A DNA stretch of 64,000 bases, from the NCBI GenBank assembly GCA_964582615.1, contig CAZORP010000003.1:2091-66090 (forward strand), in the 5' to 3' direction. Positions within the stretch are counted from its first letter, which is position 1. Every line of letters starts with the position of its first letter. Below the pieces are notes generated by a model. The model was not told the origin of the DNA. It saw only the letters and a list, made by a program, of their open reading frames with translations, and did not search any database. Below are positions 1 through 64,000 of the stretch, one piece after another. The stretch is from an uncultured Gammaproteobacteria bacterium. Its GTDB lineage: Bacteria > Patescibacteriota > Patescibacteriia > UBA9934. A program made the position numbers and the translations under genes.

Positions 1-1100
1 TCTTCAAGGGAAGCAAAGTGCATGTTGGAAACCTAACCATTACCGAAGATGTTCTTACGAGAGTGTTTCAAGATCTCGATTCAGCCCCTCTTGAAAACTT
101 AGAAAAAAACCTTGCCGACGTATACTTGGGAGATGTTTATTTTTCCTGCAACTCCATGGAAAGTTTGTTTCGAGATGAGAATATTGAAAATCTCCTCAAT
201 AGCATCTTCCAAAATAAAACCTTCTACGGATCCGTCACCATCTTTCCTCACAGTGCGAATGCTCGAAATATCGGCTTCCGCAAAGGACTCTCTTGTACCG
301 TATTTGGAAGCAAGATTGTCCTATATTCGGGAGTGTATTTTTCACAACAACTTTCCCTGAGCGGCCTATGCCAGCACATTGACCTCGACGGTGTTCACGC
401 GTATTACGGATATCATCACGAATTTAACCCTAATGATTCCCTTTCTCTAAATCTTAAAAATATCTCCACGCACAACCTGCGTCTTCATCGCGGATTTGAT
501 ATTTCAGGAATTCGTAGCGTCACTTTTCCCCAAAAAATAACTTCAACCGTTGTTCTTTCGCACGACTATCTCAACAATCTCCCACCATCCACCGACTTAA
601 CCATCGTTTACACACAAGGTGAGTCACCAAAAAATCCCCTGACTATCCCAGAGGAGGTTACACAGTTTACGGCATTACAAATAACAAACCTTGACAACAT
701 CGCACTTCCCCAAAATCTCGAACGGCTCTGTCTGAGCATCACCTCAGCAAAAAGAGTACTTTTTCCACCCCATCTGAAGATACTCGATCTGTACCACCTC
801 GACACCTTTGAAGGGCTACTTCTTCCACCGCATGCGCAACTTGTCTATAACGAACCCATGAGAAAAGAGCTTGAAGAAGCCATGAAAGGCGGACGCGACA
901 TCCTGCAGGAATGCCGTGATGCGTGGCTTGAAGAGTATCAAAGGACACGATTCCATGGCGTATTTCCACCAGAAGAGGGCACACTGCCAAAGTCCATCCC
1001 CCTTCTCATGCCAACTCCCCCGGAAGAACCGAGTGTAGTCAAAAGAATCGTAACTTCAGCAAAAAACTTATGGAACAGGTTCTTTAGAGAGAAAAAATAG
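1..1100 (+). CDS. Hypothetical LRR-like protein, 5' end outside the window; first of two tandem paralogs
   Basis: The ORF track starts at a GTG at 18, but the frame stays open to base 3. The N-terminal residues KGSKVHVGNL align to an internal KVHFGDL segment of the downstream 514-aa paralog, so the gene very likely continues upstream. It shares the conserved C-terminal module GRDILQECRDAW..EYQ.TRF.GV.P.EEG..P..IPLL and LRR-like L..L.L motifs with ORF 1126..2670. Confidence 0.55.
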   Translation, partial: FKGSKVHVGNLTITEDVLTRVFQDLDSAPLENLEKNLADVYLGDVYFSCNSMESLFRDENIENLLNSIFQNKTFYGSVTIFPHSANARNIGFRKGLSCTVFGSKIVLYSGVYFSQQLSLSGLCQHIDLDGVHAYYGYHHEFNPNDSLSLNLKNISTHNLRLHRGFDISGIRSVTFPQKITSTVVLSHDYLNNLPPSTDLTIVYTQGESPKNPLTIPEEVTQFTALQITNLDNIALPQNLERLCLSITSAKRVLFPPHLKILDLYHLDTFEGLLLPPHAQLVYNEPMRKELEEAMKGGRDILQECRDAWLEEYQRTRFHGVFPPEEGTLPKSIPLLMPTPPEEPSVVKRIVTSAKNLWNRFFREKK

Positions 1101-1125
1101 CAATGACAAATCTCACTCACTGCCT

Positions 1126-2670
1126 ATGCGCGATCCTTTTTCTCAACCAAAAAAACCAGAACAGCTTCGCTTTGAACATTCAGACCATTCCCCTGCAAAT
1201 AAACATCCTGAAATTTTTGAAGGATTTGTTAAGAATTTCTTTAAAGGCGCGGACGCTGAGATGGCCGCCGTGTACCAAGATGCTCTTATTGAGAAATTTA
1301 TTAAAAATTCAAAAATCTTTACAAACTTCATTTTAGGAGACCCCTTCTGGACGAATTGGGCCTTTTCTCGAGAAGATCTCATTCAAGCTTTTGATGACAT
1401 CTTTACCTTGGCAAGTATCTTTGAACGATACAGATCTTCTAACCTCACAACAACTCAATTATCACTCACAGAGCAAGAACTTCGCGCGATCTACACCTAC
1501 AAAAAAACACTTTTCTTCTTCGATTGTACATTACAAAAAAACGTGCATTCGAGTGCACGCGAAAGAATGAGGAACTTCTTCTTAAATTTTATCAAAAACC
1601 AACATCAACCGCATAAGGAAAATATTGCCAAGATTTTTAAATGCAAACCCGATGAGGTAAGCACTGATCTCAACGGTTTTTTTCAAGGAAGTAAAGTTCA
1701 CTTTGGAGATCTTGCCATCGCCGAAGTCTCATTGGTAAACAATAATACTCACGCGGAACATTCCTCTACCTATAGACAAAAAAGCCCATTTGCACGCACA
1801 ATTCTAGGAGATGTCTCCTTTGCCCCCAGGGGGTTACTCAATGAGAGCATGCGTATTTCTGCAAGAGACCTTTTTTCTGATGTTTTTCAAGATGCAATAA
1901 TTTACGGATCTTCGAAAATAGCATTCAGCTACCCGTTCGAGACGTCTTCAAATCTCTCAAGACATACATCATTCACACTTTTTGGCCAATATCTCGATAT
2001 CTCATTTTCTTCGCAAGCGAAAGAAATGCTCTCTGTACGGGGCTTTTGTTCAAACACCACTCTAGCACTTTCTCTCCAGCATGAAGGTGCGGTTTTTAAT
2101 CTACAAAACTTCTCGACACACTCACTCGCATCCCTCACAACGTTATCACACGTCATTCTTCCAGCGAGCACCGTAAATAATGCTGCCATTCTCTTTGAAA
2201 AGAGTAACAATCTTCCAAAGGCAAGGAGTCTGTCAGTAGTATTTTTTGAGGAAAGCCTCAGCGAACCTCTTAATCTACAAAATAGCATCACAGAATTTCA
2301 CGCCGAAAATCTGCATGATCTTCGAAATATCTCACTCCCATCACAACTCGAGAGTCTTACGCTTGGAATTACGCAAGCAAAAAATGCATTCTTTCCCCCT
2401 TATCTTAAAAAACTAGACCTTCCCAAGCTCACAACCCTTGAAGGTCTCTTACTTCCACCACACGCAGAATTCACATCTAATACCGCCATTAAAACACTCA
2501 TCTCAACAGCGAAGACACAAGGCAGGGATATCTTACAAGAGTGCCGAGATGCATGGATGAAAGAGTATCAAACAACGAGATTTGATGGGGTCTATCCAGA
2601 CGAGGAAGGCGCCATACCTGAACACATTCCACTTCTCCAACCTTTACGCTCAAAACCCGGGCAAATATAA
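1126..2670 (+). CDS. Hypothetical LRR-like protein (514 aa), second tandem paralog
   Basis: A long ORF whose C-terminal ~120 aa are nearly identical in motif order to the C-terminus of ORF 18..1100 (LTLGITQAKNAFFPPYLKKLDLPKLTTLEGLLLPPHA, then GRDILQECRDAWMKEYQTTRFDGVYPDEEG). Leucine-rich-repeat-like segments. No signal peptide is evident. Confidence 0.6.
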   Translation: MRDPFSQPKKPEQLRFEHSDHSPANKHPEIFEGFVKNFFKGADAEMAAVYQDALIEKFIKNSKIFTNFILGDPFWTNWAFSREDLIQAFDDIFTLASIFERYRSSNLTTTQLSLTEQELRAIYTYKKTLFFFDCTLQKNVHSSARERMRNFFLNFIKNQHQPHKENIAKIFKCKPDEVSTDLNGFFQGSKVHFGDLAIAEVSLVNNNTHAEHSSTYRQKSPFARTILGDVSFAPRGLLNESMRISARDLFSDVFQDAIIYGSSKIAFSYPFETSSNLSRHTSFTLFGQYLDISFSSQAKEMLSVRGFCSNTTLALSLQHEGAVFNLQNFSTHSLASLTTLSHVILPASTVNNAAILFEKSNNLPKARSLSVVFFEESLSEPLNLQNSITEFHAENLHDLRNISLPSQLESLTLGITQAKNAFFPPYLKKLDLPKLTTLEGLLLPPHAEFTSNTAIKTLISTAKTQGRDILQECRDAWMKEYQTTRFDGVYPDEEGAIPEHIPLLQPLRSKPGQI

Positions 2671-2815
2671 GAATATCTGCAAGCCCCGGAAAGACTTTCT
2701 GGTTGCAACGTAATATCTTGACGTTTTTAGCTAAATCTGGCATACTTTTGCCACTTATTCACGAGGTGGTTGCTCCTTTCTTTGGAGATTCCACTGTAAA
2801 AAGTTCTCGTTTCTT

Positions 2816-3241
2816 ATGGCAAAGAAAATCAAAGCCATTTTGAAGGTGCAGGCAATTGGTGGCGCAGCTACCCCAGCACCACCACTTGGTCCGGTACTTG
2901 GTCAGCAAGGTGTACCAATTCAACAGTTCGTATTGGAATTTAACGCCGCAACGCAAGATCGTCGCGGTGAAGTCGTTCCTGCGGTTATCACCGTGTACGA
3001 AGATCGAACATTTTCGTTCATCCTCAAAACCGCTCCTGCGTCTGAACTCATTAAAAAAGAGCTCGGAATCAAAACAGGATCCGGAAAGCCAAACCAAGAA
3101 AAGCTTGGAAAGCTTACCAAGGAACAGCTCAAGCGTGTTGCTGAAAAGAAACTTCCCGACCTCAATACCAAGGACGTTGCAAAGGCAATGAAGATCATTG
3201 CAGGAACTGCACGTCAAATGGGTGTTGATGTCGAGGTATAA
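2816..3241 (+). CDS. rplK: 50S ribosomal protein L11
   Basis: MAKKIKAILKVQAIGGAATPAPPLGPVLGQQGVPIQQF is canonical L11 N-terminal sequence, at 141 aa. A TTGACG-17-CATACT promoter-like element lies at 2717-2745. Confidence 0.95.
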   Translation: MAKKIKAILKVQAIGGAATPAPPLGPVLGQQGVPIQQFVLEFNAATQDRRGEVVPAVITVYEDRTFSFILKTAPASELIKKELGIKTGSGKPNQEKLGKLTKEQLKRVAEKKLPDLNTKDVAKAMKIIAGTARQMGVDVEV

Positions 3242-3269
3242 TCTTCACATCACTCATCATCCTTTCTCT

Positions 3270-3683
3270 ATGGCACTTTCATCATCTCGCCCGGGAACGT
3301 CACTCATTCTGCGCATGTACTTTGCCGTCATCGCAGCAGTAACGCTCTTTACGCTCATGTTTGGTGCCATAAACCTTCTCACCGTTGGCTTGCGAATGAT
3401 CATTCCCGGAGCAAACCAACCCGAGTGGGGCCTCGAAGATTGCAACATTACTACCCCACGGTACGATGTTCCAACCGTCGACGGCGAAAGTGTTCCTGTA
3501 ACTTCTCCAGAAGAACTCAAAGCATCATGCGAAGCACGAAATGCGGATGTTCTTAAAAACTGGAAGAGTCAACAACTTAGCGAGCTCGTTCAAGATATCG
3601 CGCTCTTCATTGTTTCGCTTCCTCTCTTTGTCGTACACTTCCGAGTTGTCTACAAAGACTGGAAAAAGGAACACGAAGATTAA
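3270..3683 (+). CDS. Hypothetical small membrane protein in the unusually long rplK-rplA spacer
   Basis: A 161-aa ORF (137 aa from the internal Met at 3270) with two hydrophobic segments (AVIAAVTLFTLMFGAINLLTVGL and IALFIVSLPLFVVHF). It fills the 487-nt gap between rplK and rplA. No homology is recognised, and there is an antisense ORF competitor. Confidence 0.35.
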   Translation: MALSSSRPGTSLILRMYFAVIAAVTLFTLMFGAINLLTVGLRMIIPGANQPEWGLEDCNITTPRYDVPTVDGESVPVTSPEELKASCEARNADVLKNWKSQQLSELVQDIALFIVSLPLFVVHFRVVYKDWKKEHED

Positions 3684-3728
3684 TCTTTACGTGGGAGTTC
3701 TCAAGAACGCTATAACCACCATTTTTCT

Positions 3729-4403
3729 ATGCACAGCAAACGTTTCTCCGCCCTCAAGGCCGCAGTGGTACAAAAAGTTTCCCCAGAAAAAGGCATTGCT
3801 TCAGTAAAGGCAAATGCAACTGCAAAATTCGACGAAACTATTGAATTGCACTTCTCTTTGGGTATCGATCCAAAGCAGGGCGATCAACAGATCCGTGGAA
3901 CTATCACGCTTCCTCACGGAACGGGAAAGACCAAGCGCGTTGCAGCATTCGTTGACTCGGCAAATGAAGCCGCAGCAAAAGCCGCAGGTGCTGACATTGT
4001 TGCAACTGAAGAAACGATTGATGAAATCGTTCGCACAGGAAAGATCGACTTCGACGTCGCTGTTGCCGTACCTAGCATGATGACAAAGCTCGCTAAGGCG
4101 GCAAAGGTTCTTGGTCCTCGTGGTTTGATGCCAAACCCTAAGACCGATACCGTTAACCCCAACGTTGCAAAGATGATCGCTGAACAAAAAGCAGGAAAGA
4201 TCTCTTTTAAAAACGACAACACGGGTAACGTTCACATGATCGTTGGAAAAGCTTCTTTTGAAGAATCCAAGCTCATTGAAAATGCTCTCGCGGCAATTGA
4301 CGCTGTACGTAAAGTAAAGCCTCAAAGCGCAAAGGGTATCTACTTCAAATCCGCAACGGTGACTTCCACCATGGGACCAGCCGTACGTATCGACGTCGCG
4401 TAA
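3729..4403 (+). CDS. rplA: 50S ribosomal protein L1
   Basis: 224 aa. The segments ETIELHFSLGIDPKQGDQQIRGTITLPHGTGK and GKASF are typical of L1. Confidence 0.95.
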   Translation: MHSKRFSALKAAVVQKVSPEKGIASVKANATAKFDETIELHFSLGIDPKQGDQQIRGTITLPHGTGKTKRVAAFVDSANEAAAKAAGADIVATEETIDEIVRTGKIDFDVAVAVPSMMTKLAKAAKVLGPRGLMPNPKTDTVNPNVAKMIAEQKAGKISFKNDNTGNVHMIVGKASFEESKLIENALAAIDAVRKVKPQSAKGIYFKSATVTSTMGPAVRIDVA

Positions 4404-4416
4404 AAATCCCCATAAA

Positions 4417-4452
4417 AACAGCCTCATTACGAGGTTGTTTTTATTTTTCTCC
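4417..4452 (+). terminator. Rho-independent terminator after rplA
   Basis: AACAGCCTC-ATTAC-GAGGTTGTT is a 9-bp stem with one G-U pair, followed by TTTATTTTT. Confidence 0.6.
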
Positions 4453-4529
4453 GAAACACTATTTTCCTGCAGGAGGTGGGGATTTTTTCATTGTATGAAA
4501 AGTAACGGTTTGCTAAGGTTCCGAACAAT

Positions 4530-5636
4530 ATGGACTTCTCAACGCTTTCGGGGGCATTAGCGTATCAACACATTCGGTCACTCATTGATGCTCGACATAT
4601 CTTTGGAGCATCGCCAACACACCTTCAGCCCTCCTCCCTAGACCTCAGCCTCTCCCAGGAAATTTACCGCATGCGAGGATCGTATCTTCCAAGAACTGGT
4701 GAACGTGTCCGCACCCTTATTAAAGAAGGTTCTCTTTACGAAACCTCATTTAATGAACCCCTCGAACTCAACAGTATCTACTTAGTTCGCCTTAACGAAA
4801 CCCTCGTTCTTCCACCTTCCATTTACGCTTTTACCAATAACAAGTCCTCAACGGGAAGAGTCAACCTCCAAACACGCCTGCTCCTCGATGGCGTAAGCGC
4901 TTTTGACAGTATCCCCGCAGGTTACACCGGCGAGCTTTGGCTTGAAATTATTCCAAAATCTTTTCCTGTAAAACTCTGTCCCGGGGAACGACTCAATCAA
5001 ATTCGATTCTTCGCTTCAGATACACGACTAAGCACCGAAGAGCACCTTCAATTTCATGCCGAAGAAGGATTTCTCTTTGATGCTCAACAAAAAAAGGTCT
5101 TCTCACCTCAACACGCACGAGCATCAGGAATCACCATGTCAATTGATCTTACATCACAAGATATCATTGGCTACGTATGCAGACCAACAAATGGGAAGGT
5201 TCTTGACTATCAACGAAGGGACTACGCTTCACACGACTTTTTTTCTCCCATTTTTCGAACAAAAAAAGAAGAACTTGTTCTTCAGAAAGAAGACTTTTAT
5301 ATTCTCGTTACCAAGGAAGGTATTCGCGTACCTCCTCACTACGCCGTTGAGATGGCGCCGTATGACGTAGGAAAGGGTGAATTTAGAAGTCATTATGCGG
5401 GCTTTTTTGATCCCGGATTTGGCTATCGTGCAGATGGAAGTGTCATGGGAAGTCCGGCAGTTCTTGAAGTCTTCACCCATGATAACGATTTCATTCTCAG
5501 AGATGGCCAGCCGATTTGTACTATGGTGTACGAAAAACTCTCCGCACTACCTGAGGTATGCTACGGAGAGCAGGGTTTGGGAAGTAACTACTTTGCCCAG
5601 CGAGGACCAAAGCTTAGTAAGCATTTTTCCTCCTAA
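4530..5636 (+). CDS. dcd: Long-form 2'-deoxycytidine 5'-triphosphate deaminase (DCD, PF06559-like)
   Basis: A 368-aa protein with the architecture of the approximately 360-aa dCTP deaminase family, not the short dut-like Dcd. It is placed with thyX, dut and tmk. Confidence 0.6.
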   Translation: MDFSTLSGALAYQHIRSLIDARHIFGASPTHLQPSSLDLSLSQEIYRMRGSYLPRTGERVRTLIKEGSLYETSFNEPLELNSIYLVRLNETLVLPPSIYAFTNNKSSTGRVNLQTRLLLDGVSAFDSIPAGYTGELWLEIIPKSFPVKLCPGERLNQIRFFASDTRLSTEEHLQFHAEEGFLFDAQQKKVFSPQHARASGITMSIDLTSQDIIGYVCRPTNGKVLDYQRRDYASHDFFSPIFRTKKEELVLQKEDFYILVTKEGIRVPPHYAVEMAPYDVGKGEFRSHYAGFFDPGFGYRADGSVMGSPAVLEVFTHDNDFILRDGQPICTMVYEKLSALPEVCYGEQGLGSNYFAQRGPKLSKHFSS

Positions 5637-7477
5637 GCAAGGCCTTTTTCAAGAAGCTTCTGCGACTGACGAGCTTCTGCGGCGGCGCGTGCCCAAGGAT
5701 ATTCTTGATAATCAACAAATTGCAAAAGACCAGCATCTTGTATCCATGGCGCACGTTCATGGATACTCGTTGTCATTTTCTGACATATTCTTCGATAGTC
5801 AGGATGGCCTTGAGGGATGGTTCGTAGCTCAAGAAGATGCTGTGCTTCACGAAGAGAAAATCCCATGGTAAATCGGATATGATGTCCAAAAAGCACGCAA
5901 TACTGTGCAAGTTCCGCACCAAAATCCTTCTCAAGTGCGCGATAGAGCTCCTTAACTTCAGCAACAAGAGCCCAAACCTCTCCCCCACGACCAAGAGCCT
6001 TAATATCTTCAGGAAGTGTGAAGCCTAAAAATGGCTGAAGATATTGGCGCTGTTGCGTGAGAATTCTGTGACGATGGAGGTCACGAAAGACTCCAAAATT
6101 TGCCACAATATCAAATGTGCATGCATATCCATGTTCCCATCCTCGACCATAGCGATCTCGTCGAGAGGTACGAGAAGAGAAATCGCGAAGACGCTGAAGA
6201 AGGATCTCTACGGTGTCTTTCTTGAGACGCTCCACTATTTGAGAAAATGAGACTCGTGCAAAAGGAAAGTACAGTGATGCGAGAATGTGTGCCATACCAT
6301 CCCTCCCCGACTGTAAAAGATTTGGGATATCCAGAGGAACAACCTCTTCTTCAGCGTGTTCAGAAAATATCAAGAACTCGGGATAGTGCTCAAGAAGGTG
6401 ATTTTTTGCAACTTTTTCTTCATTTTTTGCAAGAATATCACCATTAGGAGATGCTCGCTTAACATACTTTGGAATAAGCTCGTTAAGTGTCGAGTGAAGA
6501 CGCTGTCCAATATCTTGGTACTCGTGCATATCTTCATGACTATATAGCCGCTTAAGCAGGTGTTCGTACGTGCGACCATTTGCCACCATGGCAAGATTCG
6601 TCAGCGTTGCGGCGGGAAGCACGACACGGGCAGTATCACATGCTCGCGTCTTAATATCGAACTTATATACTCGTCGAAATTCCTTTTGTTCTTTTTCTTC
6701 GGTCAAATCTGCGAGTTTATAGAGCGTTTTATCTTGTGGCTTTACCGCGTACTCAGCTTGATCGAGAGGCTTAAGTGTTTCGTAATGCACCACTAATTCA
6801 TCAACAAGCTTGGTGTACAACAAGAATGCTCGATCGAGCACGCGCTCATACGCTTCCCCGTGCGAGGAAGCCATAATGCGGGGATCTCGATAATACGCAA
6901 ACTTTCCCGTGACTAAATCACGATCATTGTACACGATATATCGACTGGACTGCTCAATAAAGCTTCCCAATCGACGATCTTCAATGAGTTTTGACGCGAG
7001 ATTACTTACCGAGTTAAAAAGCACCGTTGCCGTTTCAAGCTCCTGAACCGAATCGTCACCGTACTGCAAAAGAATGCGTTCAATGATTTCATCAAGCTTT
7101 TTTACCTTCAACTCTCCAACGGGAATACCGAGCTTTTCACTTTCTTCAGGAGTTTGCACGAGAAACTCATTAACCAATACGTCAACGACTGTACCCTGAG
7201 CACGAGACTGTCGAGCAAGCATGGCGCCCGTCAATCCCGAAAGCTTCTTAGTATTTACCGCGGTAACCGTGCTTGTTGGCGTAATAAATGCCGCCGAAGC
7301 CGCAAGATCGTATCCTTGCTTCTTGAGTGTTGCACGATACGGAAGCGTGACGCCATCGCCATACGCAACAACCTGCTCCTGCTGAATGGATCCATCTTGC
7401 AGATAGGTTTCAAGGGCAAATGTAGCTAAACGATCATCTTCACCAATCTTATGAACGCGAGAATTTTCATGAGGCAT
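5633..7477 (-). CDS. thyX: FAD-dependent thymidylate synthase ThyX, long tandem-domain form
   Basis: 614 aa. The C-terminal half carries RHRILTQQRQY (RHR of the ThyX motif) and GHHIRFTMGFSLREAQHLLELR. The N-terminal half has a second ThyX-like fold (SSRYIVY, ARVVLPAATLTNLAMVANGRTYEHL) with a degenerate RHR (EDRRLGSF). The gene converges on dcd with a 4-nt overlap. Confidence 0.7.
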   Translation of the reverse strand: MPHENSRVHKIGEDDRLATFALETYLQDGSIQQEQVVAYGDGVTLPYRATLKKQGYDLAASAAFITPTSTVTAVNTKKLSGLTGAMLARQSRAQGTVVDVLVNEFLVQTPEESEKLGIPVGELKVKKLDEIIERILLQYGDDSVQELETATVLFNSVSNLASKLIEDRRLGSFIEQSSRYIVYNDRDLVTGKFAYYRDPRIMASSHGEAYERVLDRAFLLYTKLVDELVVHYETLKPLDQAEYAVKPQDKTLYKLADLTEEKEQKEFRRVYKFDIKTRACDTARVVLPAATLTNLAMVANGRTYEHLLKRLYSHEDMHEYQDIGQRLHSTLNELIPKYVKRASPNGDILAKNEEKVAKNHLLEHYPEFLIFSEHAEEEVVPLDIPNLLQSGRDGMAHILASLYFPFARVSFSQIVERLKKDTVEILLQRLRDFSSRTSRRDRYGRGWEHGYACTFDIVANFGVFRDLHRHRILTQQRQYLQPFLGFTLPEDIKALGRGGEVWALVAEVKELYRALEKDFGAELAQYCVLFGHHIRFTMGFSLREAQHLLELRTIPQGHPDYRRICQKMTTSIHERAPWIQDAGLLQFVDYQEYPWARAAAEARQSQKLLEKGLA

Positions 7478-7579
7478 AGAGCATGAGTTGTTGCGACTGT
7501 ACGAGGAGCCTGTCCTTCGGTCAAACCTCTGTGTGGATAGGACATTGCAAAAGTTTCCTTACCTGAGAAAATATCCCAT

Positions 7580-8014
7580 ATGGAACTCCCCTTTCGTCGT
7601 CTCTCGCCCCATGCATCTTTGCCAACGTATCAAACCGAAGGATCTCTAGGTTTTGACATTGCAATCCTCGAATCCGTCACCTTACAACCTCAGGAACGTG
7701 CACGCTGTAGAACCGGACTTTGTGTTGCGGTACCAAAGGGATATGGTCTTTTTCTTTTTTCTCGATCAAGTGGCGGCAAACGAGGAATCATCCTCGCGAA
7801 TAGCGTTGGTGTTATCGATAGCGACTACTGCGGGCCAAACGATGAAATCCTCCTTATGCTGTACAATATTTCTCAAGAATCTCTAACCATCCAAGCTGGA
7901 GAACGCGTCGCACAAGGCGTTCTTCTTCCCGTTGCACAAGCTCGTATCATCGAGCCAGAGTCGTGGGAAGCCAACCGTGACCGTGGAGGCTTTGGAAGTA
8001 CCGGGCTACTATGA
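7580..8014 (+). CDS. dut: dUTP diphosphatase
   Basis: 144 aa. GSLGFDIAI, RSSGGKRGIILANSVGVIDSDYCG and the C-terminal RGGFGSTG are dUTPase motifs. Confidence 0.9.
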   Translation: MELPFRRLSPHASLPTYQTEGSLGFDIAILESVTLQPQERARCRTGLCVAVPKGYGLFLFSRSSGGKRGIILANSVGVIDSDYCGPNDEILLMLYNISQESLTIQAGERVAQGVLLPVAQARIIEPESWEANRDRGGFGSTGLL

Positions 8015-8712
8015 AACATCTCATGATTGACGGCATTGGTGGAAGCGGAAAAACGACTATCGTTCGAGCTTTTGTAGAACATCTTAAACAACAAGGAAAA
8101 TCCGTTTTTATTCTTGAGGATTTTGAAAAACAACACCATGCCCTACCCCAAGAACACGACTGGGAACACGCCGATGTACTCTGGATTGCAGAGCCAACAA
8201 AGTCATGGACGGGATCAGCGATTCGAGGAGAGCTTCTTCGTAAAGACCTTCCCTACGATCCAAAGCTTGTCGCCATCGCCTTCGCCGTAGATCGTGCCGC
8301 ACTCTACACTCGCATCGTACTTCCAGCACGTAATCGCGGAAAAATCATTCTTCATGAGCGAGGAGTATACACCTCAATCGCCTATCAGGGAGCAATGCCC
8401 GGAGGCTACTCTCGGGACGCTATCGCTCAGCTTCCCGGAAACTCCCTTGCACTTGCCCATCCTCCAGAAATCCTTATCGTCTGCGATCCTGGCGGCGTTG
8501 ATGCGGGACTTGAACGGCTCGCCATTCGAAATGACCATCGCCTTGGCGTAGCGGGAGAACGAGAACTCCTTCAGGCGGCACATACATGGTTCACAGAAAC
8601 TGCCCCCACATATTTCGCACAAACTTCCTGTACATATCGTATACTCTCTACGGCACTCCCCAAAGAAGACGCAATCTCTCAAGGTATTACCCTTTTTTCC
8701 TCTCTTTTATGA
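8011..8712 (+). CDS. tmk: Thymidylate kinase
   Basis: P-loop DGIGGSGKTT and the tmk-type ERGVYTSIAYQGA (DRY..S..AYQ) motif. The gene overlaps the dut stop. Confidence 0.75.
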   Translation: MKHLMIDGIGGSGKTTIVRAFVEHLKQQGKSVFILEDFEKQHHALPQEHDWEHADVLWIAEPTKSWTGSAIRGELLRKDLPYDPKLVAIAFAVDRAALYTRIVLPARNRGKIILHERGVYTSIAYQGAMPGGYSRDAIAQLPGNSLALAHPPEILIVCDPGGVDAGLERLAIRNDHRLGVAGERELLQAAHTWFTETAPTYFAQTSCTYRILSTALPKEDAISQGITLFSSLL

Positions 8713-9563
8713 AAACCCCCATCACACTTGGCAACCTCATCGATACCTCCTTCCATCATTACACAACCTTTCTCCCAGAACTTCTTGGAATATCGCTTTG
8801 GCTTCTTGTTGCACAAATTCCCAGCGCACTAGGAACCCTTCTAAGCTCAGAAGGTGTTGATCTTTCATGGATGACCATTGCGTCGTTTTCTTTAAACGCT
8901 CTCGGCTTTATTGGAACGGTTCTTGTAAGCATTCACGTGGGTGTCGCGCTCATTCTTGCCATCTCACAACAACGAACAGGTGTCCACATCGATCCACGAG
9001 CTATGCTTCGTGAAGCTTTCGCGAAAGATCTCTCCTACACCTGGGCATCAATACTCCAAGCCCTCGCTCCAATTGGAACCGTGCTCATTCCTCTTTGTAT
9101 CGCTCTTGTATTGGGCTTTATAGCGAGCTCGCTTCCCACGAAAGGATCTTTCGTGAATGCCCTTGGCATTTTTAGCATCTTTGGAGGAATTATTGCTGCA
9201 CTCGTAGGAGCGATTATTGTTTCTGTTCGCTATACATTTACTCCCTTTACCAACGTCATCGAAGGAAAGCGAGGTCTTGCGGCATTGCGAGGAAGTCGCG
9301 AGCTCGTTGAGGGATCCTGGTGGAGCGTTGCTATTAATACTTTTATTCCAAGTCTTCTTTACACCATTCTTTTTGCAACCGTCCTTGGCATTCTTGCGTG
9401 GATTTCGGGAAGCTTTGCACTCATGTTCTCTCAGAATAGCTTCCTTATCGCAAAACTCACTTCAATATTCAATTTATTCATCTTTACCCTAGGACAAAGC
9501 CTTATCACCCCCCTTCTTCTTATCACCTCCTTTGTTTTGTATGAAAACCGACGATCTCGCTAA
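8709..9563 (+). CDS. Polytopic membrane protein, first of two tandem paralogs
   Basis: The start overlaps the tmk stop as ATGA. The protein has multiple TM helices and no recognisable catalytic motif. Confidence 0.55.
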   Translation: MKTPITLGNLIDTSFHHYTTFLPELLGISLWLLVAQIPSALGTLLSSEGVDLSWMTIASFSLNALGFIGTVLVSIHVGVALILAISQQRTGVHIDPRAMLREAFAKDLSYTWASILQALAPIGTVLIPLCIALVLGFIASSLPTKGSFVNALGIFSIFGGIIAALVGAIIVSVRYTFTPFTNVIEGKRGLAALRGSRELVEGSWWSVAINTFIPSLLYTILFATVLGILAWISGSFALMFSQNSFLIAKLTSIFNLFIFTLGQSLITPLLLITSFVLYENRRSR

Positions 9564-10290
9564 GCGTGGATCAGGGATTCCGGGAACACTCACAATCCTT
9601 GAGCGCATCGCTCCCCTGATTAAACAGCACTACCTTCTCCTTGCGGGGTATTCAGCATGGTGCATGATTCCTGCGTTTGTAACTTTTTTTGGATCGTTTG
9701 CCTCGGAGAATATCCAAGGATTCCTTGAATCTTTAGCACTCATCGCCGACCTCTCACTTACCGCTTGGGTTACCGGTGCACTGACCATTATTGGCCATGC
9801 GGCACTCACCAAAGAGCCGCTTCCATCGGAAGAAGTTATCAGCTCAAAAACCCAGGAACACTACGTTCCTGCACTGCAAGGATTCCTCCTCACCACACTT
9901 CTTATACCCATAGGACTTCTACTCCTTATACTCCCCGGAATCGCCATCATGTTACTGACGATATTCTTCATTCCCGTTATCTATCTCGAACAAGGGCACA
10001 CCTGGAAAACCGCGCTTCTGCGATCAAAAGATATCGTCATGCAGGCACCCTTTTCTTTTGCAATGAGCATGCTTGGCATGACACTACTCACGGGCACTGC
10101 ATACATAGTTCTCGTGGGAATCTCCGGAATCTTGCTCACCTACGGACTTCATGTCCCATTTCTTAGCCTCCTTCAAGAGGCCGAGCAACCCGCATGGCTC
10201 TCACTGCTCCTGAACGCCCTATTCATTCCCCTCATGCCGTTTTCAGCGTTCTTTGTAACCGCTCTTTACGAAGAGGTAAAAAACCGATAA
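9532..10290 (+). CDS. Polytopic membrane protein, paralog of 8709..9563
   Basis: Similar length, hydropathy pattern and charged C-terminus (YEEVKNR versus YENRRSR). It overlaps the end of the upstream gene. Confidence 0.55.
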   Translation: MFCMKTDDLAKRGSGIPGTLTILERIAPLIKQHYLLLAGYSAWCMIPAFVTFFGSFASENIQGFLESLALIADLSLTAWVTGALTIIGHAALTKEPLPSEEVISSKTQEHYVPALQGFLLTTLLIPIGLLLLILPGIAIMLLTIFFIPVIYLEQGHTWKTALLRSKDIVMQAPFSFAMSMLGMTLLTGTAYIVLVGISGILLTYGLHVPFLSLLQEAEQPAWLSLLLNALFIPLMPFSAFFVTALYEEVKNR

Positions 10291-10298
10291 TCTCGGGC

Positions 10299-11756
10299 CA
10301 TATGGAGCTTATTCCCGTCATTGGAATTGAAACACACATTCAACTTGCAACTGCAAGCAAGCTCTTTTGTAGTTGCCCAAAAAGCGACGCACAACTTCCC
10401 AACGTTCACACGTGTCCCATTTGTCTTGGCCATCCAGGAACGCTCCCTGTAGTAAATATCGAGGCTGTACGATCGGCGCTTCGCCTTGGTCATGCCCTCA
10501 AGGGAAACCTTGCATCCGTACTTAAATTCGACAGAAAGCACTACACCTATCCCGATCTTTCAAAGTCTTACCAAATCTCACAGTACGATATTCCCATCAT
10601 GGAACACGGAAGTTTGCATTTCATGGATGACGCGGGAAATCCATGTACTGTCACTATTGAACGCCTTCATCTTGAAGAAGATGCGGGAAAGAACATTCAT
10701 GATGCTTCGGGGGTTACCTATGTTGATTTCTCGCGAGGAGGATCTCCTCTGTGTGAAATTGTCACAGGTCCAGACTTTCACAAGGCTGAACACGCTAAAC
10801 GCTACGCGCAAGAACTTAGACTTCTTGCAAGAATGCTTGGCGTATCCGAGGGTGATATGGAAAAAGGCCATCTTCGCTGTGATGTAAATATTTCTCTGCG
10901 CGAACAACTGCCAGGAGGAACCCTCGGACCACTCATGCCAAAGACTGAAATCAAAAACATCAACTCCTTCCGAGCTATAGAACGTGCAATTCTTTACGAA
11001 ATCGAACGGCAGACCGATCTCTGGAACGCAGGAACTCCACCCCTCCAATCAACAACGCGTAGCTGGAATGATGATGCAGGAGTAACCGAACTTCGACGCG
11101 AAAAAGAAACAAGCGCGGATTATCGCTACCTTCCCGAACCAGACCTTCCTGTACAGTCACTTGCTCGCCTTCGTGAAGAAGTATGCGCGCATACTTTTAA
11201 AACTCCAGAGGAAGCTCGCACCGACATGATGCGGACCTATGAAATCAGTCGAGATGACGCAGATCGTCTCCTTGAGCGAAAACCGTGGCTTGAACTCTTC
11301 CAGCAAACCGCACCACTGCTAAGCACGGATGCAAAACCGCTCCTTGCACCATGGATTCTCACCAAACTTGCAGGAATTCTTGATGAGTACAAAAAAACCG
11401 AGGAGGCGTTCCCTAAGCCATCCGAATTTGGAGAACTTCTTGAAGACATTGCAAAGCACACATGCACTCCAGCAAAGGGACGGGAAATTCTCGAATATCT
11501 CGTTCAACGTCCTGAATCACCTTACGCTCAAGCAAAATCAGCATGCGGCGTGGAAAAGCCGTCGCAGGAGCGCCTCCAAGCGACAATTCAGGAAGTTTTA
11601 CACAAACATCCAGAAGAAGTTCTTCGCTACCGCCAAGGAGAAACAAAACTTCTCGCATTCTTCCTTGGTCAGGTTATGAAGGCAACCCAAGGCAATGCTC
11701 CGGCCCAAGAAACAAAAACCATTCTTCTTCACGAGCTAACAAAAACATCCTCATAA
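10299..11756 (+). CDS. gatB: Asp-tRNA(Asn)/Glu-tRNA(Gln) amidotransferase subunit B
   Basis: MELIPVIGIETHIQLATASKLFCSCP...CPICLGHPGTLP is the GatB N-terminus. The internal Met at 10299 is used as the start. No gatA or gatC is adjacent. Confidence 0.9.
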   Translation, partial: HMELIPVIGIETHIQLATASKLFCSCPKSDAQLPNVHTCPICLGHPGTLPVVNIEAVRSALRLGHALKGNLASVLKFDRKHYTYPDLSKSYQISQYDIPIMEHGSLHFMDDAGNPCTVTIERLHLEEDAGKNIHDASGVTYVDFSRGGSPLCEIVTGPDFHKAEHAKRYAQELRLLARMLGVSEGDMEKGHLRCDVNISLREQLPGGTLGPLMPKTEIKNINSFRAIERAILYEIERQTDLWNAGTPPLQSTTRSWNDDAGVTELRREKETSADYRYLPEPDLPVQSLARLREEVCAHTFKTPEEARTDMMRTYEISRDDADRLLERKPWLELFQQTAPLLSTDAKPLLAPWILTKLAGILDEYKKTEEAFPKPSEFGELLEDIAKHTCTPAKGREILEYLVQRPESPYAQAKSACGVEKPSQERLQATIQEVLHKHPEEVLRYRQGETKLLAFFLGQVMKATQGNAPAQETKTILLHELTKTSS

Positions 11757-11770
11757 GAGGATGTTTTTAT
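11746..11770. terminator. Bidirectional hairpin terminator between gatB and the convergent gene
   Basis: CATCCTC-ATAA-GAGGATG flanked by an A-run upstream and a T-run downstream. It overlaps both stop codons. Confidence 0.55.
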
Positions 11771-12825
11771 GTATTATCACGCAATTTATCAAGTGCCTCG
11801 CGAAGATCTCTCTGTTTAACGAGCGCAAAGAATGTTTGCTTGGAAGAAAGCCCTCCCCCCTCAAGAGATGCGTCAATCTTTCTTAGCTCAGCAAGAAGCA
11901 TTCGTGCCGTGTCGCGCCTCTTAAAATCACCCACACGAGATGACGATGCTCTGTCTGGAGCATCGTGGAGTCCCTTGAGATTTTCTCGAGTTTCTTCTTC
12001 AATTTCCTGAACGGGAACCGTGGAAGCTTCTTGTCGAGAAAGAAGCTCTATATGCTGTCTGGCTTGCGCAAGACGAACATCGACATCACGCAATGCAAGC
12101 TCAATCTCGCGATATTTGAATGGAGAAAACCACGATGACGTAAGTGCCTTTCGCTTTTCAAGCCCAGCGCGCTCTTGACGAAGTTCGTCAAATCGTTGGG
12201 TGTAAAATACCAGCTCACGACCTCCAGACTGTTGCTCATGAAGTTTGCGAGATAGCGCCTCAACGTGCTCGCGAACAATGTCTGTCTTTTGTGTTGGGGT
12301 TGCAGTCCCTTGCGATGCGCGACGCTCGTAAGAAAGTTTCTTCTGTGAAGGTGTATCTATTTTTCCCGTAAGAAATTCTTCCTGTAGGCTATGAATTTTT
12401 AAATTCGCAAGTCCCAATTCCACACGATGCTTTGTAAGAAGCGCTTCGTAGTGATCTTTAAGTCGTCGCGTCTTTGGAAGGAATCGAGCAAACCATCCCC
12501 CAGTCTCTTGATTGCGTTCTTTGGTAATTTCGGCAATTGCACGCTCATGAACAACAACCGCTTCACGAAGCTGAGAGATCTCCAAGGATATCTCTCTCCG
12601 ACGTGCATCTTGAGAATTCTTCGCCGACATTGCGCCGTCTATGTCGCGAATGGATTTTTGGATGCGTTCCGTGGGAGTAACTTCACGGCTCATCATTCCT
12701 TCGCGTGGTGCGCCTATCTTACGAGCATCTTGAGGCCTATTGCGAACAACTCCGCCATCACCCATGCCCTCCTTGTGATTGCGGTGGATATATAGGAGCT
12801 CCCACAAAGTCAAATCCTCGCTCAT
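11767..12825 (-). CDS. Hypothetical coiled-coil protein
   Basis: 352 aa, highly charged, heptad-like (ELALRDVDVRLAQARQHIELLSRQ). No enzymatic motif. Likely co-transcribed with miaA. Confidence 0.5.
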   Translation of the reverse strand: MSEDLTLWELLYIHRNHKEGMGDGGVVRNRPQDARKIGAPREGMMSREVTPTERIQKSIRDIDGAMSAKNSQDARRREISLEISQLREAVVVHERAIAEITKERNQETGGWFARFLPKTRRLKDHYEALLTKHRVELGLANLKIHSLQEEFLTGKIDTPSQKKLSYERRASQGTATPTQKTDIVREHVEALSRKLHEQQSGGRELVFYTQRFDELRQERAGLEKRKALTSSWFSPFKYREIELALRDVDVRLAQARQHIELLSRQEASTVPVQEIEEETRENLKGLHDAPDRASSSRVGDFKRRDTARMLLAELRKIDASLEGGGLSSKQTFFALVKQRDLREALDKLRDNT

Positions 12826-12920
12826 TCATTCCCCTGACATCAACACTTGCACCCTCTGGTATAAAAGGCCTGCCTTTGGGAAGAGAGTGCTCTCTCTTTT
12901 GTCTTTTCAAATCCGCACCT

Positions 12921-13880
12921 TCACCCAACATATGCTGTTGTTAAAAATTTTTCAAGAAGAACATCTGCTTCGTAGGCGTTTGCAACCCACGTAATTCGAG
13001 GATCTCGCCGAAACCACGTACGCTGACGTTTGGCATACTGTCGAGAATCTCGCTTTATTTGTAGTATAGCATCCTTTAGGGACACTTCCTTTCTTAGGAA
13101 TGCACAGATTTGTCGGTAGCCAATTCCTGTCATGCCGGGTGCATCATCGCCGTACCTATCGCGAAGGTTGCGAACCTCATCAACAAGACCGCGGGCAATC
13201 ATGAGATCTACACGCTCATCAATACTTGCATCGCTGAGGGTTTTTTCCTTATCAATGCCAAGAAAAAGTGAATGGTATCGCTCGGGATTTCTTGTTTGAA
13301 CTTCCGCTAAACGCCTGCCTGTAACCCGCAAAATCTCAATTGCACGCTCAAGTCTTCTGCGGTTGTGCACATCAATTTTTTCAGCCGTATCAGGATCTCG
13401 TTCAGCGATTTCTTCAAGGAGCTCCTCATTTGTTTTTTCAAGAAGCTCACGTCGCAATCCAGGATCTGGAGGAGCGGCGCCAAACGAGGGTCTATCAATA
13501 ACCGCGGCGATATAAAGCCCCGTTCCACCAACAAGAAATGGAAGCTTTCCGCGCCGATCCATGTCATCAATTTTTGCATCTGCGTACGCTTGAAAATCCG
13601 ATGCGGTAAAAATTTCATCCGGATTACAAAGATCAAACCCCCAATGTGCAACGCCGTCAACCAAAAGTGGTTTTTCTTTCACAAGATCTTCTAAGCTTTC
13701 ACCTCCCATCTTTCGAAGACCCTCAGGCTTTGCAGTACCAATATCCATGCCGCGATATATTGTTCGTGAATCCGCGGAAATGACCTCGCCCTCATGCGAT
13801 CGGGCAAGTGTAATGCCAAGTTGCGTCTTTCCAGATGCCGTTGGTCCAACGACAACCACAACGCGAGGAAGTTCTGCCAT
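12921..13880 (-). CDS. miaA: tRNA dimethylallyltransferase
   Basis: VVVVGPTASGKTQLGITLA...EVISADSRTIYRGMDIGTAKP is the MiaA P-loop N-terminus. Confidence 0.9.
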   Translation of the reverse strand: MAELPRVVVVVGPTASGKTQLGITLARSHEGEVISADSRTIYRGMDIGTAKPEGLRKMGGESLEDLVKEKPLLVDGVAHWGFDLCNPDEIFTASDFQAYADAKIDDMDRRGKLPFLVGGTGLYIAAVIDRPSFGAAPPDPGLRRELLEKTNEELLEEIAERDPDTAEKIDVHNRRRLERAIEILRVTGRRLAEVQTRNPERYHSLFLGIDKEKTLSDASIDERVDLMIARGLVDEVRNLRDRYGDDAPGMTGIGYRQICAFLRKEVSLKDAILQIKRDSRQYAKRQRTWFRRDPRITWVANAYEADVLLEKFLTTAYVG

Positions 13881-13973
13881 ATGCGCATAGTATACTGGAG
13901 ATCTATGGTAAGAGAAGTACCCAACATACGATCACCCCGCGGCCGTGAAAAACCGGATATCGAAAATCAAACC

Positions 13974-15347
13974 ATGCAGGACACCCACCTGCAACCTCAG
14001 GAAGACGCCTGGTTTTCTCAAGATCCCCAAGAATATCCGGAAGCTCCAGAGCTTCCCTCTTGGTACGGAAAGGATCAATTTGCAACACTTGCCGAAGAAA
14101 GTGGAAAAATTCTCAAAGGAGGAGCTCGTGCTCTCAACTTAATGCCCGGCAAGGAGCACGACGCCTACGCTCAAAACATCAAAGACCTTCCAAAGTCTTT
14201 TCTTGAAGCTCCAAAGGATATTCTCAAAGCAATTCATGCACGGCTATTTGAACAATCGCTAAATAAAACCCAAATAAAGCTTGGTGCCGTAATTAGCGAG
14301 GAGGTACGCGCAATAAAGCCAAAGTCAGAACTTTTAGGGCGCGTTCTTTCTGTCGCACGCGAGACTCTAAAAACTGCTCCAAGCTTTTTTGAGGCTAGTG
14401 GATTGCAAGATCTCGCACAGGAACACCTCCGTATTGGAAAGGGAATTTTTGGGGCAGTTTTTCAGAAAAATACCGAGGATCCCTATGTGCAAAAAGCTCG
14501 GGAAATTCCTGGAATGCTACGGGAAACGGCAAGAGATTTTCTTCCAATGCTTTTAGATCAACTTGCAAACGCACCGCAAGACCTTCAAAGAATATTTCAA
14601 GATCCACTAGCAAACTCTTCACTTCTCGAAGAACGCATGAAAGACATGCCGTCGGAAGAATCCTTCGCCGTAACAACTCCCGCAGAACGCACACTCGAAG
14701 AAACTCTTCACGATCTACAAACGTGCGCAGAAGAAACTCGCGCGCTTGCCATTGGAGTAAAGCTTGAAGCCAAGAATCTCGAGCTCGAACATACTCGTTT
14801 TTTCTCACGCCAATGCCGAAGCCTTCTTGAGCAACGAATGCGCCGTCTTATACATGAAGCAGGAGCATCAACACAACGCATACAAGAAACGTTGAATGAA
14901 CTTGAAGAAAAGATTTCCTCAGCAACCGCTATTGAAGGCGTCGAGGAGGTGCTCATAAATCTTCAAAAAGAACTCTTGGCGCACGAAAAGCGCGAGGATC
15001 TTGCCATACGCTACTACGCTGAACATCTCTCCCAGCGTATCCTCAAACTTCCCGAGGGTGTGTTAACAAAAAAAGAGGCTTTTCTCTTTGCAGAAAAACT
15101 TCAAAACAATCCAAATCAAGAAACACTCAAAGAGCTTCAACAAAATCTCGAGGAATATATCGCTTTTCTTTACACACAAGAAACTTCAACAAAAACTCCC
15201 GAGGAGGTGGAACTCCTTCAGGAAGACCTTCAACGGAACATTGCGCTTTTTGAAACCATAGCAACCGCAAAACTTCGCGGAGCAAGCAGGCGCATTCAAG
15301 AACACCTCGCAACAGGCGCGAGAAATCTCATGCGTATCGCCTCATGA
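13974..15347 (+). CDS. Hypothetical alpha-helical coiled-coil protein
   Basis: A long ORF divergent from miaA. The start was chosen at the internal Met (MQDTHLQ), because the upstream 60 aa are Arg- and Cys-rich and low-complexity. No recognisable domain. Confidence 0.45.
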   Translation: MQDTHLQPQEDAWFSQDPQEYPEAPELPSWYGKDQFATLAEESGKILKGGARALNLMPGKEHDAYAQNIKDLPKSFLEAPKDILKAIHARLFEQSLNKTQIKLGAVISEEVRAIKPKSELLGRVLSVARETLKTAPSFFEASGLQDLAQEHLRIGKGIFGAVFQKNTEDPYVQKAREIPGMLRETARDFLPMLLDQLANAPQDLQRIFQDPLANSSLLEERMKDMPSEESFAVTTPAERTLEETLHDLQTCAEETRALAIGVKLEAKNLELEHTRFFSRQCRSLLEQRMRRLIHEAGASTQRIQETLNELEEKISSATAIEGVEEVLINLQKELLAHEKREDLAIRYYAEHLSQRILKLPEGVLTKKEAFLFAEKLQNNPNQETLKELQQNLEEYIAFLYTQETSTKTPEEVELLQEDLQRNIALFETIATAKLRGASRRIQEHLATGARNLMRIAS

Positions 15348-15361
15348 TCTAGAACTTGAAA

Positions 15362-15392
15362 CAAAAATCCCCACGTATTGTGGGGATTTTTT
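15362..15392. terminator. Bidirectional terminator between the 13974 ORF and thrS
   Basis: AAAAATCCCCAC-GTATT-GTGGGGATTTTTT. Confidence 0.7.
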
Positions 15393-17139
15393 ATGCGCGC
15401 ACATCAGGAATGCAGGCCTCAGTCGCGAGAACGCGAGGAAGGTCATCCTGTGCAATAATTCGAGACTCCTCAACGCCAAAGAGCTTTACCGAGAAATCTC
15501 CTCCTTGCATCTCTTTTTCTCCCACGACAATCGTCCAAGGAACCTTCGCCATTGCGGCATTACGAATTTTCTTACCCACCTTTTCAGAGCTAGCATCCAC
15601 CGTTACTCGCACGCCTTGTGATTTAAGGTTTTTTGCAAGATCCTGCGCGTAATCAATGTAACTATCCGCAACAGAAATCAAGCGAATTTGCTCTGGAGCA
15701 AGCCATAGCGGAAATACTCCTGCAAGATGCTCAATGAGCACCGAAGTAAAACGCTCAAGAGATCCCATGATCGCACAGTGAATCATGAGAATACCTTCCT
15801 TTTCTCCTTTTTCGTTAATACACGTCAAACCAAAGTTCTTTGGCTGATTGAAGTCAAGCTGAATGGTTGCAACCTGCCACGTTCTTCCAAGAGAGTCCTT
15901 TGCCATGAAGTCAATTTTCGGTCCATAAAAAGCCGCTTCGCCAACTCCATCGGTCCACGCAACACCCTTTTCATCAAGAATTTCACGAAGTGCCTGTTCT
16001 GCACGATCCCAATCCTCTGAAGATCCAAGATATTTTTCTGGATTCTCAGGATCTCGGCGTGAAAGACGTGGTACGAGCGAAAACCCAAAGGCTCCGTAGA
16101 AGCGCTGAATGATATTCCAAACAATTTCAGCTTCTTCTCGCACCTGACTTACCCGGCAAAATACGTGAGCATCATCTTGTGTAATGGAGAGAACGCGGGA
16201 AAGACCAGAAAGCTCACCGGACTGCTCATCGCGATATACCATAGTTGTTTCAGCATAGCGCACAGGAAGATCACGATACGAGCGAGGTTCACTTGCGTAA
16301 ATTTGCGTATGGTGAGGGCAGTTCATTGGCTTCATGGCAAAAACATGCCCTTCTCGCGTCTCAATCTTAAACAAGTCATCAGCGTATTTTGCCCAGTGAC
16401 CAGAAGTCTCGTAAAGATCCTTTTTGGTAATGTGGGGAATTGCTACACGCTCGTAACCGTATGCCTTACGAAGCTCCCAAACAAAGGAATTAAGCGTTTC
16501 ACGCAAAGAAGTTCCCTTAGGAGTCCACAGAGGCAATCCAGCACCCACGAGATCTGAAAATACAAAGAGACCAAGCTCTTTACCAAGCTTTCGATGATCA
16601 CGCTTTTTTGCCTCTTCGAGCATGGCAAGGTGCGCATCTCGCTCATCCTTAGTTGCAAATGCGATACCGTAAATACGCGTGAGTTGATCATTCTTCTCAT
16701 TGCCTCGCCAATACGCTCCTGCAACTTTTGTAAGGGTAAAGCATTCAGGATCGATATCAGCAAGCCCATCAGCATGACCTCCGCGACAAAGATCAGTGAA
16801 CATTCCCGAGGTGTACAACGTCAAATGTTGACCATCCTGAGAAAATTCATCGATCAACTCGAGCTTGTATTTATTGTCAGCAAATGCATCACGAGCTTCC
16901 GAGGGCGATACCTCGCGGCGTACGAACGCCTTCCAGCTTTTCATGATTTCACGCATTTTTTTCTCAATACGAGGAAGAGCCTCGTCGGAAAACGGCTCAC
17001 TAAAGCGAAAGTCGTAATAGAATCCATCATCAATAGCCGGACCAATGGTACGCTTTGCATCAGGATAAAGTTCAAGCACCGCGGCGGCCAAAAGGTGTGC
17101 AAGCGAGTGGCGGAGATGTTGTAGTTCTTCGGAGTTCAT
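15391..17139 (-). CDS. thrS: Threonyl-tRNA synthetase lacking the N-terminal TGS domain
   Basis: HLLAAAVLELYPDAKRTIGPAIDDGFYYDF (start of the N2 editing domain), class II motifs and an anticodon-binding domain. The start is set at the Met of MNSEEL. The more upstream ATG lies inside the terminator T-run. Confidence 0.9.
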   Translation of the reverse strand: MNSEELQHLRHSLAHLLAAAVLELYPDAKRTIGPAIDDGFYYDFRFSEPFSDEALPRIEKKMREIMKSWKAFVRREVSPSEARDAFADNKYKLELIDEFSQDGQHLTLYTSGMFTDLCRGGHADGLADIDPECFTLTKVAGAYWRGNEKNDQLTRIYGIAFATKDERDAHLAMLEEAKKRDHRKLGKELGLFVFSDLVGAGLPLWTPKGTSLRETLNSFVWELRKAYGYERVAIPHITKKDLYETSGHWAKYADDLFKIETREGHVFAMKPMNCPHHTQIYASEPRSYRDLPVRYAETTMVYRDEQSGELSGLSRVLSITQDDAHVFCRVSQVREEAEIVWNIIQRFYGAFGFSLVPRLSRRDPENPEKYLGSSEDWDRAEQALREILDEKGVAWTDGVGEAAFYGPKIDFMAKDSLGRTWQVATIQLDFNQPKNFGLTCINEKGEKEGILMIHCAIMGSLERFTSVLIEHLAGVFPLWLAPEQIRLISVADSYIDYAQDLAKNLKSQGVRVTVDASSEKVGKKIRNAAMAKVPWTIVVGEKEMQGGDFSVKLFGVEESRIIAQDDLPRVLATEACIPDVRA

Positions 17140-17142
17140 AAA

Positions 17143-17184
17143 GATAAAAAAGCCCAATGCACCACATACGCGATGACATTGGGC
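17143..17184 (-). terminator. Rho-independent terminator ending the dnaE-hypothetical transcript
   Basis: On the minus strand GCCCAATG-(17 nt loop)-CATTGGGC is followed by TTTTTTATCTTT. Confidence 0.55.
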
Positions 17185-17335
17185 TCCATAAAAATTATTT
17201 GGAGGGTTCCACCCAACTTCCCCAAAGGGGCTCTTGGAATTGTGGAATCGCCTTTCAGGGGGCGGTACTCCCCATCACCAAAGCGATTACACATTCACTA
17301 TACACATCGGCAAAAAACCTCGCAAGTGGCTACCG

Positions 17336-18607
17336 CTACGGGGCAGTTTCCTCACCCTGAGGATCCCCACCTCCCTGCTCCTGCTCTTTAATTTCAATAC
17401 TAATATGATCTTCGAGTGTTGGGACTCGCTGAAGCCAGAATGGTGTGAACGTAATAGCAACATCAGCAACAGCGTCCGACGATCGGAGCAAGGTGAATAC
17501 CTCGTGGGGAGCTCTACCAATAAATCGCTCTTTCGCAAGCGTTGGAGCATCCTCAGAAATAAGCGCCTCCCCTTCTAGGTACACCGAAAGCTCAGCTTCA
17601 CCTTTTTGAGTATCAACCGAGGCAATACTTGTCTGTACACCCTGATCACTGAGACGCTCCAAGAGAAAACCTTCCGGTATTCGCTTTTGAAGGAGTGATT
17701 TTGCGTATGATCCAACGAGATTCGTGTCATAAAAAACCCCCGTAACATCAGCGGTCATACTCAACGTAAAGCCACCAGCTTCAGAGCCAAGCGCAACGTC
17801 GGTAGTAGAAGAGACTTCATGGATATCGTATGTTCCTTGATTTACCAATTCCGCAGAAACGCCCTGCTGAAGCTCTTGCTTTCCCGCCGCAAGAATCTCT
17901 TCACGAAGAGCGAGCGTCGCATCATGAACATCTTGCTCAGAAAGCGTGCGAACATATTGCACGCCACCATGAAATGCCTCCTGAGAAACTCCATAAATAA
18001 GACTCTGAAGCGATGTTGCGAGTCCGGGGATCGTAAACGTTGTTGCGGCAATATCTCCAGAACTTCCCGCAACATCAGCAACGACAATAACAGAAATCTC
18101 CCCCTGAGCAGGAACGGTTACGTTATCCTTCAATCGAAAAAGAACGCCGTTTTGAGCAAGAAAACGCGTTGTTGCCACAAGCGGCTGGGGGCTATTTGTA
18201 GTATTTTTAACAACTACTGTTCCTGTTGATTTTCCCTCAATAGCTCGAGCGCCTTCTTGAGGAAGTGAAAAGTATCGCTCACGCGTAAGTGTCTTTTTTG
18301 CAACAAAGCCAGCAATTTGTCCATCGGAAAGCGGCTGAGTAACAACTTCAAGCGTTGCCGTGGTGGAAACCGATGTCGGCTTTGCGAAGACCGTAATGTT
18401 TGCTCGAGAAACTGAAAGATACAACACGACAAAAAGCATGAGAAACGTGAGGCCAACAAACGCAAGTGCAATTCGTTGATACATACGCAACGACCTTGTA
18501 AGCGGCCGCTGAAGCGATGGCGACGATACCATAAAAAAAGCCTGGTAAGGATTCTTGGTAAAGTATAGCATCTTTTTTGAGGTTTTCTTTTGTAAACCTA
18601 TTTCCAA
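17336..18607 (-). CDS. Hypothetical N-terminally membrane-anchored protein
   Basis: 423 aa. The N-terminal TM segment is IALAFVGLTFLMLFVVLYLSV, followed by a Thr/Ser/Val-rich beta-rich sequence. It overlaps the dnaE stop by 10 nt. Confidence 0.5.
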   Translation of the reverse strand: MEIGLQKKTSKKMLYFTKNPYQAFFMVSSPSLQRPLTRSLRMYQRIALAFVGLTFLMLFVVLYLSVSRANITVFAKPTSVSTTATLEVVTQPLSDGQIAGFVAKKTLTRERYFSLPQEGARAIEGKSTGTVVVKNTTNSPQPLVATTRFLAQNGVLFRLKDNVTVPAQGEISVIVVADVAGSSGDIAATTFTIPGLATSLQSLIYGVSQEAFHGGVQYVRTLSEQDVHDATLALREEILAAGKQELQQGVSAELVNQGTYDIHEVSSTTDVALGSEAGGFTLSMTADVTGVFYDTNLVGSYAKSLLQKRIPEGFLLERLSDQGVQTSIASVDTQKGEAELSVYLEGEALISEDAPTLAKERFIGRAPHEVFTLLRSSDAVADVAITFTPFWLQRVPTLEDHISIEIKEQEQGGGDPQGEETAP

Positions 18608-21600
18608 GAAACATTCTCACTGCCAAGGTGCGATTGTAATTCCTGCATAAGTAGCAGCGACGTCTTTACCTTGTACTCTGTAATAATATTTTTCGCCTCA
18701 CCCTTAACCATGACACGAAGGTATACCGGAACATCTCCACTGTATTTCCTCAATGTTTCTCGTATCTTTGCAATGTGATCAGGTGTTGGCTGTGCGGGAA
18801 GCGTAAGCACAACCTCACGAACTCCCTGAGCTGACGTCGGATGAGCAATACTTGTCTGACGATGCTGGGAGGGGGCGTCATCCGTTGCCGTATATGACCC
18901 TTCTCGTATCTTTTGCTCTACCTCGGGAATATCCTTCTCCTCAAAAAAGAGGATGTCTTCAACGAGCAATGATCGCTCTTCTTTTTCCTCCTCTTCCCCA
19001 CCCTCGCCAGAAACCATACGCTTGCGAAGCGAAACCTTTCCCGTCACTACCACAAATCCCCCCTCGTGCAACGACATGCGAACCCTTGCATACGTCTTTG
19101 GAAAAATAACCGACTCCGCAGAAAACGAAGGATCTTCAAGACGAACGAATGCCATCGGTTCGTTTTTTGCTTTGGTAAAGATCTGCTTTATCGCACCAAT
19201 AATTCCCGAAACATGCACGATTGTTCCATCTTCGCCCGCAAGGGCTTCGCGAAGTGGCGTAATACCAGCCTTCGCAAAACGATCATGAAAGATACTTGCC
19301 GGATGAGCTGAAATGTACAATCCAAGAAGCTCTTTTTCCCAAGTAAGCACCTCACTCTTTCCAATTGGCATAGCTGGAGAAAGTTCAAGACGACGCGTTG
19401 CAAGCCCTTCTCCAAGATCAAACAACGAAGACTGATTACGCTGACGCTCCTGACTGACCTGCTTGTTAAACAATACGAGTGACTCAAGATTTGAAACCAA
19501 CTGAGCACGATCACCAAAACGATCGAGCGCTCCGCATTTCATAAGAGCTTCGAGGGTTTTTTTGTTAAATGCATGCGACTGCACTCGACTCAAAAAATCC
19601 GCAAGATCCTGATAGGCCCCCCCGCGCTTACGCTCGCGAACAATTTCTTCTGCAATTTCGGTACCAACATTTTTAATCGCCATCAGTCCCCATCGAACAT
19701 TTTTTGTCCCCTTCACCACCGCAAAGCCCGCAAACGATTCGTTGACATCCGGAGGAAGCACCGTGAGTCCAATGCGTGCACATTCTTCAACCTCAATGGT
19801 GATACGATCGATATTTCCCGCATCAGAGTTCATGAGCGCCGCCATGAAACATTCAGGATAATACGCCTTAAGGTACGCGGTTTGATATGCAATAAGCGCA
19901 TAGCACGCGGCATGCGACTTGTTAAATCCGTACGCGGCAAAGTCCTCAAGCTTTTGGAAGATTTTTTGCGCAATATCTTCACGAACACCATTTTTTACCG
20001 ATCCTTCAATAAATTTCGTCTTCATCTTCGCCATGAGTTCAGCGATCTTTTTTCCCATCGCTTTACGAAGACTGTCAGCTTCACCACCGGTAAATCCCGC
20101 CATGTCTTTTGACACCTGCATCACCTGCTCTTGGTAGACAGGAATTCCATACGTTTCACGGAATGCATTTTCCATGAGAGGGTGCTCGTAAATGACTTGC
20201 TCAATGCCGTGCTTACGACGAATAAAACTCTCGATAAACTGCATTGGTCCCGGACGATACAGCGAAACCATAGCGATAATATCTTCAAATTGTGACGGCT
20301 GAAGTTCGCGAATATATCGCTTCATTCCATCGGATTCCAACTGAAAAACTCCCGTGGTATCACCGCGTCCAAGAAGTGCGAAAGTCTCTTTATCATCAAG
20401 AGGTATGGTTTTCATGTCGATAACAACCCCATGAACCGCGCGAATAATCTCAAGCGTATCTTCGATGATGGTAAGGTTGGAAAGTCCAAGAAAGTCCATC
20501 TTCACCAATCCCGCGGCTTCTGCGGAGTTGAGTGAGTACTGTGTCACGAGCGCCGTATCTTCATGCTGACCAGCTTGAAGTGGAACGCGTTCAACAAGCG
20601 ACCTGTCGCCAATAACAAATCCACACGCGTGTTGGGACGCGTGACGAGGATTTCCTTCGATTTGTATTGCGAGATCGATAACCCTACGCGCCATCGGATT
20701 ACCGTCATACATAGCCTTAAGATCTGGAGACTCCTCAATAGCCTCCTGAAGTGGCGTATGCTTTCCCTGCACGGGAGGTGGTACTGCCTTAGCGATTTCA
20801 TCCGCTTCTTTAAACGTAAGTCCAAGAACACGCGCGGCATCGCGAACCGCAGCACGTGGCATCATGGTTCCAAACGTAATAATTCCCGCAACCCTATCGG
20901 ATCCATAGCGTTGCGTGATGTATTCAAGAACCCGACCACGACCACGGTCTGCAAAGTCGGTATCAATATCAGGCATCGAGATACGGTCCGGATTCAGAAA
21001 ACGCTCAAAGAGAAGTCCGTAACGTAGAGGATCGATATCGGTAATGCGAAGCGCGTACGCAACAAGCGACCCTGCGGCAGATCCACGACCAGGTCCAACC
21101 AAAACATCATGATCTTTTGCCCAGGTAATATAGTCCTGCACGATTAAAAAGTATGATGCAAAACCCATGCGAACAATGGTGTCGTATTCAAAGGTAAAAC
21201 GCTGAAGAACCTTTTCAGGAAGAGGATTTCCGTAGCGCTCTGCAAGTCCAGCAAGACACATTTCCCGAAGAACGTCATTATCAGTTTTTCCCTCAGGGAT
21301 TGGGTAAATGGGTAGGAAGTTTTTTCCCAATTCAAGTGCAAAAGTTACACGTTCAGCGATCCGAACGGTTGCCTCAAGAGCTTCGGGAATGTCAGAAAAA
21401 TACTCCATGATCTCTTCAGGAGTTCCAAAAGAAAGATCGACCTCTTCCGTGCTCGTTCGACGAAATTCTTCAAGTGTTCTTCCACGCTGAATACAAAGTT
21501 GAGCTTCATATCCCTCACGATTTTCAGGATCAAGATAGAATACATTCTTCGTTGCGACGAGAGGAACACCAAGTTCTTGAGAGAGCCTTCGAGATGCCGT

Positions 21601-22170
21601 ATTGACATCCACCTGACGGGGCATGTCTGGATGCGCAATGACTTCAAGAAAGTAATTCTCTTTTCCAAAAATATCCTGATACTCACGGATGAGCGTTTTT
21701 GCCTTTTCCTCATCTCCATCAACAAGTGCGCGAGAAACCTCACCAGAAACTCCCCCAGAAAGTGCAATGAGCCCCTTTGCGTGAGATCGAAGAAACGCCT
21801 TGTCAACACGAGGCTTATAGTAAAAACCCTCAAGAAATCCCGCCGTAACAATTCGTGAAAGATTGCGATATCCCTCTTCATTTTCAACGATAAGCACAAG
21901 ACGGTGAGGGCGATCATCAACCCTTGCACGCTTATCTGTCATGCCGTGCTGTGCAACATAAATATCACAACCAATAATGGGGTGAATTTCCTGATCTTTA
22001 CAAGCTTTCACAAACTCAACTACACCGTACATGTTTCCATTATCGGTAAGCGCCAGAGCTTTCATACCAAGAGCTTTTGCTCGTTTTACAAGAGCCTTTG
22101 GCTTTGGAAGGGCTTCAAGGAGTGAGTAGTGTGAATGCGTATGAAGATACACGAAATCCTTGGGGTCCAT
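18598..22170 (-). CDS. dnaE: DNA polymerase III alpha subunit
   Basis: MDPKDFVYLHTHSHYSLLEALP (PHP domain), then polymerase core and OB-fold motifs. Start chosen at MDPKDF. Confidence 0.95.
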   Translation of the reverse strand: MDPKDFVYLHTHSHYSLLEALPKPKALVKRAKALGMKALALTDNGNMYGVVEFVKACKDQEIHPIIGCDIYVAQHGMTDKRARVDDRPHRLVLIVENEEGYRNLSRIVTAGFLEGFYYKPRVDKAFLRSHAKGLIALSGGVSGEVSRALVDGDEEKAKTLIREYQDIFGKENYFLEVIAHPDMPRQVDVNTASRRLSQELGVPLVATKNVFYLDPENREGYEAQLCIQRGRTLEEFRRTSTEEVDLSFGTPEEIMEYFSDIPEALEATVRIAERVTFALELGKNFLPIYPIPEGKTDNDVLREMCLAGLAERYGNPLPEKVLQRFTFEYDTIVRMGFASYFLIVQDYITWAKDHDVLVGPGRGSAAGSLVAYALRITDIDPLRYGLLFERFLNPDRISMPDIDTDFADRGRGRVLEYITQRYGSDRVAGIITFGTMMPRAAVRDAARVLGLTFKEADEIAKAVPPPVQGKHTPLQEAIEESPDLKAMYDGNPMARRVIDLAIQIEGNPRHASQHACGFVIGDRSLVERVPLQAGQHEDTALVTQYSLNSAEAAGLVKMDFLGLSNLTIIEDTLEIIRAVHGVVIDMKTIPLDDKETFALLGRGDTTGVFQLESDGMKRYIRELQPSQFEDIIAMVSLYRPGPMQFIESFIRRKHGIEQVIYEHPLMENAFRETYGIPVYQEQVMQVSKDMAGFTGGEADSLRKAMGKKIAELMAKMKTKFIEGSVKNGVREDIAQKIFQKLEDFAAYGFNKSHAACYALIAYQTAYLKAYYPECFMAALMNSDAGNIDRITIEVEECARIGLTVLPPDVNESFAGFAVVKGTKNVRWGLMAIKNVGTEIAEEIVRERKRGGAYQDLADFLSRVQSHAFNKKTLEALMKCGALDRFGDRAQLVSNLESLVLFNKQVSQERQRNQSSLFDLGEGLATRRLELSPAMPIGKSEVLTWEKELLGLYISAHPASIFHDRFAKAGITPLREALAGEDGTIVHVSGIIGAIKQIFTKAKNEPMAFVRLEDPSFSAESVIFPKTYARVRMSLHEGGFVVVTGKVSLRKRMVSGEGGEEEEKEERSLLVEDILFFEEKDIPEVEQKIREGSYTATDDAPSQHRQTSIAHPTSAQGVREVVLTLPAQPTPDHIAKIRETLRKYSGDVPVYLRVMVKGEAKNIITEYKVKTSLLLMQELQSHLGSENVSWK

Positions 22171-22203
22171 AATCGCAAAGAGGGTACCAGAAAAACACAA
22201 ATA

Positions 22204-22233
22204 AAAAAACCGCCCCAAACGGGGCGGTTTTTA
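22204..22233 (-). terminator. Strong rho-independent terminator after rplL
   Basis: On the minus strand AAAAACCGCCCC-GTTT-GGGGCGGTTTTTTTATTT. It separates rplJL from dnaE. Confidence 0.8.
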
Positions 22234-22237
22234 AGGC

Positions 22238-22639
22238 TTATTTCAAGGTAACCTTTGCACCTGCTGCTTCGAGCTTGGACTTCATGTCTTCTGCTTCTGC
22301 CTTGGATGCGTTCTCCTTTACTGCCTTTGGAGCTGCGTCAACGATATCCTTAGCCTCCTTAAGGCCAAGACCGGTGAGCTCACGAACAACCTTGATCACG
22401 TTGATCTTGTTGTCGCCAGCGGAAGTGATTTCAACCGTGAAGGAAGACTTCTCTTCTGCTGCTGCGCCTGCTGCTGCAGCTGGTGCTGCCATCATCATTG
22501 CAGGAGCTGCTGCGGAAACGCCGAACTTGTCTTCGAGAACCTTTACAAGTTCTGCGAGGTCAAGAACCGTCATCTTTTCAATGGATTCTACAAGTGCCTT
22601 GAATTTCTCTGGCACTTCAACATTTTTCATTTCGGACAT
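22238..22639 (-). CDS. rplL: 50S ribosomal protein L7/L12
   Basis: An Ala-rich hinge, then [32 protein letters not shown]. Confidence 0.95.
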
Positions 22640-22663
22640 AAGAACGTATTAAGTGTGAACGAA

Positions 22664-23188
22664 TTATGCTTGCTTGTCTTGTACCGCTTTAATAACGGTA
22701 ACAAGTCCGCGCAAGTTTCCTGCAAGAACGTTAACAAATCCAGAAACTGGAGCGTTAAGTGTTCCAACCAATTGTCCAAGAAGTTGCTCTTTGGAAGGAA
22801 GATCAGCCAAACGCTTCACTTCATCACCGCCAACGAATGCACCTTCAAGAACACCTGCGAGCAATGTGACGGTTTGCTTCTCTTTCGAGAATTCCTTCAA
22901 AAGCTTCGCCGCTGCCACTTCATCGGTATACGATACCGCAACGAGAATGGAGCCATCGAGTGCATCGCGAGAAACCCCGCGAACGCCTGCATCTTCTGCA
23001 GCGCGAACGAGCAAAGTTTTCTTTGCAACGAATACATCGATATTTTTCTCCGCAGCTTTCGCGCGGAGCTTGTCTGCATCGGCCATGGTGTAACCCATTG
23101 CCTGAGAAAATGCAGCACCTTTCATACGCTTCAAGCGATCAGTCATCTTTGCAACGACGTCTGCTTTTTGTGCGCGTGTTTTTGCCAT
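22664..23188 (-). CDS. rplJ: 50S ribosomal protein L10
   Basis: MAKTRAQKADVVAKMTDRLKRMKGAAF... is typical L10. Confidence 0.9.
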   Translation of the reverse strand: MAKTRAQKADVVAKMTDRLKRMKGAAFSQAMGYTMADADKLRAKAAEKNIDVFVAKKTLLVRAAEDAGVRGVSRDALDGSILVAVSYTDEVAAAKLLKEFSKEKQTVTLLAGVLEGAFVGGDEVKRLADLPSKEQLLGQLVGTLNAPVSGFVNVLAGNLRGLVTVIKAVQDKQA

Positions 23189-23434
23189 AAAATATGGGGT
23201 TATCTGAACAATCGACCTTTAAAAAAAGAAAACGGCCATGCGAAATGGTCGGGATCTCACAAAAACCGAAAGGTTTTAGCGAATTCTCGGTAGGAAATTA
23301 TGTGTGTTTTCTCCACACGTCCTACTTTCTGCGAATTTCGATGGTGCCAAGAGTATAAAGGCTTTTCCATAGGACGTCAACCCCTAATCCATAACATTCT
23401 CACCGCAAAAAAATTCCCAAGATAAGCCAAAATC

Positions 23435-23513
23435 TTGACTTTTTTCAAAAAATCTGCTATAAAGAGGAGGTTTTTATTTTTTGCCACATCACCACGTGAT
23501 GTGGCATTTTTTT
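23435..23513 (+). promoter_or_regulatory. Plus-strand sigma70-like promoter (TTGACT-17-TATAAA) followed by GAGGAGG and an intrinsic terminator hairpin, in the rplJ upstream region
   Basis: TTGACT at 23435-23440 and TATAAA at 23458-23463. The hairpin GCCACATCAC-CAC-GTGATGTGGC at 23483-23505 is followed by T7. All flanking genes are on the minus strand. Confidence 0.4.
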
Positions 23514-23529
23514 GCTAATTTCAGCAAAA

Positions 23530-24216
23530 TTATGAAATTATCGTCCCTTCACACATTCCCGCAGTAAGATACATCAACAACGGCTCCATTCTTGCACCTT
23601 GCATAATAAGCGCCCGCAAACCATGACGCTCACAAAAGCGTGCGGCGATGGGATCAAATGGCGCAGAAAGCCCAGGACTCCACGTCGAACCAACCATGCC
23701 TCGATAAACCTTCCAAGAAACTTCATCAAGCGGCGTTGCAGAAGGATCTTTCTTGGGATCGGCACTATACACCTTGGCAACATTTGAAAGATTGATAACC
23801 GACGTTGCGCCAAGTTTTTTCGCAATTCGACACGCAACATAATCAGTGCTCCACCCGGGCTTCCACCCTGCCGCAACCAATACCTTGCCTTGCCACAAAG
23901 AAACCTGCGGTGTTGCAAGAGGATTCTTTATTACCACAGGATGAGCTACATCACGAAGAATGGTGCGCAGAAGGTGGCCATTAAGTCGCGTTGCGTGAAT
24001 ACCAAGCCAATCAAGGTCATCGGGACAGAGTTCCTGAACCTCTCGTGCGGCATCGATGTAGACACGAGCTGTCTTCCCTCCCCCCGTTACAAGAACAAAG
24101 GTGTCTCCACGCTGTAAAGAGCCCAAAATGACATCACGAAACGCGCGTAAGAATGCGCTATTTGGTTTATCCTGAGGAACAAGTAGCGATCCGCCCACCG
24201 AGATAACATGTAAAGC
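23530..24216 (-). CDS. pyrH: Archaeal-type UMP kinase
   Basis: ISVGGSLLVP, FVLVTGGGKTARVYID, HPVVIKNP and VAKVYSADPKKDPSATPL match archaeal PyrH throughout. Start chosen at MALHVI. Confidence 0.75.
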   Translation of the reverse strand, partial: ALHVISVGGSLLVPQDKPNSAFLRAFRDVILGSLQRGDTFVLVTGGGKTARVYIDAAREVQELCPDDLDWLGIHATRLNGHLLRTILRDVAHPVVIKNPLATPQVSLWQGKVLVAAGWKPGWSTDYVACRIAKKLGATSVINLSNVAKVYSADPKKDPSATPLDEVSWKVYRGMVGSTWSPGLSAPFDPIAARFCERHGLRALIMQGARMEPLLMYLTAGMCEGTIIS

Positions 24217-24235
24217 CATAAGAAAAAAACGAGCT

Positions 24236-24598
24236 CTAGGAAAGAGCTCGTTCGTTATCGGAATGAAGAAATGCACCGGTAAGCACGCTCACCGCCCATA
24301 CAAACAACGCCGCCATGAGCGCTGGCCAAAAACCAGCAATGCTCACACCTTTTACAAAGGAGCTCATGAACCACATGAGAAGTCCGTTGATAACAAATGA
24401 GAAGAGCCCAAGTGTCACCACGGTAAGCGGCAATGTAAGAACAAAGAGAATTGGACGAACAAGCGCATTGAGAAGTCCAAGTACCGCCGCGGCCACAAGA
24501 GCCGCATACCAAGTTTCAACAATAAAACCATGGATAAGCTGAGTTGCTGCAAGAAGAGCCGATGCATTAATAACCCAACGAAGAAGAAGCTTTATCAT
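24236..24598 (-). CDS. DUF360 (phage holin family 4-like) 4-TM membrane protein
   Basis: 120 aa with four TM helices. LVRPILFVLTLPLTVVTLGLFSFVINGLLMW is characteristic of the DUF360 family. Confidence 0.6.
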   Translation of the reverse strand: MIKLLLRWVINASALLAATQLIHGFIVETWYAALVAAAVLGLLNALVRPILFVLTLPLTVVTLGLFSFVINGLLMWFMSSFVKGVSIAGFWPALMAALFVWAVSVLTGAFLHSDNERALS

Positions 24599-24843
24599 AG
24601 CGATGTGGAGGTTTCTGCCTGATCTTCCGAAGAAGGCGCGGAAGATTCATACGATTCTTTAAGACGAACAACAACATTCTCTACCTCTTCAAGTCTCGAA
24701 CGACATTGCGCGGCAAGCACAAGCGCTCGTTCATATTTTTTTAAACCCTCATCAAGGTCAATTTCTCCGCGCTCGAACCACGCGGTAATTTCCTCAAGTT
24801 CATGAAGGGCATCGCGAAATGCTAAAGTTTTTTTTGTAGCCAT
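24595..24843 (-). CDS. xseB: Exodeoxyribonuclease VII small subunit
   Basis: 82 aa. FRDALHELEEITAWFERGEIDLDEGLKKYERALVLAAQCRSRLEEVE. Confidence 0.9.
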   Translation of the reverse strand: MATKKTLAFRDALHELEEITAWFERGEIDLDEGLKKYERALVLAAQCRSRLEEVENVVVRLKESYESSAPSSEDQAETSTSL

Positions 24844-24846
24844 AAA

Positions 24847-26058
24847 CTAAAATTCAAGACGATGCTGTTTTGGAGTATGCGAAACGTTTGCAGTTGCACG
24901 TAGCGTACCTTCCGCAAATTGTAGCGAAAGATCCTCACCATTCGCAACTCCTTCGGGGGATGAGAGCACTTTTCCCTGTGCATTACGAACAATGCTATAC
25001 CCTCTCGAAAGAAGGGCTCGGGGATTAACGCCCTCAAGCAAACGAAGCGTCCCCAAGAGCCTTCCCCTTGTTTCCAAGCGATACGTCGAAAAAGCCCGAT
25101 CAATATGAGTCACTCTATTTGAGATGCGCTCGAACATACCAAGTCTTGCGCGATCAACCATGAACAAGGCCCGATCAATCGCCCCTCGATGCGCATGGAT
25201 CGCTCGCGTGAGTCGAAGATGATTTTGTGCAAGATAGTGTTCAAGATCGCGCGAAAGCTCCCCCCTTGCAGGAACAAGGCGCTCAGCCGCATTGGAGGGA
25301 GTTGAAGCTCGAACATCAGCCACAAAGTCACATAGCGTTTCATCACGCTCGTGACCAACGCCAACAATGACCGGAATTGGTGAGGAAAAAATAGCTCGTA
25401 CAACGCGCTCATCATTAAACGCGTGGAGCTCTTCAAGTCCCCCGCCCCCACGAGTAAGCACAAGAACTTCCGGACGCTCATCCTCAGAGAGTCGCGAGAA
25501 GTGCGCAAACGCTTGAACGATCTCCTCGACGGCATATTGTCCCTGAACATGAACATCCTTATGAAGTACCGTTATGCCGCCCATACGATCACCAAGAATG
25601 CGCAAAAAATCTCCGTACGCCGCCGCTTCTCGAGAAGTAATTAAACCGATACGTTCAGGAAATTTTGGCAGACTTCGCTTTCTTGAAGAAGAAAAGAGTC
25701 CCTCTTTTTCAAGAGATGCCTTAAGCGCAAGGTAAGCCTTCTGAAGAGCGCCCTCGCCCACCAACTCCACCGAATCAACGGTCAGTGAAAACTTTCCAAA
25801 GCGAGCAAACACCGAAGGAAAGCCAGCAACTCGAACTCTCATGCCATCCGCAAGCTGTGGAAGTCCCTTGAACGTTGTAGCAAAGCAAGGAACACGAGCA
25901 TCGGCTTGCTCGTCTTTAAGCGTAAACGTGATCCATTTTTGCTGAGCTATTTTATATTCAGCAACCTCCCCCTCAATAAGAAAAGCTCCGCTTGGAATCA
26001 TGCCGAGCGTGTCATTAACAAGCGTGAGAAATTGCTGAACCGAAAGCAGTGGGGGCAT
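24847..26058 (-). CDS. xseA: Exodeoxyribonuclease VII large subunit
   Basis: 403 aa. An N-terminal OB fold (FLIEGEVAEYK), then the ExoVII large-subunit catalytic region. Confidence 0.9.
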   Translation of the reverse strand: MPPLLSVQQFLTLVNDTLGMIPSGAFLIEGEVAEYKIAQQKWITFTLKDEQADARVPCFATTFKGLPQLADGMRVRVAGFPSVFARFGKFSLTVDSVELVGEGALQKAYLALKASLEKEGLFSSSRKRSLPKFPERIGLITSREAAAYGDFLRILGDRMGGITVLHKDVHVQGQYAVEEIVQAFAHFSRLSEDERPEVLVLTRGGGGLEELHAFNDERVVRAIFSSPIPVIVGVGHERDETLCDFVADVRASTPSNAAERLVPARGELSRDLEHYLAQNHLRLTRAIHAHRGAIDRALFMVDRARLGMFERISNRVTHIDRAFSTYRLETRGRLLGTLRLLEGVNPRALLSRGYSIVRNAQGKVLSSPEGVANGEDLSLQFAEGTLRATANVSHTPKQHRLEF

Positions 26059-26059
26059 A

Positions 26060-26938
26060 TTATTTTACAACAAGCACACGACGCAGATCCGGATTTGGAG
26101 CACCATCATGCCAATCAGCAATAGCTTTCATGATGCGATCGCGCGGATACTGATACGCTTCTCCGTGACGCGTTCCTGGATCATTGGCAATGAACGTTGT
26201 TGCCGTGTACCCACGCAAAACAAGCATGTGATACACGGGGCCCTCGCCCGAGAAAAAGGGATTCTGCAACTGCCGACCAAGCGCTGGAACGATAATGGGA
26301 TTTCCTGCGGCTATGTAACGCGCAAGCGTTTCTTCGCTTGGATTTTCAAGAATCTCAACAGTTCTTGATGTTTTTTCCTGGGCAATTTTAGCAAGATCTT
26401 CAAGGGAAATACTTGGACCCATGCCAAGCGCTGTTTCGCGTGCAACAAATGACAGGAGAAGAAATCTTTCAGCTTCTGGATTTTTTTCGTAGGTAAACGT
26501 GGAGTCTTTGTAGGCAAGAACCATGGCAAGCGAAGCTTCTTCGCAGGTTTCTTCAGTGATGTCATCCCAAACTCCCGTTGGAGCCTGGACCATGAACGGA
26601 ACATCAAGAAGAACCTCTTCAGGAATTTGAGGAATCTCCTCCACGGATTCACCACTACCCGTCTGAGAATCCTCCACCGCAACGCTTTCTTTCTCCCAAG
26701 AAGGATTCTCTTCTAAGGAAGGCTGTACGCTATCGGACTCTATTTTTTCTTCAGCAAGCGGTACAAAATCATCTTCTTGAGTAAGTTCAGGAAGTGAATC
26801 CGAAAGCTTTACCACGCGTGGCGTGGTAAAAAAGGCGTACATTTTAAGGACAAGGGATGCGACAAGCATGATGCCAAGACCAATAAGCGCGTGATTGCGC
26901 GAAATGGGGCGCTTTTCCCTTGGGGCAATTCTTAACAT
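26060..26938 (-). CDS. Membrane-anchored protein with putative papain-like (C39-like) peptidase domain
   Basis: An N-terminal TM segment and an acidic linker. The ordered Q (VQAPTG), C (CEEASLAMVLAY), H (VYHMLVLRGY) and NDPG residues are consistent with a C39-like fold. This is weak and motif-based. Confidence 0.4.
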   Translation of the reverse strand: MLRIAPREKRPISRNHALIGLGIMLVASLVLKMYAFFTTPRVVKLSDSLPELTQEDDFVPLAEEKIESDSVQPSLEENPSWEKESVAVEDSQTGSGESVEEIPQIPEEVLLDVPFMVQAPTGVWDDITEETCEEASLAMVLAYKDSTFTYEKNPEAERFLLLSFVARETALGMGPSISLEDLAKIAQEKTSRTVEILENPSEETLARYIAAGNPIIVPALGRQLQNPFFSGEGPVYHMLVLRGYTATTFIANDPGTRHGEAYQYPRDRIMKAIADWHDGAPNPDLRRVLVVK

Positions 26939-26941
26939 AGG

Positions 26942-28324
26942 TTATTTAGCGTGACGCTGGGCAAAACGCAAAACATGCAACGTTGCACGAACATCGTCTT
27001 CATTATACTGAAGAACATCTTCAAGCGCAGAAGCGTCCGCAGATCGCAACCATGACTCATACCACAAAACCGAATTCAAACCAGAAGCATCCTCCCTTCT
27101 CCACGAAAAACCCGAGAACTGAGCAATATCTTTTAGCGAGTAGAATGAGAGTGGAAAAATAAGCGATTCTCGCAAGCGAACAAGAAGATCAACACCCTGC
27201 TCTGCCAAAAGCGCAAGTTTTTCCTTATCGGTTCCATACTTTTCTCCAAGTTGAAGAAACGTGTCCTGTTCACTCCATCCGTAGTGATAGATAGGGTATC
27301 CAATGTACGACGACATGAACGATACAAAATCCTCCCAAGCTTTCTGCTCCTGGGAAGGATCTTTCGCGAGAAACGCTTTATATGTTGCCGTATCTCCATC
27401 AACAATAAGAACACCAAAAAGATAGTCGCAATCGCGCAAAGGATCGCTCTCAATATCCACCACAAGGAACGTTTCCGAGGCGGGAAGATCGATAGGGTGC
27501 AGAACATGGACACGTCCGGACACAAGCGAGCGCGCCTGAAGAAGAAGAATTTTTATACGATCACGCGTGATACCGGAAACTTTTCGAAAAACCTCATCCT
27601 CAGAAAGATCCGCAAGTCCCGAAACCGTGGAAATTCCCCCTTCTTTAAGGGCAGTTACTTCATGCTTCCAAACACGATTCAATCGAGAGAGATCGTCACA
27701 TCCAAATGCATCCGCCTTGCACGCGGAAAACCAAGGCGACTGTTTGCAGTCCGACGTAAGAAAGTGAGGTTCTTCTTCGCCGTCAAGAAGCGCAAGAATG
27801 GCGTTCTTTGTAAGCCGGTAGTTCACTTCGTATTCATCAATATTGTACGAAGAAACCGTACCGTTTGCATGAAGAATGTAGCCCTGTACCGGACTCCTTC
27901 CCTGCACCTGCTTCAATGCTTCCGCATAAAAACATCCTTGCATTTTATATTCAGGCTTTACATGACGAGATCGCTTAATATCTCCCGCGACATAGTAGTG
28001 AGAACCGAGATCCGAGGCCCCTTCAATACGTTCAAGAAAATCAGGCTGAACAAGGTGCTGTTTAAGTGAAAATGTTGGGCGATAAATCGTCTGCACGCCC
28101 TGCCGCATATAGGCAAGCGTTTCTTGCATCGCGGCATCAACATCTTCCGCGAGTACCGTTGCAATTGAAGTTCCACGTGCACGAAGAACTTCTTCTTCTT
28201 TTTCAGGAAGAAGTCCATCTTCTTGCAGGCGTAAACGAAGCGCGTCCTCATCGTGCGGATGAGGACCGTGACGTATCCAAGAAGGACACTTGGTATATTG
28301 ATAGAAACTTCGTTTAGTAAGCAC
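26942..28324 (-). CDS. TM0106-family RecB-like nuclease (PD-(D/E)XK N-terminus plus RNase H-like C-terminus)
   Basis: 460 aa. The N-terminus begins FYQYTKCP. C-terminal VVDIESDPL...YHYGWSEQD is an RNase H-like exonuclease-type motif. Confidence 0.6.
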   Translation of the reverse strand: MLTKRSFYQYTKCPSWIRHGPHPHDEDALRLRLQEDGLLPEKEEEVLRARGTSIATVLAEDVDAAMQETLAYMRQGVQTIYRPTFSLKQHLVQPDFLERIEGASDLGSHYYVAGDIKRSRHVKPEYKMQGCFYAEALKQVQGRSPVQGYILHANGTVSSYNIDEYEVNYRLTKNAILALLDGEEEPHFLTSDCKQSPWFSACKADAFGCDDLSRLNRVWKHEVTALKEGGISTVSGLADLSEDEVFRKVSGITRDRIKILLLQARSLVSGRVHVLHPIDLPASETFLVVDIESDPLRDCDYLFGVLIVDGDTATYKAFLAKDPSQEQKAWEDFVSFMSSYIGYPIYHYGWSEQDTFLQLGEKYGTDKEKLALLAEQGVDLLVRLRESLIFPLSFYSLKDIAQFSGFSWRREDASGLNSVLWYESWLRSADASALEDVLQYNEDDVRATLHVLRFAQRHAK

Positions 28325-28329
28325 GGGAT

Positions 28330-28983
28330 TTATTCAGCATCCTCAACAACGACCGTCTGCATGACATCACCAACCTTAATACGGTCAACAACCTCCATTC
28401 CTGAAACAACTTCCCCAAAAATGGAGTAAGCCTTTGGGAGCGGAACATCGTCAAGCATCACAAAGAACTGACTTCCATTGGTTCCACGGCCACCACGAAC
28501 ACCAGCATTTGCCATAGCTACAATACCGCGCTTGTAGGTGTAGTCATCATCAACTTCATCATCAAATGCGTACCCCGGTCCACCCGTTCCATTTCCACGT
28601 GGATCACCTCCTTGAATAACAAAACCCTCCTCTCGGCGATGGAATGTAAGCCCATTGTAATAGCCACCCTCGGCGAGATAGATGAAGTTTGAAACCGTTA
28701 CAGGAGCGGTTTCTGGGAAGAGACGGATAACGATATCACCGTATGTTGTTGTGATGCGAACCTGCTTATTTTCAATGCGATCAGCAGGAAGTACACCCTG
28801 AAATGTCCATGTCTGCATAGGTTGTTGATCACCTTCTTGCGCGGCGGCAGAAGATGGTGAAGATTCTTGTGGCACGGATGGTACCTCTTCTTTAGGAGAA
28901 AAGGCAACAGGACTTACCGAACATCCAGCCCCAAGAAGAAGAAGCGCCGCACCACTTGCAAACGATGCCCAAAGTGAACGCAT
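28330..28983 (-). CDS. ppiB: Peptidyl-prolyl cis-trans isomerase, cyclophilin type, lipoprotein
   Basis: FHRREEGFVIQGGDPRGNGTGGPGY is the cyclophilin core. The N-terminal LLLGAGC is a lipobox. Confidence 0.85.
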   Translation of the reverse strand: MRSLWASFASGAALLLLGAGCSVSPVAFSPKEEVPSVPQESSPSSAAAQEGDQQPMQTWTFQGVLPADRIENKQVRITTTYGDIVIRLFPETAPVTVSNFIYLAEGGYYNGLTFHRREEGFVIQGGDPRGNGTGGPGYAFDDEVDDDYTYKRGIVAMANAGVRGGRGTNGSQFFVMLDDVPLPKAYSIFGEVVSGMEVVDRIKVGDVMQTVVVEDAE

Positions 28984-28985
28984 AC

Positions 28986-29234
28986 TTATTGACGATAATA
29001 TTCTAATTTCTGCTCAAGAGAGCGAATTTTTGCAGACTGCACTCGTGTTGCGTACACCGATGTCACCAAAATGGTGGACAGCGAAAATACCAAGACAAGG
29101 AGAATTGCCGCGACCTCCATGCTTCCTACGGGAAGCGAGGAACACCCTGAACACTGTACGTGCTTTTTTTGAAGCACCGGATATACACCGGGTCGCTTCA
29201 TGAGCGCCCGAGACGATGATCGTGATGATGGCAT
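28986..29234 (-). CDS. Small hypothetical membrane protein
   Basis: 82 aa with one TM segment (VAAILLVLVFSLSTILVTSV). Confidence 0.35.
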   Translation of the reverse strand: MPSSRSSSRALMKRPGVYPVLQKKHVQCSGCSSLPVGSMEVAAILLVLVFSLSTILVTSVYATRVQSAKIRSLEQKLEYYRQ

Positions 29235-29249
29235 AAAAGATTTTCTCTC

Positions 29250-29945
29250 TTAGTATACACGAGGGTTTTTGCATGCATTCCAAGAATGCTCATAAATTCG
29301 CAACATGGTTATCATATCTCCGTTCTCGTTTATACCAAGGTCGGCACGATCTTTTGTGAAAAACGACTGTTGAACAGCGTCACTACACCGCATGATACGC
29401 GAAACATTTTTCCGTACAGGAAATCCATTGCTTGGCGTAAAAATGATATTTTCTTGAATTGAAAAAATGTGGTCATCAACAACATTCACAGGAGGAATGT
29501 TCATCGGCAAGATCTCTTCATATTCAAGAGCGGGTCCAATACCATATATTCCGGTTTGGCGAAGATCCGCTTCATATCCACCTGGAACGCGAGCGATATC
29601 AAGAGGCTCCCAAAACCCCTCATCATGAAACGTATACCATGAAATATCATCTCCAAAATCCCCCTGAAGACGCACCGTTGCGGAGCGAACGGGAAGATCA
29701 TCCTGAGAAGATTCAGGATACTCAATACGATACACGCCTTGCATACCGCGCTCAAAACCGTCACCGAGATTATCAAGCTTTTCAATACGCATGACATCCT
29801 CAGTGTACCCCTCACCAAAAACAAGCACCTTCTCATCAGAAGACTCCGCCTCCCAATGTTCGGGGTCGGAAATAATAAGATGAAGACTTACAAGGGGAAC
29901 GATAAACACCCACAACGCCCCCAAAAAAACACTCGTGACTTTCAT
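29250..29945 (-). CDS. Hypothetical secreted protein
   Basis: 231 aa with signal peptide MKVTSVFLGALWVFIVPLVSL. Confidence 0.5.
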   Translation of the reverse strand: MKVTSVFLGALWVFIVPLVSLHLIISDPEHWEAESSDEKVLVFGEGYTEDVMRIEKLDNLGDGFERGMQGVYRIEYPESSQDDLPVRSATVRLQGDFGDDISWYTFHDEGFWEPLDIARVPGGYEADLRQTGIYGIGPALEYEEILPMNIPPVNVVDDHIFSIQENIIFTPSNGFPVRKNVSRIMRCSDAVQQSFFTKDRADLGINENGDMITMLRIYEHSWNACKNPRVY

Positions 29946-29963
29946 GTCACTAGTGTACCTCGA

Positions 29964-31004
29964 CTACGCGTCCGCCTCCCAAGGCAGTGTTGATATGCCG
30001 ACACTTCCCGTTGAAACCATTGTCGCATACACGGGGCGACGAAGATAAAATCGCTCAACGATAGCCTCGGGACGAAAATCAAAACGCTTTGTTGCGATGG
30101 TAGTAAGATCACGACCATCTCCCCCAAGAACCTGCAGAGAAAGTGGCTCAGCAACGCCCGCAGTGTAGACAACCTGCACAAATACCTGATCGCTAAGCCC
30201 CTCACGAACGAATTGCCGCGCAACATATCGCGCCATGTATGTTCCCGATCGCGCAGGCTTGAGAGGATCCTTTCCCGCGAGTGCAACCCCTCCATGAGGG
30301 AGAAGCCCTCCATAGAAATCAGAAAGTACTTTTCTCCCAGAAACACCCGCATTCAAGAAAAATCCTCCCGATGTAAAAGGACCTGAGGGATTGATAAATA
30401 CCTGGACCCCCTCAACGAAAGATCCTAGTAACGGCTCAAGAACGTGCGTGTAGAGCAGTTGACGCACTTGATGCGCTTCAATTTCTTTCGCATGAGAAGC
30501 GATAACCGTGACATGCGTCATGCGATGATCATCAAAAACAATCTGCACCTTTCCGTCAGGCCGAAGCCAAGAAAAGCGATGATCGGTCATACGAAGCACA
30601 TCAATTCGCGCGGCAATGCTTCGCGCATACACCACGGGCATCGGGAGCATTTCTCGCGTCTTATTCGTTGCGTAACCATAGACAATCGCGGTTCCCTGAG
30701 CGCCTCGCGTTTCCGATCGCCCATGTTGCGGCTTGGGCTTTTCAATGTTTACAAAAAATTCGGGAGTATCCTCGTACCCAAGCGTCGCGTACGCCTCACG
30801 AACAACATCTCCAACCGCAAAATCAGCCTGAGACGTCACCACGCCGCCAACCATCACCATACCAGACGTTCCAAGTGCCTGTATGTCCATTGAAGAAAAT
30901 GGGTCACGTCGAAGATACTCGTCGACAATTGATTCAACGAGAAGATCGCAGACTTTATCGGGATGGCCAAGGAATGGAACCTCGACAGCCTTTTTCATGC
31001 CCAT
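29964..31004 (-). CDS. metK: S-adenosylmethionine synthetase
   Basis: GHPDKVCDLLVESIVD and GGVALAGKDPLKPARSGTYMARYVA. Start set at MGM or MKK. Confidence 0.9.
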   Translation of the reverse strand: MGMKKAVEVPFLGHPDKVCDLLVESIVDEYLRRDPFSSMDIQALGTSGMVMVGGVVTSQADFAVGDVVREAYATLGYEDTPEFFVNIEKPKPQHGRSETRGAQGTAIVYGYATNKTREMLPMPVVYARSIAARIDVLRMTDHRFSWLRPDGKVQIVFDDHRMTHVTVIASHAKEIEAHQVRQLLYTHVLEPLLGSFVEGVQVFINPSGPFTSGGFFLNAGVSGRKVLSDFYGGLLPHGGVALAGKDPLKPARSGTYMARYVARQFVREGLSDQVFVQVVYTAGVAEPLSLQVLGGDGRDLTTIATKRFDFRPEAIVERFYLRRPVYATMVSTGSVGISTLPWEADA

Positions 31005-31071
31005 AAAAGAAACTTGGCAGCACGGTAGCAAAAAACGCCCATATACGCACGCCAACCTTATCCACACCTTC

Positions 31072-31086
31072 AAGGTTACGTGTTCG
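31072..31086. promoter_or_regulatory. Candidate LexA operator, direct repeat GTTC-N7-GTTC, in the metK-lexA divergent region
   Basis: GTTCgtattttGTTC sits 44 nt upstream of the lexA ATG and matches the alphaproteobacterial-type SOS box geometry. Confidence 0.4.
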
Positions 31087-31129
31087 TATTTTGTTCGTAT
31101 ACTAACGTTATCAAGCGGATACCAACCCT

Positions 31130-31744
31130 ATGCTTCCCCCTCTTACAAAACAACAACGCCGTGTACTTACCACTATCGAAGCGTTCGTACAAGAACACGG
31201 CTACACACCTTCCTACCGAGAAATCGCCAGCATCCTTGGACTTTCCTCACCTGCCACCGTACATCAACACATTCGCGCACTCTGCGAAAAAGGCGTTATC
31301 AATACTGGCGATCACGGCATTGCTCGCTCTATTGAAGTTGTAGAAACCGAACCGCTTACCCCCGTCGCTATCATGCTTCCTCTTTCGGGACTTATCACCG
31401 CAGGAGAGCCCATAGAAGCTATCGAGGACCGTGATTCAATTGCCGTTCCTTCAGATTTTGTTGTTGACGCAATGAATTCTTACGTTCTCAAGGTTAAGGG
31501 AAGATCCATGATTGATGACGGTATCTTCGATGGAGACTATGTCATCATCGAACGCAATCCTTCCCCAAAAAATGGAGACATTGTCGTGGCCCTACTTGAT
31601 AGTACCTATGCTACATTAAAGCGATTCTATAAAGAGCCAGGCCGCATTCGCCTTCAACCAGCAAATAGCACCATGGAACCTATCTACGTATACGGCGACA
31701 TGAACATTCAAGGCATTGTCCGAGCAGTCCTGCGCAAGTGCTAA
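31130..31744 (+). CDS. lexA: SOS repressor LexA
   Basis: LTKQQRRVLTTIEAFVQEHGYTPSYREIASILGLSSPATVHQHIRAL (winged HTH), then an S24 peptidase domain (VKGRSMIDDGI, GDIVVALLD). Confidence 0.95.
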   Translation: MLPPLTKQQRRVLTTIEAFVQEHGYTPSYREIASILGLSSPATVHQHIRALCEKGVINTGDHGIARSIEVVETEPLTPVAIMLPLSGLITAGEPIEAIEDRDSIAVPSDFVVDAMNSYVLKVKGRSMIDDGIFDGDYVIIERNPSPKNGDIVVALLDSTYATLKRFYKEPGRIRLQPANSTMEPIYVYGDMNIQGIVRAVLRKC

Positions 31745-33009
31745 GCAACGCGCACCTCCTCTTCAATTTCAAGAAGTCGATTATATTTCGCTAAACGCTC
31801 AGAGCGCGAAGGCGCTCCAGCTTTAATGTATTCCGCGCGAACCGCAACCGCAATATCGGAGATCGTTGCATCGGGAGTTTCCCCGGAACGATGCGAGAGC
31901 ACCACGTGATAGCGATGCTTTTGCGCAAGTTCTATAGTTTCAAGCGTTTCGCTTAGCGTACCAATTTGATTTGGCTTGATAAGAACCGCATTAGCCACAC
32001 CTTCGGAAATACCCCTCTGCAAACGGTCAGGATTGGTCACAAAAAGATCATCACCAACAAGTAAGAGATCTTTTCCTAAACGGCGCGTGAACACCTTCCA
32101 TTCGTCCCACGCATCTTCACTGAGCCCGTCTTCAAGTAAAAGAAGTGGGTACGACGACGCCCACTGCTCATACATATGCGTTAGCTCAGAAGCTGAAAGC
32201 GTCTTTCTTTCCGCGGCAAGAAGGTACGTTTCGGTTCTCCCATCAAAAAATTCGCTCGATGCGGCATCAATGCCAAAGCCCACTTGAGATCCCAATCGAT
32301 ATTTTGCTCGCTTTACCGCTTTGCTTAAAAACTGAAGCGCGTCTTCAGTTTTTCCGACTTCCGGAGCGTATCCACCCTCATTTCCCACATCAGTATCAAG
32401 ACCTTCTTCGTGCAAAATATCCCCCAAAGCATGAAAGATTTCACTCCCCGCCTGAAGTTTTCTTGCAAATGACGTGAATCCATGAGGAATAACCATAAAC
32501 TCCTGCATGTCGAGATTAGTATCAGCGTGACGCCCCCCATTGAATACATTCATGAGTGGCGTTGGCATGCGAAATCCCTTATGCGAAAGAGCAAACGCTT
32601 CGCGAAGATGGCGATACAGCGGAAGATGAGAACTCTTTGCCGCCGCATGGGCATTTGCAAGCGAAACTCCAAGAATTGCGTTTGCTCCAAAAATTCTTTT
32701 CTCAGGAGTGCCGTCAAGAATCCTCATCGCGTCATCAAGACCACGCTGATCTGCGGAATCCATCCCCTTAAGCGCAGGCGCAATGCGTCGATGAATATGC
32801 TCTATCGCCTTACGAACACCAAGTCCACGATAGCGACGCTTATCACCGTCGCGCAATTCATGCGCTTCGTGCGTACCCGTTGAGGCTCCCGACGGAACAC
32901 TCGCCGATCCGCGAGCGCCACTTTTTAACGTAACCTGAACATGTACGGTAGGATTTCCGCGAGAATCTAGAATTTCTTGAGCGTGAATATCGGCAATGCG
33001 ATCGACCAT
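31741..33009 (-). CDS. eno: Enolase
   Basis: IHAQEILDSRGNPTVHVQV...SVPSGASTGTHEAHELRDGD. Confidence 0.95.
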   Translation of the reverse strand: MVDRIADIHAQEILDSRGNPTVHVQVTLKSGARGSASVPSGASTGTHEAHELRDGDKRRYRGLGVRKAIEHIHRRIAPALKGMDSADQRGLDDAMRILDGTPEKRIFGANAILGVSLANAHAAAKSSHLPLYRHLREAFALSHKGFRMPTPLMNVFNGGRHADTNLDMQEFMVIPHGFTSFARKLQAGSEIFHALGDILHEEGLDTDVGNEGGYAPEVGKTEDALQFLSKAVKRAKYRLGSQVGFGIDAASSEFFDGRTETYLLAAERKTLSASELTHMYEQWASSYPLLLLEDGLSEDAWDEWKVFTRRLGKDLLLVGDDLFVTNPDRLQRGISEGVANAVLIKPNQIGTLSETLETIELAQKHRYHVVLSHRSGETPDATISDIAVAVRAEYIKAGAPSRSERLAKYNRLLEIEEEVRVA

Positions 33010-33013
33010 ATCC

Positions 33014-33835
33014 TTACTTCAGGCCGTATCCTACGTAAACATCAATAACAACTTTATCTTCACCCATGGCAATATCTGGAGCGGTCGCTTCGGGAACTGA
33101 AGAATCTTTTGCGTACATATCAAACGAGGCGTACACAGGATACATACCCCCCGAGCTACTTTCGCTATACGATTGAACGTCGCCAAGTGATTGACCAAGA
33201 TCGCGTGCAATTGCCTCCGCTTGGAGTCGAGCTCGAGCGATGGCTTCACTGCGAGCCTCGTTTTCAGCCTCAGTTCTATCTTCAGCTTCAAAACGAAGAC
33301 TACCAACATTCGTTGCACCAAGTGCCGACGCCTGACGAAGTACCTCGTTCACCTTGTCCGCGTCCCGCATCTTTACCGTAAGCATTTGTGTTGCTTCGTA
33401 GCCAACAATCTCGGATTGTCCGTCAGTGTACTGATATTGCGGATAGACACTGTATGACGACGTCGCGAGATCGCCGTCGGTAATTCCCAAGTTCTTCACC
33501 GCTTCAGTGAATGACTTCATGAAAACATTCACCTTTTCTTGCGCGGCGCTTGGAGTCTCCGCTTGAATCGTCATACCAACATCAACTGTTGCAATGTTTC
33601 TTGCGATCGTTGCTTCTCCAGATGCATGAAGGGAGATCATTGGTGCTGACTGTGGCAAAATACCCACAAGACGGGCTTCTTGGTATTGGCGATATCCATA
33701 CATTGCAAGCGCAAATACTGCACCGCAACATACAGCGCTCTTAACTACCAAAAAAAGACGGGATGACTCGCAACAAGAGAGAAGTTGAGATGATGATGGC
33801 ATAGAAAAATTTTTCTCCATCATATCACGGAACAC
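33014..33835 (-). CDS. SIMPL-domain (DUF541) periplasmic protein
   Basis: 273 aa with an N-terminal TM/signal segment. IVGYEATQMLTVKMRD and SLRFEAEDRTEAENEARSEAIARAR. Confidence 0.7.
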   Translation of the reverse strand: MFRDMMEKNFSMPSSSQLLSCCESSRLFLVVKSAVCCGAVFALAMYGYRQYQEARLVGILPQSAPMISLHASGEATIARNIATVDVGMTIQAETPSAAQEKVNVFMKSFTEAVKNLGITDGDLATSSYSVYPQYQYTDGQSEIVGYEATQMLTVKMRDADKVNEVLRQASALGATNVGSLRFEAEDRTEAENEARSEAIARARLQAEAIARDLGQSLGDVQSYSESSSGGMYPVYASFDMYAKDSSVPEATAPDIAMGEDKVVIDVYVGYGLK

Positions 33836-33882
33836 TATACCTCTTGGGCATATTCTGATAAGGTATACTTCTTCTATTACGT

Positions 33883-35502
33883 ATGCCTGAGAGCGCCAAC
33901 CACCATCACCACCAAACTCCGCACGAGGACCCCAAACACGAGAACCCCCTCACCCCCTCGCACGTGCACATCGCATCAGCGGACCTTCCCCCTCAAGAAC
34001 CCAAAAAAAGAATTTTTGGTGGAAAAAAGTGGATAGGAATATTCCTTGGAATAACCTTCACACTTGGAGCTGGCATGTACGGGATTACGCACACTACACC
34101 AAGTGAAGTAGAGGGAAAGAGTACATCCCTATTCTCCTCACTCCACCACCTCGTAGGATCTTCATCGCGATCAGCAGACGCGGCCGCAGATGATCGAATC
34201 ACTATTCTCCTTCTTGGCATTGGCGGCGCTGGGCACGCCGGAGGACAACTTACCGACACCATGATGCTCGCCAGCTTTCAACCATCCACGGGAAACGTTG
34301 GCATGATCTCCATTCCCCGAGATCTCACGCTTCCCATCGATGGTCATGGCTATGGAAAAATTAACGCCGTTCATGCTTACGCCGAGCAAGACGATACAGG
34401 AAGCGGTATGGATGCCATATCCTCAGTGTTGGAAGATATTTTTTCTACAACCATTGACTATACTGTAAAAGTTGATTTCTCGAGCTTCGAAGAGCTTATC
34501 GACGCCATTGGCGGTGTTCGCGTCTATGTTACACGATCGTTCACCGATCCCGAATACCCCATCGATGGCATGGAAGATGCCGAGTGTCCCCCATCCGAAG
34601 ATCCAAGCGCATACCCCTATGCATGTCGCTATGAGGCACTTTCTTTTACACAGGGGTGGACGACCATGAACGGCGCAACTGCGCTTAAATACGCCCGATC
34701 TCGCCACGGAAACAATGGCGAAGGCTCTGATTTTGCACGCGCGGCACGACAACAAAACATCATGCTCGCGGTTCGAGAACAGCTCCTCTCGCTTGGAGTC
34801 CTCTTGAATCCCAAAAAACTCCAAAACATCGCAACAGTGATTGATAAAAATGTCAGTACGACACTTTCCTTCTGGGAAATGGTTGATTTGGCTCAATATA
34901 TCGACGATATCAACACTACATCAATGGCAACCCATGTCATTGACGGATCCAGTGGACTCGTCTATAACAGCACCCTCAACGGAGCCTACGTTCTTCTCCC
35001 AAAACACGAGGATTGGAGAGACTTTAAATCCCTCGCTGAACACATCTTTACCGCAACAACACCTTCTTCAGGTAGCGCGCAAGAATCCCCATCGGGATCA
35101 CAGATTCCAACAACGCAGGCAATATCACTAGCTACAGTTGCTGTCGAAAACGGAACACCAACTGCAGGTCTCGCGGCTCAAACCGCTCAGCTTCTTGAAA
35201 GCTCGGGCTATAGGGTAACCTCTGTGGGAAATGCCAAGGAAACTTCATGGGAACAAACCACGATTATTGACTTCAGTGAAGGAAAGAAATCCGAAGCGCT
35301 TGCCCAGCTTCAAGCCTACCTGCGGGCCGACGTTATCATGTCGAGTTCCGGAGCTCTTGCCGCTAAACACGTCATTCCACAAGTCATCTGGAGCACAAAA
35401 GACATCTCTGCCTACCGCGCAGATTCAACAACCGATTTCCTTATTATTCTCGGCTCTAACACCGAAAACTTCGTTCGATCATCATCATCGTATGCCTACT
35501 AA
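33883..35502 (+). CDS. LytR-CpsA-Psr (LCP) family protein
   Basis: A TM anchor, then ITILLLGIGGAGHAGGQLTDTMMLASF...MISIPRDL is the LCP core. The C-terminal half resembles a LytR_C-like extension. Confidence 0.8.
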   Translation: MPESANHHHHQTPHEDPKHENPLTPSHVHIASADLPPQEPKKRIFGGKKWIGIFLGITFTLGAGMYGITHTTPSEVEGKSTSLFSSLHHLVGSSSRSADAAADDRITILLLGIGGAGHAGGQLTDTMMLASFQPSTGNVGMISIPRDLTLPIDGHGYGKINAVHAYAEQDDTGSGMDAISSVLEDIFSTTIDYTVKVDFSSFEELIDAIGGVRVYVTRSFTDPEYPIDGMEDAECPPSEDPSAYPYACRYEALSFTQGWTTMNGATALKYARSRHGNNGEGSDFARAARQQNIMLAVREQLLSLGVLLNPKKLQNIATVIDKNVSTTLSFWEMVDLAQYIDDINTTSMATHVIDGSSGLVYNSTLNGAYVLLPKHEDWRDFKSLAEHIFTATTPSSGSAQESPSGSQIPTTQAISLATVAVENGTPTAGLAAQTAQLLESSGYRVTSVGNAKETSWEQTTIIDFSEGKKSEALAQLQAYLRADVIMSSSGALAAKHVIPQVIWSTKDISAYRADSTTDFLIILGSNTENFVRSSSSYAY

Positions 35503-36865
35503 TCCTCCTCGCATCGCCATTATCGGCCGCGCAAACGTGGGAAAATCTTCCCTCTTCAATCGCATGATCGAAGAACAGAAATCACTTGTATCGCAAATTT
35601 CAGGAACAACGAGAGATCGTTTCGAAGCTGACTGTATCTGGAAAGGCAGTGTGCTTCGTCTTATTGACACTGGAGGTCTAGACGCGAATGTTCTTGATGA
35701 CGTCGAGAAACACATTGTCGAGCAAGCAGAAATCGCCATCAAAGAAGCTGATGCGCTCTTTTTCGTTGTGGACATCACCGTTCCTCCAACCCCCGTTGAT
35801 TTTGCCATTGCACAACGCGTCCGAGCACTAAAAAAGCCCGTGCTCGTTCTTGCAAATAAAGCTGACAACAAAGAACTTCGCGCAAGTCTTCTAACGCCAG
35901 CATGGCGCGCATGGCCAATTGCCAAACCGCTTGCCGTGAGCGCGAAACGCGGAACTGGCGTTGGAGATGCCCTCGAAGAAGCAACCGAAATGCTTATAAA
36001 GGCGGGAAAGCCTCCCGTTGCAGTGTCTTCGGTGAGTCCTATTCGCATTGCTGTGTTTGGAGAACCGAATGTTGGAAAGTCTACACTTCTCAATACACTC
36101 ATTGGCGAAAAGCGTTTTATTACCGCAAACATGCCACATACGACGCGACAGCCAAATGATGTTCTCTTCGAGCACGAAGGCGCGCTCTATCAGTTCATCG
36201 ATACTCCCGGAGTTCGAAAGCACGCAAGCATGATGCGCTCAGGAAACGCGCTTGAACGTATTGGAGTTGATAAAACTCTCGACACCCTCGATCGTGCAGA
36301 TGTCGCACTTTTCGTCCTTGATATTACACGAGGCATTACCGCGCAAGACCGTCATCTTGCAGGAATTCTTGCTGAAAAAGGCATTTCTACGGTTATCATT
36401 GCAAACAAATGGGATCTCATACCCAAGAAAACTCCAACAACCATCAACGACCAAGAAGAGATCGTTCGAGGATTCTTACCTCAGCTAAAGTACGCTCCGA
36501 TTCTCTTTACCTCAGCACTCACTGGACAGCGCGCACAGGATGTCTTTGAGCATATCAACCACGTTTTTACAACGCGCTTCACACAACTCTCCGACGAAGA
36601 GTCAAAAGCGTTTATCGCAAAAGCAATCGCTCGTCATCGTCCAAGTCGCGGAAAGGGAGTCAAACATCCTCGTATTATTTCCTTCTTCCAATCACGAGTA
36701 AACCCTCCTACGTTTACACTTTTCGTAAACCTTTCACGAAAAGATTCTCTCGCGGATTCATACCTTCGTTTTCTTGAAAACATTCTTCGAGACGCTTATG
36801 ATTTCACCGGAACCCCTATGCGCATTCGCGTAGAAACTGGAAGAAAATCTCACACAACGTACTAA
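35492..36865 (+). CDS. der: Ribosome-associated GTPase Der (EngA)
   Basis: Two tandem GTPase domains (IAIIGRANVGKSSLFN, then IAVFGEPNVGKSTLLN) and a KH-like C-terminus. Start at MPTNPPRIAIIG. Confidence 0.9.
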   Translation: MPTNPPRIAIIGRANVGKSSLFNRMIEEQKSLVSQISGTTRDRFEADCIWKGSVLRLIDTGGLDANVLDDVEKHIVEQAEIAIKEADALFFVVDITVPPTPVDFAIAQRVRALKKPVLVLANKADNKELRASLLTPAWRAWPIAKPLAVSAKRGTGVGDALEEATEMLIKAGKPPVAVSSVSPIRIAVFGEPNVGKSTLLNTLIGEKRFITANMPHTTRQPNDVLFEHEGALYQFIDTPGVRKHASMMRSGNALERIGVDKTLDTLDRADVALFVLDITRGITAQDRHLAGILAEKGISTVIIANKWDLIPKKTPTTINDQEEIVRGFLPQLKYAPILFTSALTGQRAQDVFEHINHVFTTRFTQLSDEESKAFIAKAIARHRPSRGKGVKHPRIISFFQSRVNPPTFTLFVNLSRKDSLADSYLRFLENILRDAYDFTGTPMRIRVETGRKSHTTY

Positions 36866-36873
36866 CCTTACCT

Positions 36874-37458
36874 ATGCATCTTATCGTGGGCTTGGGAAAT
36901 CCAGGAGCACTTTATGAAAAAACCCGCCACAACGCGGGTTTTCTTGCGCTCGACACCTTACAAAAACTCCTTCCCGAGGCATCTCCCTGGAAACAGGATG
37001 CTGGTCAGGAGGCATGGATAAGTCTCGCAACCATCGAAGGACATCGCGTTGCACTTATAAAACCAACGACGTTCATGAACCTTTCAGGGAGGGCTGTTCA
37101 AAAAATTTCCGCATTTTACCGAGTAAATCCTCAAGAAATTCTTTGCATTTCCGACGACACAACACTCCAGACAGGAACTTTGCGCATACGAGCTCAAGGA
37201 AGTTCCGGTGGGCACAACGGTCTCAAGTCACTCATCGCATCACTTGGAACTGAAACTTTCTGGAGAATCCGTGTAGGCGTTGGAAGCCCTCCTTCACACA
37301 TTCCCCTTGAAACTTGGGTTCTTCAAAGATTGCCATCGGAAGACCTCGATCTTCTTCGTGATCGAAGTGAACTCCTCATAACATACCTCACACATTTTGT
37401 GTGTGGTAAGCTCACCGAGCAAACACTTCCCATGCCTCCAAGCTCCCCGCTTGCATGA
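36874..37458 (+). CDS. pth: Peptidyl-tRNA hydrolase
   Basis: MHLIVGLGNPGALYEKTRHNAGF. Confidence 0.95.
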   Translation: MHLIVGLGNPGALYEKTRHNAGFLALDTLQKLLPEASPWKQDAGQEAWISLATIEGHRVALIKPTTFMNLSGRAVQKISAFYRVNPQEILCISDDTTLQTGTLRIRAQGSSGGHNGLKSLIASLGTETFWRIRVGVGSPPSHIPLETWVLQRLPSEDLDLLRDRSELLITYLTHFVCGKLTEQTLPMPPSSPLA

Positions 37459-38537
37459 GTTATCACCCACTCGACGCACTTCCCTTCTTTCCCCAGTGGT
37501 CCCCTCGGTTTTTACGAATTCTCAACCTCCATATTCCCAATTTACATCTCCTTCTTGAAGGAGATTTTCTTGAGCTTTCCCCGTTTTTTCCCAATGCCCA
37601 CGATCTTTTATGGAATTTTCTCAACTGGAGAACGTGCGGGGGCCTTCTTGAGGCCACTGCCCATCTCGACCGCCTTTCCCTTACAGTCACCCACCGCGAT
37701 AATGCGGCATTTCCGGAACTTCTACGAACCATTCACACGCCACCAATTCTTCTTTACGGAAGAACTCCTCAACCCAAAAAAACTTGGTACGCTATCGTAG
37801 GATCACGAGCGGCGACGGCATACGGAACCATGCACGCCTCTGCCTTTGGAGCGCAACTCGCCCTCCATGATATCGGCCTTATTACAGGCCTCGCACGAGG
37901 CATTGACACGGCGGCAATTCACGGATGCCTGAAGCAGGGCGGCACAGTTCTTGCCGTACTCGCAGGAGGACATGCACACATGAGCTCGTCAGAAAAAGCT
38001 CTCGCACAGGAAATAGAAGCGCATGGGGGCGCTGTTATTTCGGAACGACCCCCGGAATACGAGCCAAAGTCATACGACTTCCCCATTCGCAATAGGATTA
38101 TCGCTGGATGCGCCGAAAAGATTCTTCTTTGTGAGGCAAAAGAAAAAAGTGGATCGCTTATTACCGCTCGTTATGGCATCGAAGAGCATCGCGACGTCTT
38201 TGTCATTCCAGGAAGAACAACGGATGCGGAAAGTCGAGGTTGTAACCTCCTCCTTCAAGAGGGCGCCAATCTTTGCCTTTCTTTTGAAGATTTTCTTGGC
38301 TTTTCCCCACAAAAAGAGCAAAAAACACCAGTTCAATCGCATAAAGAACCCCAAACCATGACCAGCGACCTTCATCACAATCTTTGGCAGGCGCTTTGCC
38401 AAAATCCCAAAACTTTTGATAGTCTGGTAGAATGTACCCGAGCTCCCGAAGGAAAAGTTGCAGGAATTCTTAATATTTGGGAAATTGAAGGGTCCGTCGC
38501 CTTGCGCGAGGGAACGTATCACTCGGTGTCTGTATGA
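37455..38537 (+). CDS. dprA: DNA processing protein DprA
   Basis: AIVGSRAATAYGTMHASAFGAQLALHDIGLITGLARGIDTAAIHG is the DprA Rossmann core. A C-terminal winged-helix-like region follows. Confidence 0.9.
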   Translation: MSYHPLDALPFFPQWSPRFLRILNLHIPNLHLLLEGDFLELSPFFPNAHDLLWNFLNWRTCGGLLEATAHLDRLSLTVTHRDNAAFPELLRTIHTPPILLYGRTPQPKKTWYAIVGSRAATAYGTMHASAFGAQLALHDIGLITGLARGIDTAAIHGCLKQGGTVLAVLAGGHAHMSSSEKALAQEIEAHGGAVISERPPEYEPKSYDFPIRNRIIAGCAEKILLCEAKEKSGSLITARYGIEEHRDVFVIPGRTTDAESRGCNLLLQEGANLCLSFEDFLGFSPQKEQKTPVQSHKEPQTMTSDLHHNLWQALCQNPKTFDSLVECTRAPEGKVAGILNIWEIEGSVALREGTYHSVSV

Positions 38538-48456: not shown

Positions 48457-48957
48457 GTGCTATACTTTTTCGCATTCTGTATGACACTTACCACGCATGC
48501 GGCAATTGGCGCCGCTCTTGGATCATGCATTGGCAATCCCCTTCTTGGTTTTGCACTCGCCCTTGCATCACATTTTCTCGTTGACATCATTCCCCACGGA
48601 GACAATAAACTCGCCGATAGTTACCGTGTGCTAAGAAAAAAACGTGCAGGAATGGCTTACGTGACCCTAGACGCCGCAACCGCCATCATCTTCCTCATGC
48701 TCATACTCCCCACGCAAGCAGAACACACCACAGGATCTTTAGCATTTTCCTCTGCGGTTATTGGAAGTGTTCTCCCCGACTTCTGCGTTGCCCTTAAAGA
48801 GCTTTTTCCAAGAAATACTCTTTTAAAGAAAATATTTGCCGTGCATTTCTTTTTTCACGACTGCATTTCACGAACATGGGGTGATGTTCGACTTTCGTAC
48901 GCGCTCGCCGCTCAAGCTATTTTTATCGCACTACTCACACATTACGTCATCCTCTAG
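48457..48957 (+). CDS. Hypothetical membrane protein, possibly YdjM/DUF457-like metal-dependent hydrolase
   Basis: 166 aa, multi-TM. HFLVDIIPHGD and FFFHD are His/Asp motifs. The family assignment is tentative. Confidence 0.4.
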   Translation: MLYFFAFCMTLTTHAAIGAALGSCIGNPLLGFALALASHFLVDIIPHGDNKLADSYRVLRKKRAGMAYVTLDAATAIIFLMLILPTQAEHTTGSLAFSSAVIGSVLPDFCVALKELFPRNTLLKKIFAVHFFFHDCISRTWGDVRLSYALAAQAIFIALLTHYVIL

Positions 48958-49457
48958 AAAAAGCTCACGATACCAAGTGACGCCAACGTAACAAGAAGTG
49001 CGCCACACAAAAGACCAAGAAATATCGAGATCGCCGCGGAGTGTTTAGGAATTTTTAACGCAACCGCTGCAAGTGTCATCGTCCAAACGCCCGTAAGTGG
49101 AAAAGGAACGACCAGCGCAAGAAAGAGCGCAATTGCTCCGTAGCGATCATAGTTTCCTTGAACTTTTTTTTGCGCCCTCGCTAAAAGCATGTCAAACGGT
49201 GCAACAAGACGAGGGAAGGCACGAGCAACATGATCTCTCGCGGATGCAAATCCAAAATACAAAGGAAAAAAAGGAATAAATGATCCCGCAACCGAAAGTA
49301 CGTATGCTACAAAAGGAGAATATCCGTATGTTGTTATCGCAATAGGAATAGCAAGTTGATATTCCGTGATAGGAGCCATGCTTAAGGCTACAATATGCGC
49401 CCACGAAGGAATGATCATAGCGACGACGATGGCCATGTATAAATTTGCGTTATCCAA
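48954..49457 (-). CDS. Small polytopic membrane protein (possibly PF06695-like small multidrug export family)
   Basis: About 150-167 aa with four or five TM helices. The 5' end overlaps the stop of the dac gene, so the true start may be an internal Met near 49418-49436. Confidence 0.4.
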   Translation of the reverse strand: MDNANLYMAIVVAMIIPSWAHIVALSMAPITEYQLAIPIAITTYGYSPFVAYVLSVAGSFIPFFPLYFGFASARDHVARAFPRLVAPFDMLLARAQKKVQGNYDRYGAIALFLALVVPFPLTGVWTMTLAAVALKIPKHSAAISIFLGLLCGALLVTLASLGIVSFF

Positions 49458-50383
49458 TCCGTAACATTTGCCGCATCAGAAAAACGCGCATCTTTTGTTT
49501 CAGCTCCAAGGACCGTTGTAAAAATTTCGTGCCCATCATGCAAAAAAGCCCCTGTAAAGCAATAACCAGCCTCGGGAATAAAACCCGTCTTCCCTGCAAT
49601 GAGTGAAAATCCCGAGGAAAGAAATGCCGTGTGAAAAAGACTATTCGTCGAAGGAATATCTACAGTGAATCCTGAAGCTTGCGTGATCAGCGCATGATCC
49701 TGCTGTGTTCGTGAAAGAATTTCAGGGTATGTTTTTGCACGAAGTAAGAGAAGGCTTACTTCGCGAGCAGTGGAGAGGTTTTCTCCCGAAAGCCCACTAA
49801 CATCGGAAAAGGTGCTTTGCTCCATGCCGATTTCTTGAGCCTTTGCATTCATGCGCGCGAGAAAATCATCCTGAGAAAGTCCTGAAAAGCGTACCAGCGC
49901 CTGCGTTGCAGTATTATCCGATCCAACCAAGCTCGCGCGAAGCACGTCGCCTAGCATGAGCTCATCACGATATGCAAGATACACCCTTCCCCCTGCAAGA
50001 TAGTCATCAGGAAGAAGTACGACGCTCCGCGTAAGATCTGGCTTTGTATCAAGAAACACCATCGCTGTCATGAGCTTGGTAATACTTCCAATGGCACGAG
50101 GAGTGTCAGGATTTTTTCCATACAATAGCATTCCAGAGGCGCCATCAAGAACCGCAACGCTTCGCGCACTCGTAATAATTTCAGCGGCCGCAATGTCAGT
50201 TTTCTCGGGGAGTCTTATGCGACTATTTGCTTGTGGAAGATACTCGCGTCGTGAGAGAGAAAAGCCTGCAACGGGAAGCGTTGGCGACGATATGGCATGC
50301 GGCATGAATGCGGAAACATCAACTTGCGTAGCTTGAAACATCAGCAGTGCAAGCGTCATTTCTGCGACAATTTTCTCTAACAT
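49415..50383 (-). CDS. D-alanyl-D-alanine carboxypeptidase (peptidase S11, PBP5-like)
   Basis: SITK (SxxK), SDN and KTG motifs in the correct order. An N-terminal signal/anchor. Confidence 0.8.
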   Translation of the reverse strand: MLEKIVAEMTLALLMFQATQVDVSAFMPHAISSPTLPVAGFSLSRREYLPQANSRIRLPEKTDIAAAEIITSARSVAVLDGASGMLLYGKNPDTPRAIGSITKLMTAMVFLDTKPDLTRSVVLLPDDYLAGGRVYLAYRDELMLGDVLRASLVGSDNTATQALVRFSGLSQDDFLARMNAKAQEIGMEQSTFSDVSGLSGENLSTAREVSLLLLRAKTYPEILSRTQQDHALITQASGFTVDIPSTNSLFHTAFLSSGFSLIAGKTGFIPEAGYCFTGAFLHDGHEIFTTVLGAETKDARFSDAANVTDWITQIYTWPSSSL

Positions 50384-50934
50384 AGTGGAGGCGAAGAGGA
50401 TCCAAGAAGCGTATTTACGTGTTCATGCTGATGAAATGCCTCGTAGTCAGGAAGCTCTTCAATACGATGAACACCAAGATAACGAAGGGTGTCTGACGAT
50501 AGAGTATACACCACGGCACTCTTCTCCTTTTCATACTTCTCAAGAATAAGTCCTCGCATGAGAAGATTGCGTAAAATCAACGAGCAGTGTACACCTCGAA
50601 TTGCTTCAATTTCAGGTTGCGTAAGAGGACCGCGATACGCAATAACCGTCAGGGTCTCAAGTGCCGGGCGAGAAAGTTCAGAAGGTGTATCACTTGTATA
50701 CGCTTGAATTACCTCAGAACATCCGGGGTGCGTCCCCAAAAACCATCCATCAGATCCTTCAAAGACGTGGATTCCGGAATGATCTCCATTCATGGCCCCG
50801 CGAAGATTCTCGAGCGCATCACGAACATCCTCCGGTGAATATCCTGAAGCGCGAGCAAGTTTGCCAAGTGACACAGGCCCTTGCGAAACAAAAAGTAGGG
50901 CCTGAATTACTATCGCGCGTGAAGTGAGTTCCAT
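50377..50934 (-). CDS. scpB: Segregation and condensation protein B
   Basis: 185 aa with two winged-helix repeats (ALLFVSQGPVSLGKLARASG, TLTVIAYRGPLTQPEIEAIRG). Confidence 0.85.
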   Translation of the reverse strand: MELTSRAIVIQALLFVSQGPVSLGKLARASGYSPEDVRDALENLRGAMNGDHSGIHVFEGSDGWFLGTHPGCSEVIQAYTSDTPSELSRPALETLTVIAYRGPLTQPEIEAIRGVHCSLILRNLLMRGLILEKYEKEKSAVVYTLSSDTLRYLGVHRIEELPDYEAFHQHEHVNTLLGSSSPPLC

Positions 50935-50936
50935 AG

Positions 50937-51635
50937 TTATACAACGCGTTCAAGGATAATATCACCAAATGATGCCTCCTGAAGAACATGAACCTCCTTC
51001 TGCTTCCACATCTCTAAGAGAGCCAAAAACTGCACAACAACATCTTCACGATCTGGCGTTTGCGCAATAACTTCACGAAACGCCATCTTTCCGCGAGCGC
51101 GAAGAGCATCTCGAAGTCCCTGCAAACGCTCTTCAAGGGAAAGCGTTTTTCGCACTCTCTGTTGACGAAGGGCAAAGAATGGAGCCAGTCTTTTGAGAAC
51201 CCGCAAAAAACTCTCATGAAGAACCTCTGGACGCAAACTTGGATGCGGAAGAAAGTTCTCACGACTTCGTACACGGGGTTGAGTTCTTTGGTATGAAACG
51301 GCAGTTCCCCACTGCGCTTGTAAGCGTTTTGCCGCGGCAACAAACTGCTCATAGGCACGCAGGGTGTCCTGCAATCGATCAACTTCATGATCTTCTTCAG
51401 GAAGTGCAAGGTACGGAAGAAGCTCTTTGGTCTTAAGGTAAATAAGACGCGCCGCAATAACCAGCGCATCCGCCATCTCTTCCTCGGAAAGATTACGCGC
51501 CTTGATAGCCTCAAGAAACGCATCAGCGACTTTCGTTAAGCTAATGCGGGTAATTTCAAGTTTTCGCTCCTGAATAAGCGAAAGTAGTAATGCGAGCGGT
51601 CCTTGAAATTCTTCTTGATCCAAAGAAAACGGCAT
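50937..51635 (-). CDS. scpA: Segregation and condensation protein A
   Basis: FQGPLALLLSLIQERKLEITRISLTKVADAFLE is the ScpA N-terminus. Confidence 0.85.
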   Translation of the reverse strand: MPFSLDQEEFQGPLALLLSLIQERKLEITRISLTKVADAFLEAIKARNLSEEEMADALVIAARLIYLKTKELLPYLALPEEDHEVDRLQDTLRAYEQFVAAAKRLQAQWGTAVSYQRTQPRVRSRENFLPHPSLRPEVLHESFLRVLKRLAPFFALRQQRVRKTLSLEERLQGLRDALRARGKMAFREVIAQTPDREDVVVQFLALLEMWKQKEVHVLQEASFGDIILERVV

Positions 51636-51641
51636 AAATAC

Positions 51642-52955
51642 CTATGGTCGCAAACGCTGAACGTCACGAGGGAAAATCGTCGCTTCTTTTACATTTGCAA
51701 GCCCAAGAAGGTTCTGCGTCAACCGTTGAAGACCCATACCAAAACCACCCTCGGGAGGAATGCCGTACTTGTGCATCATGAGGTAGTCCTCGAACTGTGC
51801 AGGATCTAATTCCTTATCTTTAATTGCCTGCACCTGGTCATCATAGCGATTCACGCGCATGCCGCCTGAAATAATCTCACTGCCAAAACCAATAAGGTCA
51901 AACGTGATAGTATTTTCAGGATTTTTTGGATCACGCAACGCATAAAATGGACGCTTCTTGGTTGGATAATCCGTAACAACAATAAAGCCACACTGATAAT
52001 GCTTTGGACCCCAAACTGTTGAAAGCCAACGCTCCCCCGCCGGAGAAAGATCCGGTTCATGCGTTTCATCAACGCCACCCTCTTCTTTGTACGCAAGAAG
52101 TGCATCTTTCAAAGAAATTCTTGGGAATCGAGTTCCAAGCGGAGGAAGTGTTACCCCAAGCAATGCAAGCTCTCGAGCACAATCGCGCTCAACCGTCGCA
52201 ACCATCTCCCGAATAGATCCCTCGGCATGCGAAACGACTTCATCCATGTCTTCAACAAAACCCATCTCAAATTCTAATTGATTAAACTCCGTGAGGTGGC
52301 GCGATGTCGCAAACTTCTCAGCGCGAAATGAGTACGAAACTCCATACACACCTTCATATACTCCCATGGTGATTTGCTTGTACAGCTGTGCCGACTGCGT
52401 AAGCGTCGCTTCGCGTCCGTAGTAGTCAACCTTAAAAAATTCCGCACCGCCTTCGCTTGCCGCGCCTGCAAGAATAGGAAACATAATTTCCGTGAAGCCC
52501 TGACGCTCCATATATGCACGGTACCCCTTTACAAGCGCCGCTTGCACTTTAAAAATCGCGCGTTGTTTTGGGTGGCGAAGTGTAACAACACGATTATCGA
52601 GGAGCGTTTCAAGCTGAACATCAATATCCGGCTTTGCAATTTCAACAGGAACCGGCTCGGTTACCGGAGAGAGAATTTCAAGCTCAGTACACTGAACTTC
52701 CGCTTCTTTAACCGAAGGATCTTTTGACTGCTTTTCTTTGACTAGCCCTTTGACTTTAATAACCGTCTCCAATTGCAATCCCTTCAATTGCTCAAGATGC
52801 GTCGCTTCCAAAACAACCTGCGCAATTCCCGTTCGATCACGAAGGAGTGCAAAACCAAAATGTTTTTTATCGCGCAAGTTTGAAAGCCAACCCGCAAGAA
52901 TCACTTCTTGACCAAGAAATTCAGGAAGTTGAGCGGCGAGTATTCTATTTTTCAT
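51642..52955 (-). CDS. aspS: Aspartyl-tRNA synthetase, archaeal/eukaryal type (class IIb)
   Basis: An OB-fold anticodon-binding N-terminus, class II motifs, and the C-terminal GGFGMGLQRL...IFPRDVQRLRP characteristic of archaeal-type AspRS. Start set at MKNRIL. Confidence 0.75.
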   Translation of the reverse strand: MKNRILAAQLPEFLGQEVILAGWLSNLRDKKHFGFALLRDRTGIAQVVLEATHLEQLKGLQLETVIKVKGLVKEKQSKDPSVKEAEVQCTELEILSPVTEPVPVEIAKPDIDVQLETLLDNRVVTLRHPKQRAIFKVQAALVKGYRAYMERQGFTEIMFPILAGAASEGGAEFFKVDYYGREATLTQSAQLYKQITMGVYEGVYGVSYSFRAEKFATSRHLTEFNQLEFEMGFVEDMDEVVSHAEGSIREMVATVERDCARELALLGVTLPPLGTRFPRISLKDALLAYKEEGGVDETHEPDLSPAGERWLSTVWGPKHYQCGFIVVTDYPTKKRPFYALRDPKNPENTITFDLIGFGSEIISGGMRVNRYDDQVQAIKDKELDPAQFEDYLMMHKYGIPPEGGFGMGLQRLTQNLLGLANVKEATIFPRDVQRLRP

Positions 52956-52971
52956 AGGTATATAAGAAAAA

Positions 52972-54273
52972 TTATGGTCGGTTTCTGTTAAGCATTCTTG
53001 CAAACGGAATCGTTTCACGAATGTGATGCACGCCGGTAATCCAACGAACCGTACGCTCGAGTCCAATGCCAAACCCACTGTGAGGCACAGATCCAAACTT
53101 TCTTGTATTCAAGTACCATTCGTATTCTTCAAGGGGATAACCTCGGTCAATAATTTCCTGACGCAACTGCTCGTAGTCTTCATTGCGCTGACTGCCTCCA
53201 ATAATCTCCCTTCCCTCTTCCGGCGCAATAAGATCAGCGCACCTTGCGCGAAGAACTCCAGCATCATCCGTGAAGCGCTTCATATAAAACGCTTTTACCG
53301 CCGCAGGATAATCCGTAATAAAGACGGGTAACTTATACTTTTCACCCAAGTAAATCTCCTCCTCTGTACTCATGTCATCAAGTGCATCTACCGCGAGTCC
53401 ATCGGCGGCAAGTTCAGCCTTTACTTCGGCATGCGTCTTGCGAATAAACGGCGTGCTCACAAGATTCTCCAAGATCGTTGTATCACGTCCAAGAATTGCT
53501 AACTCAACACGACAGTCACGCAAAACATCTCCAACAATTCTCTTCACCATGCGCTCCTGCACGTCCATGTTCATGACCTGATCGTAAAACGCCATTTCCG
53601 CATCCATCATCCAAAGTTCGCTCAGGTGATGACGAGTCTTGCTCTTTTCAGCTCGAAATACAGGACCAAAGTCGTATACTTTTCCAAAGCCCATAATTCC
53701 CGCCTCACTGTAAAGCTGGCCGGACTGCGAAAGATACATTGGCGTACCGTAGTAATCTACCGTAAAAAGTTGCGTGGTATCTTCGCAACTCGTTGGCTGA
53801 AGAACGGGCGTATCAAAGCGAATGAATCCTTCTTCATGAAAAAACTGCTCAATCGAAAAGAATACTCGATCACGAATGCGAAGAACCGCCCAAGGCGTCT
53901 GTGAACGAAGATAAAGATCTCGATTATCAAAAAGAAACTCGGGACCGTGTTCTTTTTTTCCAATAGGATATTCTTCGGTATTGATGTGTACGGGAATAAT
54001 CATCGTTCCCTGAATTTCATATCCCCCCTGTGCACGAGGCTCTTCCTTTACATATCCACGAACCTCAACCGAAGACTCAAGGGTTAAACTCTTAAGCTGA
54101 TCCCACATTTCCGGAGCAAGATCATGCGCGCTAAAAACCACTTGAACAAAACCGGAACCATCACGAAGCTGAAGGAAGTAAATTTTTCCACTTGAACGGA
54201 AGTTATATGCCCACCCCTTCAAATGCACCTCTTTTCCAACAGCATCTTTTAACTGTCGTATTGTTGTATACAT
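52972..54273 (-). CDS. asnS: Asparaginyl-tRNA synthetase
   Basis: The C-terminus VPHSGFGIGLERTVRWITGVHHIRETIPFARMLNRNRP closely matches the AsnRS terminus. 433 aa, class IIb. Confidence 0.8.
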   Translation of the reverse strand: MYTTIRQLKDAVGKEVHLKGWAYNFRSSGKIYFLQLRDGSGFVQVVFSAHDLAPEMWDQLKSLTLESSVEVRGYVKEEPRAQGGYEIQGTMIIPVHINTEEYPIGKKEHGPEFLFDNRDLYLRSQTPWAVLRIRDRVFFSIEQFFHEEGFIRFDTPVLQPTSCEDTTQLFTVDYYGTPMYLSQSGQLYSEAGIMGFGKVYDFGPVFRAEKSKTRHHLSELWMMDAEMAFYDQVMNMDVQERMVKRIVGDVLRDCRVELAILGRDTTILENLVSTPFIRKTHAEVKAELAADGLAVDALDDMSTEEEIYLGEKYKLPVFITDYPAAVKAFYMKRFTDDAGVLRARCADLIAPEEGREIIGGSQRNEDYEQLRQEIIDRGYPLEEYEWYLNTRKFGSVPHSGFGIGLERTVRWITGVHHIRETIPFARMLNRNRP

Positions 54274-54289
54274 AAAATATTGTAGAGGA

Positions 54290-54540
54290 ACGTATAAAAT
54301 AAATCACCCTTACACAACCACAACTGCAAAAGTTATGGTGATGTAAGGGCGATGCTATCGCGGTGCCACCTTACTTGTTTTAAGAAAAACCTTAAAACTT
54401 CTTCATTTTCCGCAATAACGGGCGGATCCCGTAAGGTTCTACTTGCGCAGCTAGTACGCGTTCTTCCTTAGACTTGGCGGTGTTCAAGTCGCCTCAAGCG
54501 TCTCTGAGGAAACTATAGCAACCAGAAAAAAAAGGTGCAA
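54290..54540 (-). promoter_or_regulatory. Putative T-box riboswitch leader of the asnS-aspS operon
   Basis: The minus-strand RNA contains AAGUAAGGUGGCACCGCGAUAG, matching the T-box consensus AAUUAGGGUGGNACCGCG. This is followed by a 13-bp terminator hairpin (CCCUUACAUCACC...GGUUGUGUAAGGG) plus UGAUUUAUUUUAU. An upstream AGAGA box and an AAC-containing loop are also present. Confidence 0.55.
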
Positions 54541-54606
54541 GTCCTCAAAAAAAGAGATTTATCACCAAAATTTAGCAAGAATTCGCCAAAAAATACCCTA
54601 TCGTAC

Positions 54607-54635
54607 TTGACAAATAGCGATTTTTATGCTACAGT
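54607..54635 (+). promoter_or_regulatory. Sigma70-type promoter TTGACA-17-TACAGT for the secreted repeat protein gene
   Basis: A perfect -35 at 54607-54612, a 17-nt spacer, and TACAGT at 54630-54635. This is 26 nt upstream of the ATG. Confidence 0.6.
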
Positions 54636-54660
54636 GATCCGTTAAGAATTTTAACACTCT

Positions 54661-56358
54661 ATGAAGAAAACTCTTTTTGGACTTTTTGCACTTAGCTTCT
54701 TGGCCGTGCAATCCCTCCTCCCTGTTGCAAACACCTTTGCAGCAAACTACGCGCAAGTTGGCGAGGTAAAGAACCTCACCATTCTTAGCGGAGTGTACGG
54801 AAACGACACCACCCCAACATTCACCTGGAATGCTGGAGATAACGCTTCTTGGTATTCCATCGCTATCGACGGAACCGACTGGAAGAGCGTAGGAAACACC
54901 TTTTCCTTCACCACCCCAGAACTTGATCTTGGATGGCACTCCTTCTACGTTCGCTCTCACGTTACCGACCGCATGTCTCCCAATGCAACTACGTATATCG
55001 TATTCAACATTGGAACAACGGTAACCGAAACGACGATTTCTACGGTATCTCCTACCTCCGCAGAGCTCGACGAGGAAACACGTTTCTCTGTAACCGTTTC
55101 AGGCAACACGAATGTTGACTGTGCATGGTACGTTAACGACGTTGAAATCGACGACATGACGCAGAATGGATCTACGTTCTACACAGATTTCACCTTTGAA
55201 TACGATGGTGTTTACGACTCTTACGTTGCATGTATCGATGAATACGGTAATGCATTCAAGGGAAACGAGCGCACCATCACCGTTGATGAAGACGTTGTAT
55301 CTAACAACGACGATATCTCGGTTGGCAAGGTAAGCCCAAGCTCTGCAACTGAAGATGAGGAAGTAACCTTCTCTATCGACGTTGAAGCTGATAACGATAT
55401 CGACTACTGCCATCTCTACGTTGATGGAAAGAAGGTAGCGACCATGGATGAAACCAATTCGAGTCAAACAGAATTCGAGGCAGATTACACCTTCAGCAAT
55501 GATGGCGACTACTCCGTTTACGCTGTTTGTGAGGATGAAGACGGCAACGTTGATACAGGAACGAAAATCACTGTAGACGTTGAAAGCGAAGATGATAACA
55601 ATGGCGTTATCTCTGTTGGAAAAGTAAGTCCAACAACCGCCGTTGAAGACGAATCAACAACGTTCTCCGTTGAAGTTGATGCTGACTACACTGTTGACTA
55701 CTGCGACCTCTACGTTGATGGCGACAAGGTAAAGCGTATGTCCGAGTACAGCAATGACGAATTCAAGACTTCCTACAAGTTCTCCAAGAACGGAAGCTAC
55801 ACCGCATACGCATACTGTGAAGATTCCCGCGGAAATACCGACAAGGGAACGAGCGTTACCGTGAAGGTGTACGATGAAGATGAATACGAAGGATACATGG
55901 GTGAACTTATTAAGATGGAGTGTGGATCAAACCCTGGAGTAAACGATCCTTGTAAGGCTGTGTACTACTACGGAGAGGATGGCAAGCGCCACACCTTCCC
56001 TAACGAAGCAACCTTCTACTCTTGGTACAGCGACTTCGATGATGTTATCGAGATCGACGAAGACACCATGTCTGACATTGCTCTTGGAGATAACGTTACC
56101 CTTCGCCCAGGAAGCGTTCTTGTGAAGTTCCTTACGAGCTCCAAGGTTTACGCAATTGAAGCTCCAAACGTTCTCCGCCACTACGAAACCGAGTCTCTCG
56201 CAAAGTCTGACTACGGATCCGACTGGGCAGATTACGTTATCGAACTTCCAGATTCTTTGTACGGAAACTACGAGATTGGTAAGAGCATCGACAGTTCAAG
56301 CGACTTCGATCACACCGACGCATACTTCTCGGTAGATTCTCTTGAAGATCTTTTCTAG
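54661..56358 (+). CDS. Secreted acidic protein with three about-100-aa cysteine-pair Ig-like repeats
   Basis: Signal peptide MKKTLFGLFALSFLAVQSLLPVANTFA. The repeat VSP(S/T)(S/T)A.EDE..TFS..V.AD...DYC.LYVDG.KV...E....F...Y.FS..G.Y..YA.CED..GN.D.G occurs three times, plus one divergent copy. Confidence 0.7.
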   Translation: MKKTLFGLFALSFLAVQSLLPVANTFAANYAQVGEVKNLTILSGVYGNDTTPTFTWNAGDNASWYSIAIDGTDWKSVGNTFSFTTPELDLGWHSFYVRSHVTDRMSPNATTYIVFNIGTTVTETTISTVSPTSAELDEETRFSVTVSGNTNVDCAWYVNDVEIDDMTQNGSTFYTDFTFEYDGVYDSYVACIDEYGNAFKGNERTITVDEDVVSNNDDISVGKVSPSSATEDEEVTFSIDVEADNDIDYCHLYVDGKKVATMDETNSSQTEFEADYTFSNDGDYSVYAVCEDEDGNVDTGTKITVDVESEDDNNGVISVGKVSPTTAVEDESTTFSVEVDADYTVDYCDLYVDGDKVKRMSEYSNDEFKTSYKFSKNGSYTAYAYCEDSRGNTDKGTSVTVKVYDEDEYEGYMGELIKMECGSNPGVNDPCKAVYYYGEDGKRHTFPNEATFYSWYSDFDDVIEIDEDTMSDIALGDNVTLRPGSVLVKFLTSSKVYAIEAPNVLRHYETESLAKSDYGSDWADYVIELPDSLYGNYEIGKSIDSSSDFDHTDAYFSVDSLEDLF

Positions 56359-56363
56359 AGTGC

Positions 56364-56391
56364 AAAAAAACAGCCTTCGGGCTGTTTTTTT
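56364..56391. terminator. Bidirectional terminator between the repeat-protein gene and recO
   Basis: AAAAAAACAGCC-TTCG-GGCTGTTTTTTT. Confidence 0.85.
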
Positions 56392-56392
56392 A

Positions 56393-57217
56393 TTAAGAGA
56401 CTTCATCTTCGGTTTTCCTTGGAAGAAGCGAATCGCTACCCCAGCCCAACATGGCGTATTCCCAGTACGGAGTATCTCCATAGCCCGGAACGTGGAGACG
56501 TAACATATCGTGAATGCATTCAGAAAATGCCACAACTTCATCACCTCGCAAGGGTGCCTTGAGAAGATCTTTATACGAAGCACCTCTTGCAAAACGCAAC
56601 ATCGTCACCGCTTCTTCTTGCATAAGCCTTGCTGTTGCAACCTGTTCAGGAGCACGCAAAAAACACTCCGTACACAAAAGCCCCCCACGAATATCGTGCC
56701 AGCGAAATGCGAGTGGCTGAATACGTTCTCGACAATCAAGACAAGCGTGTAATTCAAGATTGTATCCAAGATGCGAAAGAACTCTCAAAAAAAATGATCC
56801 CCAAATAAACAACGTTCTACTGGATGATGTGAAGCGTTGTGTATCAAGAAATTCAAGAAACTCCTCACATGCACGATACAGTTCAAGGTCGGGAGAGCGA
56901 TCGTAAAGCACTCTACAGAGCATGATTGAGGTCGTCTCTACAAGGAGACGATATTCCAAAGTTTGATGAATGCTAAAAAAGGTATTCACCCTCTCAACGC
57001 CGATAACTGTTGTCTGAGATCTTCCTACAATCAATTCAAGATTTACCTTTGCACACGGCTCAAGATGTGACGCTAACTTAGCCCTTCCCTTTGAGGCTCC
57101 TCTTCCAATGAACTCAATTTTTCCAAATTGCTTCGTAAGCGCAACATATCTTCTATCAGCTTCTTTCCAAGGAAAAACCGCAAGAACAATTGCCTCATCT
57201 TTCTGCGCGGACCACAT
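56393..57217 (-). CDS. recO: DNA repair protein RecO
   Basis: An OB-fold N-terminus (EAIVLAVFPWKEADRRYVALTKQFGKIEF) and a zinc motif (CLDCRER...CTEC). Start set at MWSAQ. The ORF track extends to 57241. Confidence 0.8.
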   Translation of the reverse strand: MWSAQKDEAIVLAVFPWKEADRRYVALTKQFGKIEFIGRGASKGRAKLASHLEPCAKVNLELIVGRSQTTVIGVERVNTFFSIHQTLEYRLLVETTSIMLCRVLYDRSPDLELYRACEEFLEFLDTQRFTSSSRTLFIWGSFFLRVLSHLGYNLELHACLDCRERIQPLAFRWHDIRGGLLCTECFLRAPEQVATARLMQEEAVTMLRFARGASYKDLLKAPLRGDEVVAFSECIHDMLRLHVPGYGDTPYWEYAMLGWGSDSLLPRKTEDEVS

Positions 57218-57224
57218 AAAAATG

Positions 57225-57623
57225 TCACGCCTGAGTATCAAAAAATTCTTGCAAAATAAGCATCGCCGCTAAGGCATCAGTTTCCGCAGTTCTTCCTCCA
57301 TCGGCTTCTTCTTGCAAGCGAACAGCTGATCGAGTTGTAAAACTTTCATCAACTTCATAAAGCGGACGTGGGGCAATGTAGCCGCGTAAACGAGCAATAA
57401 AGTCACGAACTCGATGATACTGATACGCATCCTGTCCTTTTGCGGGAAGTGGAATACCTACAACACAGGCATCGATACTTTCGTCTTTTATCAACTGACA
57501 TAGCTTTCGCTCACCCTCAGATCCCCCCTCAATCACCAACAGCGGAACTGCAAGACGCGAAACATCCTCACCAAGGGCGAGTCCAATACGACGAGCGCTG
57601 TAATCAATTCCAAGATACTTCAC
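57225..57623 (-). CDS. ruvX: Putative pre-16S rRNA nuclease / Holliday junction resolvase-like YqgF
   Basis: MKYLGIDYSARRIGLALGED (YqgF N-terminus with the catalytic Asp) and DACVVGIPL. Confidence 0.85.
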   Translation of the reverse strand: MKYLGIDYSARRIGLALGEDVSRLAVPLLVIEGGSEGERKLCQLIKDESIDACVVGIPLPAKGQDAYQYHRVRDFIARLRGYIAPRPLYEVDESFTTRSAVRLQEEADGGRTAETDALAAMLILQEFFDTQA

Positions 57624-57627
57624 ACGC

Positions 57628-58056
57628 TTACCAAGATACGAGAGTTCGCAACGTCACCCCGTTACTCATAACTGGACGATCGACCCCGGGTTCGTACACC
57701 CCATCACCGTCATCTTTAATAACCAGCGCAATATAATCGCGATCAAATGATGCCGACGAGGAAAAGCGCACATCGTGAACCCCCTCCGAAAGAAGCTCGG
57801 AAGTTCTTACGATGGAACCAGGAATATCCCCCATTGCCTCATGAAGCGTAACAAAACCGGGCGCCATCATTGATGCCGAAAATGTGATCTCGGAAGAATT
57901 TGCCTGAGTTAGCGCAAGCTCGGTTCCAGTAACTTCTACCGGACCAAAAGATGTCACCGAAGTCTTCGATACACTTCTTGCTCCAAACCAAAGACCAATA
58001 AATATAAGGAGAACTCCCCCAAGAAGAATAAGTCCCTCAAGATCACCGCGTTTCAT
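57628..58056 (-). CDS. Hypothetical membrane-anchored protein
   Basis: 142 aa. One N-terminal TM segment (LILLGGVLLIFIGLWFGA), then a probable beta-rich extracytoplasmic domain. Confidence 0.45.
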   Translation of the reverse strand: MKRGDLEGLILLGGVLLIFIGLWFGARSVSKTSVTSFGPVEVTGTELALTQANSSEITFSASMMAPGFVTLHEAMGDIPGSIVRTSELLSEGVHDVRFSSSASFDRDYIALVIKDDGDGVYEPGVDRPVMSNGVTLRTLVSW

Positions 58057-58840
58057 AATATGCCGTTACTTCAGAAGGTTCAGGCGTAAGAATTTCCGGA
58101 CCATCTTCATGCAGTGCAATGGTCACCTCAAAGTGAGCCGCGTCACTTCCATCGTCAGTAACAAGCGTCCACCCATCAGAAGAAAGATCAACTTCATCAC
58201 TTCCTCGAGTAATCATTGGCTCAAGAGCTAAGCACATTCCAGAACGAAGAGGCACCTTAGGGAAGGCATTGCTCACAAAGTTTGGAACATGAGGAGATTC
58301 ATGCACCGCATGACCAACACCATGTCCAACAAGCGACTTAATAATTCCATATCCCCGAGGGATCTCCCCCTGAATGGCCGCCGCAATGTCGCGCGTAGAA
58401 AGACCAACACGTGCACGCTCGACACCTGCATATAGCGATGCGCGCGTTAATCCAAGAAGTTTCTTGCGAGCCGCAGAAATGGCCCCAACAGGAACGGTTA
58501 CCGCCATATCGGTACACATTCCCTTGTACCAGCATCCAATATCCAAACCAACGATATCCCCCTCAGCAAGTATGCGCTCGCGATTTCCTAAACCATGAAC
58601 AACTTCATCGTTTACCGAAATGCAAACCGTTGAAGGAAATGGAATTCCTCCGCCGGCTTTATATCCCTTAAATGATGGCGTCGCGCCCTGTGAACGCATG
58701 TACTCTTCGGCACATACATCAAGTGCCTTGAGCGAGACTCCCGGACGAACCATGCGAACTGCACATGCAAGCGCGTCGGAAAGGATTTTTCCACCCTCTC
58801 GCATGGCTTGAATTTCTTCCGCTGTTTTGATGAGTGCCAT
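58043..58840 (-). CDS. map: Methionine aminopeptidase type I
   Basis: 265 aa. Metal ligands appear in the expected contexts (VCISVNDEVVHG, DIVGLDIGCWYKG, GHGVGHAVHE). Confidence 0.9.
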   Translation of the reverse strand: MALIKTAEEIQAMREGGKILSDALACAVRMVRPGVSLKALDVCAEEYMRSQGATPSFKGYKAGGGIPFPSTVCISVNDEVVHGLGNRERILAEGDIVGLDIGCWYKGMCTDMAVTVPVGAISAARKKLLGLTRASLYAGVERARVGLSTRDIAAAIQGEIPRGYGIIKSLVGHGVGHAVHESPHVPNFVSNAFPKVPLRSGMCLALEPMITRGSDEVDLSSDGWTLVTDDGSDAAHFEVTIALHEDGPEILTPEPSEVTAYYETR

Positions 58841-58846
58841 AAGAAA

Positions 58847-59404
58847 CTATCCTAACACACGGTGAATACGCTCGGCAACTTCAGCAATGGTTCCACTTGC
58901 ATCAACGTGATGCACGATTCCTCGGGTAGCATAGCCACGTTCAAGCATAGGAATCGTTTCGGCGTCATAAAGTGCAAGACGCTTAGAAATAACTTCCGGC
59001 GTATCGTCTACGCGTTGCTCGGTACGCATGCGGTGGGTTATTCGATCCATTGCACGATCTTTTTCAAGGTCCAGAACAATAACATGTGTTGGTTGATCGT
59101 AAGCATCGTACGCCGCGAATTGCTCCTCGTTTCTTGGAAAACCATCAAGAATATACCCGATTTGCGCATCAGGTTCCTGAAGTCGCTTAGCAAGAACAAC
59201 AATTGCAACATCATCACCAACAAGACCACCTCCATGAACAATATCACGGATGCGATCGGCAATCATCCCCCCACGATCAATCTCATCCCGAAGAAGCTGT
59301 CCCATGGAAAGCGCTGGAATGCCGAGTTTTTGCGAAAGTAAAGCCGCTTGTGTTCCCTTGCCTGAACCCTGTGGACCGAGGAGGAGGATTTTATACATAC
59401 GCAT
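58847..59404 (-). CDS. adk: Adenylate kinase
   Basis: ILLLGPQGSGKGTQA is the P-loop. Short form, 185 aa. Confidence 0.9.
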   Translation of the reverse strand: MRMYKILLLGPQGSGKGTQAALLSQKLGIPALSMGQLLRDEIDRGGMIADRIRDIVHGGGLVGDDVAIVVLAKRLQEPDAQIGYILDGFPRNEEQFAAYDAYDQPTHVIVLDLEKDRAMDRITHRMRTEQRVDDTPEVISKRLALYDAETIPMLERGYATRGIVHHVDASGTIAEVAERIHRVLG

Positions 59405-59484
59405 CTATGCTAAACAAAAAAACCCCTTCCGAACAGAGGGAGCTCTTGCGAAGATGTTGGTATCTTTTTAGGATGTATCCGTCT

Positions 59485-60078
59485 ATGCTTCCCATTGTTT
59501 CTTTTTCAGAAGCCGCACAACTCCTCCTTGCGGAAAATGTCGGCATCATCCCCACCGACACGGTGTACGGCATTGTGTGTATCGCAAAAAGTTCAAAGGC
59601 TATCGGCGAGCTTTACGCGCAAAAACATCGCGAACGAAAACCAGGAACACTTATCGCGGCATCGTGGGAAGATTTTCTCTCACTAGGTTTTTCTCTTGAG
59701 GAGCTCTCTCGAGCGCGCCCTGTGTGGCCAGGGCCTATAAGTGTTGTACTTACCAATACGCACAACCCCATACTCGCGCAACACACAGGAAGCAATGCGT
59801 GCCGAGTTGTCCTTGGACCACCTGAGCTTATAGAACTTCTGCGCATAACCGGCCCCCTTGCAACGTCGAGTGCAAATACCCCCGGAGATCCTCCTGCGTG
59901 TTCAAAAGAGATGGCTCATGCATACTTCCCAAACATTCCCTTCATCGTTGATGGCGGAATTCAAGAAGAAAAACCTCCATCCTCCGTTATCACAATAACC
60001 CCCAACGGAGACATTACTATCCTTCGAGAAGGCGCCGTTGGCAAAGAAGAAATTCTTCGACGCATGACACAAAACTAA
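59485..60078 (+). CDS. tsaC: L-threonylcarbamoyladenylate synthase (YrdC/TsaC)
   Basis: IIPTDTVYGIVC and TSSANTPGDPP are YrdC signature motifs. Start chosen at MLPIVSF after an AGGA. The ORF track begins far upstream, antisense to adk. Confidence 0.75.
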   Translation: MLPIVSFSEAAQLLLAENVGIIPTDTVYGIVCIAKSSKAIGELYAQKHRERKPGTLIAASWEDFLSLGFSLEELSRARPVWPGPISVVLTNTHNPILAQHTGSNACRVVLGPPELIELLRITGPLATSSANTPGDPPACSKEMAHAYFPNIPFIVDGGIQEEKPPSSVITITPNGDITILREGAVGKEEILRRMTQN

Positions 60079-60104
60079 AAACAACCCTCGAAAGGGTTGT
60101 TTTT
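60079..60104. terminator. Bidirectional terminator between tsaC (+) and secY (-)
   Basis: AAAAACAACCC-TCGAAA-GGGTTGTTTTT. Confidence 0.75.
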
Positions 60105-60107
60105 AGT

Positions 60108-61361
60108 TTATGCCTCGTATGAGCGCATGGAGAGCTGTGCTTCAACCTGCTTAACGACATCGATAACCACCGAAACAACGATGATCACCGAAGATCCACC
60201 AACCGCGAAAAGCGCATTTCCTGTAATTGCTTGAACAATCGTTGGAAGAACTGCAAGTGTCGCAAGGAACACTGCGCCAACAACGAGAATTCGGTTCATA
60301 ACCCATTGCAAATACGTAACCGTATGTGCTCCGGGACGAACACCGGGAATGAATCCTCCCTGTTTTTGCAAGTTTTCACTTACTTGGTCAGGTCGGAAAA
60401 TGATAGATGCGTAGAAGAACGTGAAGAACACAACAAGGATGAACTGTGCAACACCATAAGCTCCAACGTTACTCGAGAAGCTAACAATCGCTTGCGCGAG
60501 AGAGCTTACCCATGGAGTACTTGCACTAACAAAGAATTGAGCAAATAGTCCAGGAGTAACCAAGAGTGACATCGCGAAAAGGATTGGGATCATACCTCCA
60601 AGATTCACTCGAAGAGGAAGAACCGAGGAAACCTTTCCCGAACCTCCACGAGCATATTGCACGGGAATGTTACGCTGAGCTTCACTTACAAAGACAACGC
60701 CTACAACGGTGAGAATTGTGGTCGCGGCAAAAAGAAGCGTGTCCACAAGCTCAGACGAAGTGTATGTCGCCAAAGCGTTTGCAAGAAATCCCGGAAAAGA
60801 AGCAACGATACCTGCAAAAATGAGAATCGAGAGTCCATTTCCCATCTTTCGCTCGGAAATAAGTTCTCCAAGCCACATAAGGAAAATCGTTCCCGTTACC
60901 ATTGAGGCGATAGCAACGACCCATTGCCAGAGGCTGATTGTTGCCGTACCGAAAACTCCCTGCTGATTCAAGAGCACCATAAGGCTATACGCCTGAAGTG
61001 CCGCAAGAGGAACCGTTGCAACGCGTGTCCAACGGTTCAAAACGCGTCTTCCCTGCTCTTCTTTCTGCATCTCTTCAACCGAAGGGAAGATCATGCCAAG
61101 AAGCTGGAAAATAATTGACGACGTAATGTACGGAGCAACACCAAGTGCAACAACTGAGAAACTCTTGAGCGTACCACCCGCGAAAACGTTAAGGAGTCCG
61201 AGGAGTTGGTTTTGCTGCAAGAGAATCGCGAGACTCGTGGCGTCAATTCCTGGAACAGGAATATGCGCCACGATGCGAAAAAGAGTAACTGCGAACAACA
61301 TGAAGAGGAGGCCACTGCGAATTTCGGGTTCTTTCCAAAGACGCGCGAGGATGTTCGCCAT
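60108..61361 (-). CDS. secY: Preprotein translocase subunit SecY
   Basis: 417 aa with 10 TM helices and a canonical SecY N-terminus. Confidence 0.95.
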   Translation of the reverse strand: MANILARLWKEPEIRSGLLFMLFAVTLFRIVAHIPVPGIDATSLAILLQQNQLLGLLNVFAGGTLKSFSVVALGVAPYITSSIIFQLLGMIFPSVEEMQKEEQGRRVLNRWTRVATVPLAALQAYSLMVLLNQQGVFGTATISLWQWVVAIASMVTGTIFLMWLGELISERKMGNGLSILIFAGIVASFPGFLANALATYTSSELVDTLLFAATTILTVVGVVFVSEAQRNIPVQYARGGSGKVSSVLPLRVNLGGMIPILFAMSLLVTPGLFAQFFVSASTPWVSSLAQAIVSFSSNVGAYGVAQFILVVFFTFFYASIIFRPDQVSENLQKQGGFIPGVRPGAHTVTYLQWVMNRILVVGAVFLATLAVLPTIVQAITGNALFAVGGSSVIIVVSVVIDVVKQVEAQLSMRSYEA

Positions 61362-61369
61362 ACGTAGAG

Positions 61370-61816
61370 TTAAGCTTCAACCGAACCACCTGCCTTTTCA
61401 ATAGCAGCCTTTGCTGTTTGTGAAACTGCGCAACCCTTAACCGTAACTGCATGAGCAAGCTCGCCAACCGCGAGAATCTTTACCGCAGCTTTCGCATTAC
61501 GGACAAGACCCTTCTTTGCAAGCGTACGAGGAGATACCACTTCGCCAGCAATGAAAACTTCTGCAACATCTGCAAGGTTAACAACCTGAGAGGTTGCCGC
61601 CATGGAGTTGAAGCCACGGAGCTTTGGCATCGCGAGCATTGCTGCACGAGAACCAATGCGTTGCAAACCGCTTGCACCAGCACGAGAAGACTGACCCTTC
61701 TGTCCGCGTCCTGCCGTGGTTCCCTTGGAACCAAGTCCACGACCAACGCGCTTCTTGTCTTTCTTCGCTCCAAAACTTGGGCGAAGCATATGCAATGAAA
61801 GTGTCATAGAAATCAC
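61370..61816 (-). CDS. rplO: 50S ribosomal protein L15
   Basis: LRPSFGAKKDKKRVGRGLGSKGTTAGRGQKGQ. Confidence 0.9.
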   Translation of the reverse strand: MISMTLSLHMLRPSFGAKKDKKRVGRGLGSKGTTAGRGQKGQSSRAGASGLQRIGSRAAMLAMPKLRGFNSMAATSQVVNLADVAEVFIAGEVVSPRTLAKKGLVRNAKAAVKILAVGELAHAVTVKGCAVSQTAKAAIEKAGGSVEA

Positions 61817-61819
61817 GTT

Positions 61820-62428
61820 TTACGCGGAGGGCGTTTGAGCCTTCTCCTTGCGGAGCATGGACAATGCCGAGAAAGCAGCCTTCACGTTGTTAATCTTATT
61901 CTTTCCACCCAAAACCTTTGAAACTGCGTTAGGAACTCCTGCAAGTTCAAGAACGACACGTACAGGTCCTCCGCACTTCAATCCCGTACCTTGTGGAGCT
62001 GGCTTGATGAGGACATCTCCTGCACCAAACTTTGCCGCAACAACGTGAGGAATTGTTTCCTTGATAAGAGGAATGGTGATGAGGCGCTTCTTCGCTTGAC
62101 GTGCCGCTTTATCAAGTGCCATCGAAACGTCAGCACCCTTTGCAACACCGAATCCAACGCGACCCTTCTTGTCACCAACGATTACCGTTGCGCGGAAGCG
62201 CATGCGCTTTCCACCCTTGGTAACACGAGTAACACGAGCAAGTTCAAGCGTCTTTTGTTCAAATTCGCGAGGATCACGCTCTTGGGTTCGCTGGCCACGA
62301 CCGCCACGGCGATCTCCGCCTTGGCGCTGACCTCCGCGACCGCCACGGCGATCTCCACCACGCTTAGCAGCACCTTCTAGTGCTTGCGTTCCAGAAACTG
62401 GAGCTGGGTTTTTTTGTTGTTCTTGCAT
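61820..62428 (-). CDS. rpsE: 30S ribosomal protein S5 with Gly/Arg-rich N-terminal extension
   Basis: VTRVTKGGKRMRFRATVIVGDKKGRVGFGVAKG is the S5 core. The N-terminus contains GGDRRGGRGGQRQGGDRRGGRG. Confidence 0.95.
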   Translation of the reverse strand: MQEQQKNPAPVSGTQALEGAAKRGGDRRGGRGGQRQGGDRRGGRGQRTQERDPREFEQKTLELARVTRVTKGGKRMRFRATVIVGDKKGRVGFGVAKGADVSMALDKAARQAKKRLITIPLIKETIPHVVAAKFGAGDVLIKPAPQGTGLKCGGPVRVVLELAGVPNAVSKVLGGKNKINNVKAAFSALSMLRKEKAQTPSA

Positions 62429-62431
62429 ACA

Positions 62432-62788
62432 TTAGAATTCAAGACCACTTTCACGAGCAGCGTCAGCGAGAGCTTTGACACGACCATGGAACAAGTATGC
62501 TCCGCGATCGAATACTACCGTCGTGATACCAGCTTTCTTTGCAGCTTCAGCAACAAGCTTTCCTACCGCCTGTGCGCGCTCAAGAGGTGAACCACCTTCT
62601 ACTGCGCGATCATGTGCGGAAGCAAGCGTGCGGCCCTGAGTGTCATCAATAACTTGCGCAGCGATGTGCTTTTCCGAGCGAAAAACGGACAATCGTGGAC
62701 GCTCTGCCGTACCACGAATCGTGGCTCGGACACGAGCTGCGCGACGCTGTGCGCGTGCGCGTTTTGCTTGGATCTCTTTTTTCGTCAT
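62432..62788 (-). CDS. rplR: 50S ribosomal protein L18
   Basis: 118 aa. [20 protein letters not shown]. Confidence 0.95.
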
Positions 62789-62793
62789 AGCAA

Positions 62794-63345
62794 TTATTTA
62801 TCACCCTTTGCCGCCTTTCCAGCCTTGCGACGAATGATTTCATCGGTATAGCGGAAGCCCTTTCCCTTGTAAGGTTCAGGCTTTTTGAATGCGCGAATTT
62901 CTGCAGCGGCACGACCGACTGCTTCAGCGCTCATTCCAGAAAGCGTCAACACGTTATTTTCAATCTTTGCACTTACGCCCTCAGGAAGGGTGTACTTCAC
63001 ATCGTGAGAAAATCCCAATGCGAACGTAAGCATATTTCCTTGTGCGGACATCTTGAATCCAACGCCGTTCAATTCAAGCGCTTTGGTAAATCCTTGAGCT
63101 ACGCCAAGAACATACTGCGCAAGAAGTGCACGCATTGTACCCCAGATTGCACCATCTTCATCAGGATTACGCACGGTCACATCAAGTGCACGTACGCCAT
63201 CTTCCTCGCGCAACGTTACCATTGTGCGTGGATGAAGTGCGAGGGTCAACGATCCCTTAGGACCCGTAACGGTAACGCTTCCATCATTGATGGTTGCAGT
63301 AACTCCTTGAGAAAGGAATACCGGTTTTTTTCCAATACGAGACAT
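62794..63345 (-). CDS. rplF: 50S ribosomal protein L6
   Basis: [31 protein letters not shown]. Confidence 0.95.
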
Positions 63346-63351
63346 AGGACC

Positions 63352-63750
63352 TTAATACACTTCACAAATAAGTTCACCTCCCAAGCGACGCTTCTTTGCT
63401 TCATCCCCCGTCATCAATCCGTTTGGAGTTGAAAGAATGGAGATTCCGTATCCAGAGCGAACTGCTCCAAGATCATCCGCTTTTACATAAATGCGACGAC
63501 CTGGCTTGCTAATACGCTTGAGCTCAGAAACAACTGGCATACCTTCTCGGTACGTAAGTGTGAGGCGAAGTACTTCACGAGAGGAAGTCTTTTGCTTCAC
63601 TTCTTCTACCGAAGAAAGATAGCCACGAGATTCAAGGATTTTCGCAATTGCGAATTTCATCTTCGACATTGGCATCTCAACAACGTGTGCGCGAGCCATT
63701 GCAGCATTGCGGACGCGTGTGAGCATGTCGGAAATTGGATCAGACATCAT
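63352..63750 (-). CDS. rpsH: 30S ribosomal protein S8
   Basis: MMSDPISDMLTRVRNA. Confidence 0.95.
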   Translation of the reverse strand: MMSDPISDMLTRVRNAAMARAHVVEMPMSKMKFAIAKILESRGYLSSVEEVKQKTSSREVLRLTLTYREGMPVVSELKRISKPGRRIYVKADDLGAVRSGYGISILSTPNGLMTGDEAKKRRLGGELICEVY

Positions 63751-63755
63751 AGGTT

Positions 63756-63941
63756 TTACCAGCTAGCCTTACGAATACCAGGAATCTCTCCCACGTTTGC
63801 CAACTCACGGAAACAAATACGGCAAAGACCGAACTTGCGCATAAAGAAGCGCTTACGTCCACAGCGCCAGCAACGCAAGTTAATGCGTGTGGAAAACTTT
63901 GGCGTTTTTGCTGATTTTGCAATTTGATTTTGTGTTGCCAT
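63756..63941 (-). CDS. rpsZ: 30S ribosomal protein S14 type Z (zinc-binding, 61 aa)
   Basis: [39 protein letters not shown] has four Cys. Start at MATQNQIAK. Confidence 0.9.
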
Positions 63942-63942
63942 A

Positions 63943-64000
63943 TTAGTTGGATGACTTGGAGACAAATGGGAAGCCAAGTTCTTTCAAGAGAGCAAGACCA
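63943..64000 (-). CDS. rplE: 50S ribosomal protein L5, 3' end only (gene continues past the window edge)
   Basis: The minus-strand translation ends ...[18 protein letters not shown], matching the L5 C-terminus. The stop is 1 nt before the rpsZ start. Confidence 0.6.

Follow-up and report, generated by a model that had tools for sequence, protein, structure and literature searches.

Short-repeat leucine-rich repeat (LRR) proteins, which include the LRR_5 proteins of the BspA type, FNIP proteins, the YopM/IpaH/SspH/SlrP proteins, the internalins, and Leptospira LIC11098, are built from units of ~20–22 aa in which an LxxLxL core is followed by LP. The window analysed here, a 64,000-nt stretch of DNA from an organism belonging to the Patescibacteria (CPR), begins with two adjacent genes upstream of rplK whose products likewise contain repeats of this kind. 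In comparison to type III secretion (T3SS) effectors, however, the window proteins have neither such an architecture nor a NEL ligase domain, and unlike the internalins they carry no Sec signal or wall anchor. The genes also lie within a modified version of the canonical secE-nusG-rplK-rplA order. All four of these genes are there, in their usual order and all on one strand, but ~3.95 kb with three paralogs parts nusG from rplK, a DUF5671 membrane-protein gene lies between rplK and rplA, and rplA is followed by dcd instead of rplJ-rplL-rpoB.

The first of the two genes, ORF-A (3..1100, + strand), is open from the window edge in the frame from nt 3 and comprises the C-terminal 365 codons plus stop of the paralog P0002, the first 189 codons lying upstream of the window. 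Full-length P0002 is 554 aa, of which ORF-A encodes residues 190–554; residues 1–140 are encoded at 100% identity at 1526..1945 of a short contig of the same organism (L001). The second gene, ORF-B (1126..2670, +), is complete and encodes the 514-aa paralog P0001. ORF-A and ORF-B are 36% identical over the window portion (337 aa, E 4e-63, BLASTP), and the full-length proteins are 39% identical over 514 aa (E 1e-107, BLASTP). ORF-A additionally has a tail that is absent from ORF-B (1014..1097, +), consisting of a Pro/Glu-rich stretch and then a basic part (TPPEEPSVVKRIVTSAKNLWNRFFREKK) that appears to be amphipathic. The original prediction of tandem paralogs is upheld, as the two genes are on the same strand and 39% identical at full length. 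If their similarity were an assembly duplication artefact, for which the adjacency of similar genes speaks and nothing more, then near-identical nucleotide sequences would be expected. Instead, nucleotide identity is 47% overall and 66% inside the C-terminal block, and blastn between the two genes yields only two matches, of 72 and 90 nt, at ~70% identity. Furthermore, two sequencing runs, assembled independently, gave this same arrangement with identical locus sequences, and it is also present in an NCBI contig of 101,279 bp that carries P0001, P0002, and a third paralog, P0004. An artefact is refuted, and ORF-A and ORF-B are real, distinct genes.

The LRR character proposed for these proteins is confirmed by three consecutive Leu-rich units of ~20 aa per paralog, located at 666..842 in ORF-A (+, P0002 residues 411–469) and at 2296..2472 in ORF-B (+, residues 391–449; FHAENLHDLRNISLPSQLES / LTLGITQAKNAFFPPYLKK / LDLPKLTTLEGLLLPPHAEF). 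The units follow an L-x-L-x-x-L...L-x-L-P spacing in which the Asn/Cys ladder residue is not conserved, the position being occupied by Thr or another residue on inspection. Towards the C-terminal end the repeats are easy to make out; in the middle they are degenerate, and approximately residues 200–390 are without recognisable repeat. No member of the Pfam LRR clan (LRR_1, 4, 5, 6, 8, FNIP) scored above its gathering threshold, and none matched ORF-B; the best match was LRR_5 on ORF-A (E 0.045, 14.1 bits vs a cut-off of 27.7). A model of P0001, built from only two sequences and with a mean pLDDT of 61, has a helical N-terminal part, strands ~20 aa apart over residues 368–431, two helices, and a disordered tail. 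Foldseek returned nothing significant for this model, and many of the non-significant matches were LRR domains, including plant NLR LRR regions. The AlphaFold model of P0022, a member of the larger LRR family described below, has a pLDDT of 87.8, and an LRR solenoid fold may be transferred by homology from this modelled relative to P0001 and P0002; a single-repeat HMM derived from P0022 was too short to score the paralog repeats. Neither P0001 nor P0002 has a signal peptide, a hydrophobic N-terminus, a lipobox, or a membrane segment, and no 19-residue window exceeds a Kyte-Doolittle value of 1.2. Judged from their sequences, both are predicted to be soluble LRR proteins.

The two proteins share a conserved C-terminal module, at 891..1013 in ORF-A (+, P0002 residues 486–526; GRDILQECRDAWLEEYQRTRFHGVFPPEEGTLPKSIPLLMP) and at 2521..2643 in ORF-B (+, P0001 residues 466–506; GRDILQECRDAWMKEYQTTRFDGVYPDEEGAIPEHIPLLQP). 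A shared block of about 60 aa, almost identical between the paralogs, had been anticipated; the block exists, but it spans ~41 aa, of which 30 are identical (73%), including a run of 12 identical residues (GRDILQECRDAW). The same codon is used for only 11 of these 30 identical residues. In the P0001 model (mean pLDDT 61), the module is predicted to form a helix at residues 469–486 followed by a disordered, Pro/Glu-rich peptide. In an HMMER profile search of the whole collection, P0001 and P0002 were its only carriers, and metagenome contigs scanned with the module patterns [QG]GRDILQE and CRDAW[ML][KE]E contained no relative. A word-indexed search with the module alone gave one candidate but missed even P0001 and P0002, and its outcome is uninformative. 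The dN values between the two paralogs rise from 0.20 for the module through 0.41 for the clear repeats to 0.90 for the middle of the protein. No other part of the protein is under such strong constraint as the module, which is private to P0001 and P0002.

Synonymous sites between P0001 and P0002 are saturated, and this saturation within the C-terminal block points to an old duplication under purifying selection, rather than to an assembly artefact or gene conversion. The LRR genes have a total GC content of 0.41–0.44 vs 0.477, while their GC3 (0.37–0.44) is within the window range (0.40 +/- 0.04). The lower total GC therefore reflects amino-acid composition and not recent import, and recent horizontal transfer was rejected as its cause. 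Both ORFs and the short third copy go back to an old tandem triplication of one gene that is specific to this species.

The layout upstream of the window was read from short contigs of the same organism, which were reached through P0004 and rplA, the contig index having no exact record of P0001 or P0002. On contig L001, secE (196..405) and nusG (408..953) are followed by a terminator-like hairpin with a T-run (963..991), by P0004 (998..1384), and by the start of P0002 at 1526. The complete order is thus secE, nusG, terminator, P0004, ORF-A, ORF-B, and the rplK promoter and leader. P0004 is 128 aa long and consists of the N-terminal domain only, which it matches at E 1.8e-14 in a profile search; it aligns to P0002 residues 7–120 at 39% identity over 123 columns (tblastn). 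The terminator-like hairpin abuts the start codon of P0004, the first gene of the array. The suggestion that the array occupies the place of secE-nusG is incorrect, as intact secE-nusG lie directly upstream and the array is inserted between nusG and rplK. Likewise, the proposed paralog expansion amounts to only three tandem genes, one of them P0004, and no further family copies were found in a collection of 15 billion proteins that includes this genome. The array has no recognised promoter of the sigma-70 type; candidates occurred only inside ORFs, at chance frequency. At its 3' boundary is a promoter-like site for rplK (TTGACG, 17 nt, TG-CATACT; 2718..2746, +), with equivalent TTGAC..TGGCAnnAT sites upstream of rplK in relatives. 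This is followed by a conserved, structured rplK leader (2747..2815, +), which has eight predicted pairs, five of them with compensatory changes, and which lies outside the array and delimits it. The rplK gene itself is at 2816..3241 (TIGR01632, E 2e-52). Separately, the nusG and rplA terminator hairpins have a loop motif in common; it was considered as a repeated element and dropped, with no further copies in the window.

The spacer from nusG to rplK is ~3.95 kb here; across 79 related Patescibacteria loci its median is 120 nt, and in 68 of them it is below 300 nt. Nine of the 79 have spacers of 507–1,764 nt, which contain other, unrelated genes. The ORFs of 60 aa or more in these nine were extracted; they look plausible in L005, L007, L009, L010, L013, L017, L071, and L081, and are low-complexity and doubtful in L039. 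None is related to the LRR trio. In related Patescibacteria, different and unrelated genes have thus come to fill the slot that runs from the nusG terminator to the rplK promoter and leader.

Searches with whole P0001 and P0002, and with their split N- and C-terminal parts, against Pfam, NCBIfam, PADLOC, PHROGs, and the PDB yielded nothing above threshold, the matches (DUF7051, SEA, Stealth_CR3, a designed helical repeat, and MtN13) being noise. A word-indexed homolog search with P0001 found nothing beyond the two paralogs, a scan of genome contigs of GTDB representatives, among which the source genome evidently does not figure, found no relative with the paralog alignment, and a literature search on Patescibacteria and leucine-rich repeats found nothing relevant. 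Exhaustive HMMER searching of 1.84 billion representatives gave 24 proteins at E <= 0.001, namely P0001, P0002, P0004, and 21 weak matches whose best stretch is in the repeat region or the junction that precedes it; several of the repeat-region matches carry Pfam LRR_5, LRR_8, or FNIP. The junction motif of ORF-B (QPHKENIAKIFKCKPDEVSTDLNGFFQGSKVHFGDLAIAE; 1606..1725, +, residues 161–200) marks the start of the repeat domain and is common to a large LRR family. Against a junction HMM, P0001 161–200 and P0002 165–204 score 70 bits, both being in its seed, and family members outside the seed score 36–60 bits; the junction is present in 130 of the 142 proteins compared. An hhalign comparison of paralog and family profiles has a probability of 96.6% (E 5e-10, A1 columns 83–203). 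Thus, the description of the family as unrecognised holds for Pfam, NCBIfam, the PDB, PADLOC, and PHROGs, but the junction and repeats link it to the large LRR family.

What these proteins do can be considered in light of both their architecture and their location. The LRR solenoid would provide a protein-binding surface, and the C-terminal helix and peptide could be a docking or capping element for a common partner. With a binding solenoid and a docking element, the proteins would act as intracellular scaffolds or adaptors, or would be exported by a non-Sec route. They are likely to be accessory, outside the core functions of the cell, and to have no connection with the adjoining ribosomal genes. 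We consider it reasonably probable that the locus is an old, species-specific triplication of soluble LRR genes, with a private module and in a variable slot, whose role is that of a putative binding scaffold or adaptor; for the role itself, a soluble protein-binding scaffold is most likely. It is possible, but rather unlikely, that the proteins are instead secreted or surface effectors with which an episymbiotic CPR bacterium interacts with its host, as the original prediction hinted. In this case the LRR would bind a host protein, and the C-terminal module would serve as a signal for export or anchoring. The organism is a member of the Patescibacteria, and an attached life on other cells is common among CPR bacteria. 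The LRR fold predicted for the proteins is also that of YopM, SlrP, and the internalins. The genes are restricted to one lineage and occupy a variable slot, and the distant relatives P0005 and P0018 start with hydrophobic, signal-peptide-like N-termini on inspection. The most conserved part of the proteins is an acidic, proline-rich C-terminal peptide, and some secretion systems use signals at the C-terminus. However, a signal used for export in general should be found on many substrates and not on two proteins, the paralogs are without signal peptide, lipobox, or membrane segment, no secretion-system genes are present in the flanks examined, and no catalytic or anchoring domain, including NEL and LPXTG, was found with Pfam and NCBIfam. 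A broader proposal, which we regard as speculative and improbable, is that in this Uhrbacteria-like CPR clade the nusG-rplK spacer may be a dedicated cargo slot for repeatedly gained and lost, lineage-specific interaction genes, with the C-terminal helix and proline peptide as a new export or docking signal that delivers the LRR trio to a host cell.

Alternatively, the genes could be remnants in decay, or ORFs that are spurious, within an intergenic slot that changes fast, and have no current function. This reading is very doubtful, as two ORFs of 514 and 554 codons remain intact despite saturated synonymous sites, constraint is uneven (lowest dN in the C-terminal module, highest in the middle), the two sequencing runs agree exactly, and GC3 is typical of the genome. 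It is nevertheless consistent with P0004, an N-terminal domain only, directly abutting the terminator hairpin, with an array for which no promoter was recognised, with the absence of the family from all relatives examined, and with slot content that turns over between genomes. The variable, island-like location of these LRR genes, together with the plant NLR regions among the non-significant Foldseek matches of the P0001 model, could suggest an anti-phage or immune module with the LRR as sensor, as in NLR-like systems. In this case, though, no NTPase, nuclease, TIR, or other effector domain is present, none of the three paralogs has a PADLOC match at E <= 1, and the neighbouring genes examined include none recognised as a defence gene, making such a function highly improbable.

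Overall, the trio are real genes, and their products are lineage-specific accessory proteins of a rather ordinary type; LRR paralogs restricted to one lineage are common, and current understanding is not overturned. If the proteins are functional binders, then they are candidate species-specific interaction factors in the CPR/Patescibacteria, about whose cell-to-cell biology very little is known. The locus also shows that nusG-rplK, among the most conserved bacterial gene adjacencies, is a tolerated insertion slot in this clade. Additionally, the comparison draws attention to an unnamed LRR family of very large size (at least 1,479 clusters at E <= 1e-5) that has a confident model and an N-terminal domain for which no fold match was found.

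In this large family, the source names given are all "hypothetical protein", apart from an uninformative "phage protein U"; examples include hypothetical protein A2223_02755 of Candidatus Falkowbacteria, a hypothetical protein of Candidatus Pacebacteria, and the modelled P0022. The neighbourhood of one member, P0042, on human-gut and other ENA/JGI metagenome contigs encodes RecD2, MutS, and a cellulase and is uninformative. Family members are built from an N-terminal domain of ~390 aa, a junction (..IFxCxPEQIS.T.EEAL.G...H.GDL.L, or in its longer form R..+.DLA.IF.C.PEQIS.T.EEAL.G...YHYGDL.L) immediately before the repeats, and 21-aa repeats of the form LxLxxLTSAEGLxLPxxIGGx. In common with the window proteins, they have the junction (..IFKCKPEEVS.T....G...H.GDL..) after an LT..ELR.IY helix region, and 20–21-aa LxLxxLT.aeGLxLP repeats. 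In contrast, they have 11 or more repeats where the window proteins have three clear ones, and they are without the C-terminal module. Only family columns 333–432 align to the paralogs, whose own residues 1–85 are without counterpart; the first ~330 residues of the N-terminal domain, including the invariant W143, R168, W265-C266, P297-R298, and E311, are missing from the window proteins. As this domain is mostly absent, the paralogs are relatives that share a module and not full family members. On sequence comparison, the window proteins are a derived offshoot of this large, uncharacterised bacterial LRR family, in which the last ~100 residues of the N-terminal region, the junction, and the repeats have been kept and a private C-terminal module has been added.

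The two open reading frames at the start of the window, ORF-A (3..1100, plus strand, open from the window edge with its frame from nt 3 and its stop at 1100) and ORF-B (1126..2670, plus strand), were identified by a word-indexed protein search as residues 190-554 of a 554-aa protein (P0002) and as a 514-aa protein (P0001), respectively; the search with a paralog retrieved nothing beyond these two. They are 39% identical over their full length (E 1e-107) and lie upstream of rplK (2816..3241, plus strand), as in the original prediction of adjacent paralogous genes. One additional true relative, P0004 (128 aa), came from an exhaustive HMMER search in which a two-paralog profile was run against 1.84 billion representative proteins; it matches the N-terminal domain only (E 1.8e-14). 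The contigs of P0004 are Logan assemblies of SRR16481183 and SRR16481182 from the same organism as the window, and all three proteins are encoded on one 101,279-bp NCBI contig. On L001, a contig that encodes residues 1-140 of P0002 with 100% identity, secE (196..405) and nusG (408..953) are followed by a terminator (an 11-bp hairpin and a T-run, 963..991), P0004 (998..1384), a 141-nt spacer, and the start of P0002 (1526). The L001 map and the shared NCBI contig therefore establish the gene order secE, nusG, terminator, P0004, P0002, P0001, rplK promoter and leader, rplK. The array had been thought to sit where secE-nusG normally precede rplK; both genes are instead undisplaced, just upstream, and the array is an insertion of ~3.95 kb between nusG and rplK. 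The proposed paralog expansion holds as a tandem triplication and goes no further, with no additional paralog within the 64-kb window or in the protein collection searched. P0004 has its ATG inside the T-run of the terminator that follows nusG. Beyond the P0004 stop, within L001 998..1521, a 37-codon open reading frame (MNAFPNTIEQSPELQPQKKRGGLLNLITTALKKILS) bears a loose likeness, without statistical support, to the Pro/Glu-rich, basic-helix tail of P0002, and thus P0004 may be what is left of a full-length copy after an internal deletion.

The P0001 and P0002 genes share 47% nucleotide identity overall in a codon-level comparison, and blastn between them detects just two stretches of ~70% identity, which rules out an assembly duplication artefact. 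Within the C-terminal block (P0001 residues 466-506, window 2521..2643; P0002 residues 486-526, window 891..1013; both plus strand), 30 of 41 residues are identical, just 11 of these 30 share their codon between the genes, and dS has reached saturation. Between the paralogs, dN rises from 0.20 in the block through 0.41 in the adjoining repeats to 0.90 in the mid-protein region. Together, the few shared codons, saturated dS, uneven dN and sparse blastn matches show that the duplication is old and the block under purifying selection; the codon divergence and saturated dS also rule out gene conversion there. Total GC of the array genes is 0.41-0.44, compared to 0.477 +/- 0.016 in 34 other genes, and their GC3 is normal (0.37-0.44 versus 0.40 +/- 0.04). 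Therefore, the low total GC stems from amino-acid composition, and recent import was rejected as its source. The tandem triplication is old and specific to this species, and one of its copies is cut down to the N-terminal domain.

Neither the whole paralogs nor their separated parts had a significant match in Pfam, NCBIfam, PADLOC, PHROGs or PDB sequences, consistent with the earlier description of the family as unrecognised. The HMMER search returned 24 proteins at E <= 0.001, of which 21 are weak matches that form two groups by best-scoring stretch. Members of the repeat-region group match in multiple stretches within profile columns ~300-477, most of them between 380 and 470, and carry Pfam LRR_5, LRR_8, FNIP or LRR_EndoS repeats. 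Junction-group proteins match at columns 162-204 with the motif AKIFKCKPEEVST..F.GSKVH.GDL, which in these proteins directly precedes long arrays of 21-aa repeats. A search with P0022, a junction-group protein and modelled representative, defined a large LRR family that has at least 1,479 clusters. It occurs on human-gut metagenome contigs as well as in MAGs of Candidatus Falkowbacteria and Pacebacteria, and is named in its sources only 'hypothetical protein' or, uninformatively, 'phage protein U'. Its members have an N-terminal domain of ~390 aa (invariant W143, R168, W265-C266, P297-R298 and E311), then the junction motif, and then repeats with the consensus LxLxxLTSAEGLxLPxxIGGx. In a profile-profile comparison, paralog columns 83-203 aligned with family columns 333-432 (probability 96.6%, E 5e-10). 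Given the repeat and junction matches and this alignment, the repeats of the paralogs appear to be genuine LRRs, as had been suspected, and the paralogs are derived relatives of this large uncharacterised family. They keep three clear 20-aa units (in P0001, FHAENLHDLRNISLPSQLES, LTLGITQAKNAFFPPYLKK and LDLPKLTTLEGLLLPPHAEF), and the repeat pattern degenerates upstream. The P0001 model is weak (pLDDT 61, built from two sequences) but agrees with the LRR reading: it has helices across 23-186, beta strands from 190 to 431 with ~20-residue spacing from 368 onwards, two helices (453-464 and 469-486), and a disordered Pro/Glu-rich tail. Foldseek found no significant match to this model, and many of the non-significant ones are LRR domains.

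The C-terminal block consists of the second terminal helix (GRDILQECRDAWxxEYQxTRF) and a peptide that is extended, acidic and rich in proline (GVxPxEEGxxPxxIPLLxP). Outside the paralog pair, the block had no relative in the exhaustive protein search, JGI metagenome DNA, Pfam or PDB sequences, and by inspection of the P0022 C-terminus the large LRR family ends differently. P0002 alone has an extra 28-residue basic tail, which appears amphipathic from its sequence. Selection is strongest on the private C-terminal module that the two paralogs share.

A NusG scan of genome contigs gave 80 loci, nearly all from MAGs labelled Patescibacteria group or Candidatus Uhrbacteria, Magasanikbacteria, Falkowbacteria and similar, with 89% identity for the closest NusG match. 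Among the 79 loci having both nusG and rplK, the median spacer is 120 nt, and 68 spacers are shorter than 300 nt. Nine loci (L005, L007, L009, L010, L013, L017, L039, L071 and L081) have spacers of 507-1,764 nt, and six of them are among the 14 closest relatives. The ORFs of at least 60 aa extracted from these nine spacers have no mutual relationship and differ in kind: one has a hydrophobic, lipoprotein-like N-terminus, two resemble small membrane proteins, and further ones are soluble and lack any evident feature (the L039 ORFs are low-complexity and doubtful). The paralog profile matched none of them, nor any ORF within 8 kb of nusG across all loci. In all close relatives, rplK is preceded by a promoter-like site (TTGAC...TGGCAnnAT) and by a structured leader that is conserved; in the window these are located at 2718..2746 and 2747..2815 (both plus strand). 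Since the nusG terminator precedes the array and the kept promoter and leader directly follow ORF-B, the array fills a neutral gap between two transcription units, one that has received different cargo repeatedly in this clade. Its position beside ribosomal genes is probably incidental. The array belongs to an Uhrbacteria-like CPR bacterium, in which the slot between nusG and rplK is variable.

The leader, also present in L004-L028, has an outer helix (GUGG/CCAC) that encloses an internal loop (UUGC...GAAU) together with an inner hairpin that varies, with compensatory changes in five of eight predicted pairs. It looks like the L1-binding autoregulatory leader of the L11 operon, and had no Rfam 15 match at E <= 1. 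By eye, covariation extends to a further pairing, ACGAG/CTCGT, adjacent to the start codon. Between rplK and rplA (3729..4403) lies a DUF5671 membrane-protein gene (3270..3683, plus strand; 137 aa as called on L003, a contig 100% identical to window 2520..5901), whose position is kept in the closest relatives (L004-L009, L011, L017, L021 and others). After rplA, a nucleotide-metabolism gene cluster (4530..8014) stands in place of rplJ-rplL-rpoBC, and consists of a dCTP deaminase with two domains (368 aa), a ThyX of unusual length (614 aa, minus strand), and an ORF (7580..8014) that resembles dUTPase, judged by translation only. In this genome, the ribosomal and RNA-polymerase genes do not form their usual unbroken cluster. 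Among third-party MAG records, many with the title 'uncultured Gammaproteobacteria bacterium' (L004, L005, L010-L014 and other NusG-scan loci) have NusG, L11 and L1 that are 65-90% identical to those of this Patescibacteria genome, and some also carry the DUF5671 gene. These titles look like placeholder mislabels.

P0001, P0002 and P0004 have no hydrophobic N-terminus and no candidate membrane segment (maximum Kyte-Doolittle 19-residue mean of 1.2), which predicts soluble proteins that do not travel through Sec. The stretch from the nusG terminator to the array yielded no sigma-70-like promoter, and the few consensus matches fall within ORFs, as often as chance would give; any expression of the array may come from read-through or from a different class of promoter. 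The LRR surface would bind a protein ligand, and the C-terminal helix and peptide would cap the solenoid, dock a common partner, or both. Less probably, the array proteins are host-interaction effectors, a reading whose positive support is limited to the LRR fold and the way of life usually ascribed to CPR bacteria. Overall, the observation behind the original prediction is confirmed and its interpretation is partly supported. Three by-products, namely the slot of variable content, the large LRR family that has no name and the conserved leader of rplK, are no less useful than the array itself. LRR proteins are already known as a class; what is new here is the lineage-private terminal module.

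Follow-up and report, generated by a model that had tools for sequence, protein, structure and literature searches.

The window, by which we mean the whole 64,000-nucleotide stretch of DNA that was analysed, carries the four genes of a dCTP-to-dTDP route side by side. In our reading, which we hold to be probable, they form a vertically inherited chromosomal dTTP-precursor cluster whose thymidylate synthase, ThyX, is a tandem of two domains with complementary halves of the active-site residues, such that two chains would together build composite sites. The host is probably a Uhrbacteria-like member of the Patescibacteria. The four genes lie where an earlier note on this DNA had placed them:

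4412-4444, plus strand: terminator-like hairpin after rplA, a stem of 14 pairs with a T run after it
4530-5636, plus strand: dcd, long-form two-domain dCTP deaminase, 368 aa
5633-7477, minus strand: thyX, tandem-domain flavin-dependent thymidylate synthase, 614 aa
7478-7579, unstranded: divergent intergenic region between thyX (minus) and dut (plus), with one sigma-70-like site on the minus strand at 7524-7496
7580-8014, plus strand: dut, trimeric-type dUTPase, 144 aa (Pfam dUTPase, E=3.4e-23)
8011-8712, plus strand: tmk, thymidylate kinase, 233 aa, with the P-loop GIGGSGKTT at residues 8-16
8709-10290, plus strand: two genes for membrane proteins, transcribed together with dut-tmk and kept as a pair at the same position in relatives

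Dcd matches the Pfam domains DCD_N, DCD_C and DCD and shares the two-domain architecture (PF06559 and PF22569) of the long-form Agrobacterium enzyme, PDB 2R9Q (E=1.7e-77); its score of 344 bits exceeds the PRK07559 equivalog cut-off of 283 (NCBIfam). Dut likewise scores above its curated cut-off (113.6 versus 102.55 bits, TIGR00576), with motif 3 (GVIDSDY) and motif 5 (RGGFGSTG) both present. Tmk reaches 57.4 bits against a cut-off of 27 for Thymidylate_kin (PF02223, Pfam) and 62.2 bits against the TIGR00041 equivalog cut-off of 83.25; because it falls under the latter, we regard it as a divergent member. By these Pfam and NCBIfam assignments, the path from dCTP through dUTP, dUMP and dTMP to dTDP is covered in full, as had been proposed: Dcd would deaminate dCTP to dUTP, Dut would hydrolyse dUTP to dUMP, ThyX would methylate dUMP to dTMP using CH2-THF, FAD and NAD(P)H, and Tmk would phosphorylate dTMP to dTDP.

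The genes are tightly packed. Both previously noted overlaps are present, each of 4 nt: dcd and thyX converge, with the dcd stop TAA at 5634-5636 and the thyX stop TAG being the reverse complement of 5633-5635, and dut and tmk share an ATGA at 8011-8014. A third ATGA overlap, at 8709-8712, joins tmk to the first membrane-protein gene, whose likely start is the ATG at 8709 overlapping the tmk stop. The hairpin stands between the L11/L1 operon and dcd. The sigma-70-like site is a candidate promoter and suggestive only, the promoter scan being not above chance.

The 614-aa ThyX scores 115 bits against the Thy1 gathering cut-off of 24.8 (PF02511, Pfam), and its coding sequence divides as follows:

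7283-7477, minus strand: N-terminal extension (residues 1-65), four beta strands and a helix, pLDDT around 90-95
6443-7282, minus strand: N-half Thy1 domain (residues 66-345), from Pfam, hhalign to Thermotoga maritima (Tm) ThyX and conservation
6971-6979, minus strand: codons of D167-R168-R169, the RHR position in the N half, first Arg and His lost
6938-6955, minus strand: codons of E175-Q-S177-S-R179-Y180 (Tm E86, S88, R90 and Y91), the dUMP-binding/lid loop, N half only
6323-6442, minus strand: inter-domain linker (residues 346-385), mostly helical (H348-363, H366-369) and poorly conserved
5636-6322, minus strand: C-half Thy1 domain (residues 386-614), from Pfam, hhalign (E=2.9e-5) and conservation
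6065-6073, minus strand: codons of R469-H470-R471, the ThyX RHR motif, C half only

Scanned separately, each half matches Thy1 above threshold in Pfam, the N half with 62.9 bits (E=4.6e-17, residues 122-336) and the C half with 56.5 bits (E=4.2e-15, residues 428-578). AlphaFold2 returned a single confident two-domain model (pLDDT 91.6, pTM 0.91). The protein is hence a true tandem of two ThyX folds, as the earlier note had supposed, the N half being no unrelated domain, in a chain that falls within about 500-620 aa. The N half bears the motifs ARxSR, GDDS, DRR, EQSSRY, R284 and N300/R302. The residue 1-65 extension is confined to a Uhrbacteria-type subfamily of ~600 aa; alignments with the ~540-aa class begin at query residues ~57-81.

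Canonical ThyX (FDTS) enzymes are homotetramers (T. maritima, PDB 1O26/1KQ4; M. tuberculosis, 2AF6; H. pylori, 3AH5; PBCV-1, 4FZB). The window chain, in contrast, consists of two domains that each hold a partial motif set, and two composite sites are predicted per assembly rather than four identical ones. Besides the 65-residue beta extension, the chain has ~50 residues inserted in its N half (around 182-245) that T. maritima ThyX does not have.

Residues were mapped to T. maritima ThyX with hhalign, the Tm sequence having been checked against PDB 1KQ4, and conservation was sampled in 116 close family members and 153 diverse tandem ThyX. The N half keeps E-x-S-x-R-Y and R284 (Tm R147) and lacks RHR and an R174 equivalent; S177 and R179 are present in 153/153 diverse sequences, R284 in 152, E175 in 151 and Y180 in 150. 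In the C half, RHR is intact and Tm R165 and R174 have their equivalents in R543 and R552, but the Ser/Arg/Tyr loop and R147 are gone; here the counts are 153/153 for R469, 152 each for R471 and R552, and 145 for H470. At the reciprocal positions, R174 is replaced by Leu or Met in the N half and R147 by Gln in the C half, where the S88, R90 and Y91 positions vary. Neither domain has the contiguous motif RHR-x7-S(-x-R-Y): the N half reads DRR-x5-E-x-S-x-R-Y, the C half has RHR without S/R/Y, and the full set needs both. The C half has thus lost what the N half alone carries, and vice versa, which makes the halves complementary. This complementary active-site split, a feature that we define here, is invariant among the 116 close relatives and recurs in a cyanophage tandem ThyX of 22% identity.

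This pattern bears directly on the version of the earlier note, in which the N-terminal copy is a dead scaffold, one degenerate half, and the C-terminal copy does the work. RHR is indeed restricted to the C half, and the N half has lost both RHR and R174, none of its R78, H79 and R174 positions being conserved across the 153 sequences. The N half is, however, the only source of the near-invariant E/S/R/Y loop and of R147, with the S88, R90, Y91 and R147 equivalents retained there in 150-153 of 153 sequences. In canonical ThyX, residues of this kind bind dUMP and cap the reacting atoms (PMC6514825), and Ser88 and Tyr91 are critical for activity (PMC11940539). C halves alone, lacking these equivalents, would therefore be unable to build a site, and we consider a dead N half improbable.

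Taken together, a model of complementary halves emerges, in which the two Thy1 domains, after an internal duplication, would each have lost complementary parts of the active site. With the subunit roles described for canonical ThyX as a guide (PMC6514825; PMC3498832), the C half would take the part of 'subunit A', with R469-H470-R471 serving the phosphates, ribityl and flavin of FAD and R552 serving the uracil; the N half would take that of 'subunit C', with E175, S177, R179 and Tyr180 of the lid, and would add R284. Since three subunits contribute to each canonical site, two chains must pair, and the resulting pseudo-tetramer would hold two composite sites that are complete and two that are vestigial. 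The dimer of tandems, its number of working sites and its catalytic activity are predictions from the residue pattern. Assignment of the role-B residues is ambiguous: S143 (Tm T55) is invariant in the N half only, and the R165 equivalent is R543 in the C half (148/153) versus R302 in the N half (Arg in 89, Gln in 61). Residues predicted to face the 'vestigial' site, namely N-half R169 and C-half R543 and D466, are strongly conserved, so this site may not be functionless.

An extension of this model is tentative, and we would not bet on it: tandem ThyX might be obligately asymmetric, half-of-sites flavoenzymes and the standard CPR/DPANN design. Of the four pseudo-symmetric pockets, only two would then form dTMP; the other two, which keep the near-invariant R169, R543 and D466, might have been re-used for a function that canonical ThyX does not have, for example to bind NAD(P)H or a nucleotide effector at a site of its own. 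Folate handling may be altered as well, the GDDS loop being invariant where canonical ThyX has His53.

We also considered whether the protein is a different flavin/folate-dependent pyrimidine modifier, such as a PolB-like UMP methylase or hydroxymethylase. It is far from characterised ThyX (phmmer against PDB sequences gives E around 0.6), it scores 52.4 bits against the NCBIfam thyX equivalog cut-off of 87.9 (TIGR02170), and Asp141 of GDDS replaces Tm His53. The side chain at that position stacks on folate in canonical ThyX, so the handling of folate and NADPH may differ from the canonical case. Four lines of evidence nevertheless make this reading improbable: i) the gene sits between the makers of dUMP (dcd, dut) and the consumer of dTMP (tmk), an arrangement conserved in many genomes; ii) all canonical dUMP- and flavin-contacting residues are present across the two halves; iii) nearly all small CPR and DPANN genomes, which must obtain thymidylate somehow, carry the family; and iv) no second thymidylate synthase gene was found in the loci examined, in some of which a DHFR gene adjoins.

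The arrangement around thyX is itself conserved. The order rplK-rplA-dcd-thyX-dut-tmk-membrane genes-gatB-miaA recurs across Patescibacteria, including Uhrbacteria; in tblastn searches of 20 Uhrbacteria-type loci (L006-L025), the genes next to thyX include gatB in 16 loci, dut in 15, rplA in 13 and long-form dcd in 12. A GPDPase_memb-like and UPF0259-like pair separates dut or tmk from gatB in L001-L004. A Tmk recognised by Pfam occupies the position of the window tmk in L003, where a short DCD gene and a dCMP deaminase gene stand in place of long-form dcd; two separate short DCD genes do so in L005.

Phages carry genes of the dut, thyX and tmk type, and the earlier note had hinted at a phage or mobile nucleotide-modification module. 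In favour of such an origin, a few Microcystis phages encode tandem ThyX, and one relative locus (L001) has an IS200-like Y1 transposase gene between thyX and dcd. Against it, no more than 6 of 50,697 phage records give so much as a distant match, the best being just 22-25% identical. The conserved neighbourhood of ribosomal-protein, gatB and miaA genes also speaks against such an origin, as does composition, GC being flat (0.46-0.48 in the region, within the 0.42-0.50 found across the window). No tRNA gene lies closer than 40 kb, and the Pfam-matched ORFs of the window are all housekeeping, with no integrase or transposase among them. Presence/absence polymorphism of the block among close genomes, with direct repeats or a border integrase, was not seen; of integrase or transposase, tRNA/att borders, compositional anomaly and patchy presence, the window offers none. 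The cluster is not a mobile island, and derivation from a phage or mobile element is very improbable.

Tandem ThyX is found in at least 567 species genomes and in 1,021 clusters at 50% identity (E<=1e-30), and among the best 150 of these nearly every member has a length of 500-620 aa. Homologues match the window protein along its full length, Uhrbacteria proteins at 50-70% identity and members of the ~540-aa class at ~40%. That two neighbouring thyX genes were fused by misassembly or a frameshift, a worry raised earlier for which the unusual length and nothing more speaks, has a negligible chance, since the identical 614-aa protein is in NCBI (P0001), the model is a single confident one and hundreds of full-length homologues (590-620 aa and ~540 aa) from independent assemblies rule it out.

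In CPR bacteria, in DPANN archaea and in Microcystis phages, tandem ThyX shows the identical motif split, and a phage Ma-LMM01-type protein can be aligned from end to end (Foldseek TM 0.65, target-normalised). Within this family, the window protein falls into the longer, Uhrbacteria-type subfamily with the extra N-terminal beta domain. The Chlamydia trachomatis ThyX, CT632, is said to be about 529 aa long, reportedly in work by Griffin et al. in J Biol Chem in 2005. By their descriptions, the chlamydial and Chloroflexi duplicated forms resemble the window protein in having two ThyX domains per polypeptide and the annotation FAD-dependent thymidylate synthase. Because duplicated-domain ThyX was reported in Chloroflexi in 2009, with the remark that the duplicated form was 'not characterized' (Valas & Bourne 2009, PMC3224940), tandem ThyX is already a known kind. 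No enzymatic or biochemical study of it was found in the searchable literature. We know of no solved structure for the class.

The locus is thus an ordinary one, a compact and partly translationally coupled dCTP-to-dTDP route of a small CPR genome, kept beside the ribosomal L11/L1 genes. Its synthase stands for thousands of sequences: in CPR bacteria and DPANN archaea, tandem ThyX is the thymidylate synthase that predominates. Since antibacterial work targets ThyX, a structurally distinct subclass may have practical interest. The complementary loss predicts an obligate dimer in which each ~60-70 kDa chain accounts for one FAD site and one dUMP site, and tandem ThyX would cleanly illustrate how the two copies in an internally duplicated homo-oligomeric enzyme can subfunctionalise.

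ORF calls placed four genes of thymidylate supply at the positions where the earlier note had read them by eye:

4530-5636, + strand: dcd, 368 aa
5633-7477, - strand: thyX, 614 aa
7580-8014, + strand: dut, 144 aa
8011-8712, + strand: tmk, 233 aa

Both overlaps described in that note are present: dcd and thyX converge with a 4-nt overlap (the dcd stop TAA lies at 5634-5636, and the thyX stop is the reverse complement of 5633-5635), and dut and tmk share an ATGA. Two membrane-protein genes come next. A second ATGA overlap, at 8709-8712, connects the leading one to tmk, and the ORFs of the pair overlap each other on a common strand; given these same-strand overlaps, dut, tmk and the two membrane-protein genes probably form one translationally coupled unit of four. 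Between the divergent thyX and dut genes lies a spacer of 102 bp (7478-7579), and a terminator-like hairpin is located downstream of rplA, ahead of dcd. A promoter scan of the sequence returned candidates no better than chance. The membrane-protein pair (8709-10290, + strand), weakly GPDPase_memb-like and UPF0259-like, directly follows tmk and is kept in relatives between dut or tmk and gatB, with nothing obvious tying it to nucleotide metabolism.

The Dcd protein comprises DCD_N and DCD_C domains, scores 344 bits against NCBIfam PRK07559 (equivalog cut-off 283), and aligns at E=1.7e-77 with 2R9Q, the sole long-form enzyme of solved structure. Dut lies above the TIGR00576 cut-off. Tmk possesses a P-loop, exceeds its Pfam cut-off (57 vs 27 bits) and falls under that of TIGR00041 (62 vs 83 bits); judged by its sequence, Tmk is a divergent member of the thymidylate kinases. 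Dcd, Dut, ThyX and Tmk furnish a predicted route from dCTP via dUTP, dUMP and dTMP to dTDP, which follows from the established pathway. The dUMP-supplying step differs among relatives at the matching position: one relative's locus (L003, 7884-9576) encodes a short DCD, a dCMP deaminase and a DHFR, and a Parcubacteria locus (L005, 4588-5849) carries two adjoining short DCD genes (230 and 190 aa) in contrast to the single fused long-form dcd of the window. These short-DCD variants suggest a history of fission or fusion for the long-form Dcd. Upstream of the syntenic block, L005 also bears a gyrB (1-1595) with a 2,226-aa product that holds several intein and LAGLIDADG domains.

The earlier note had further entertained a phage or mobile module; gene order, base composition, housekeeping neighbors and the remoteness of phage matches instead describe a conserved chromosomal block, and we rejected the mobile island. 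The order in relatives is gyrB-secE-nusG-rplK-(DUF5671)-rplA-dcd-thyX-dut-tmk-two membrane proteins-gatB-miaA. Querying 85 loci with the proteins of the window by tblastn, we found thyX adjoined by gatB in 16, dut in 15, rplA in 13 and long-form dcd in 12 of 20 Uhrbacteria-type genome loci; the arrangement of rplK/rplA, thyX and gatB/miaA is also retained at many loci of a class of homologues of ~540 aa. The GC content of the cluster is 0.46-0.48, as compared to 0.42-0.50 over the window, and the only tRNAs of the window are at 48 kb. Pfam scanning detected no integrase or transposase among the window ORFs scanned; the other scanned ORFs with Pfam matches encode envelope and surface proteins or housekeeping functions (thrS, dnaE, xseA, metK, lexA, eno, der, pth, dprA, topA, relA/spoT, parAB and secY), and several have no Pfam family. 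Matches to the window ThyX occurred in only 6 of 50,697 phage records, all of them distant. In a related Uhrbacteria genome (L001), thyX and dcd are ~4 kb apart, the intervening stretch holding an IS200-like Y1 transposase gene (10225-10797) and several hypothetical genes; the cluster can thus be interrupted.

Other features of the window were recorded alongside. Two tandem paralogous hypothetical proteins without a Pfam family (18-1100 and 1126-2670, + strand; 35% identical over 332 residues, E=5e-59) precede rplK, at the place that secE and nusG occupy in several relatives; the first ORF is possibly clipped by the window edge. A small DUF5671 membrane protein (3198-3683, + strand) sits between rplK and rplA, an insertion shared by about 10 related Uhrbacteria loci. 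Two adjoining class II aminoacyl-tRNA synthetase paralogues of 484 and 433 aa (51642-54273, - strand), each with tRNA-synt_2 and an OB fold, have overlapping ORF calls. Large ORFs without a Pfam family stand amid the housekeeping genes at 40831-44301 (- strand, 1,156 aa), 13794-15347 (+ strand, 517 aa), 11767-12825 (- strand, 352 aa) and 17336-18607 (- strand, 423 aa).

The ThyX is a true tandem, as had been proposed: Pfam detects two Thy1 stretches, and the halves scanned apart each match Thy1 (N half, residues 1-347, E=4.6e-17; C half, residues 348-614, E=4.2e-15). A frameshift or assembly fusion was rejected on the strength of an identical NCBI protein and many full-length homologues. Among 355 ThyX homologues, the ~600-aa forms, several of which carry the name Candidatus Uhrbacteria, are 50-70% identical to the window protein, and the ~540-aa class is about 40% identical. 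Scanning one genome per species confirmed at least 567 relatives in many Patescibacteria lineages and in DPANN archaea. Searched with a profile, 1.84 billion representatives yielded 1,021 clusters at E<=1e-30, the best 150 of which are nearly all 500-620 aa long; a Micrarchaeota subfamily has at least 8,000 members, and a phage tandem ThyX used as seed gave 35 homology matches. Residues 1-65 (7283-7477, - strand), confidently predicted as a four-strand beta sheet and a helix ahead of the first Thy1, have no Pfam match and occur only in the ~600-aa Uhrbacteria-type subfamily. Eight longer representatives of 677-781 aa were also seen (P0130, P0138, P0184, P0192, P0194, P0203, P0204 and P0221), most with 150-440 additional N-terminal residues before the ThyX core.

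Canonical ThyX possesses four sites, each assembled from three subunits (PMC6514825). Subunit A supplies the RHR motif, which binds FAD at its phosphates, ribityl and flavin, together with a dUMP-binding Arg equivalent to T. maritima R174; subunit B supplies a Ser/Thr (T. maritima T55) and the R165 equivalent, both FAD-binding; and subunit C supplies a Ser/Arg loop and a lid Tyr (PMC6514825). The PBCV-1 ThyX has the same A/B split (PMC3498832), and Ser88 and Tyr91 are reported to be critical to activity (PMC11940539). We mapped both halves onto T. maritima ThyX by profile alignments; the T. maritima sequence used, checked against the PDB, is identical to 1KQ4/1O26, and its numbering is therefore usable.

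Active-site residues of T. maritima ThyX and the corresponding positions in the tandem ThyX
R78-H79-R80 (RHR): N half D167-R168-R169; C half R469-H470-R471
E86/S88/R90/Y91: N half E175/S177/R179/Y180; C half variable
R147: N half R284; C half Q525
R165: N half R302; C half R543
R174: N half L311; C half R552

All residues retained from the T. maritima set are invariant among 116 family members. Across 153 tandem ThyX in a broader alignment, which comprised representatives at 50% identity, Micrarchaeota sequences and one phage protein, the N half conserves S177 and R179 (both 153/153), R284 (152/153), E175 (151/153) and Y180 (150/153), and the C half conserves R469 (153/153), R471 and R552 (both 152/153) and H470 (145/153); the reciprocal positions in the opposite half are variable or fixed as non-equivalent residues. 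Role-B residues are divided, with S143 invariant in the N half and R543 of the C half better conserved than R302 of the N half. An invariant GDDS loop stands in place of T. maritima His53, and residues 140-147, which contain it, are the sole low-confidence segment of the predicted model. The earlier note had held that only the C half keeps RHR, which stands, and that the N half is degenerate, which does not capture this split: role-C residues E175/S177/R179/Y180 are found only in the N half, and a dead N half was rejected. On the evidence of these alignments, the two halves are complementary, rather than one live and one dead.

A structural model for the tandem ThyX can be proposed. Because the C half alone carries role-A residues and the N half alone carries role-C residues, a complete site would need more than one chain, combining a C half, an N half and a third domain. 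We infer that two chains would pair as a pseudo-tetramer, in which the axis pairing roles A and C would relate N half to C half; such an assembly would hold two composite sites that are complete, besides two vestigial sites. R169, R543 and D466 are conserved, though predicted to face the vestigial pocket.

Existing database annotation already names these tandem proteins FAD-dependent thymidylate synthases. The ThyX of C. trachomatis (about 529 aa) is likewise double-length and has already been assayed. A Microcystis-phage ThyX of 491 aa, 22% identical to the window protein, displays the same motif split by eye and aligns with it over the full length in Foldseek; its source is the Ma-LMM01-like cyanophage MaMV-CH01 (PP681321.1, L086:3809-5284). 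Searches of the accessible literature on tandem, duplicated or fused ThyX and CT632 found duplicated ThyX mentioned in one paper alone, as uncharacterised proteins of Chloroflexi in 2009 (PMC3224940); they found neither a description of the complementary motif split nor a tandem ThyX structure. Tandem ThyX is already known as a kind, and the one non-trivial element here is the structural logic of the tandem enzyme class, testable and, it appears, undescribed.

Follow-up and report, generated by a model that had tools for sequence, protein, structure and literature searches.

Within the window, as the whole stretch of 64,000 nucleotides under analysis is called here, a lexA gene is flanked by a divergent gene for a methionine adenosyltransferase (metK-like) and by a convergent gene for enolase (eno). 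The intergenic region between metK and lexA (31005–31129, 125 nt) holds a short tandem repeat, two putative promoter hexamers and a perfect DnaA box (Table 1). The preliminary description had called the lexA gene unambiguous, and the TIGR00498 score of its product, above the cut-off of 110.95, bears this out; the alignment of the protein with solved structures of LexA (3K2Z, E. coli LexA) also extends over its full length. The score of the metK-like gene lies under the equivalog cut-off of its family (309.4), and the three Pfam domains of S-AdoMet synthetases are all present in its orthologues.

Table 1. Features of the metK–lexA–eno region; positions are counted from the first nucleotide of the window.
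Feature	Position	Strand	Remarks
Methionine adenosyltransferase (metK-like)	29964–31004	−	divergent from lexA; TIGR01034, 250.6 bits
DnaA box, perfect 9-mer TTATCCACA	31058–31066	+	precedes the −35-like hexamer by 9 nt
−35-like hexamer TTACGT	31076–31081	+	weak; inferred from the orthologue alignment
LexA operator candidate, TGTTCG-N5-TGTTCG	31081–31098	+	top matrix match; GTTC blocks invariant in the alignment
−10-like hexamer TATACT	31098–31103	+	putative; 5/6 match to TATAAT; overlapping the second repeat at its 3′ end
lexA	31130–31744	+	204 aa; winged-helix DNA-binding domain and S24 self-cleaving domain; TIGR00498, 177.8 bits
Enolase	31741–33009	−	convergent with lexA; TIGR01060, 562 bits; overlap with lexA in the stop codon region

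The Ala-Gly cleavage site (ITAGEP), the serine (GRSM) and the lysine (LKRF) of the self-cleavage reaction are all present in the LexA of the window, where they align with A84-G85, S119 and K156 of the E. coli protein, and the self-cleavage module (Ala-Gly bond plus Ser/Lys dyad) is intact. The best relatives of this LexA that bear a name, with identities of 74–87%, come from Patescibacteria or Candidatus Uhrbacteria, and the same is true of the closest named relatives of SecY, which is encoded at the opposite end of the window. The taxonomy of the host rests on these named neighbours of LexA and SecY, according to which it is a Patescibacterium close to Uhrbacteria and not an alphaproteobacterium; an origin outside the Alphaproteobacteria, raised as a condition in the preliminary description, is thereby supported. 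The titles "uncultured Gammaproteobacteria" or "Pseudomonadales" are borne by several MAG records (L002, L003, L004, L008, and others) that hold lexA loci of the Uhrbacteria type, with up to 86% identity and shared synteny; judging from gene content and neighbours, these records appear to have been mislabelled in bulk as to their taxonomy.

Real alphaproteobacterial lexA genes, taken from a plasmid collection, were used for comparison with the protein of the window, which is 38–40% identical to the LexAs of Cereibacter and Sphingomonas, 42% to that of Bacillus, and 34% to that of E. coli. Its recognition helix, SSPATVHQHIRAL (SSPATVHQHI), differs at most positions from the alphaproteobacterial SKSG(I/V)HRLI(T/S)AL, so that the comparison of helices proposed in the preliminary description does not place this LexA in the alphaproteobacterial type. 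By its residues, the helix resembles those of Bacillus (SSSTVHGHLARL, SSSTVHGHL) and Acidobacteria (SLATVHKHI).

The sequence between metK and lexA had been described as a GTTC-N7-GTTC motif embedded in a 9-mer direct repeat, and this reading holds: the 9-mer TGTTCGTAT occurs twice, at 31081–31089 and 31092–31100, with a period of 11, and the core GTTCgtattttGTTC occupies 31082–31096 of the plus strand. Its distance to the lexA ATG, originally given as 44 nt, has to be amended, the motif starting 48 nt and ending 34 nt upstream of the start codon. The sequence by itself is weak evidence for an operator, because the bare pattern and the 9-mer repeats are both found at chance level, with three GTTC-N7-GTTC matches in the window versus 2.95 expected (the other two being intragenic), and about three short-range exact 9-mer repeats per shuffled window. 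It is the comparison with orthologues that lends the operator its significance. Only the (T/C)GTTC(G/T) cores are conserved across the orthologues, full identity of the two 9-mers being confined to the window and L001, the relative closest to it, with one mismatch in the first copy of L002; this full identity partly reflects the overlap of the second copy with the −10-like TATACT.

The comparison set comprised 80 loci encoding LexA relatives, with one genome per species and 475,298 bp of sequence, and an 18-nt matrix was built from the sites upstream of lexA in 22 other genomes (loci L003–L026), leaving out the window, L001, and L002. Using this independent matrix, the candidate operator ranks first among 127,966 positions of the window, with a score of 21.7 bits, compared to a maximum of 17.6 bits in 20 shuffles. 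Of the 59 matches that score 14 bits or more in the 80 orthologous loci, 46 are located no farther than 160 nt upstream of lexA, a zone that represents less than 3% of the sequence of these loci. The scores of L003–L026 are circular by construction, and the 46 matches also include the non-training loci L001, L002, L029, L032, L038, L044, L050, L062, and L072. Furthermore, an alignment of 13 promoters with a mean column identity of 46% (alignment A1) retains as invariant blocks only the two GTTC tetramers, together with spacer T's, and the DnaA box.

Nearly all close relatives have a tandem repeat with the consensus CGTTCGGTTTTTGTTCGG ahead of lexA, and footprinting traces the form (G/A)TTCG-N2-TTYT-(G/A)TTCG over the lexA promoters of Uhr-, Berkel-, WWE3-, Shapiro-, Pace- and other patescibacterial lineages. 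A metagenome scan with the exact consensus GTTCGGTTTYTGTTCGG, a 17-mer, yielded at least 132 sites, most of them due to chance or repetitive DNA, including many copies of repetitive elements of non-bacterial appearance; the informative matches are those in promoter-like contexts. Among the matches listed, at least 20 consensus sites immediately precede lexA, and they share one orientation.

The same tandem architecture can be recognized in lexA promoters of other phyla, namely in L046, L053, L055, L064, and L073 (Acidobacteria), L065 (Nitrospinota), and L043 (Gemmatimonadota), as in the example TTGACATTCGCCTTTTATTCGC. The LexAs encoded behind these promoters are 46–48% identical to that of the window, and the acidobacterial promoters bear the sequence ATTCG-N6-ATTCG. 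Recognition of a tandem repeat by LexA may therefore be shared beyond Alphaproteobacteria and Patescibacteria.

The promoter hexamers of the window were deduced from the orthologues, because a promoter scanner called none in the lexA promoter at its thresholds. The orthologues exhibit TTGCGT, TTGTGT or TTGACA at the −35-like position and TATAAT or TATACT at the −10 position, and their repeat is placed between the two (TTGCGT or TTGACA on one side, TATAAT or TATACT on the other). Searches of the metK/lexA intergenic region with Rfam and by RNA folding were negative, so that the presence of a riboswitch or a structured leader was rejected.

In many relatives (L004–L008, L010, L012–L015, L017, and L024), a second, inverted copy of the operator follows approximately 8–10 nt past the −10 element, as in AGAACAGAAAGCGAACA, so that four half-sites, two forward and two reverse, are arranged around the −10. 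No second inverted copy is found in the window, where all the matrix scores for it are negative. The second-best matrix match of the window lies elsewhere, at 5255–5272 on the minus strand (TCTTCTTTTTTTGTTCGA), and its 19.3 bits exceed every shuffle; it was rejected as an operator and is probably due to chance, being located within the coding region of a dCTP deaminase, rich in T, with a poor first half-site and no gene start downstream. The dCTP deaminase gene is part of a dcd-thyX-tmk cluster of nucleotide metabolism.

Two further observations concern other parts of the window. The ORF at 40831–44301 (minus strand, 1156 aa), for which no Pfam hit was obtained, contains a perfect 9-nt tandem repeat, CCTCTTTAG, in three copies (43758–43785). 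On the same strand, the ORFs 51642–53096 and 52972–54273 are adjacent and slightly overlapping, and both match aminoacyl-tRNA synthetases of class II (Asp/Lys/Asn type) and include an OB anticodon-binding domain.

Regarding the genes that the operator could control, the divergent arrangement of metK and lexA is kept in many loci of the Uhrbacteria clade, and the synteny of metK, lexA, and eno is conserved across it. Downstream of lexA and on its strand, 16 of the 26 closest genome loci, as well as further contigs, carry a basic ORF of approximately 53 aa, a small ORF, and a gene for a Y-family polymerase, after which comes eno in convergent orientation (L004–L015, L019, L020, L024, L025, L206, and L209). 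The conserved small ORF, of 81 aa, belongs to no Pfam family, and its named members all come from Uhrbacteria or Patescibacteria. No second operator was detected ahead of the small ORF and the polymerase in these relatives and, therefore, the operator upstream of lexA probably controls the whole lexA-polymerase operon, which fits an SOS operon. The window and its three nearest relatives, L001, L002, and L003, are devoid of this cassette, and in the window the stop codon of lexA abuts eno.

The operator is also found away from lexA. In L086, of uncertain taxonomy, and in L104, it is located inside a TTGACA...TAnnnT promoter that precedes the conserved small ORF, here of 73–88 aa, and a Y-family polymerase (IMS family, PF00817; E = 9e-31 for L086), and no lexA was called among the adjacent ORFs in a blastp screen; these are the two detached polymerase operons with the operator among the matches listed, so that the independent cases of the motif at a translesion polymerase are few. 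The preliminary description had proposed to look for the motif ahead of recA, uvrA, dinB, and imuAB-dnaE2, and the Pfam annotation of the approximately 50 ORFs of the window contains none of these genes. No recA was found in the fetched loci by tblastn with an E. coli RecA query. A separate observation concerns L176, where an exact match to the operator consensus (at 846, reverse strand) is flanked by TTGAT and TATATAT and immediately precedes a gene similar to ORF6N/Rha-type antirepressors; a mobile-element gene may be under LexA control in this case.

As to the type of operator, LexA motifs are known to be highly variable. Direct-repeat motifs have been described for Alphaproteobacteria (PMC4951493, PMC8565304). 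The equivalence of geometry with the alphaproteobacterial box, claimed in the preliminary description, was confirmed with fetched lexA promoters, that of Sphingomonas reading GTTC-N7-GTTC-N7-GTTC and that of Cereibacter bearing the same arrangement as GAAC repeats. Core and spacing are thus identical to those of the window, and in both cases they are found in the lexA promoter. However, the fetched promoters hold three repeats compared to two in the window, the recognition helix and the overall sequence of the LexA are different, and the host is not an alphaproteobacterium. The operator is consequently not ascribed to the alphaproteobacterial family in its strict sense, because the features of protein and host that define this family are absent.

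The statement that the operator is not palindromic also stands, as no described palindromic class of LexA box is represented in the intergenic region. Between 31006 and 31129, and allowing at most one mismatch, no Cheo box (GAAC-N4-GTTC), box of the E. coli type (CTGT-N8-ACAG), or box of the Verrucomicrobia, Bdellovibrio, Geobacter or Leptospira types was found; the cyanobacterial LexA motif has no match in the same region, and the only extra hit overlaps the −10 and fits, with one mismatch, the Xanthomonadales pattern, which is not palindromic. The half-site GTTCG is nevertheless that of the Cheo box of Firmicutes and Actinobacteria (CGAAC-N4-GTTCG), and the helix SSPATVHQHI is similar to SSSTVHGHL of Bacillus, although the half-sites of the window are in tandem instead of inverted. 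The simplest reading of half-site and helix together is that a half-site of the Cheo type has been put to use in tandem, and that the operator is not the site of an alphaproteobacterial LexA.

The preliminary description had considered that a direct-repeat operator would be an unexpected type in an organism outside the Alphaproteobacteria, an expectation that is not supported for this group. In the passage of PMC7739468 that deals with the matter, Sanchez-Osuna, Barbe and Erill 2017 (Environ Microbiol 19:3465), a study on Patescibacteria, is cited for direct-repeat recognition by LexA that evolved independently, and Mazon et al. 2006 is also included there among the sources for such an independent evolution. 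To judge from this citing passage, the direct-repeat operator is a kind already known in Patescibacteria, and not an unexpected one. The likeness between the operator of the window and the patescibacterial motif of 2017 refers to the superphylum, the regulator, and the use of a direct repeat, and it is drawn through the citation in PMC7739468. Another LexA from outside the Proteobacteria that binds a direct repeat is that of Balneolaeota, the regulon of which is centred on translesion polymerases, although its motif has a different sequence, TTACACATATTTTWTACATA (PMC7739468).

Considering the comparative data as a whole, the repeat very probably serves a patescibacterial lexA gene, related to those of Uhrbacteria, as its autoregulatory SOS operator. 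The motif, where it lies, how it is conserved, its almost exclusive link with lexA promoters, its occurrence ahead of detached Y-family polymerase operons, and the intact cleavage module of LexA are observations, and the promoter hexamers, the binding of LexA, and the direction of the regulation are what we infer for the following model. A LexA dimer would bind to the two tandem (T/C)GTTCG half-sites which, being 11 bp apart, would be exposed on the same face of the helix. These half-sites would fill the spacer between the weak −35 (TTACGT) and the −10 (TATACT) and, by occupying it, the bound LexA would exclude the RNA polymerase and repress its own gene. Upon DNA damage, the RecA-stimulated self-cleavage at the Ala-Gly bond would release this repression, and the adjacent conserved DnaA box could provide a second input, from DnaA, at the lexA promoter.

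Several other explanations of the repeat have to be weighed against an autoregulatory operator of a patescibacterial LexA. One of them is that the gene encodes a LexA of the alphaproteobacterial type gained by lateral transfer, and that the box is simply an alphaproteobacterial SOS box; a lateral acquisition of an alphaproteobacterial lexA has been proposed for Acidobacterium capsulatum on the basis of its LexA box, according to the title of Mazon et al. 2006 as it is cited in PMC7739468. The geometry shared with the real alphaproteobacterial promoters is compatible with such a transfer, as are the ATTCG-N6-ATTCG sites of acidobacterial promoters and a rough neighbour-joining tree, drawn without support values, in which the LexAs of Alphaproteobacteria, Acidobacteria, and Gemmatimonadota are placed beside patescibacterial clades. 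However, the LexA of the window is no closer to the Cereibacter and Sphingomonas proteins than to that of Bacillus and has a different recognition helix, and Patescibacteria as the nearest neighbours of LexA and SecY, together with the clade-wide synteny of metK, lexA, and eno, point to vertical inheritance within the group, so that a lateral origin is considered very improbable.

Equally little weight is given to the recognition of the repeat by a regulator other than LexA. Direct repeats with a period of 11 are typical of winged-helix response regulators of the OmpR/PhoB type, and the period observed here would suit this family. Nevertheless, the motif tracks lexA promoters over many patescibacterial lineages, and in a looser form in other phyla, regardless of the gene that lies upstream, and it also precedes operons of Y-family polymerases, a pattern that is predicted by self-repression and SOS control and hardly by an unrelated regulator. 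The probability of a chance duplication, or of a plain promoter sequence with no operator function, is close to negligible. The chance-level frequency of the bare pattern and the short 9-mer repeats expected in shuffled sequence, as well as the overlap of the second copy with the −10, would agree with it, but this explanation is contradicted by the comparative sequence data, namely by GTTC cores that are invariant in diverged orthologues, and by an independent matrix that places the site first and has its matches strongly concentrated at lexA promoters. An autoregulatory LexA operator thus accounts best for the pattern.

The DnaA box beside this operator, TTATCCACA, is the sole perfect DnaA box in the 64 kb of the window. 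A replication origin at this position was considered and discarded, since there is a single box and no cluster, and the GC skew is monotonic across the 64 kb. In most loci of the Uhrbacteria clade, a DnaA box with at most one mismatch is kept, usually starting 18–22 nt before the operator. Within 300 nt upstream of lexA, 22 of the 25 loci of this clade exhibit such a box (background windows, 8.6%), and in 12 of the 25 the box is perfect (background windows, 0.2%). In the orthologous loci, perfect boxes reach a density of 2.25 per kb within 100 nt of the operator, compared to 0.014 per kb elsewhere. The association extends to the metagenome where, among the matches listed, a DnaA box is found within 100 nt of 20 of the 23 lexA operators (16 of them perfect), versus 2 of the 109 other matches to the 17-mer. 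The favoured positions in the metagenome are −21 to −23, in either orientation, and +42 to +45, inverted. DnaA boxes near lexA operators were noted in L003–L025 and L093–L200, which cover Uhrbacteria and other patescibacterial lineages. This variability in orientation and position suggests that the box is a protein-binding site rather than a core element of the promoter.

On the basis of this distribution, it has been considered that Uhrbacteria and several other patescibacterial lineages could have a built-in DnaA box in their lexA promoter, constrained in position to approximately 20 nt upstream of the operator, or inverted approximately 43 nt downstream of it, through which DnaA would directly tune lexA, a proposal that we regard as tentative, its chances being a little short of even. 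Its competitor, which is rather unlikely, states that the box takes no part in the regulation of lexA, and that it serves the divergent metK promoter, the passive titration of DnaA, or a protein other than DnaA. The adjacent and divergent position of metK in the window and in many relatives would be consistent with such a role, as would the presence of a single box and no cluster. However, where a gene separates metK from lexA (L209, L005, L014–L016, and L024), the box is still 20–21 nt from the operator, next to the −35 of lexA. Moreover, in lineages with no metK match on the recovered contigs, which are often short, it occurs between −21 and −23 (either orientation) or between +42 and +45 (inverted), and the promoters of the detached polymerase operons in L086 and L104 lack it. 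By this distribution the DnaA box tracks lexA, and not metK.

In E. coli, the genes uvrB, recN, and dinJ are co-repressed by DnaA and LexA (PMC6015884), so that a DnaA box beside a LexA box in an SOS promoter is a feature common to both cases. Unlike in those E. coli promoters, the box is located here at lexA itself, the gene of the master repressor, and its distance to the operator is fixed and conserved, as is the box, throughout the clade. A literature search for a DnaA box at a lexA promoter found no report, the 2017 study on Patescibacteria lying outside this search, and this box may be the only new element of the locus.

The operator itself mostly confirms a proposal of comparative genomics, namely that patescibacterial LexA recognizes half-sites in tandem rather than inverted. 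Since it pairs a Cheo-type GTTCG and a Bacillus-like helix with a geometry of the alphaproteobacterial type, this case bears on how LexA motifs change. If the proposal of a direct action of DnaA were true, DnaA would also tune the translesion polymerase co-transcribed with lexA in most relatives, and the set-point of the SOS response would be coupled to the status of replication initiation in these reduced genomes. In other words, if DnaA acts at the lexA promoter, these uncultured, genome-reduced bacteria would wire the control of replication into the damage response by means of the repressor gene.

Follow-up and report, generated by a model that had tools for sequence, protein, structure and literature searches.

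For the recognition of tRNA by another RNA, T-boxes serve as the model. The locus described here lies upstream of asnS on the minus strand of a stretch of DNA of 64,000 nucleotides (the window, to which all positions refer) and raises the question of whether a T-box can work with a drastically shortened Stem I, and if so, which tRNA it would read and at which level it would act. According to the current view, transcriptional T-boxes need a long Stem I platform to capture the tRNA fast enough; a short Stem I is considered acceptable only where control is translational, slower and reversible, and to occur only in actinobacterial ileS leaders (bioRxiv 10.1101/2023.02.28.530422). The host is a Patescibacteria (CPR) bacterium with a tiny genome, and no report of T-boxes in CPR was found in the searchable T-box literature. 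An earlier note on this DNA had proposed a T-box with competing antiterminator and terminator in front of a tandem of asnS and an archaeal-type aspS, and the proposal is borne out by a match to the Rfam model RF00230, by conservation in relatives and by covariation. The leader is very probably a T-box riboswitch for tRNA-Asn that attenuates transcription of the asnS-aspS operon.

Both genes of the operon are located on the minus strand. The first, asnS (52972-54273), encodes an asparagine--tRNA ligase of 433 aa (NCBIfam NF003037, 480 bits, cutoff 414) with Pfam tRNA-synt_2 and an OB fold. The second, aspS (51642-52955), encodes an aspartate--tRNA(Asn) ligase of 438 aa of the archaeal, non-discriminating type (NF003483, 441 bits, cutoff 353), from which the GAD domain is absent; its start ATG (52955) lies 16 nt past the stop codon of asnS. 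These scores and the missing GAD domain agree with the tandem of AsnRS and archaeal-type AspRS named beforehand, and GatB, likewise expected, is encoded at 10194-11756, 42 kb from the asnS leader.

The leader (54505-54294, minus strand, about 212 nt) was matched by the Rfam covariance model RF00230 with 45.8 bits (E value 5e-9 locally, 6.8e-7 window-wide), the sole non-tRNA match in a permissive Rfam scan of the window. A search with this model had been suggested as a check of the proposal; the match is significant and lies under the gathering score of 93, at which a scan of the window returned only three tRNAs and no T-box. The score falls short because, where the model has about 90 positions in Stem I/II, the alignment has only 20 nt. 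None of the 20 family loci reaches the gathering score, and in a control 19 of 20 unrelated environmental UGGC-type T-box leaders likewise remained under the threshold, so that a score of this kind was dropped as a sign of oddity. A full-length and a deleted Stem I are told apart by the alignments, not by the gathering score. The near-consensus T-box sequence reported for the asnS leader was found as AAGUAAGGUGGCACCGCG on the minus strand (54376-54359). It is AAnnnGGGUGGNACCGCG-like, stands 5' of the expression platform and does not vary within the family; its alignment to the model has posterior probabilities of about 1.0. The short pattern GGTGGNACCGCG occurs once in the window, where 0.58 occurrences are expected with one mismatch, and is not significant alone.

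In 24 related genome loci and two metagenome loci (L085, L151) the T-box core precedes asnS, and it does so only where the asnS-aspS tandem exists; conversely, the tandem is kept at every T-box-bearing locus. The core is invariant across AsnRS divergence down to about 74% identity. A metagenome scan with the core returned mostly other lineages and added only L085 and L151 as close relatives. The relatives used for covariation are Uhrbacteria-like Patescibacteria and are referred to below by group (A to E).

The T-box sequence and the antiterminator together occupy 54343-54376 (minus strand), as supported by pairing in 21 sequences and Rfam posteriors of about 1.0. The antiterminator is composed of AA-GUAAGG (5' strand of A1), a 7-nt bulge UGGCACC (54368-54362), the A2 hairpin GCGAU-AGC-AUCGC and CCUUAC (3' strand of A1). 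All cells (100%) are paired in the 21 sequences, and one A1 pair is split between AU (11) and CG (10). The terminator hairpin (54304-54352, minus strand) pairs 54352-54332 with 54324-54304 over 21 positions, one of them a C.U mismatch, around a loop of 7 nt; it is 90-93% paired in the 21 sequences, with compensatory changes in 11 of the 21 pairs. Directly 3' of its stem is the U-tract UUUAUUUUAU (54294-54303), and a U-rich tract stands at this place in 25 of 25 family members (that of L151 was read from the sequence). The hairpin and U-rich tail described previously are thus present, with a stem of about 20 bp instead of 13. A simple terminator scanner run over 54000-54800 flagged nothing, because the internal C.U mismatch interrupts the stem. 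The two hairpins are mutually exclusive, since the terminator takes in sequence from the 3' half of the antiterminator: CCUUAC plus part of A2 serves both as the 3' strand of the antiterminator and as the 5' arm of the terminator, in line with the pairing between T-box and terminator arm that had been suggested. Covariation links this strand to each of its two partners (column 303 with column 271 as AU:11/CG:10 and with column 349 as GC:10/UA:7). The free energy is -10.1 kcal/mol for the antiterminator alone vs -35.1 kcal/mol for the terminator-containing fold.

Regarding the discriminator, UGGC is invariant in the family, and the C in the UGGCACC bulge is complementary to G73 of tRNA-Asn. G73 and a U at position 1 are present in 16 of 16 tRNA-Asn(GUU) genes of CPR loci (from other CPR classes), the U1-A72 pair having been read by eye where the full sequence was printed; no tRNA-Asn gene of the host genome is located within the window. 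The A2 pair adjoining the bulge is G-C in all members, at a position where a conserved G.U wobble has been described as part of the aminoacyl sensor (PMC7583486).

Uncharged tRNA would pair its 3' GCCA with UGGC of the T-box bulge and thereby stabilise the weak antiterminator, allowing readthrough into asnS and aspS; with charged tRNA, the far more stable terminator would form together with the U-tract and transcription would stop at about 54294. Termination, rather than Shine-Dalgarno sequestration, is the likely output. The opposite possibility, that the T-box acts mainly on translation or at both levels, with the 3' hairpin as a sequestrator hiding the ribosome-loading region as in actinobacterial ileS, is unlikely. 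It draws on the fact that every previously described ultrashort-Stem-I T-box is translational, and on a Shine-Dalgarno-like string, UAAGGGUGA, in the 3' arm; in the window, however, this string lies 34-41 nt upstream of the asnS AUG and the hairpin ends 30 nt before it. The distance is shorter in L003-L005 and in groups D and E, where the AUG comes right after the U-tract and the hairpin end is 10-15 nt from the start codon; in relatives of this kind the hairpin could also hinder initiation. Termination is favoured because the U-tract is conserved, as an uninterrupted U-rich tract of which a sequestrator would have no need, because Shine-Dalgarno sequences are barely used (a core resembling one precedes 4 of the 45 long ORFs, asnS being without one) and because the genome employs intrinsic terminators at gene ends, clear hairpin-plus-U examples of which are found elsewhere in the window.

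At the 5' end, a sigma-70-type promoter is predicted from the sequence at 54512-54540 (minus strand), with a -35 element TTGCAC (54540-54535), a spacer of 17 nt and an extended -10 element TGcTATAGT (54520-54512); the predicted transcript start is at about 54505. A start downstream of the T-box sequence would, in the earlier note, have spoken against the proposal; the predicted promoter is instead upstream of the whole element. Group-A relatives carry a TGnTAnAnT box at a conserved spot, 11-12 nt upstream of GYUUGA. A simple promoter scanner did not flag the predicted promoter, because its -35 element has three of six matches. The sequence AGAGA, listed before as an AGAGA box, exists at 54505-54501, at the predicted +1, and appears coincidental: it overlaps the basal helix of Stem I and is not conserved, relatives reading ACAGG or ACGAG in its place, which together with its position rules it out as the AG bulge of a T-box. 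Two further readings of the 5' region were rejected. The minimum-free-energy fold of the 5' end (CCUCAG/UUGAGG plus GACUUG/CAAGUC) draws on nucleotides that precede the predicted start and, judged by eye, is not kept in L004 and L005, whereas the GAC/GUC plus GGCG/CGCC model given below is 100% paired with compensatory changes. Attenuation by a leader peptide was discarded, since the only small ORF of the leader (AUG AAG AAG UUU UAA) is not conserved in relatives.

The foldable Stem I with a specifier loop on which the proposal depended was found and is supported by covariation, though it is ultrashort (54471-54502, minus strand; covariation and Rfam alignment). It consists of a basal helix GAC/GUC, a K-turn-like asymmetric loop GCUUGA/AA, an upper helix GGCG/CGCC and a terminal loop of 10 nt, ACUUGAACAC (54489-54480). 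Both helices are 100% paired in seven sequences, with compensatory changes in four of seven pairs. Neither an AG bulge nor a distal-loop (interdigitated T-loop) platform is present in this Stem I, the roughly 90 Stem I/II positions of the model being replaced by 20 nt; with the predicted promoter where it is, there is no space upstream for more RNA. The K-turn region, GAC-GCUU-GA-GGCG...CGCC-AA-GUC, has the required layout and covarying flanking helices, but its bulge has 4 nt and its 2b.2n pair is A.A; group-B relatives have a canonical (textbook) K-turn at the same position.

The specifier is AAC (54484-54482, minus strand), an Asn codon with the purine A54481 next to it on the 3' side; both lie in the terminal loop of Stem I and not in an internal Specifier Loop. 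All 25 family members have AAC plus purine in a hairpin loop; they share no other triplet, and AAC remains invariant across five differing leader architectures (contexts UGAACA, UUAACGA and CAAACAA) and agrees with asnS as the downstream gene. Several AAC-containing loops had been reported, exactly one of which is real and conserved, namely the terminal loop of Stem I. Similarly, the sensed tRNA had been given as tRNA-Asn or tRNA-Asp; AAC speaks for tRNA-Asn, and GAC was rejected as the specifier of the window, since no group-A loop has a conserved GAC. It is quite improbable that the specificity is dual, with the overlapping GAA (Glu) and AAC (Asn) codons of the loop UUGAACAC allowing induction by tRNA-Glu as well. 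GAAC is indeed invariant in groups A and B, and G73, which bacterial tRNA-Glu generally carries, would fit UGGC, but groups C (UUAACGA) and D/E (CAAACAA) keep AAC without GAA, the conserved purine comes after AAC and not after GAA, and the operon of AsnRS and AspRS has no Glu or Gln function. A two-codon Asn/Glu T-box on transamidation genes is documented in the accessible part of the literature (Saad 2013 via PMC4052509). With tRNA-Asn as the preferred ligand, the RNA would begin at about 54505 and the short Stem I, above its K-turn-like bend, would present AAC (plus A) in the terminal loop for pairing with the GUU anticodon; other parts of the leader may do the work of the absent elbow-binding platform, as they do in the ileS T-boxes of Actinobacteria.

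A Stem II with S-turn and a IIA/B pseudoknot with F-box occur in most T-boxes, and the leader has both. Stem II (54432-54470, minus strand) is defined by covariation and by invariant S-turn strands. Between its lower helix UAAGG/CCUUA and an upper helix with a variable tip are the S-turn strands AAGAA and AGUAGAA, which are invariant columns; pairs changed on both sides number five of five in the lower and three of four in the upper helix. GAA/AGUA agrees with the Rfam Stem II consensus, and the strands of the window fit the published S-turn/purine-string description of Stem II (PMC7583486). The Stem IIA/B pseudoknot (54409-54431, minus strand; covariation and Rfam alignment) comprises IIA CGGG/CCCG, the F-box CCCGUUA (54422-54416), whose CGUUA is matched in the Rfam alignment, and a IIB loop UCCG that pairs with a downstream CGGA. 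IIA is conserved (96% paired), and IIB has compensatory and wobble changes, pair 103-118 being C-G, G-U, A-U or U-A. The IIB pairing register is shifted by one in L003 and L004, as seen by eye. Stem III (54377-54398, minus strand; Rfam alignment and minimum-free-energy fold) is an 8-bp hairpin, GUUUUAAG-GUUUUU-CUUAAAAC, flanked by the purine-rich AAAAUGAAGAA on the 5' side and by AA on the 3' side, flanks that resemble the RRRxG-Stem III-AA motif (PMC7583486). It is present in the window, L002 and L004 and absent from four of the seven group-A sequences.

In a structure test of group A spanning Stem I, Stem II and the IIB pseudoknot, with only seven sequences for this 5' domain, 96.2% of cells were paired vs 35-46% in slid controls; 15 of 34 pairs showed compensatory changes, and none of 500 shuffles was as good. 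The 5' domains of groups D and E were folded one sequence at a time, a MAFFT alignment having mis-registered two of them. It is extremely improbable that the element is non-functional, be it what is left of a decayed T-box or simply a leader hairpin or terminator resembling a T-box by chance: the Rfam score is sub-gathering, Stem I is largely missing and the T-box is absent from L011, L016 and L025, close relatives that carry the same operon, yet the match has an E value of 7e-7 window-wide, the core is invariant over the AsnRS divergence given above, and every helix as well as the pseudoknot shows compensatory changes, which a decaying remnant would lose.

The closest known counterparts of this T-box are the short-Stem-I translational ileS T-boxes of Actinobacteria (Nocardia farcinica, Mycobacterium tuberculosis/smegmatis; TBDB 'class II'). 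The definition of the ultrashort-Stem-I class was taken from a secondary source (bioRxiv 10.1101/2023.02.28.530422), and the window leader has the architecture by which the class is defined there. Shared features are a short Stem I without an AG-bulge/distal-loop platform, a specifier in the terminal loop, a K-turn (K-turn-like in the window) at the base of Stem I, the S-turn purine string of Stem II, a compact IIA/B pseudoknot with F-box (CCGUCA in ileS, CCCGUUA in the window), a Stem III and a UGGN-ACC discriminator. The window leader differs in its specifier (AAC for tRNA-Asn vs AUC for tRNA-Ile; according to the same source, the whole ultrashort class acts on ileS), in its host, which belongs to the Patescibacteria and not to the Actinobacteria, in having G-C for G.U at the base of A2, and in that Stem III is dispensable in its close relatives. 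For expression control the window leader has a terminator hairpin and a conserved U-tract, probably acting by termination, in place of a Shine-Dalgarno sequestrator. The short-Stem-I architecture was known before only from translational actinobacterial ileS T-boxes and is found here with a transcription terminator.

With the canonical transcriptional T-boxes of Firmicutes (such as that of B. subtilis tyrS and the asnS T-boxes of this phylum) the leader shares the T-box sequence, the competition of antiterminator and terminator, the U-tract, Stem II, IIA/B and Stem III, a purine directly after the specifier, the match between UGGN and discriminator and the control of an aminoacyl-tRNA synthetase gene. 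Unlike them, it has no internal Specifier Loop, AG bulge or distal loop, which together make up the tRNA-elbow platform that a review describes as a general requirement of transcriptional T-boxes. These parts are retained in canonical environmental T-boxes of asnS and aspS (L109, 80.8 bits; L113, 72 bits). Stem I of the T-box of the transamidation operon of Clostridium acetobutylicum is assumed to be canonical and long. As far as the accessible part of the literature on that T-box goes (Saad 2012, 2013; PMC4052509), it resembles the window leader in responding to tRNA-Asn, in its association with an extra or non-discriminating AspRS route and in a GAAC string in the specifier region, and its specifier loop has two overlapping codons, read by tRNA-Asn and tRNA-Glu. 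The same partial account places it in a Firmicute with aspS2-gatCAB-type genes, whereas asnS comes first in the window and gatB is 42 kb off; moreover, relatives of the window leader lack GAA.

If the leader acts as proposed, induction would lift the two ways of making Asn-tRNA-Asn, namely charging by AsnRS in one step and formation of Asp-tRNA-Asn by the non-discriminating-type AspRS followed by amidation by GatCAB, so that sensing of tRNA-Asn charge would be tied to both routes in an organism of minimal biosynthetic capacity. A terminator-coupled short-Stem-I T-box for tRNA-Asn in CPR would challenge the generalisation of the long platform, and it brings T-boxes into a large section of the bacterial tree that has hardly been studied. 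Since the Rfam gathering score misses elements of this type, the number of regulatory RNAs in reduced genomes is probably underestimated.

Still smaller leaders occur among the relatives. In groups B and C the K-turn of Stem I leads over a short linker directly to the antiterminator, without platform or Stem III; six loci (L006, L007, L017, L060, L012, L021) have a K-turn hairpin and a linker of about 20 nt in T-boxes of about 100 nt, and are devoid of Stem II, IIA/B, Stem III and platform. Such leaders are natural minimal scaffolds for testing what the reading of tRNA identity and charge needs. In passing from K-turn to antiterminator via a linker, groups B and C, but not the window, resemble the glyQS T-boxes, which have no Stem II domain (PMC7583486); glyQS leaders, however, retain a long Stem I with platform as well as Stem III, and the window leader differs from them in having Stem II and IIA/B. 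Tentatively, Patescibacteria may harbour a so far unrecognised radiation of miniaturised T-boxes of the transcriptional type, the window leader among them, with platform-free co-transcriptional tRNA sensing and a decoding module rebuilt repeatedly at one orthologous asnS-aspS locus. A further set of relatives (L008-L010, L014, L015, L018, L020, L022, L066, L085) has two tandem hairpins with 7-nt loops, one with GAC (Asp) and one with AAC (Asn), ahead of a single UGGC discriminator, and in these a single riboswitch could read two tRNAs for an operon of two synthetases.

The minus-strand leader lies in a 387-nt gap that separates the divergent PKD-domain gene (54661-56358, plus strand) from the ORF starting at 54273, and the sequence quoted in the earlier note, AAGUAAGGUGGCACCGCG, was located within this gap at 54376-54359, upstream of asnS. 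The ORF is an asparagine--tRNA ligase (NCBIfam, 480 bits versus a cutoff of 414), and the next gene, described earlier as an archaeal-type AspRS, is an aspartate--tRNA(Asn) ligase of the archaeal/non-discriminating type (441 bits versus a cutoff of 353) without a GAD domain. As aspS begins 16 nt past the asnS stop codon and the asnS-aspS tandem is kept, the two genes are probably co-transcribed; downstream of them lie scpA, scpB and a gene for a DD-carboxypeptidase. GatB is indeed encoded in the window, at 10194-11756. This reduced genome also encodes a RelA/SpoT-family protein (HD, RelA_SpoT, TGS), at 44615-46102 (plus strand). The closest AsnRS relatives (74-90% identity) are Uhrbacteria-like Patescibacteria MAGs, which assigns the window to a CPR bacterium. 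Many MAGs (loci L002-L004, L006-L008 and others, AsnRS 70-86% identical) carry the title 'uncultured Gammaproteobacteria bacterium', apparently through systematic mislabelling in one assembly project; the L001 record is labelled Kapaibacterium.

A promoter is predicted at 54540-54512 (TTGCAC, 17 nt, TGcTATAGT). Its extended -10 box is conserved in relatives, with constant spacing, which places the predicted start at about 54505, 2-3 nt ahead of Stem I, and thus leaves no room for a longer Stem I. Stem I (54502-54471) is composed of GAC, GCUUGA, GGCG, the loop ACUUGAACAC, CGCC, AA and GUC. It is followed, likewise on the minus strand, by Stem II (54470-54432; UAAGG-AAGAA ... AGUAGAA-CCUUA), the IIA/B pseudoknot with the F-box CCCGUUA (54431-54409), Stem III, an 8-bp hairpin (54398-54377), the T-box and antiterminator (54376-54343; bulge UGGCACC, 54368-54362), the terminator (54352-54304; 21 positions, one C.U mismatch) and the U-tract UUUAUUUUAU (54303-54294). 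The Stem I anatomy of the earlier note is hereby corrected, while its interpretation of the element holds. The layout GAC / 4-nt bulge / GA ... AA / GUC in Stem I appears K-turn-like, and a textbook K-turn occurs at the equivalent place in group B of the leader architectures found in the family (A to E, A being the window's own subgroup), e.g., in L007: UUGGAC-GUU-GA-GGUGG[CCGAACAA]CCACC-GA-GUCCAA.

A whole-window Rfam scan at gathering thresholds returned three tRNAs and nothing else. With permissive filters, the T-box model RF00230 matched at 54487-54342 with 45.8 bits (E-value 5e-9 on the leader by itself, 6.8e-7 over the full window), the sole non-tRNA match in the window; the covariance search thus gave a significant match, though under the gathering score of 93. 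Alignment posterior probabilities were near 1.0 for the F-box, Stem III, T-box and antiterminator, and the score falls short of 93 because 20 nt take the place of about 90 model positions, which make up most of Stem I/II. A sub-threshold score is in itself not unusual, since only one of 20 other environmental leaders with a UGGC-type T-box core, scanned as a control, attained 93 bits. In permissive alignments, canonical leaders of asnS in L109 (80.8 bits) and aspS in L113 (72 bits) retained a full Stem I including AGAGA box and distal loop, and the window's relatives L005 (40.5 bits) and L001 (35.8 bits) showed the same large deletion as the window. A Stem I deletion is also present in the Rfam alignments of the metagenome loci L137 and L194.

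The core AA[A/G]U[A/G]NGGUGGCACCGCG was found upstream of asnS in 24 of 80 genome loci and in two metagenome loci, and is confined to the clade that has the asnS-aspS tandem; the more distant CPR lineages among the examined loci showed neither core nor tandem. Three close relatives (L011, L016 and L025) have the tandem without an upstream T-box, so that the riboswitch was either lost or never gained inside the clade. CPR lineages that lack the T-box, among them Dojkabacteria and Saccharibacteria, have a tRNA-Asn(GUU) gene upstream of asnS, at a distance of about 30 nt to about 1.6 kb (L038, L046, L051, L052, L055-L057, L059, L062, L063, L067, L069, L071, L077 and L079; all G73).

The full structure was tested on alignment A2 (window, L001-L005 and L151), in which 96.2% of cells formed standard pairs; with the partners slid by 1-3 columns, this fell to 35-46%. 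Changes on both sides occurred in 15 of 34 pairs, and none of 500 shuffles attained the observed pairing or covariation score. The set is small, seven related sequences, and the slid controls and both-side changes count as the stronger evidence. Support extended to both Stem I helices, the basal GAC/GUC (in which G-C replaces A-U in three sequences) and the upper GGCG/CGCC (with the variants GACG/CGUC and AGCG/CGCU), to both Stem II helices, the lower of which has compensatory changes in each of its five pairs, to Stem IIA and to the IIB pseudoknot (pair 103-118 being C-G, G-U, A-U or U-A). The terminator in the window's subgroup was 93% paired, with six compensatory pairs. Stem III, considered part of the minimal T-box discriminator, is absent in four of the seven sequences (L001, L003, L005 and L151; GAAnGAGnnCAAAGUAAGG; A2 columns 120-162).

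Across all subgroups (21 sequences), pairing reached 100% in the antiterminator and 90% in the terminator, where compensatory changes affect 11 of 21 pairs. A T-box with GUAAGG is accompanied by the middle strand CCUUAC and the terminator 3' arm GUAAG; in the GUACGG variant, the middle strand is CCGUAC and the 3' arm GUAC. The counts for column 303 are AU:11/CG:10 with column 271 and GC:10/UA:7 with column 349. Such covariation of a shared strand with both partners is the signature expected if selection acts on both of two mutually exclusive structures, and bears out the proposed competition of T-box and terminator for one strand. In the window, the antiterminator alone has a free energy of -10.1 kcal/mol versus -35.1 kcal/mol for the terminator-containing fold, so that termination would be the default and the antiterminator would require outside stabilization, as is common to all T-boxes.

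Transcription attenuation is the favored output, because a U-rich tract directly follows the stem in every family member, the asnS AUG lies 30 nt past the hairpin without a Shine-Dalgarno (SD) sequence, SD sequences appear to be rarely used by this genome (an SD-like core, GGAG/GAGG/AGGA 3-18 nt before the first ATG, precedes 4 of 45 window ORFs of at least 200 aa, starts being assigned heuristically), and intrinsic terminators occur elsewhere. Strong hairpin-plus-U structures with an A-tract stand at gene ends at 4412-4444, 11741-11768, 40789-40817 and 46092-46120, two of them directly after gatB and relA/spoT, and are apparently bidirectional terminators. The AUG of several relatives comes directly after the U-tract, and there the hairpin may have an additional effect on initiation. 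Under attenuation, uncharged tRNA-Asn would induce AsnRS plus AspRS, the latter of which could, with GatCAB, form Asn that is already tRNA-bound.

AAC followed by a purine is the only triplet in a hairpin loop of all 25 family members, in the contexts AYUUGAACAC, CYGAACAM, CUUAACGAC and the 7-nt CAAACAA, on stems that covary (GGCG/CGCC, GGUGG/CCACC, CGCUG/CAGCG, CGAUGG/CCAUCG, CUGGGAG/CUUCUAG, CCAAAAG/CUUUUGG). AAC is the preferred Asn specifier and agrees with asnS; of the tRNA-Asn or tRNA-Asp suggested earlier, it points to the former. The T-box bulge is UGGC without exception in the family, and G73 was present in all 16 tRNA-Asn(GUU) genes found in CPR loci. The window encodes only tRNA-Leu(CAA) and two tRNA-Met(CAU), clustered at 48037-48385, and the UGGC/G73 match is extrapolated to its genome from tRNA-Asn genes of other CPR classes. 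All 16 genes start with U, and U1-A72, a requirement of bacterial GatCAB (PMC4206432), was read by eye where the full sequence was printed. Taken as a functional tRNA-Asn T-box attenuator, the leader is very probably correctly assigned, and the reported T-box riboswitch on the asnS/archaeal-type aspS operon is confirmed as an observation and supported as an interpretation.

The leader is a T-box by all discriminator and Stem II-domain features, lacks the long Stem I platform and scores below the Rfam threshold. Features published for short-Stem-I T-boxes (PMC7583486) have counterparts here: the S-turn/5-purine string in the invariant AAGAA and AGUAGAA strands, the pseudoknot 'hub' in the IIA/B pseudoknot with its F-box, and the RRRxG-Stem III-AA motif in the purines and the AA that border Stem III. 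For the A2-helix pair beside the bulge, a conserved G.U wobble is described as contributing to the steric sieve for the aminoacyl group (PMC7583486); this pair (window 54361/54349) is G-C in all members of alignments A1 and A2 (ACC-GCG...CGC-CC). The decoding module belongs to the ultrashort class. Here it is coupled to a terminator, has AAC as its codon and resides in Patescibacteria. The platform is generally required by transcriptional T-boxes (review), and surveyed hosts comprise Firmicutes, Actinobacteria, Chloroflexi, Deinococcus-Thermus and a few delta-Proteobacteria (PMC2494555). The element is of an expected regulator kind, but in an unexpected combination of architecture and output and an unexpected phylum. 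No paper on T-boxes in the Candidate Phyla Radiation, Patescibacteria, Parcubacteria or Saccharibacteria was found, which is weak evidence as literature coverage was incomplete.

The same orthologous asnS locus carries strikingly different leaders among relatives, which suggest the extent to which a T-box can shrink. Groups B and C have a canonical K-turn hairpin, a purine-rich linker of about 20 nt and then directly the antiterminator, without Stem II, IIA/B pseudoknot, Stem III or platform. These T-boxes of about 100 nt have the loop CYGAACAM or CUUAACGAC (L006 2830-2990, L007 2850-2990, L017 2860-3000, L060 2860-3000, L012 2700-2850, L021 1320-1460, L013 and L019), and of these, L007 and L012 were scanned with RF00230, which missed both even at E<1e-3. 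Groups D (L008, L009, L014, L018, L066, L085) and E (L010, L015, L020, L022) have an outer helix around two hairpins, located about 60-175 nt ahead of the T-box core, a fold obtained independently for 9 of 10 sequences; in group E, about 110 nt are inserted in addition. The loop of hairpin 1, [C/G]GUGACA, is conserved and contains GAC (Asp), and that of hairpin 2, CAAACAA, contains AAC (Asn). Because hairpin 1 is similar to Asp-specifier loops that precede aspS genes in other loci, these leaders may, judged by sequence and folding, carry specifiers for Asp and Asn in tandem, matching the two synthetases of the operon.

In a regex survey of metagenome loci for K-turn hairpins, GAC loops (CUGACA, CCGACA, AUGACA and AGUGACGC) were found mostly upstream of AspRS genes, and CUAACA/AUAACA loops, carrying AAC, in other loci. 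A K-turn plus short hairpin with a terminal-loop codon is common among environmental UGGC-type T-boxes (L082, L083, L103, L136, L137, L146, L148, L159, L167, L184, L186, L196; L101, L160, L174, L177, L179; L102, L162). The AGUGACGC-loop group lacks a U-tract and may be translational; many other metagenome K-turn leaders have a U-tract about 70 nt past the T-box core. Together with the L137 and L194 deletions, this survey suggests that Asp and Asn short-Stem-I T-boxes are not rare in uncultured bacteria. In L013 (2387-2902) and L019 (2387-2920), an ORF of 172-178 aa (FIDAQNV...GDGDF), which by eye seems NYN/LabA-like, separates the T-box terminator from asnS. In L012 (2850-3000), the gap between terminator and asnS is filled by several perfect palindromes, e.g., CAGUCUGUCACAAACUGUGACAGACUG.
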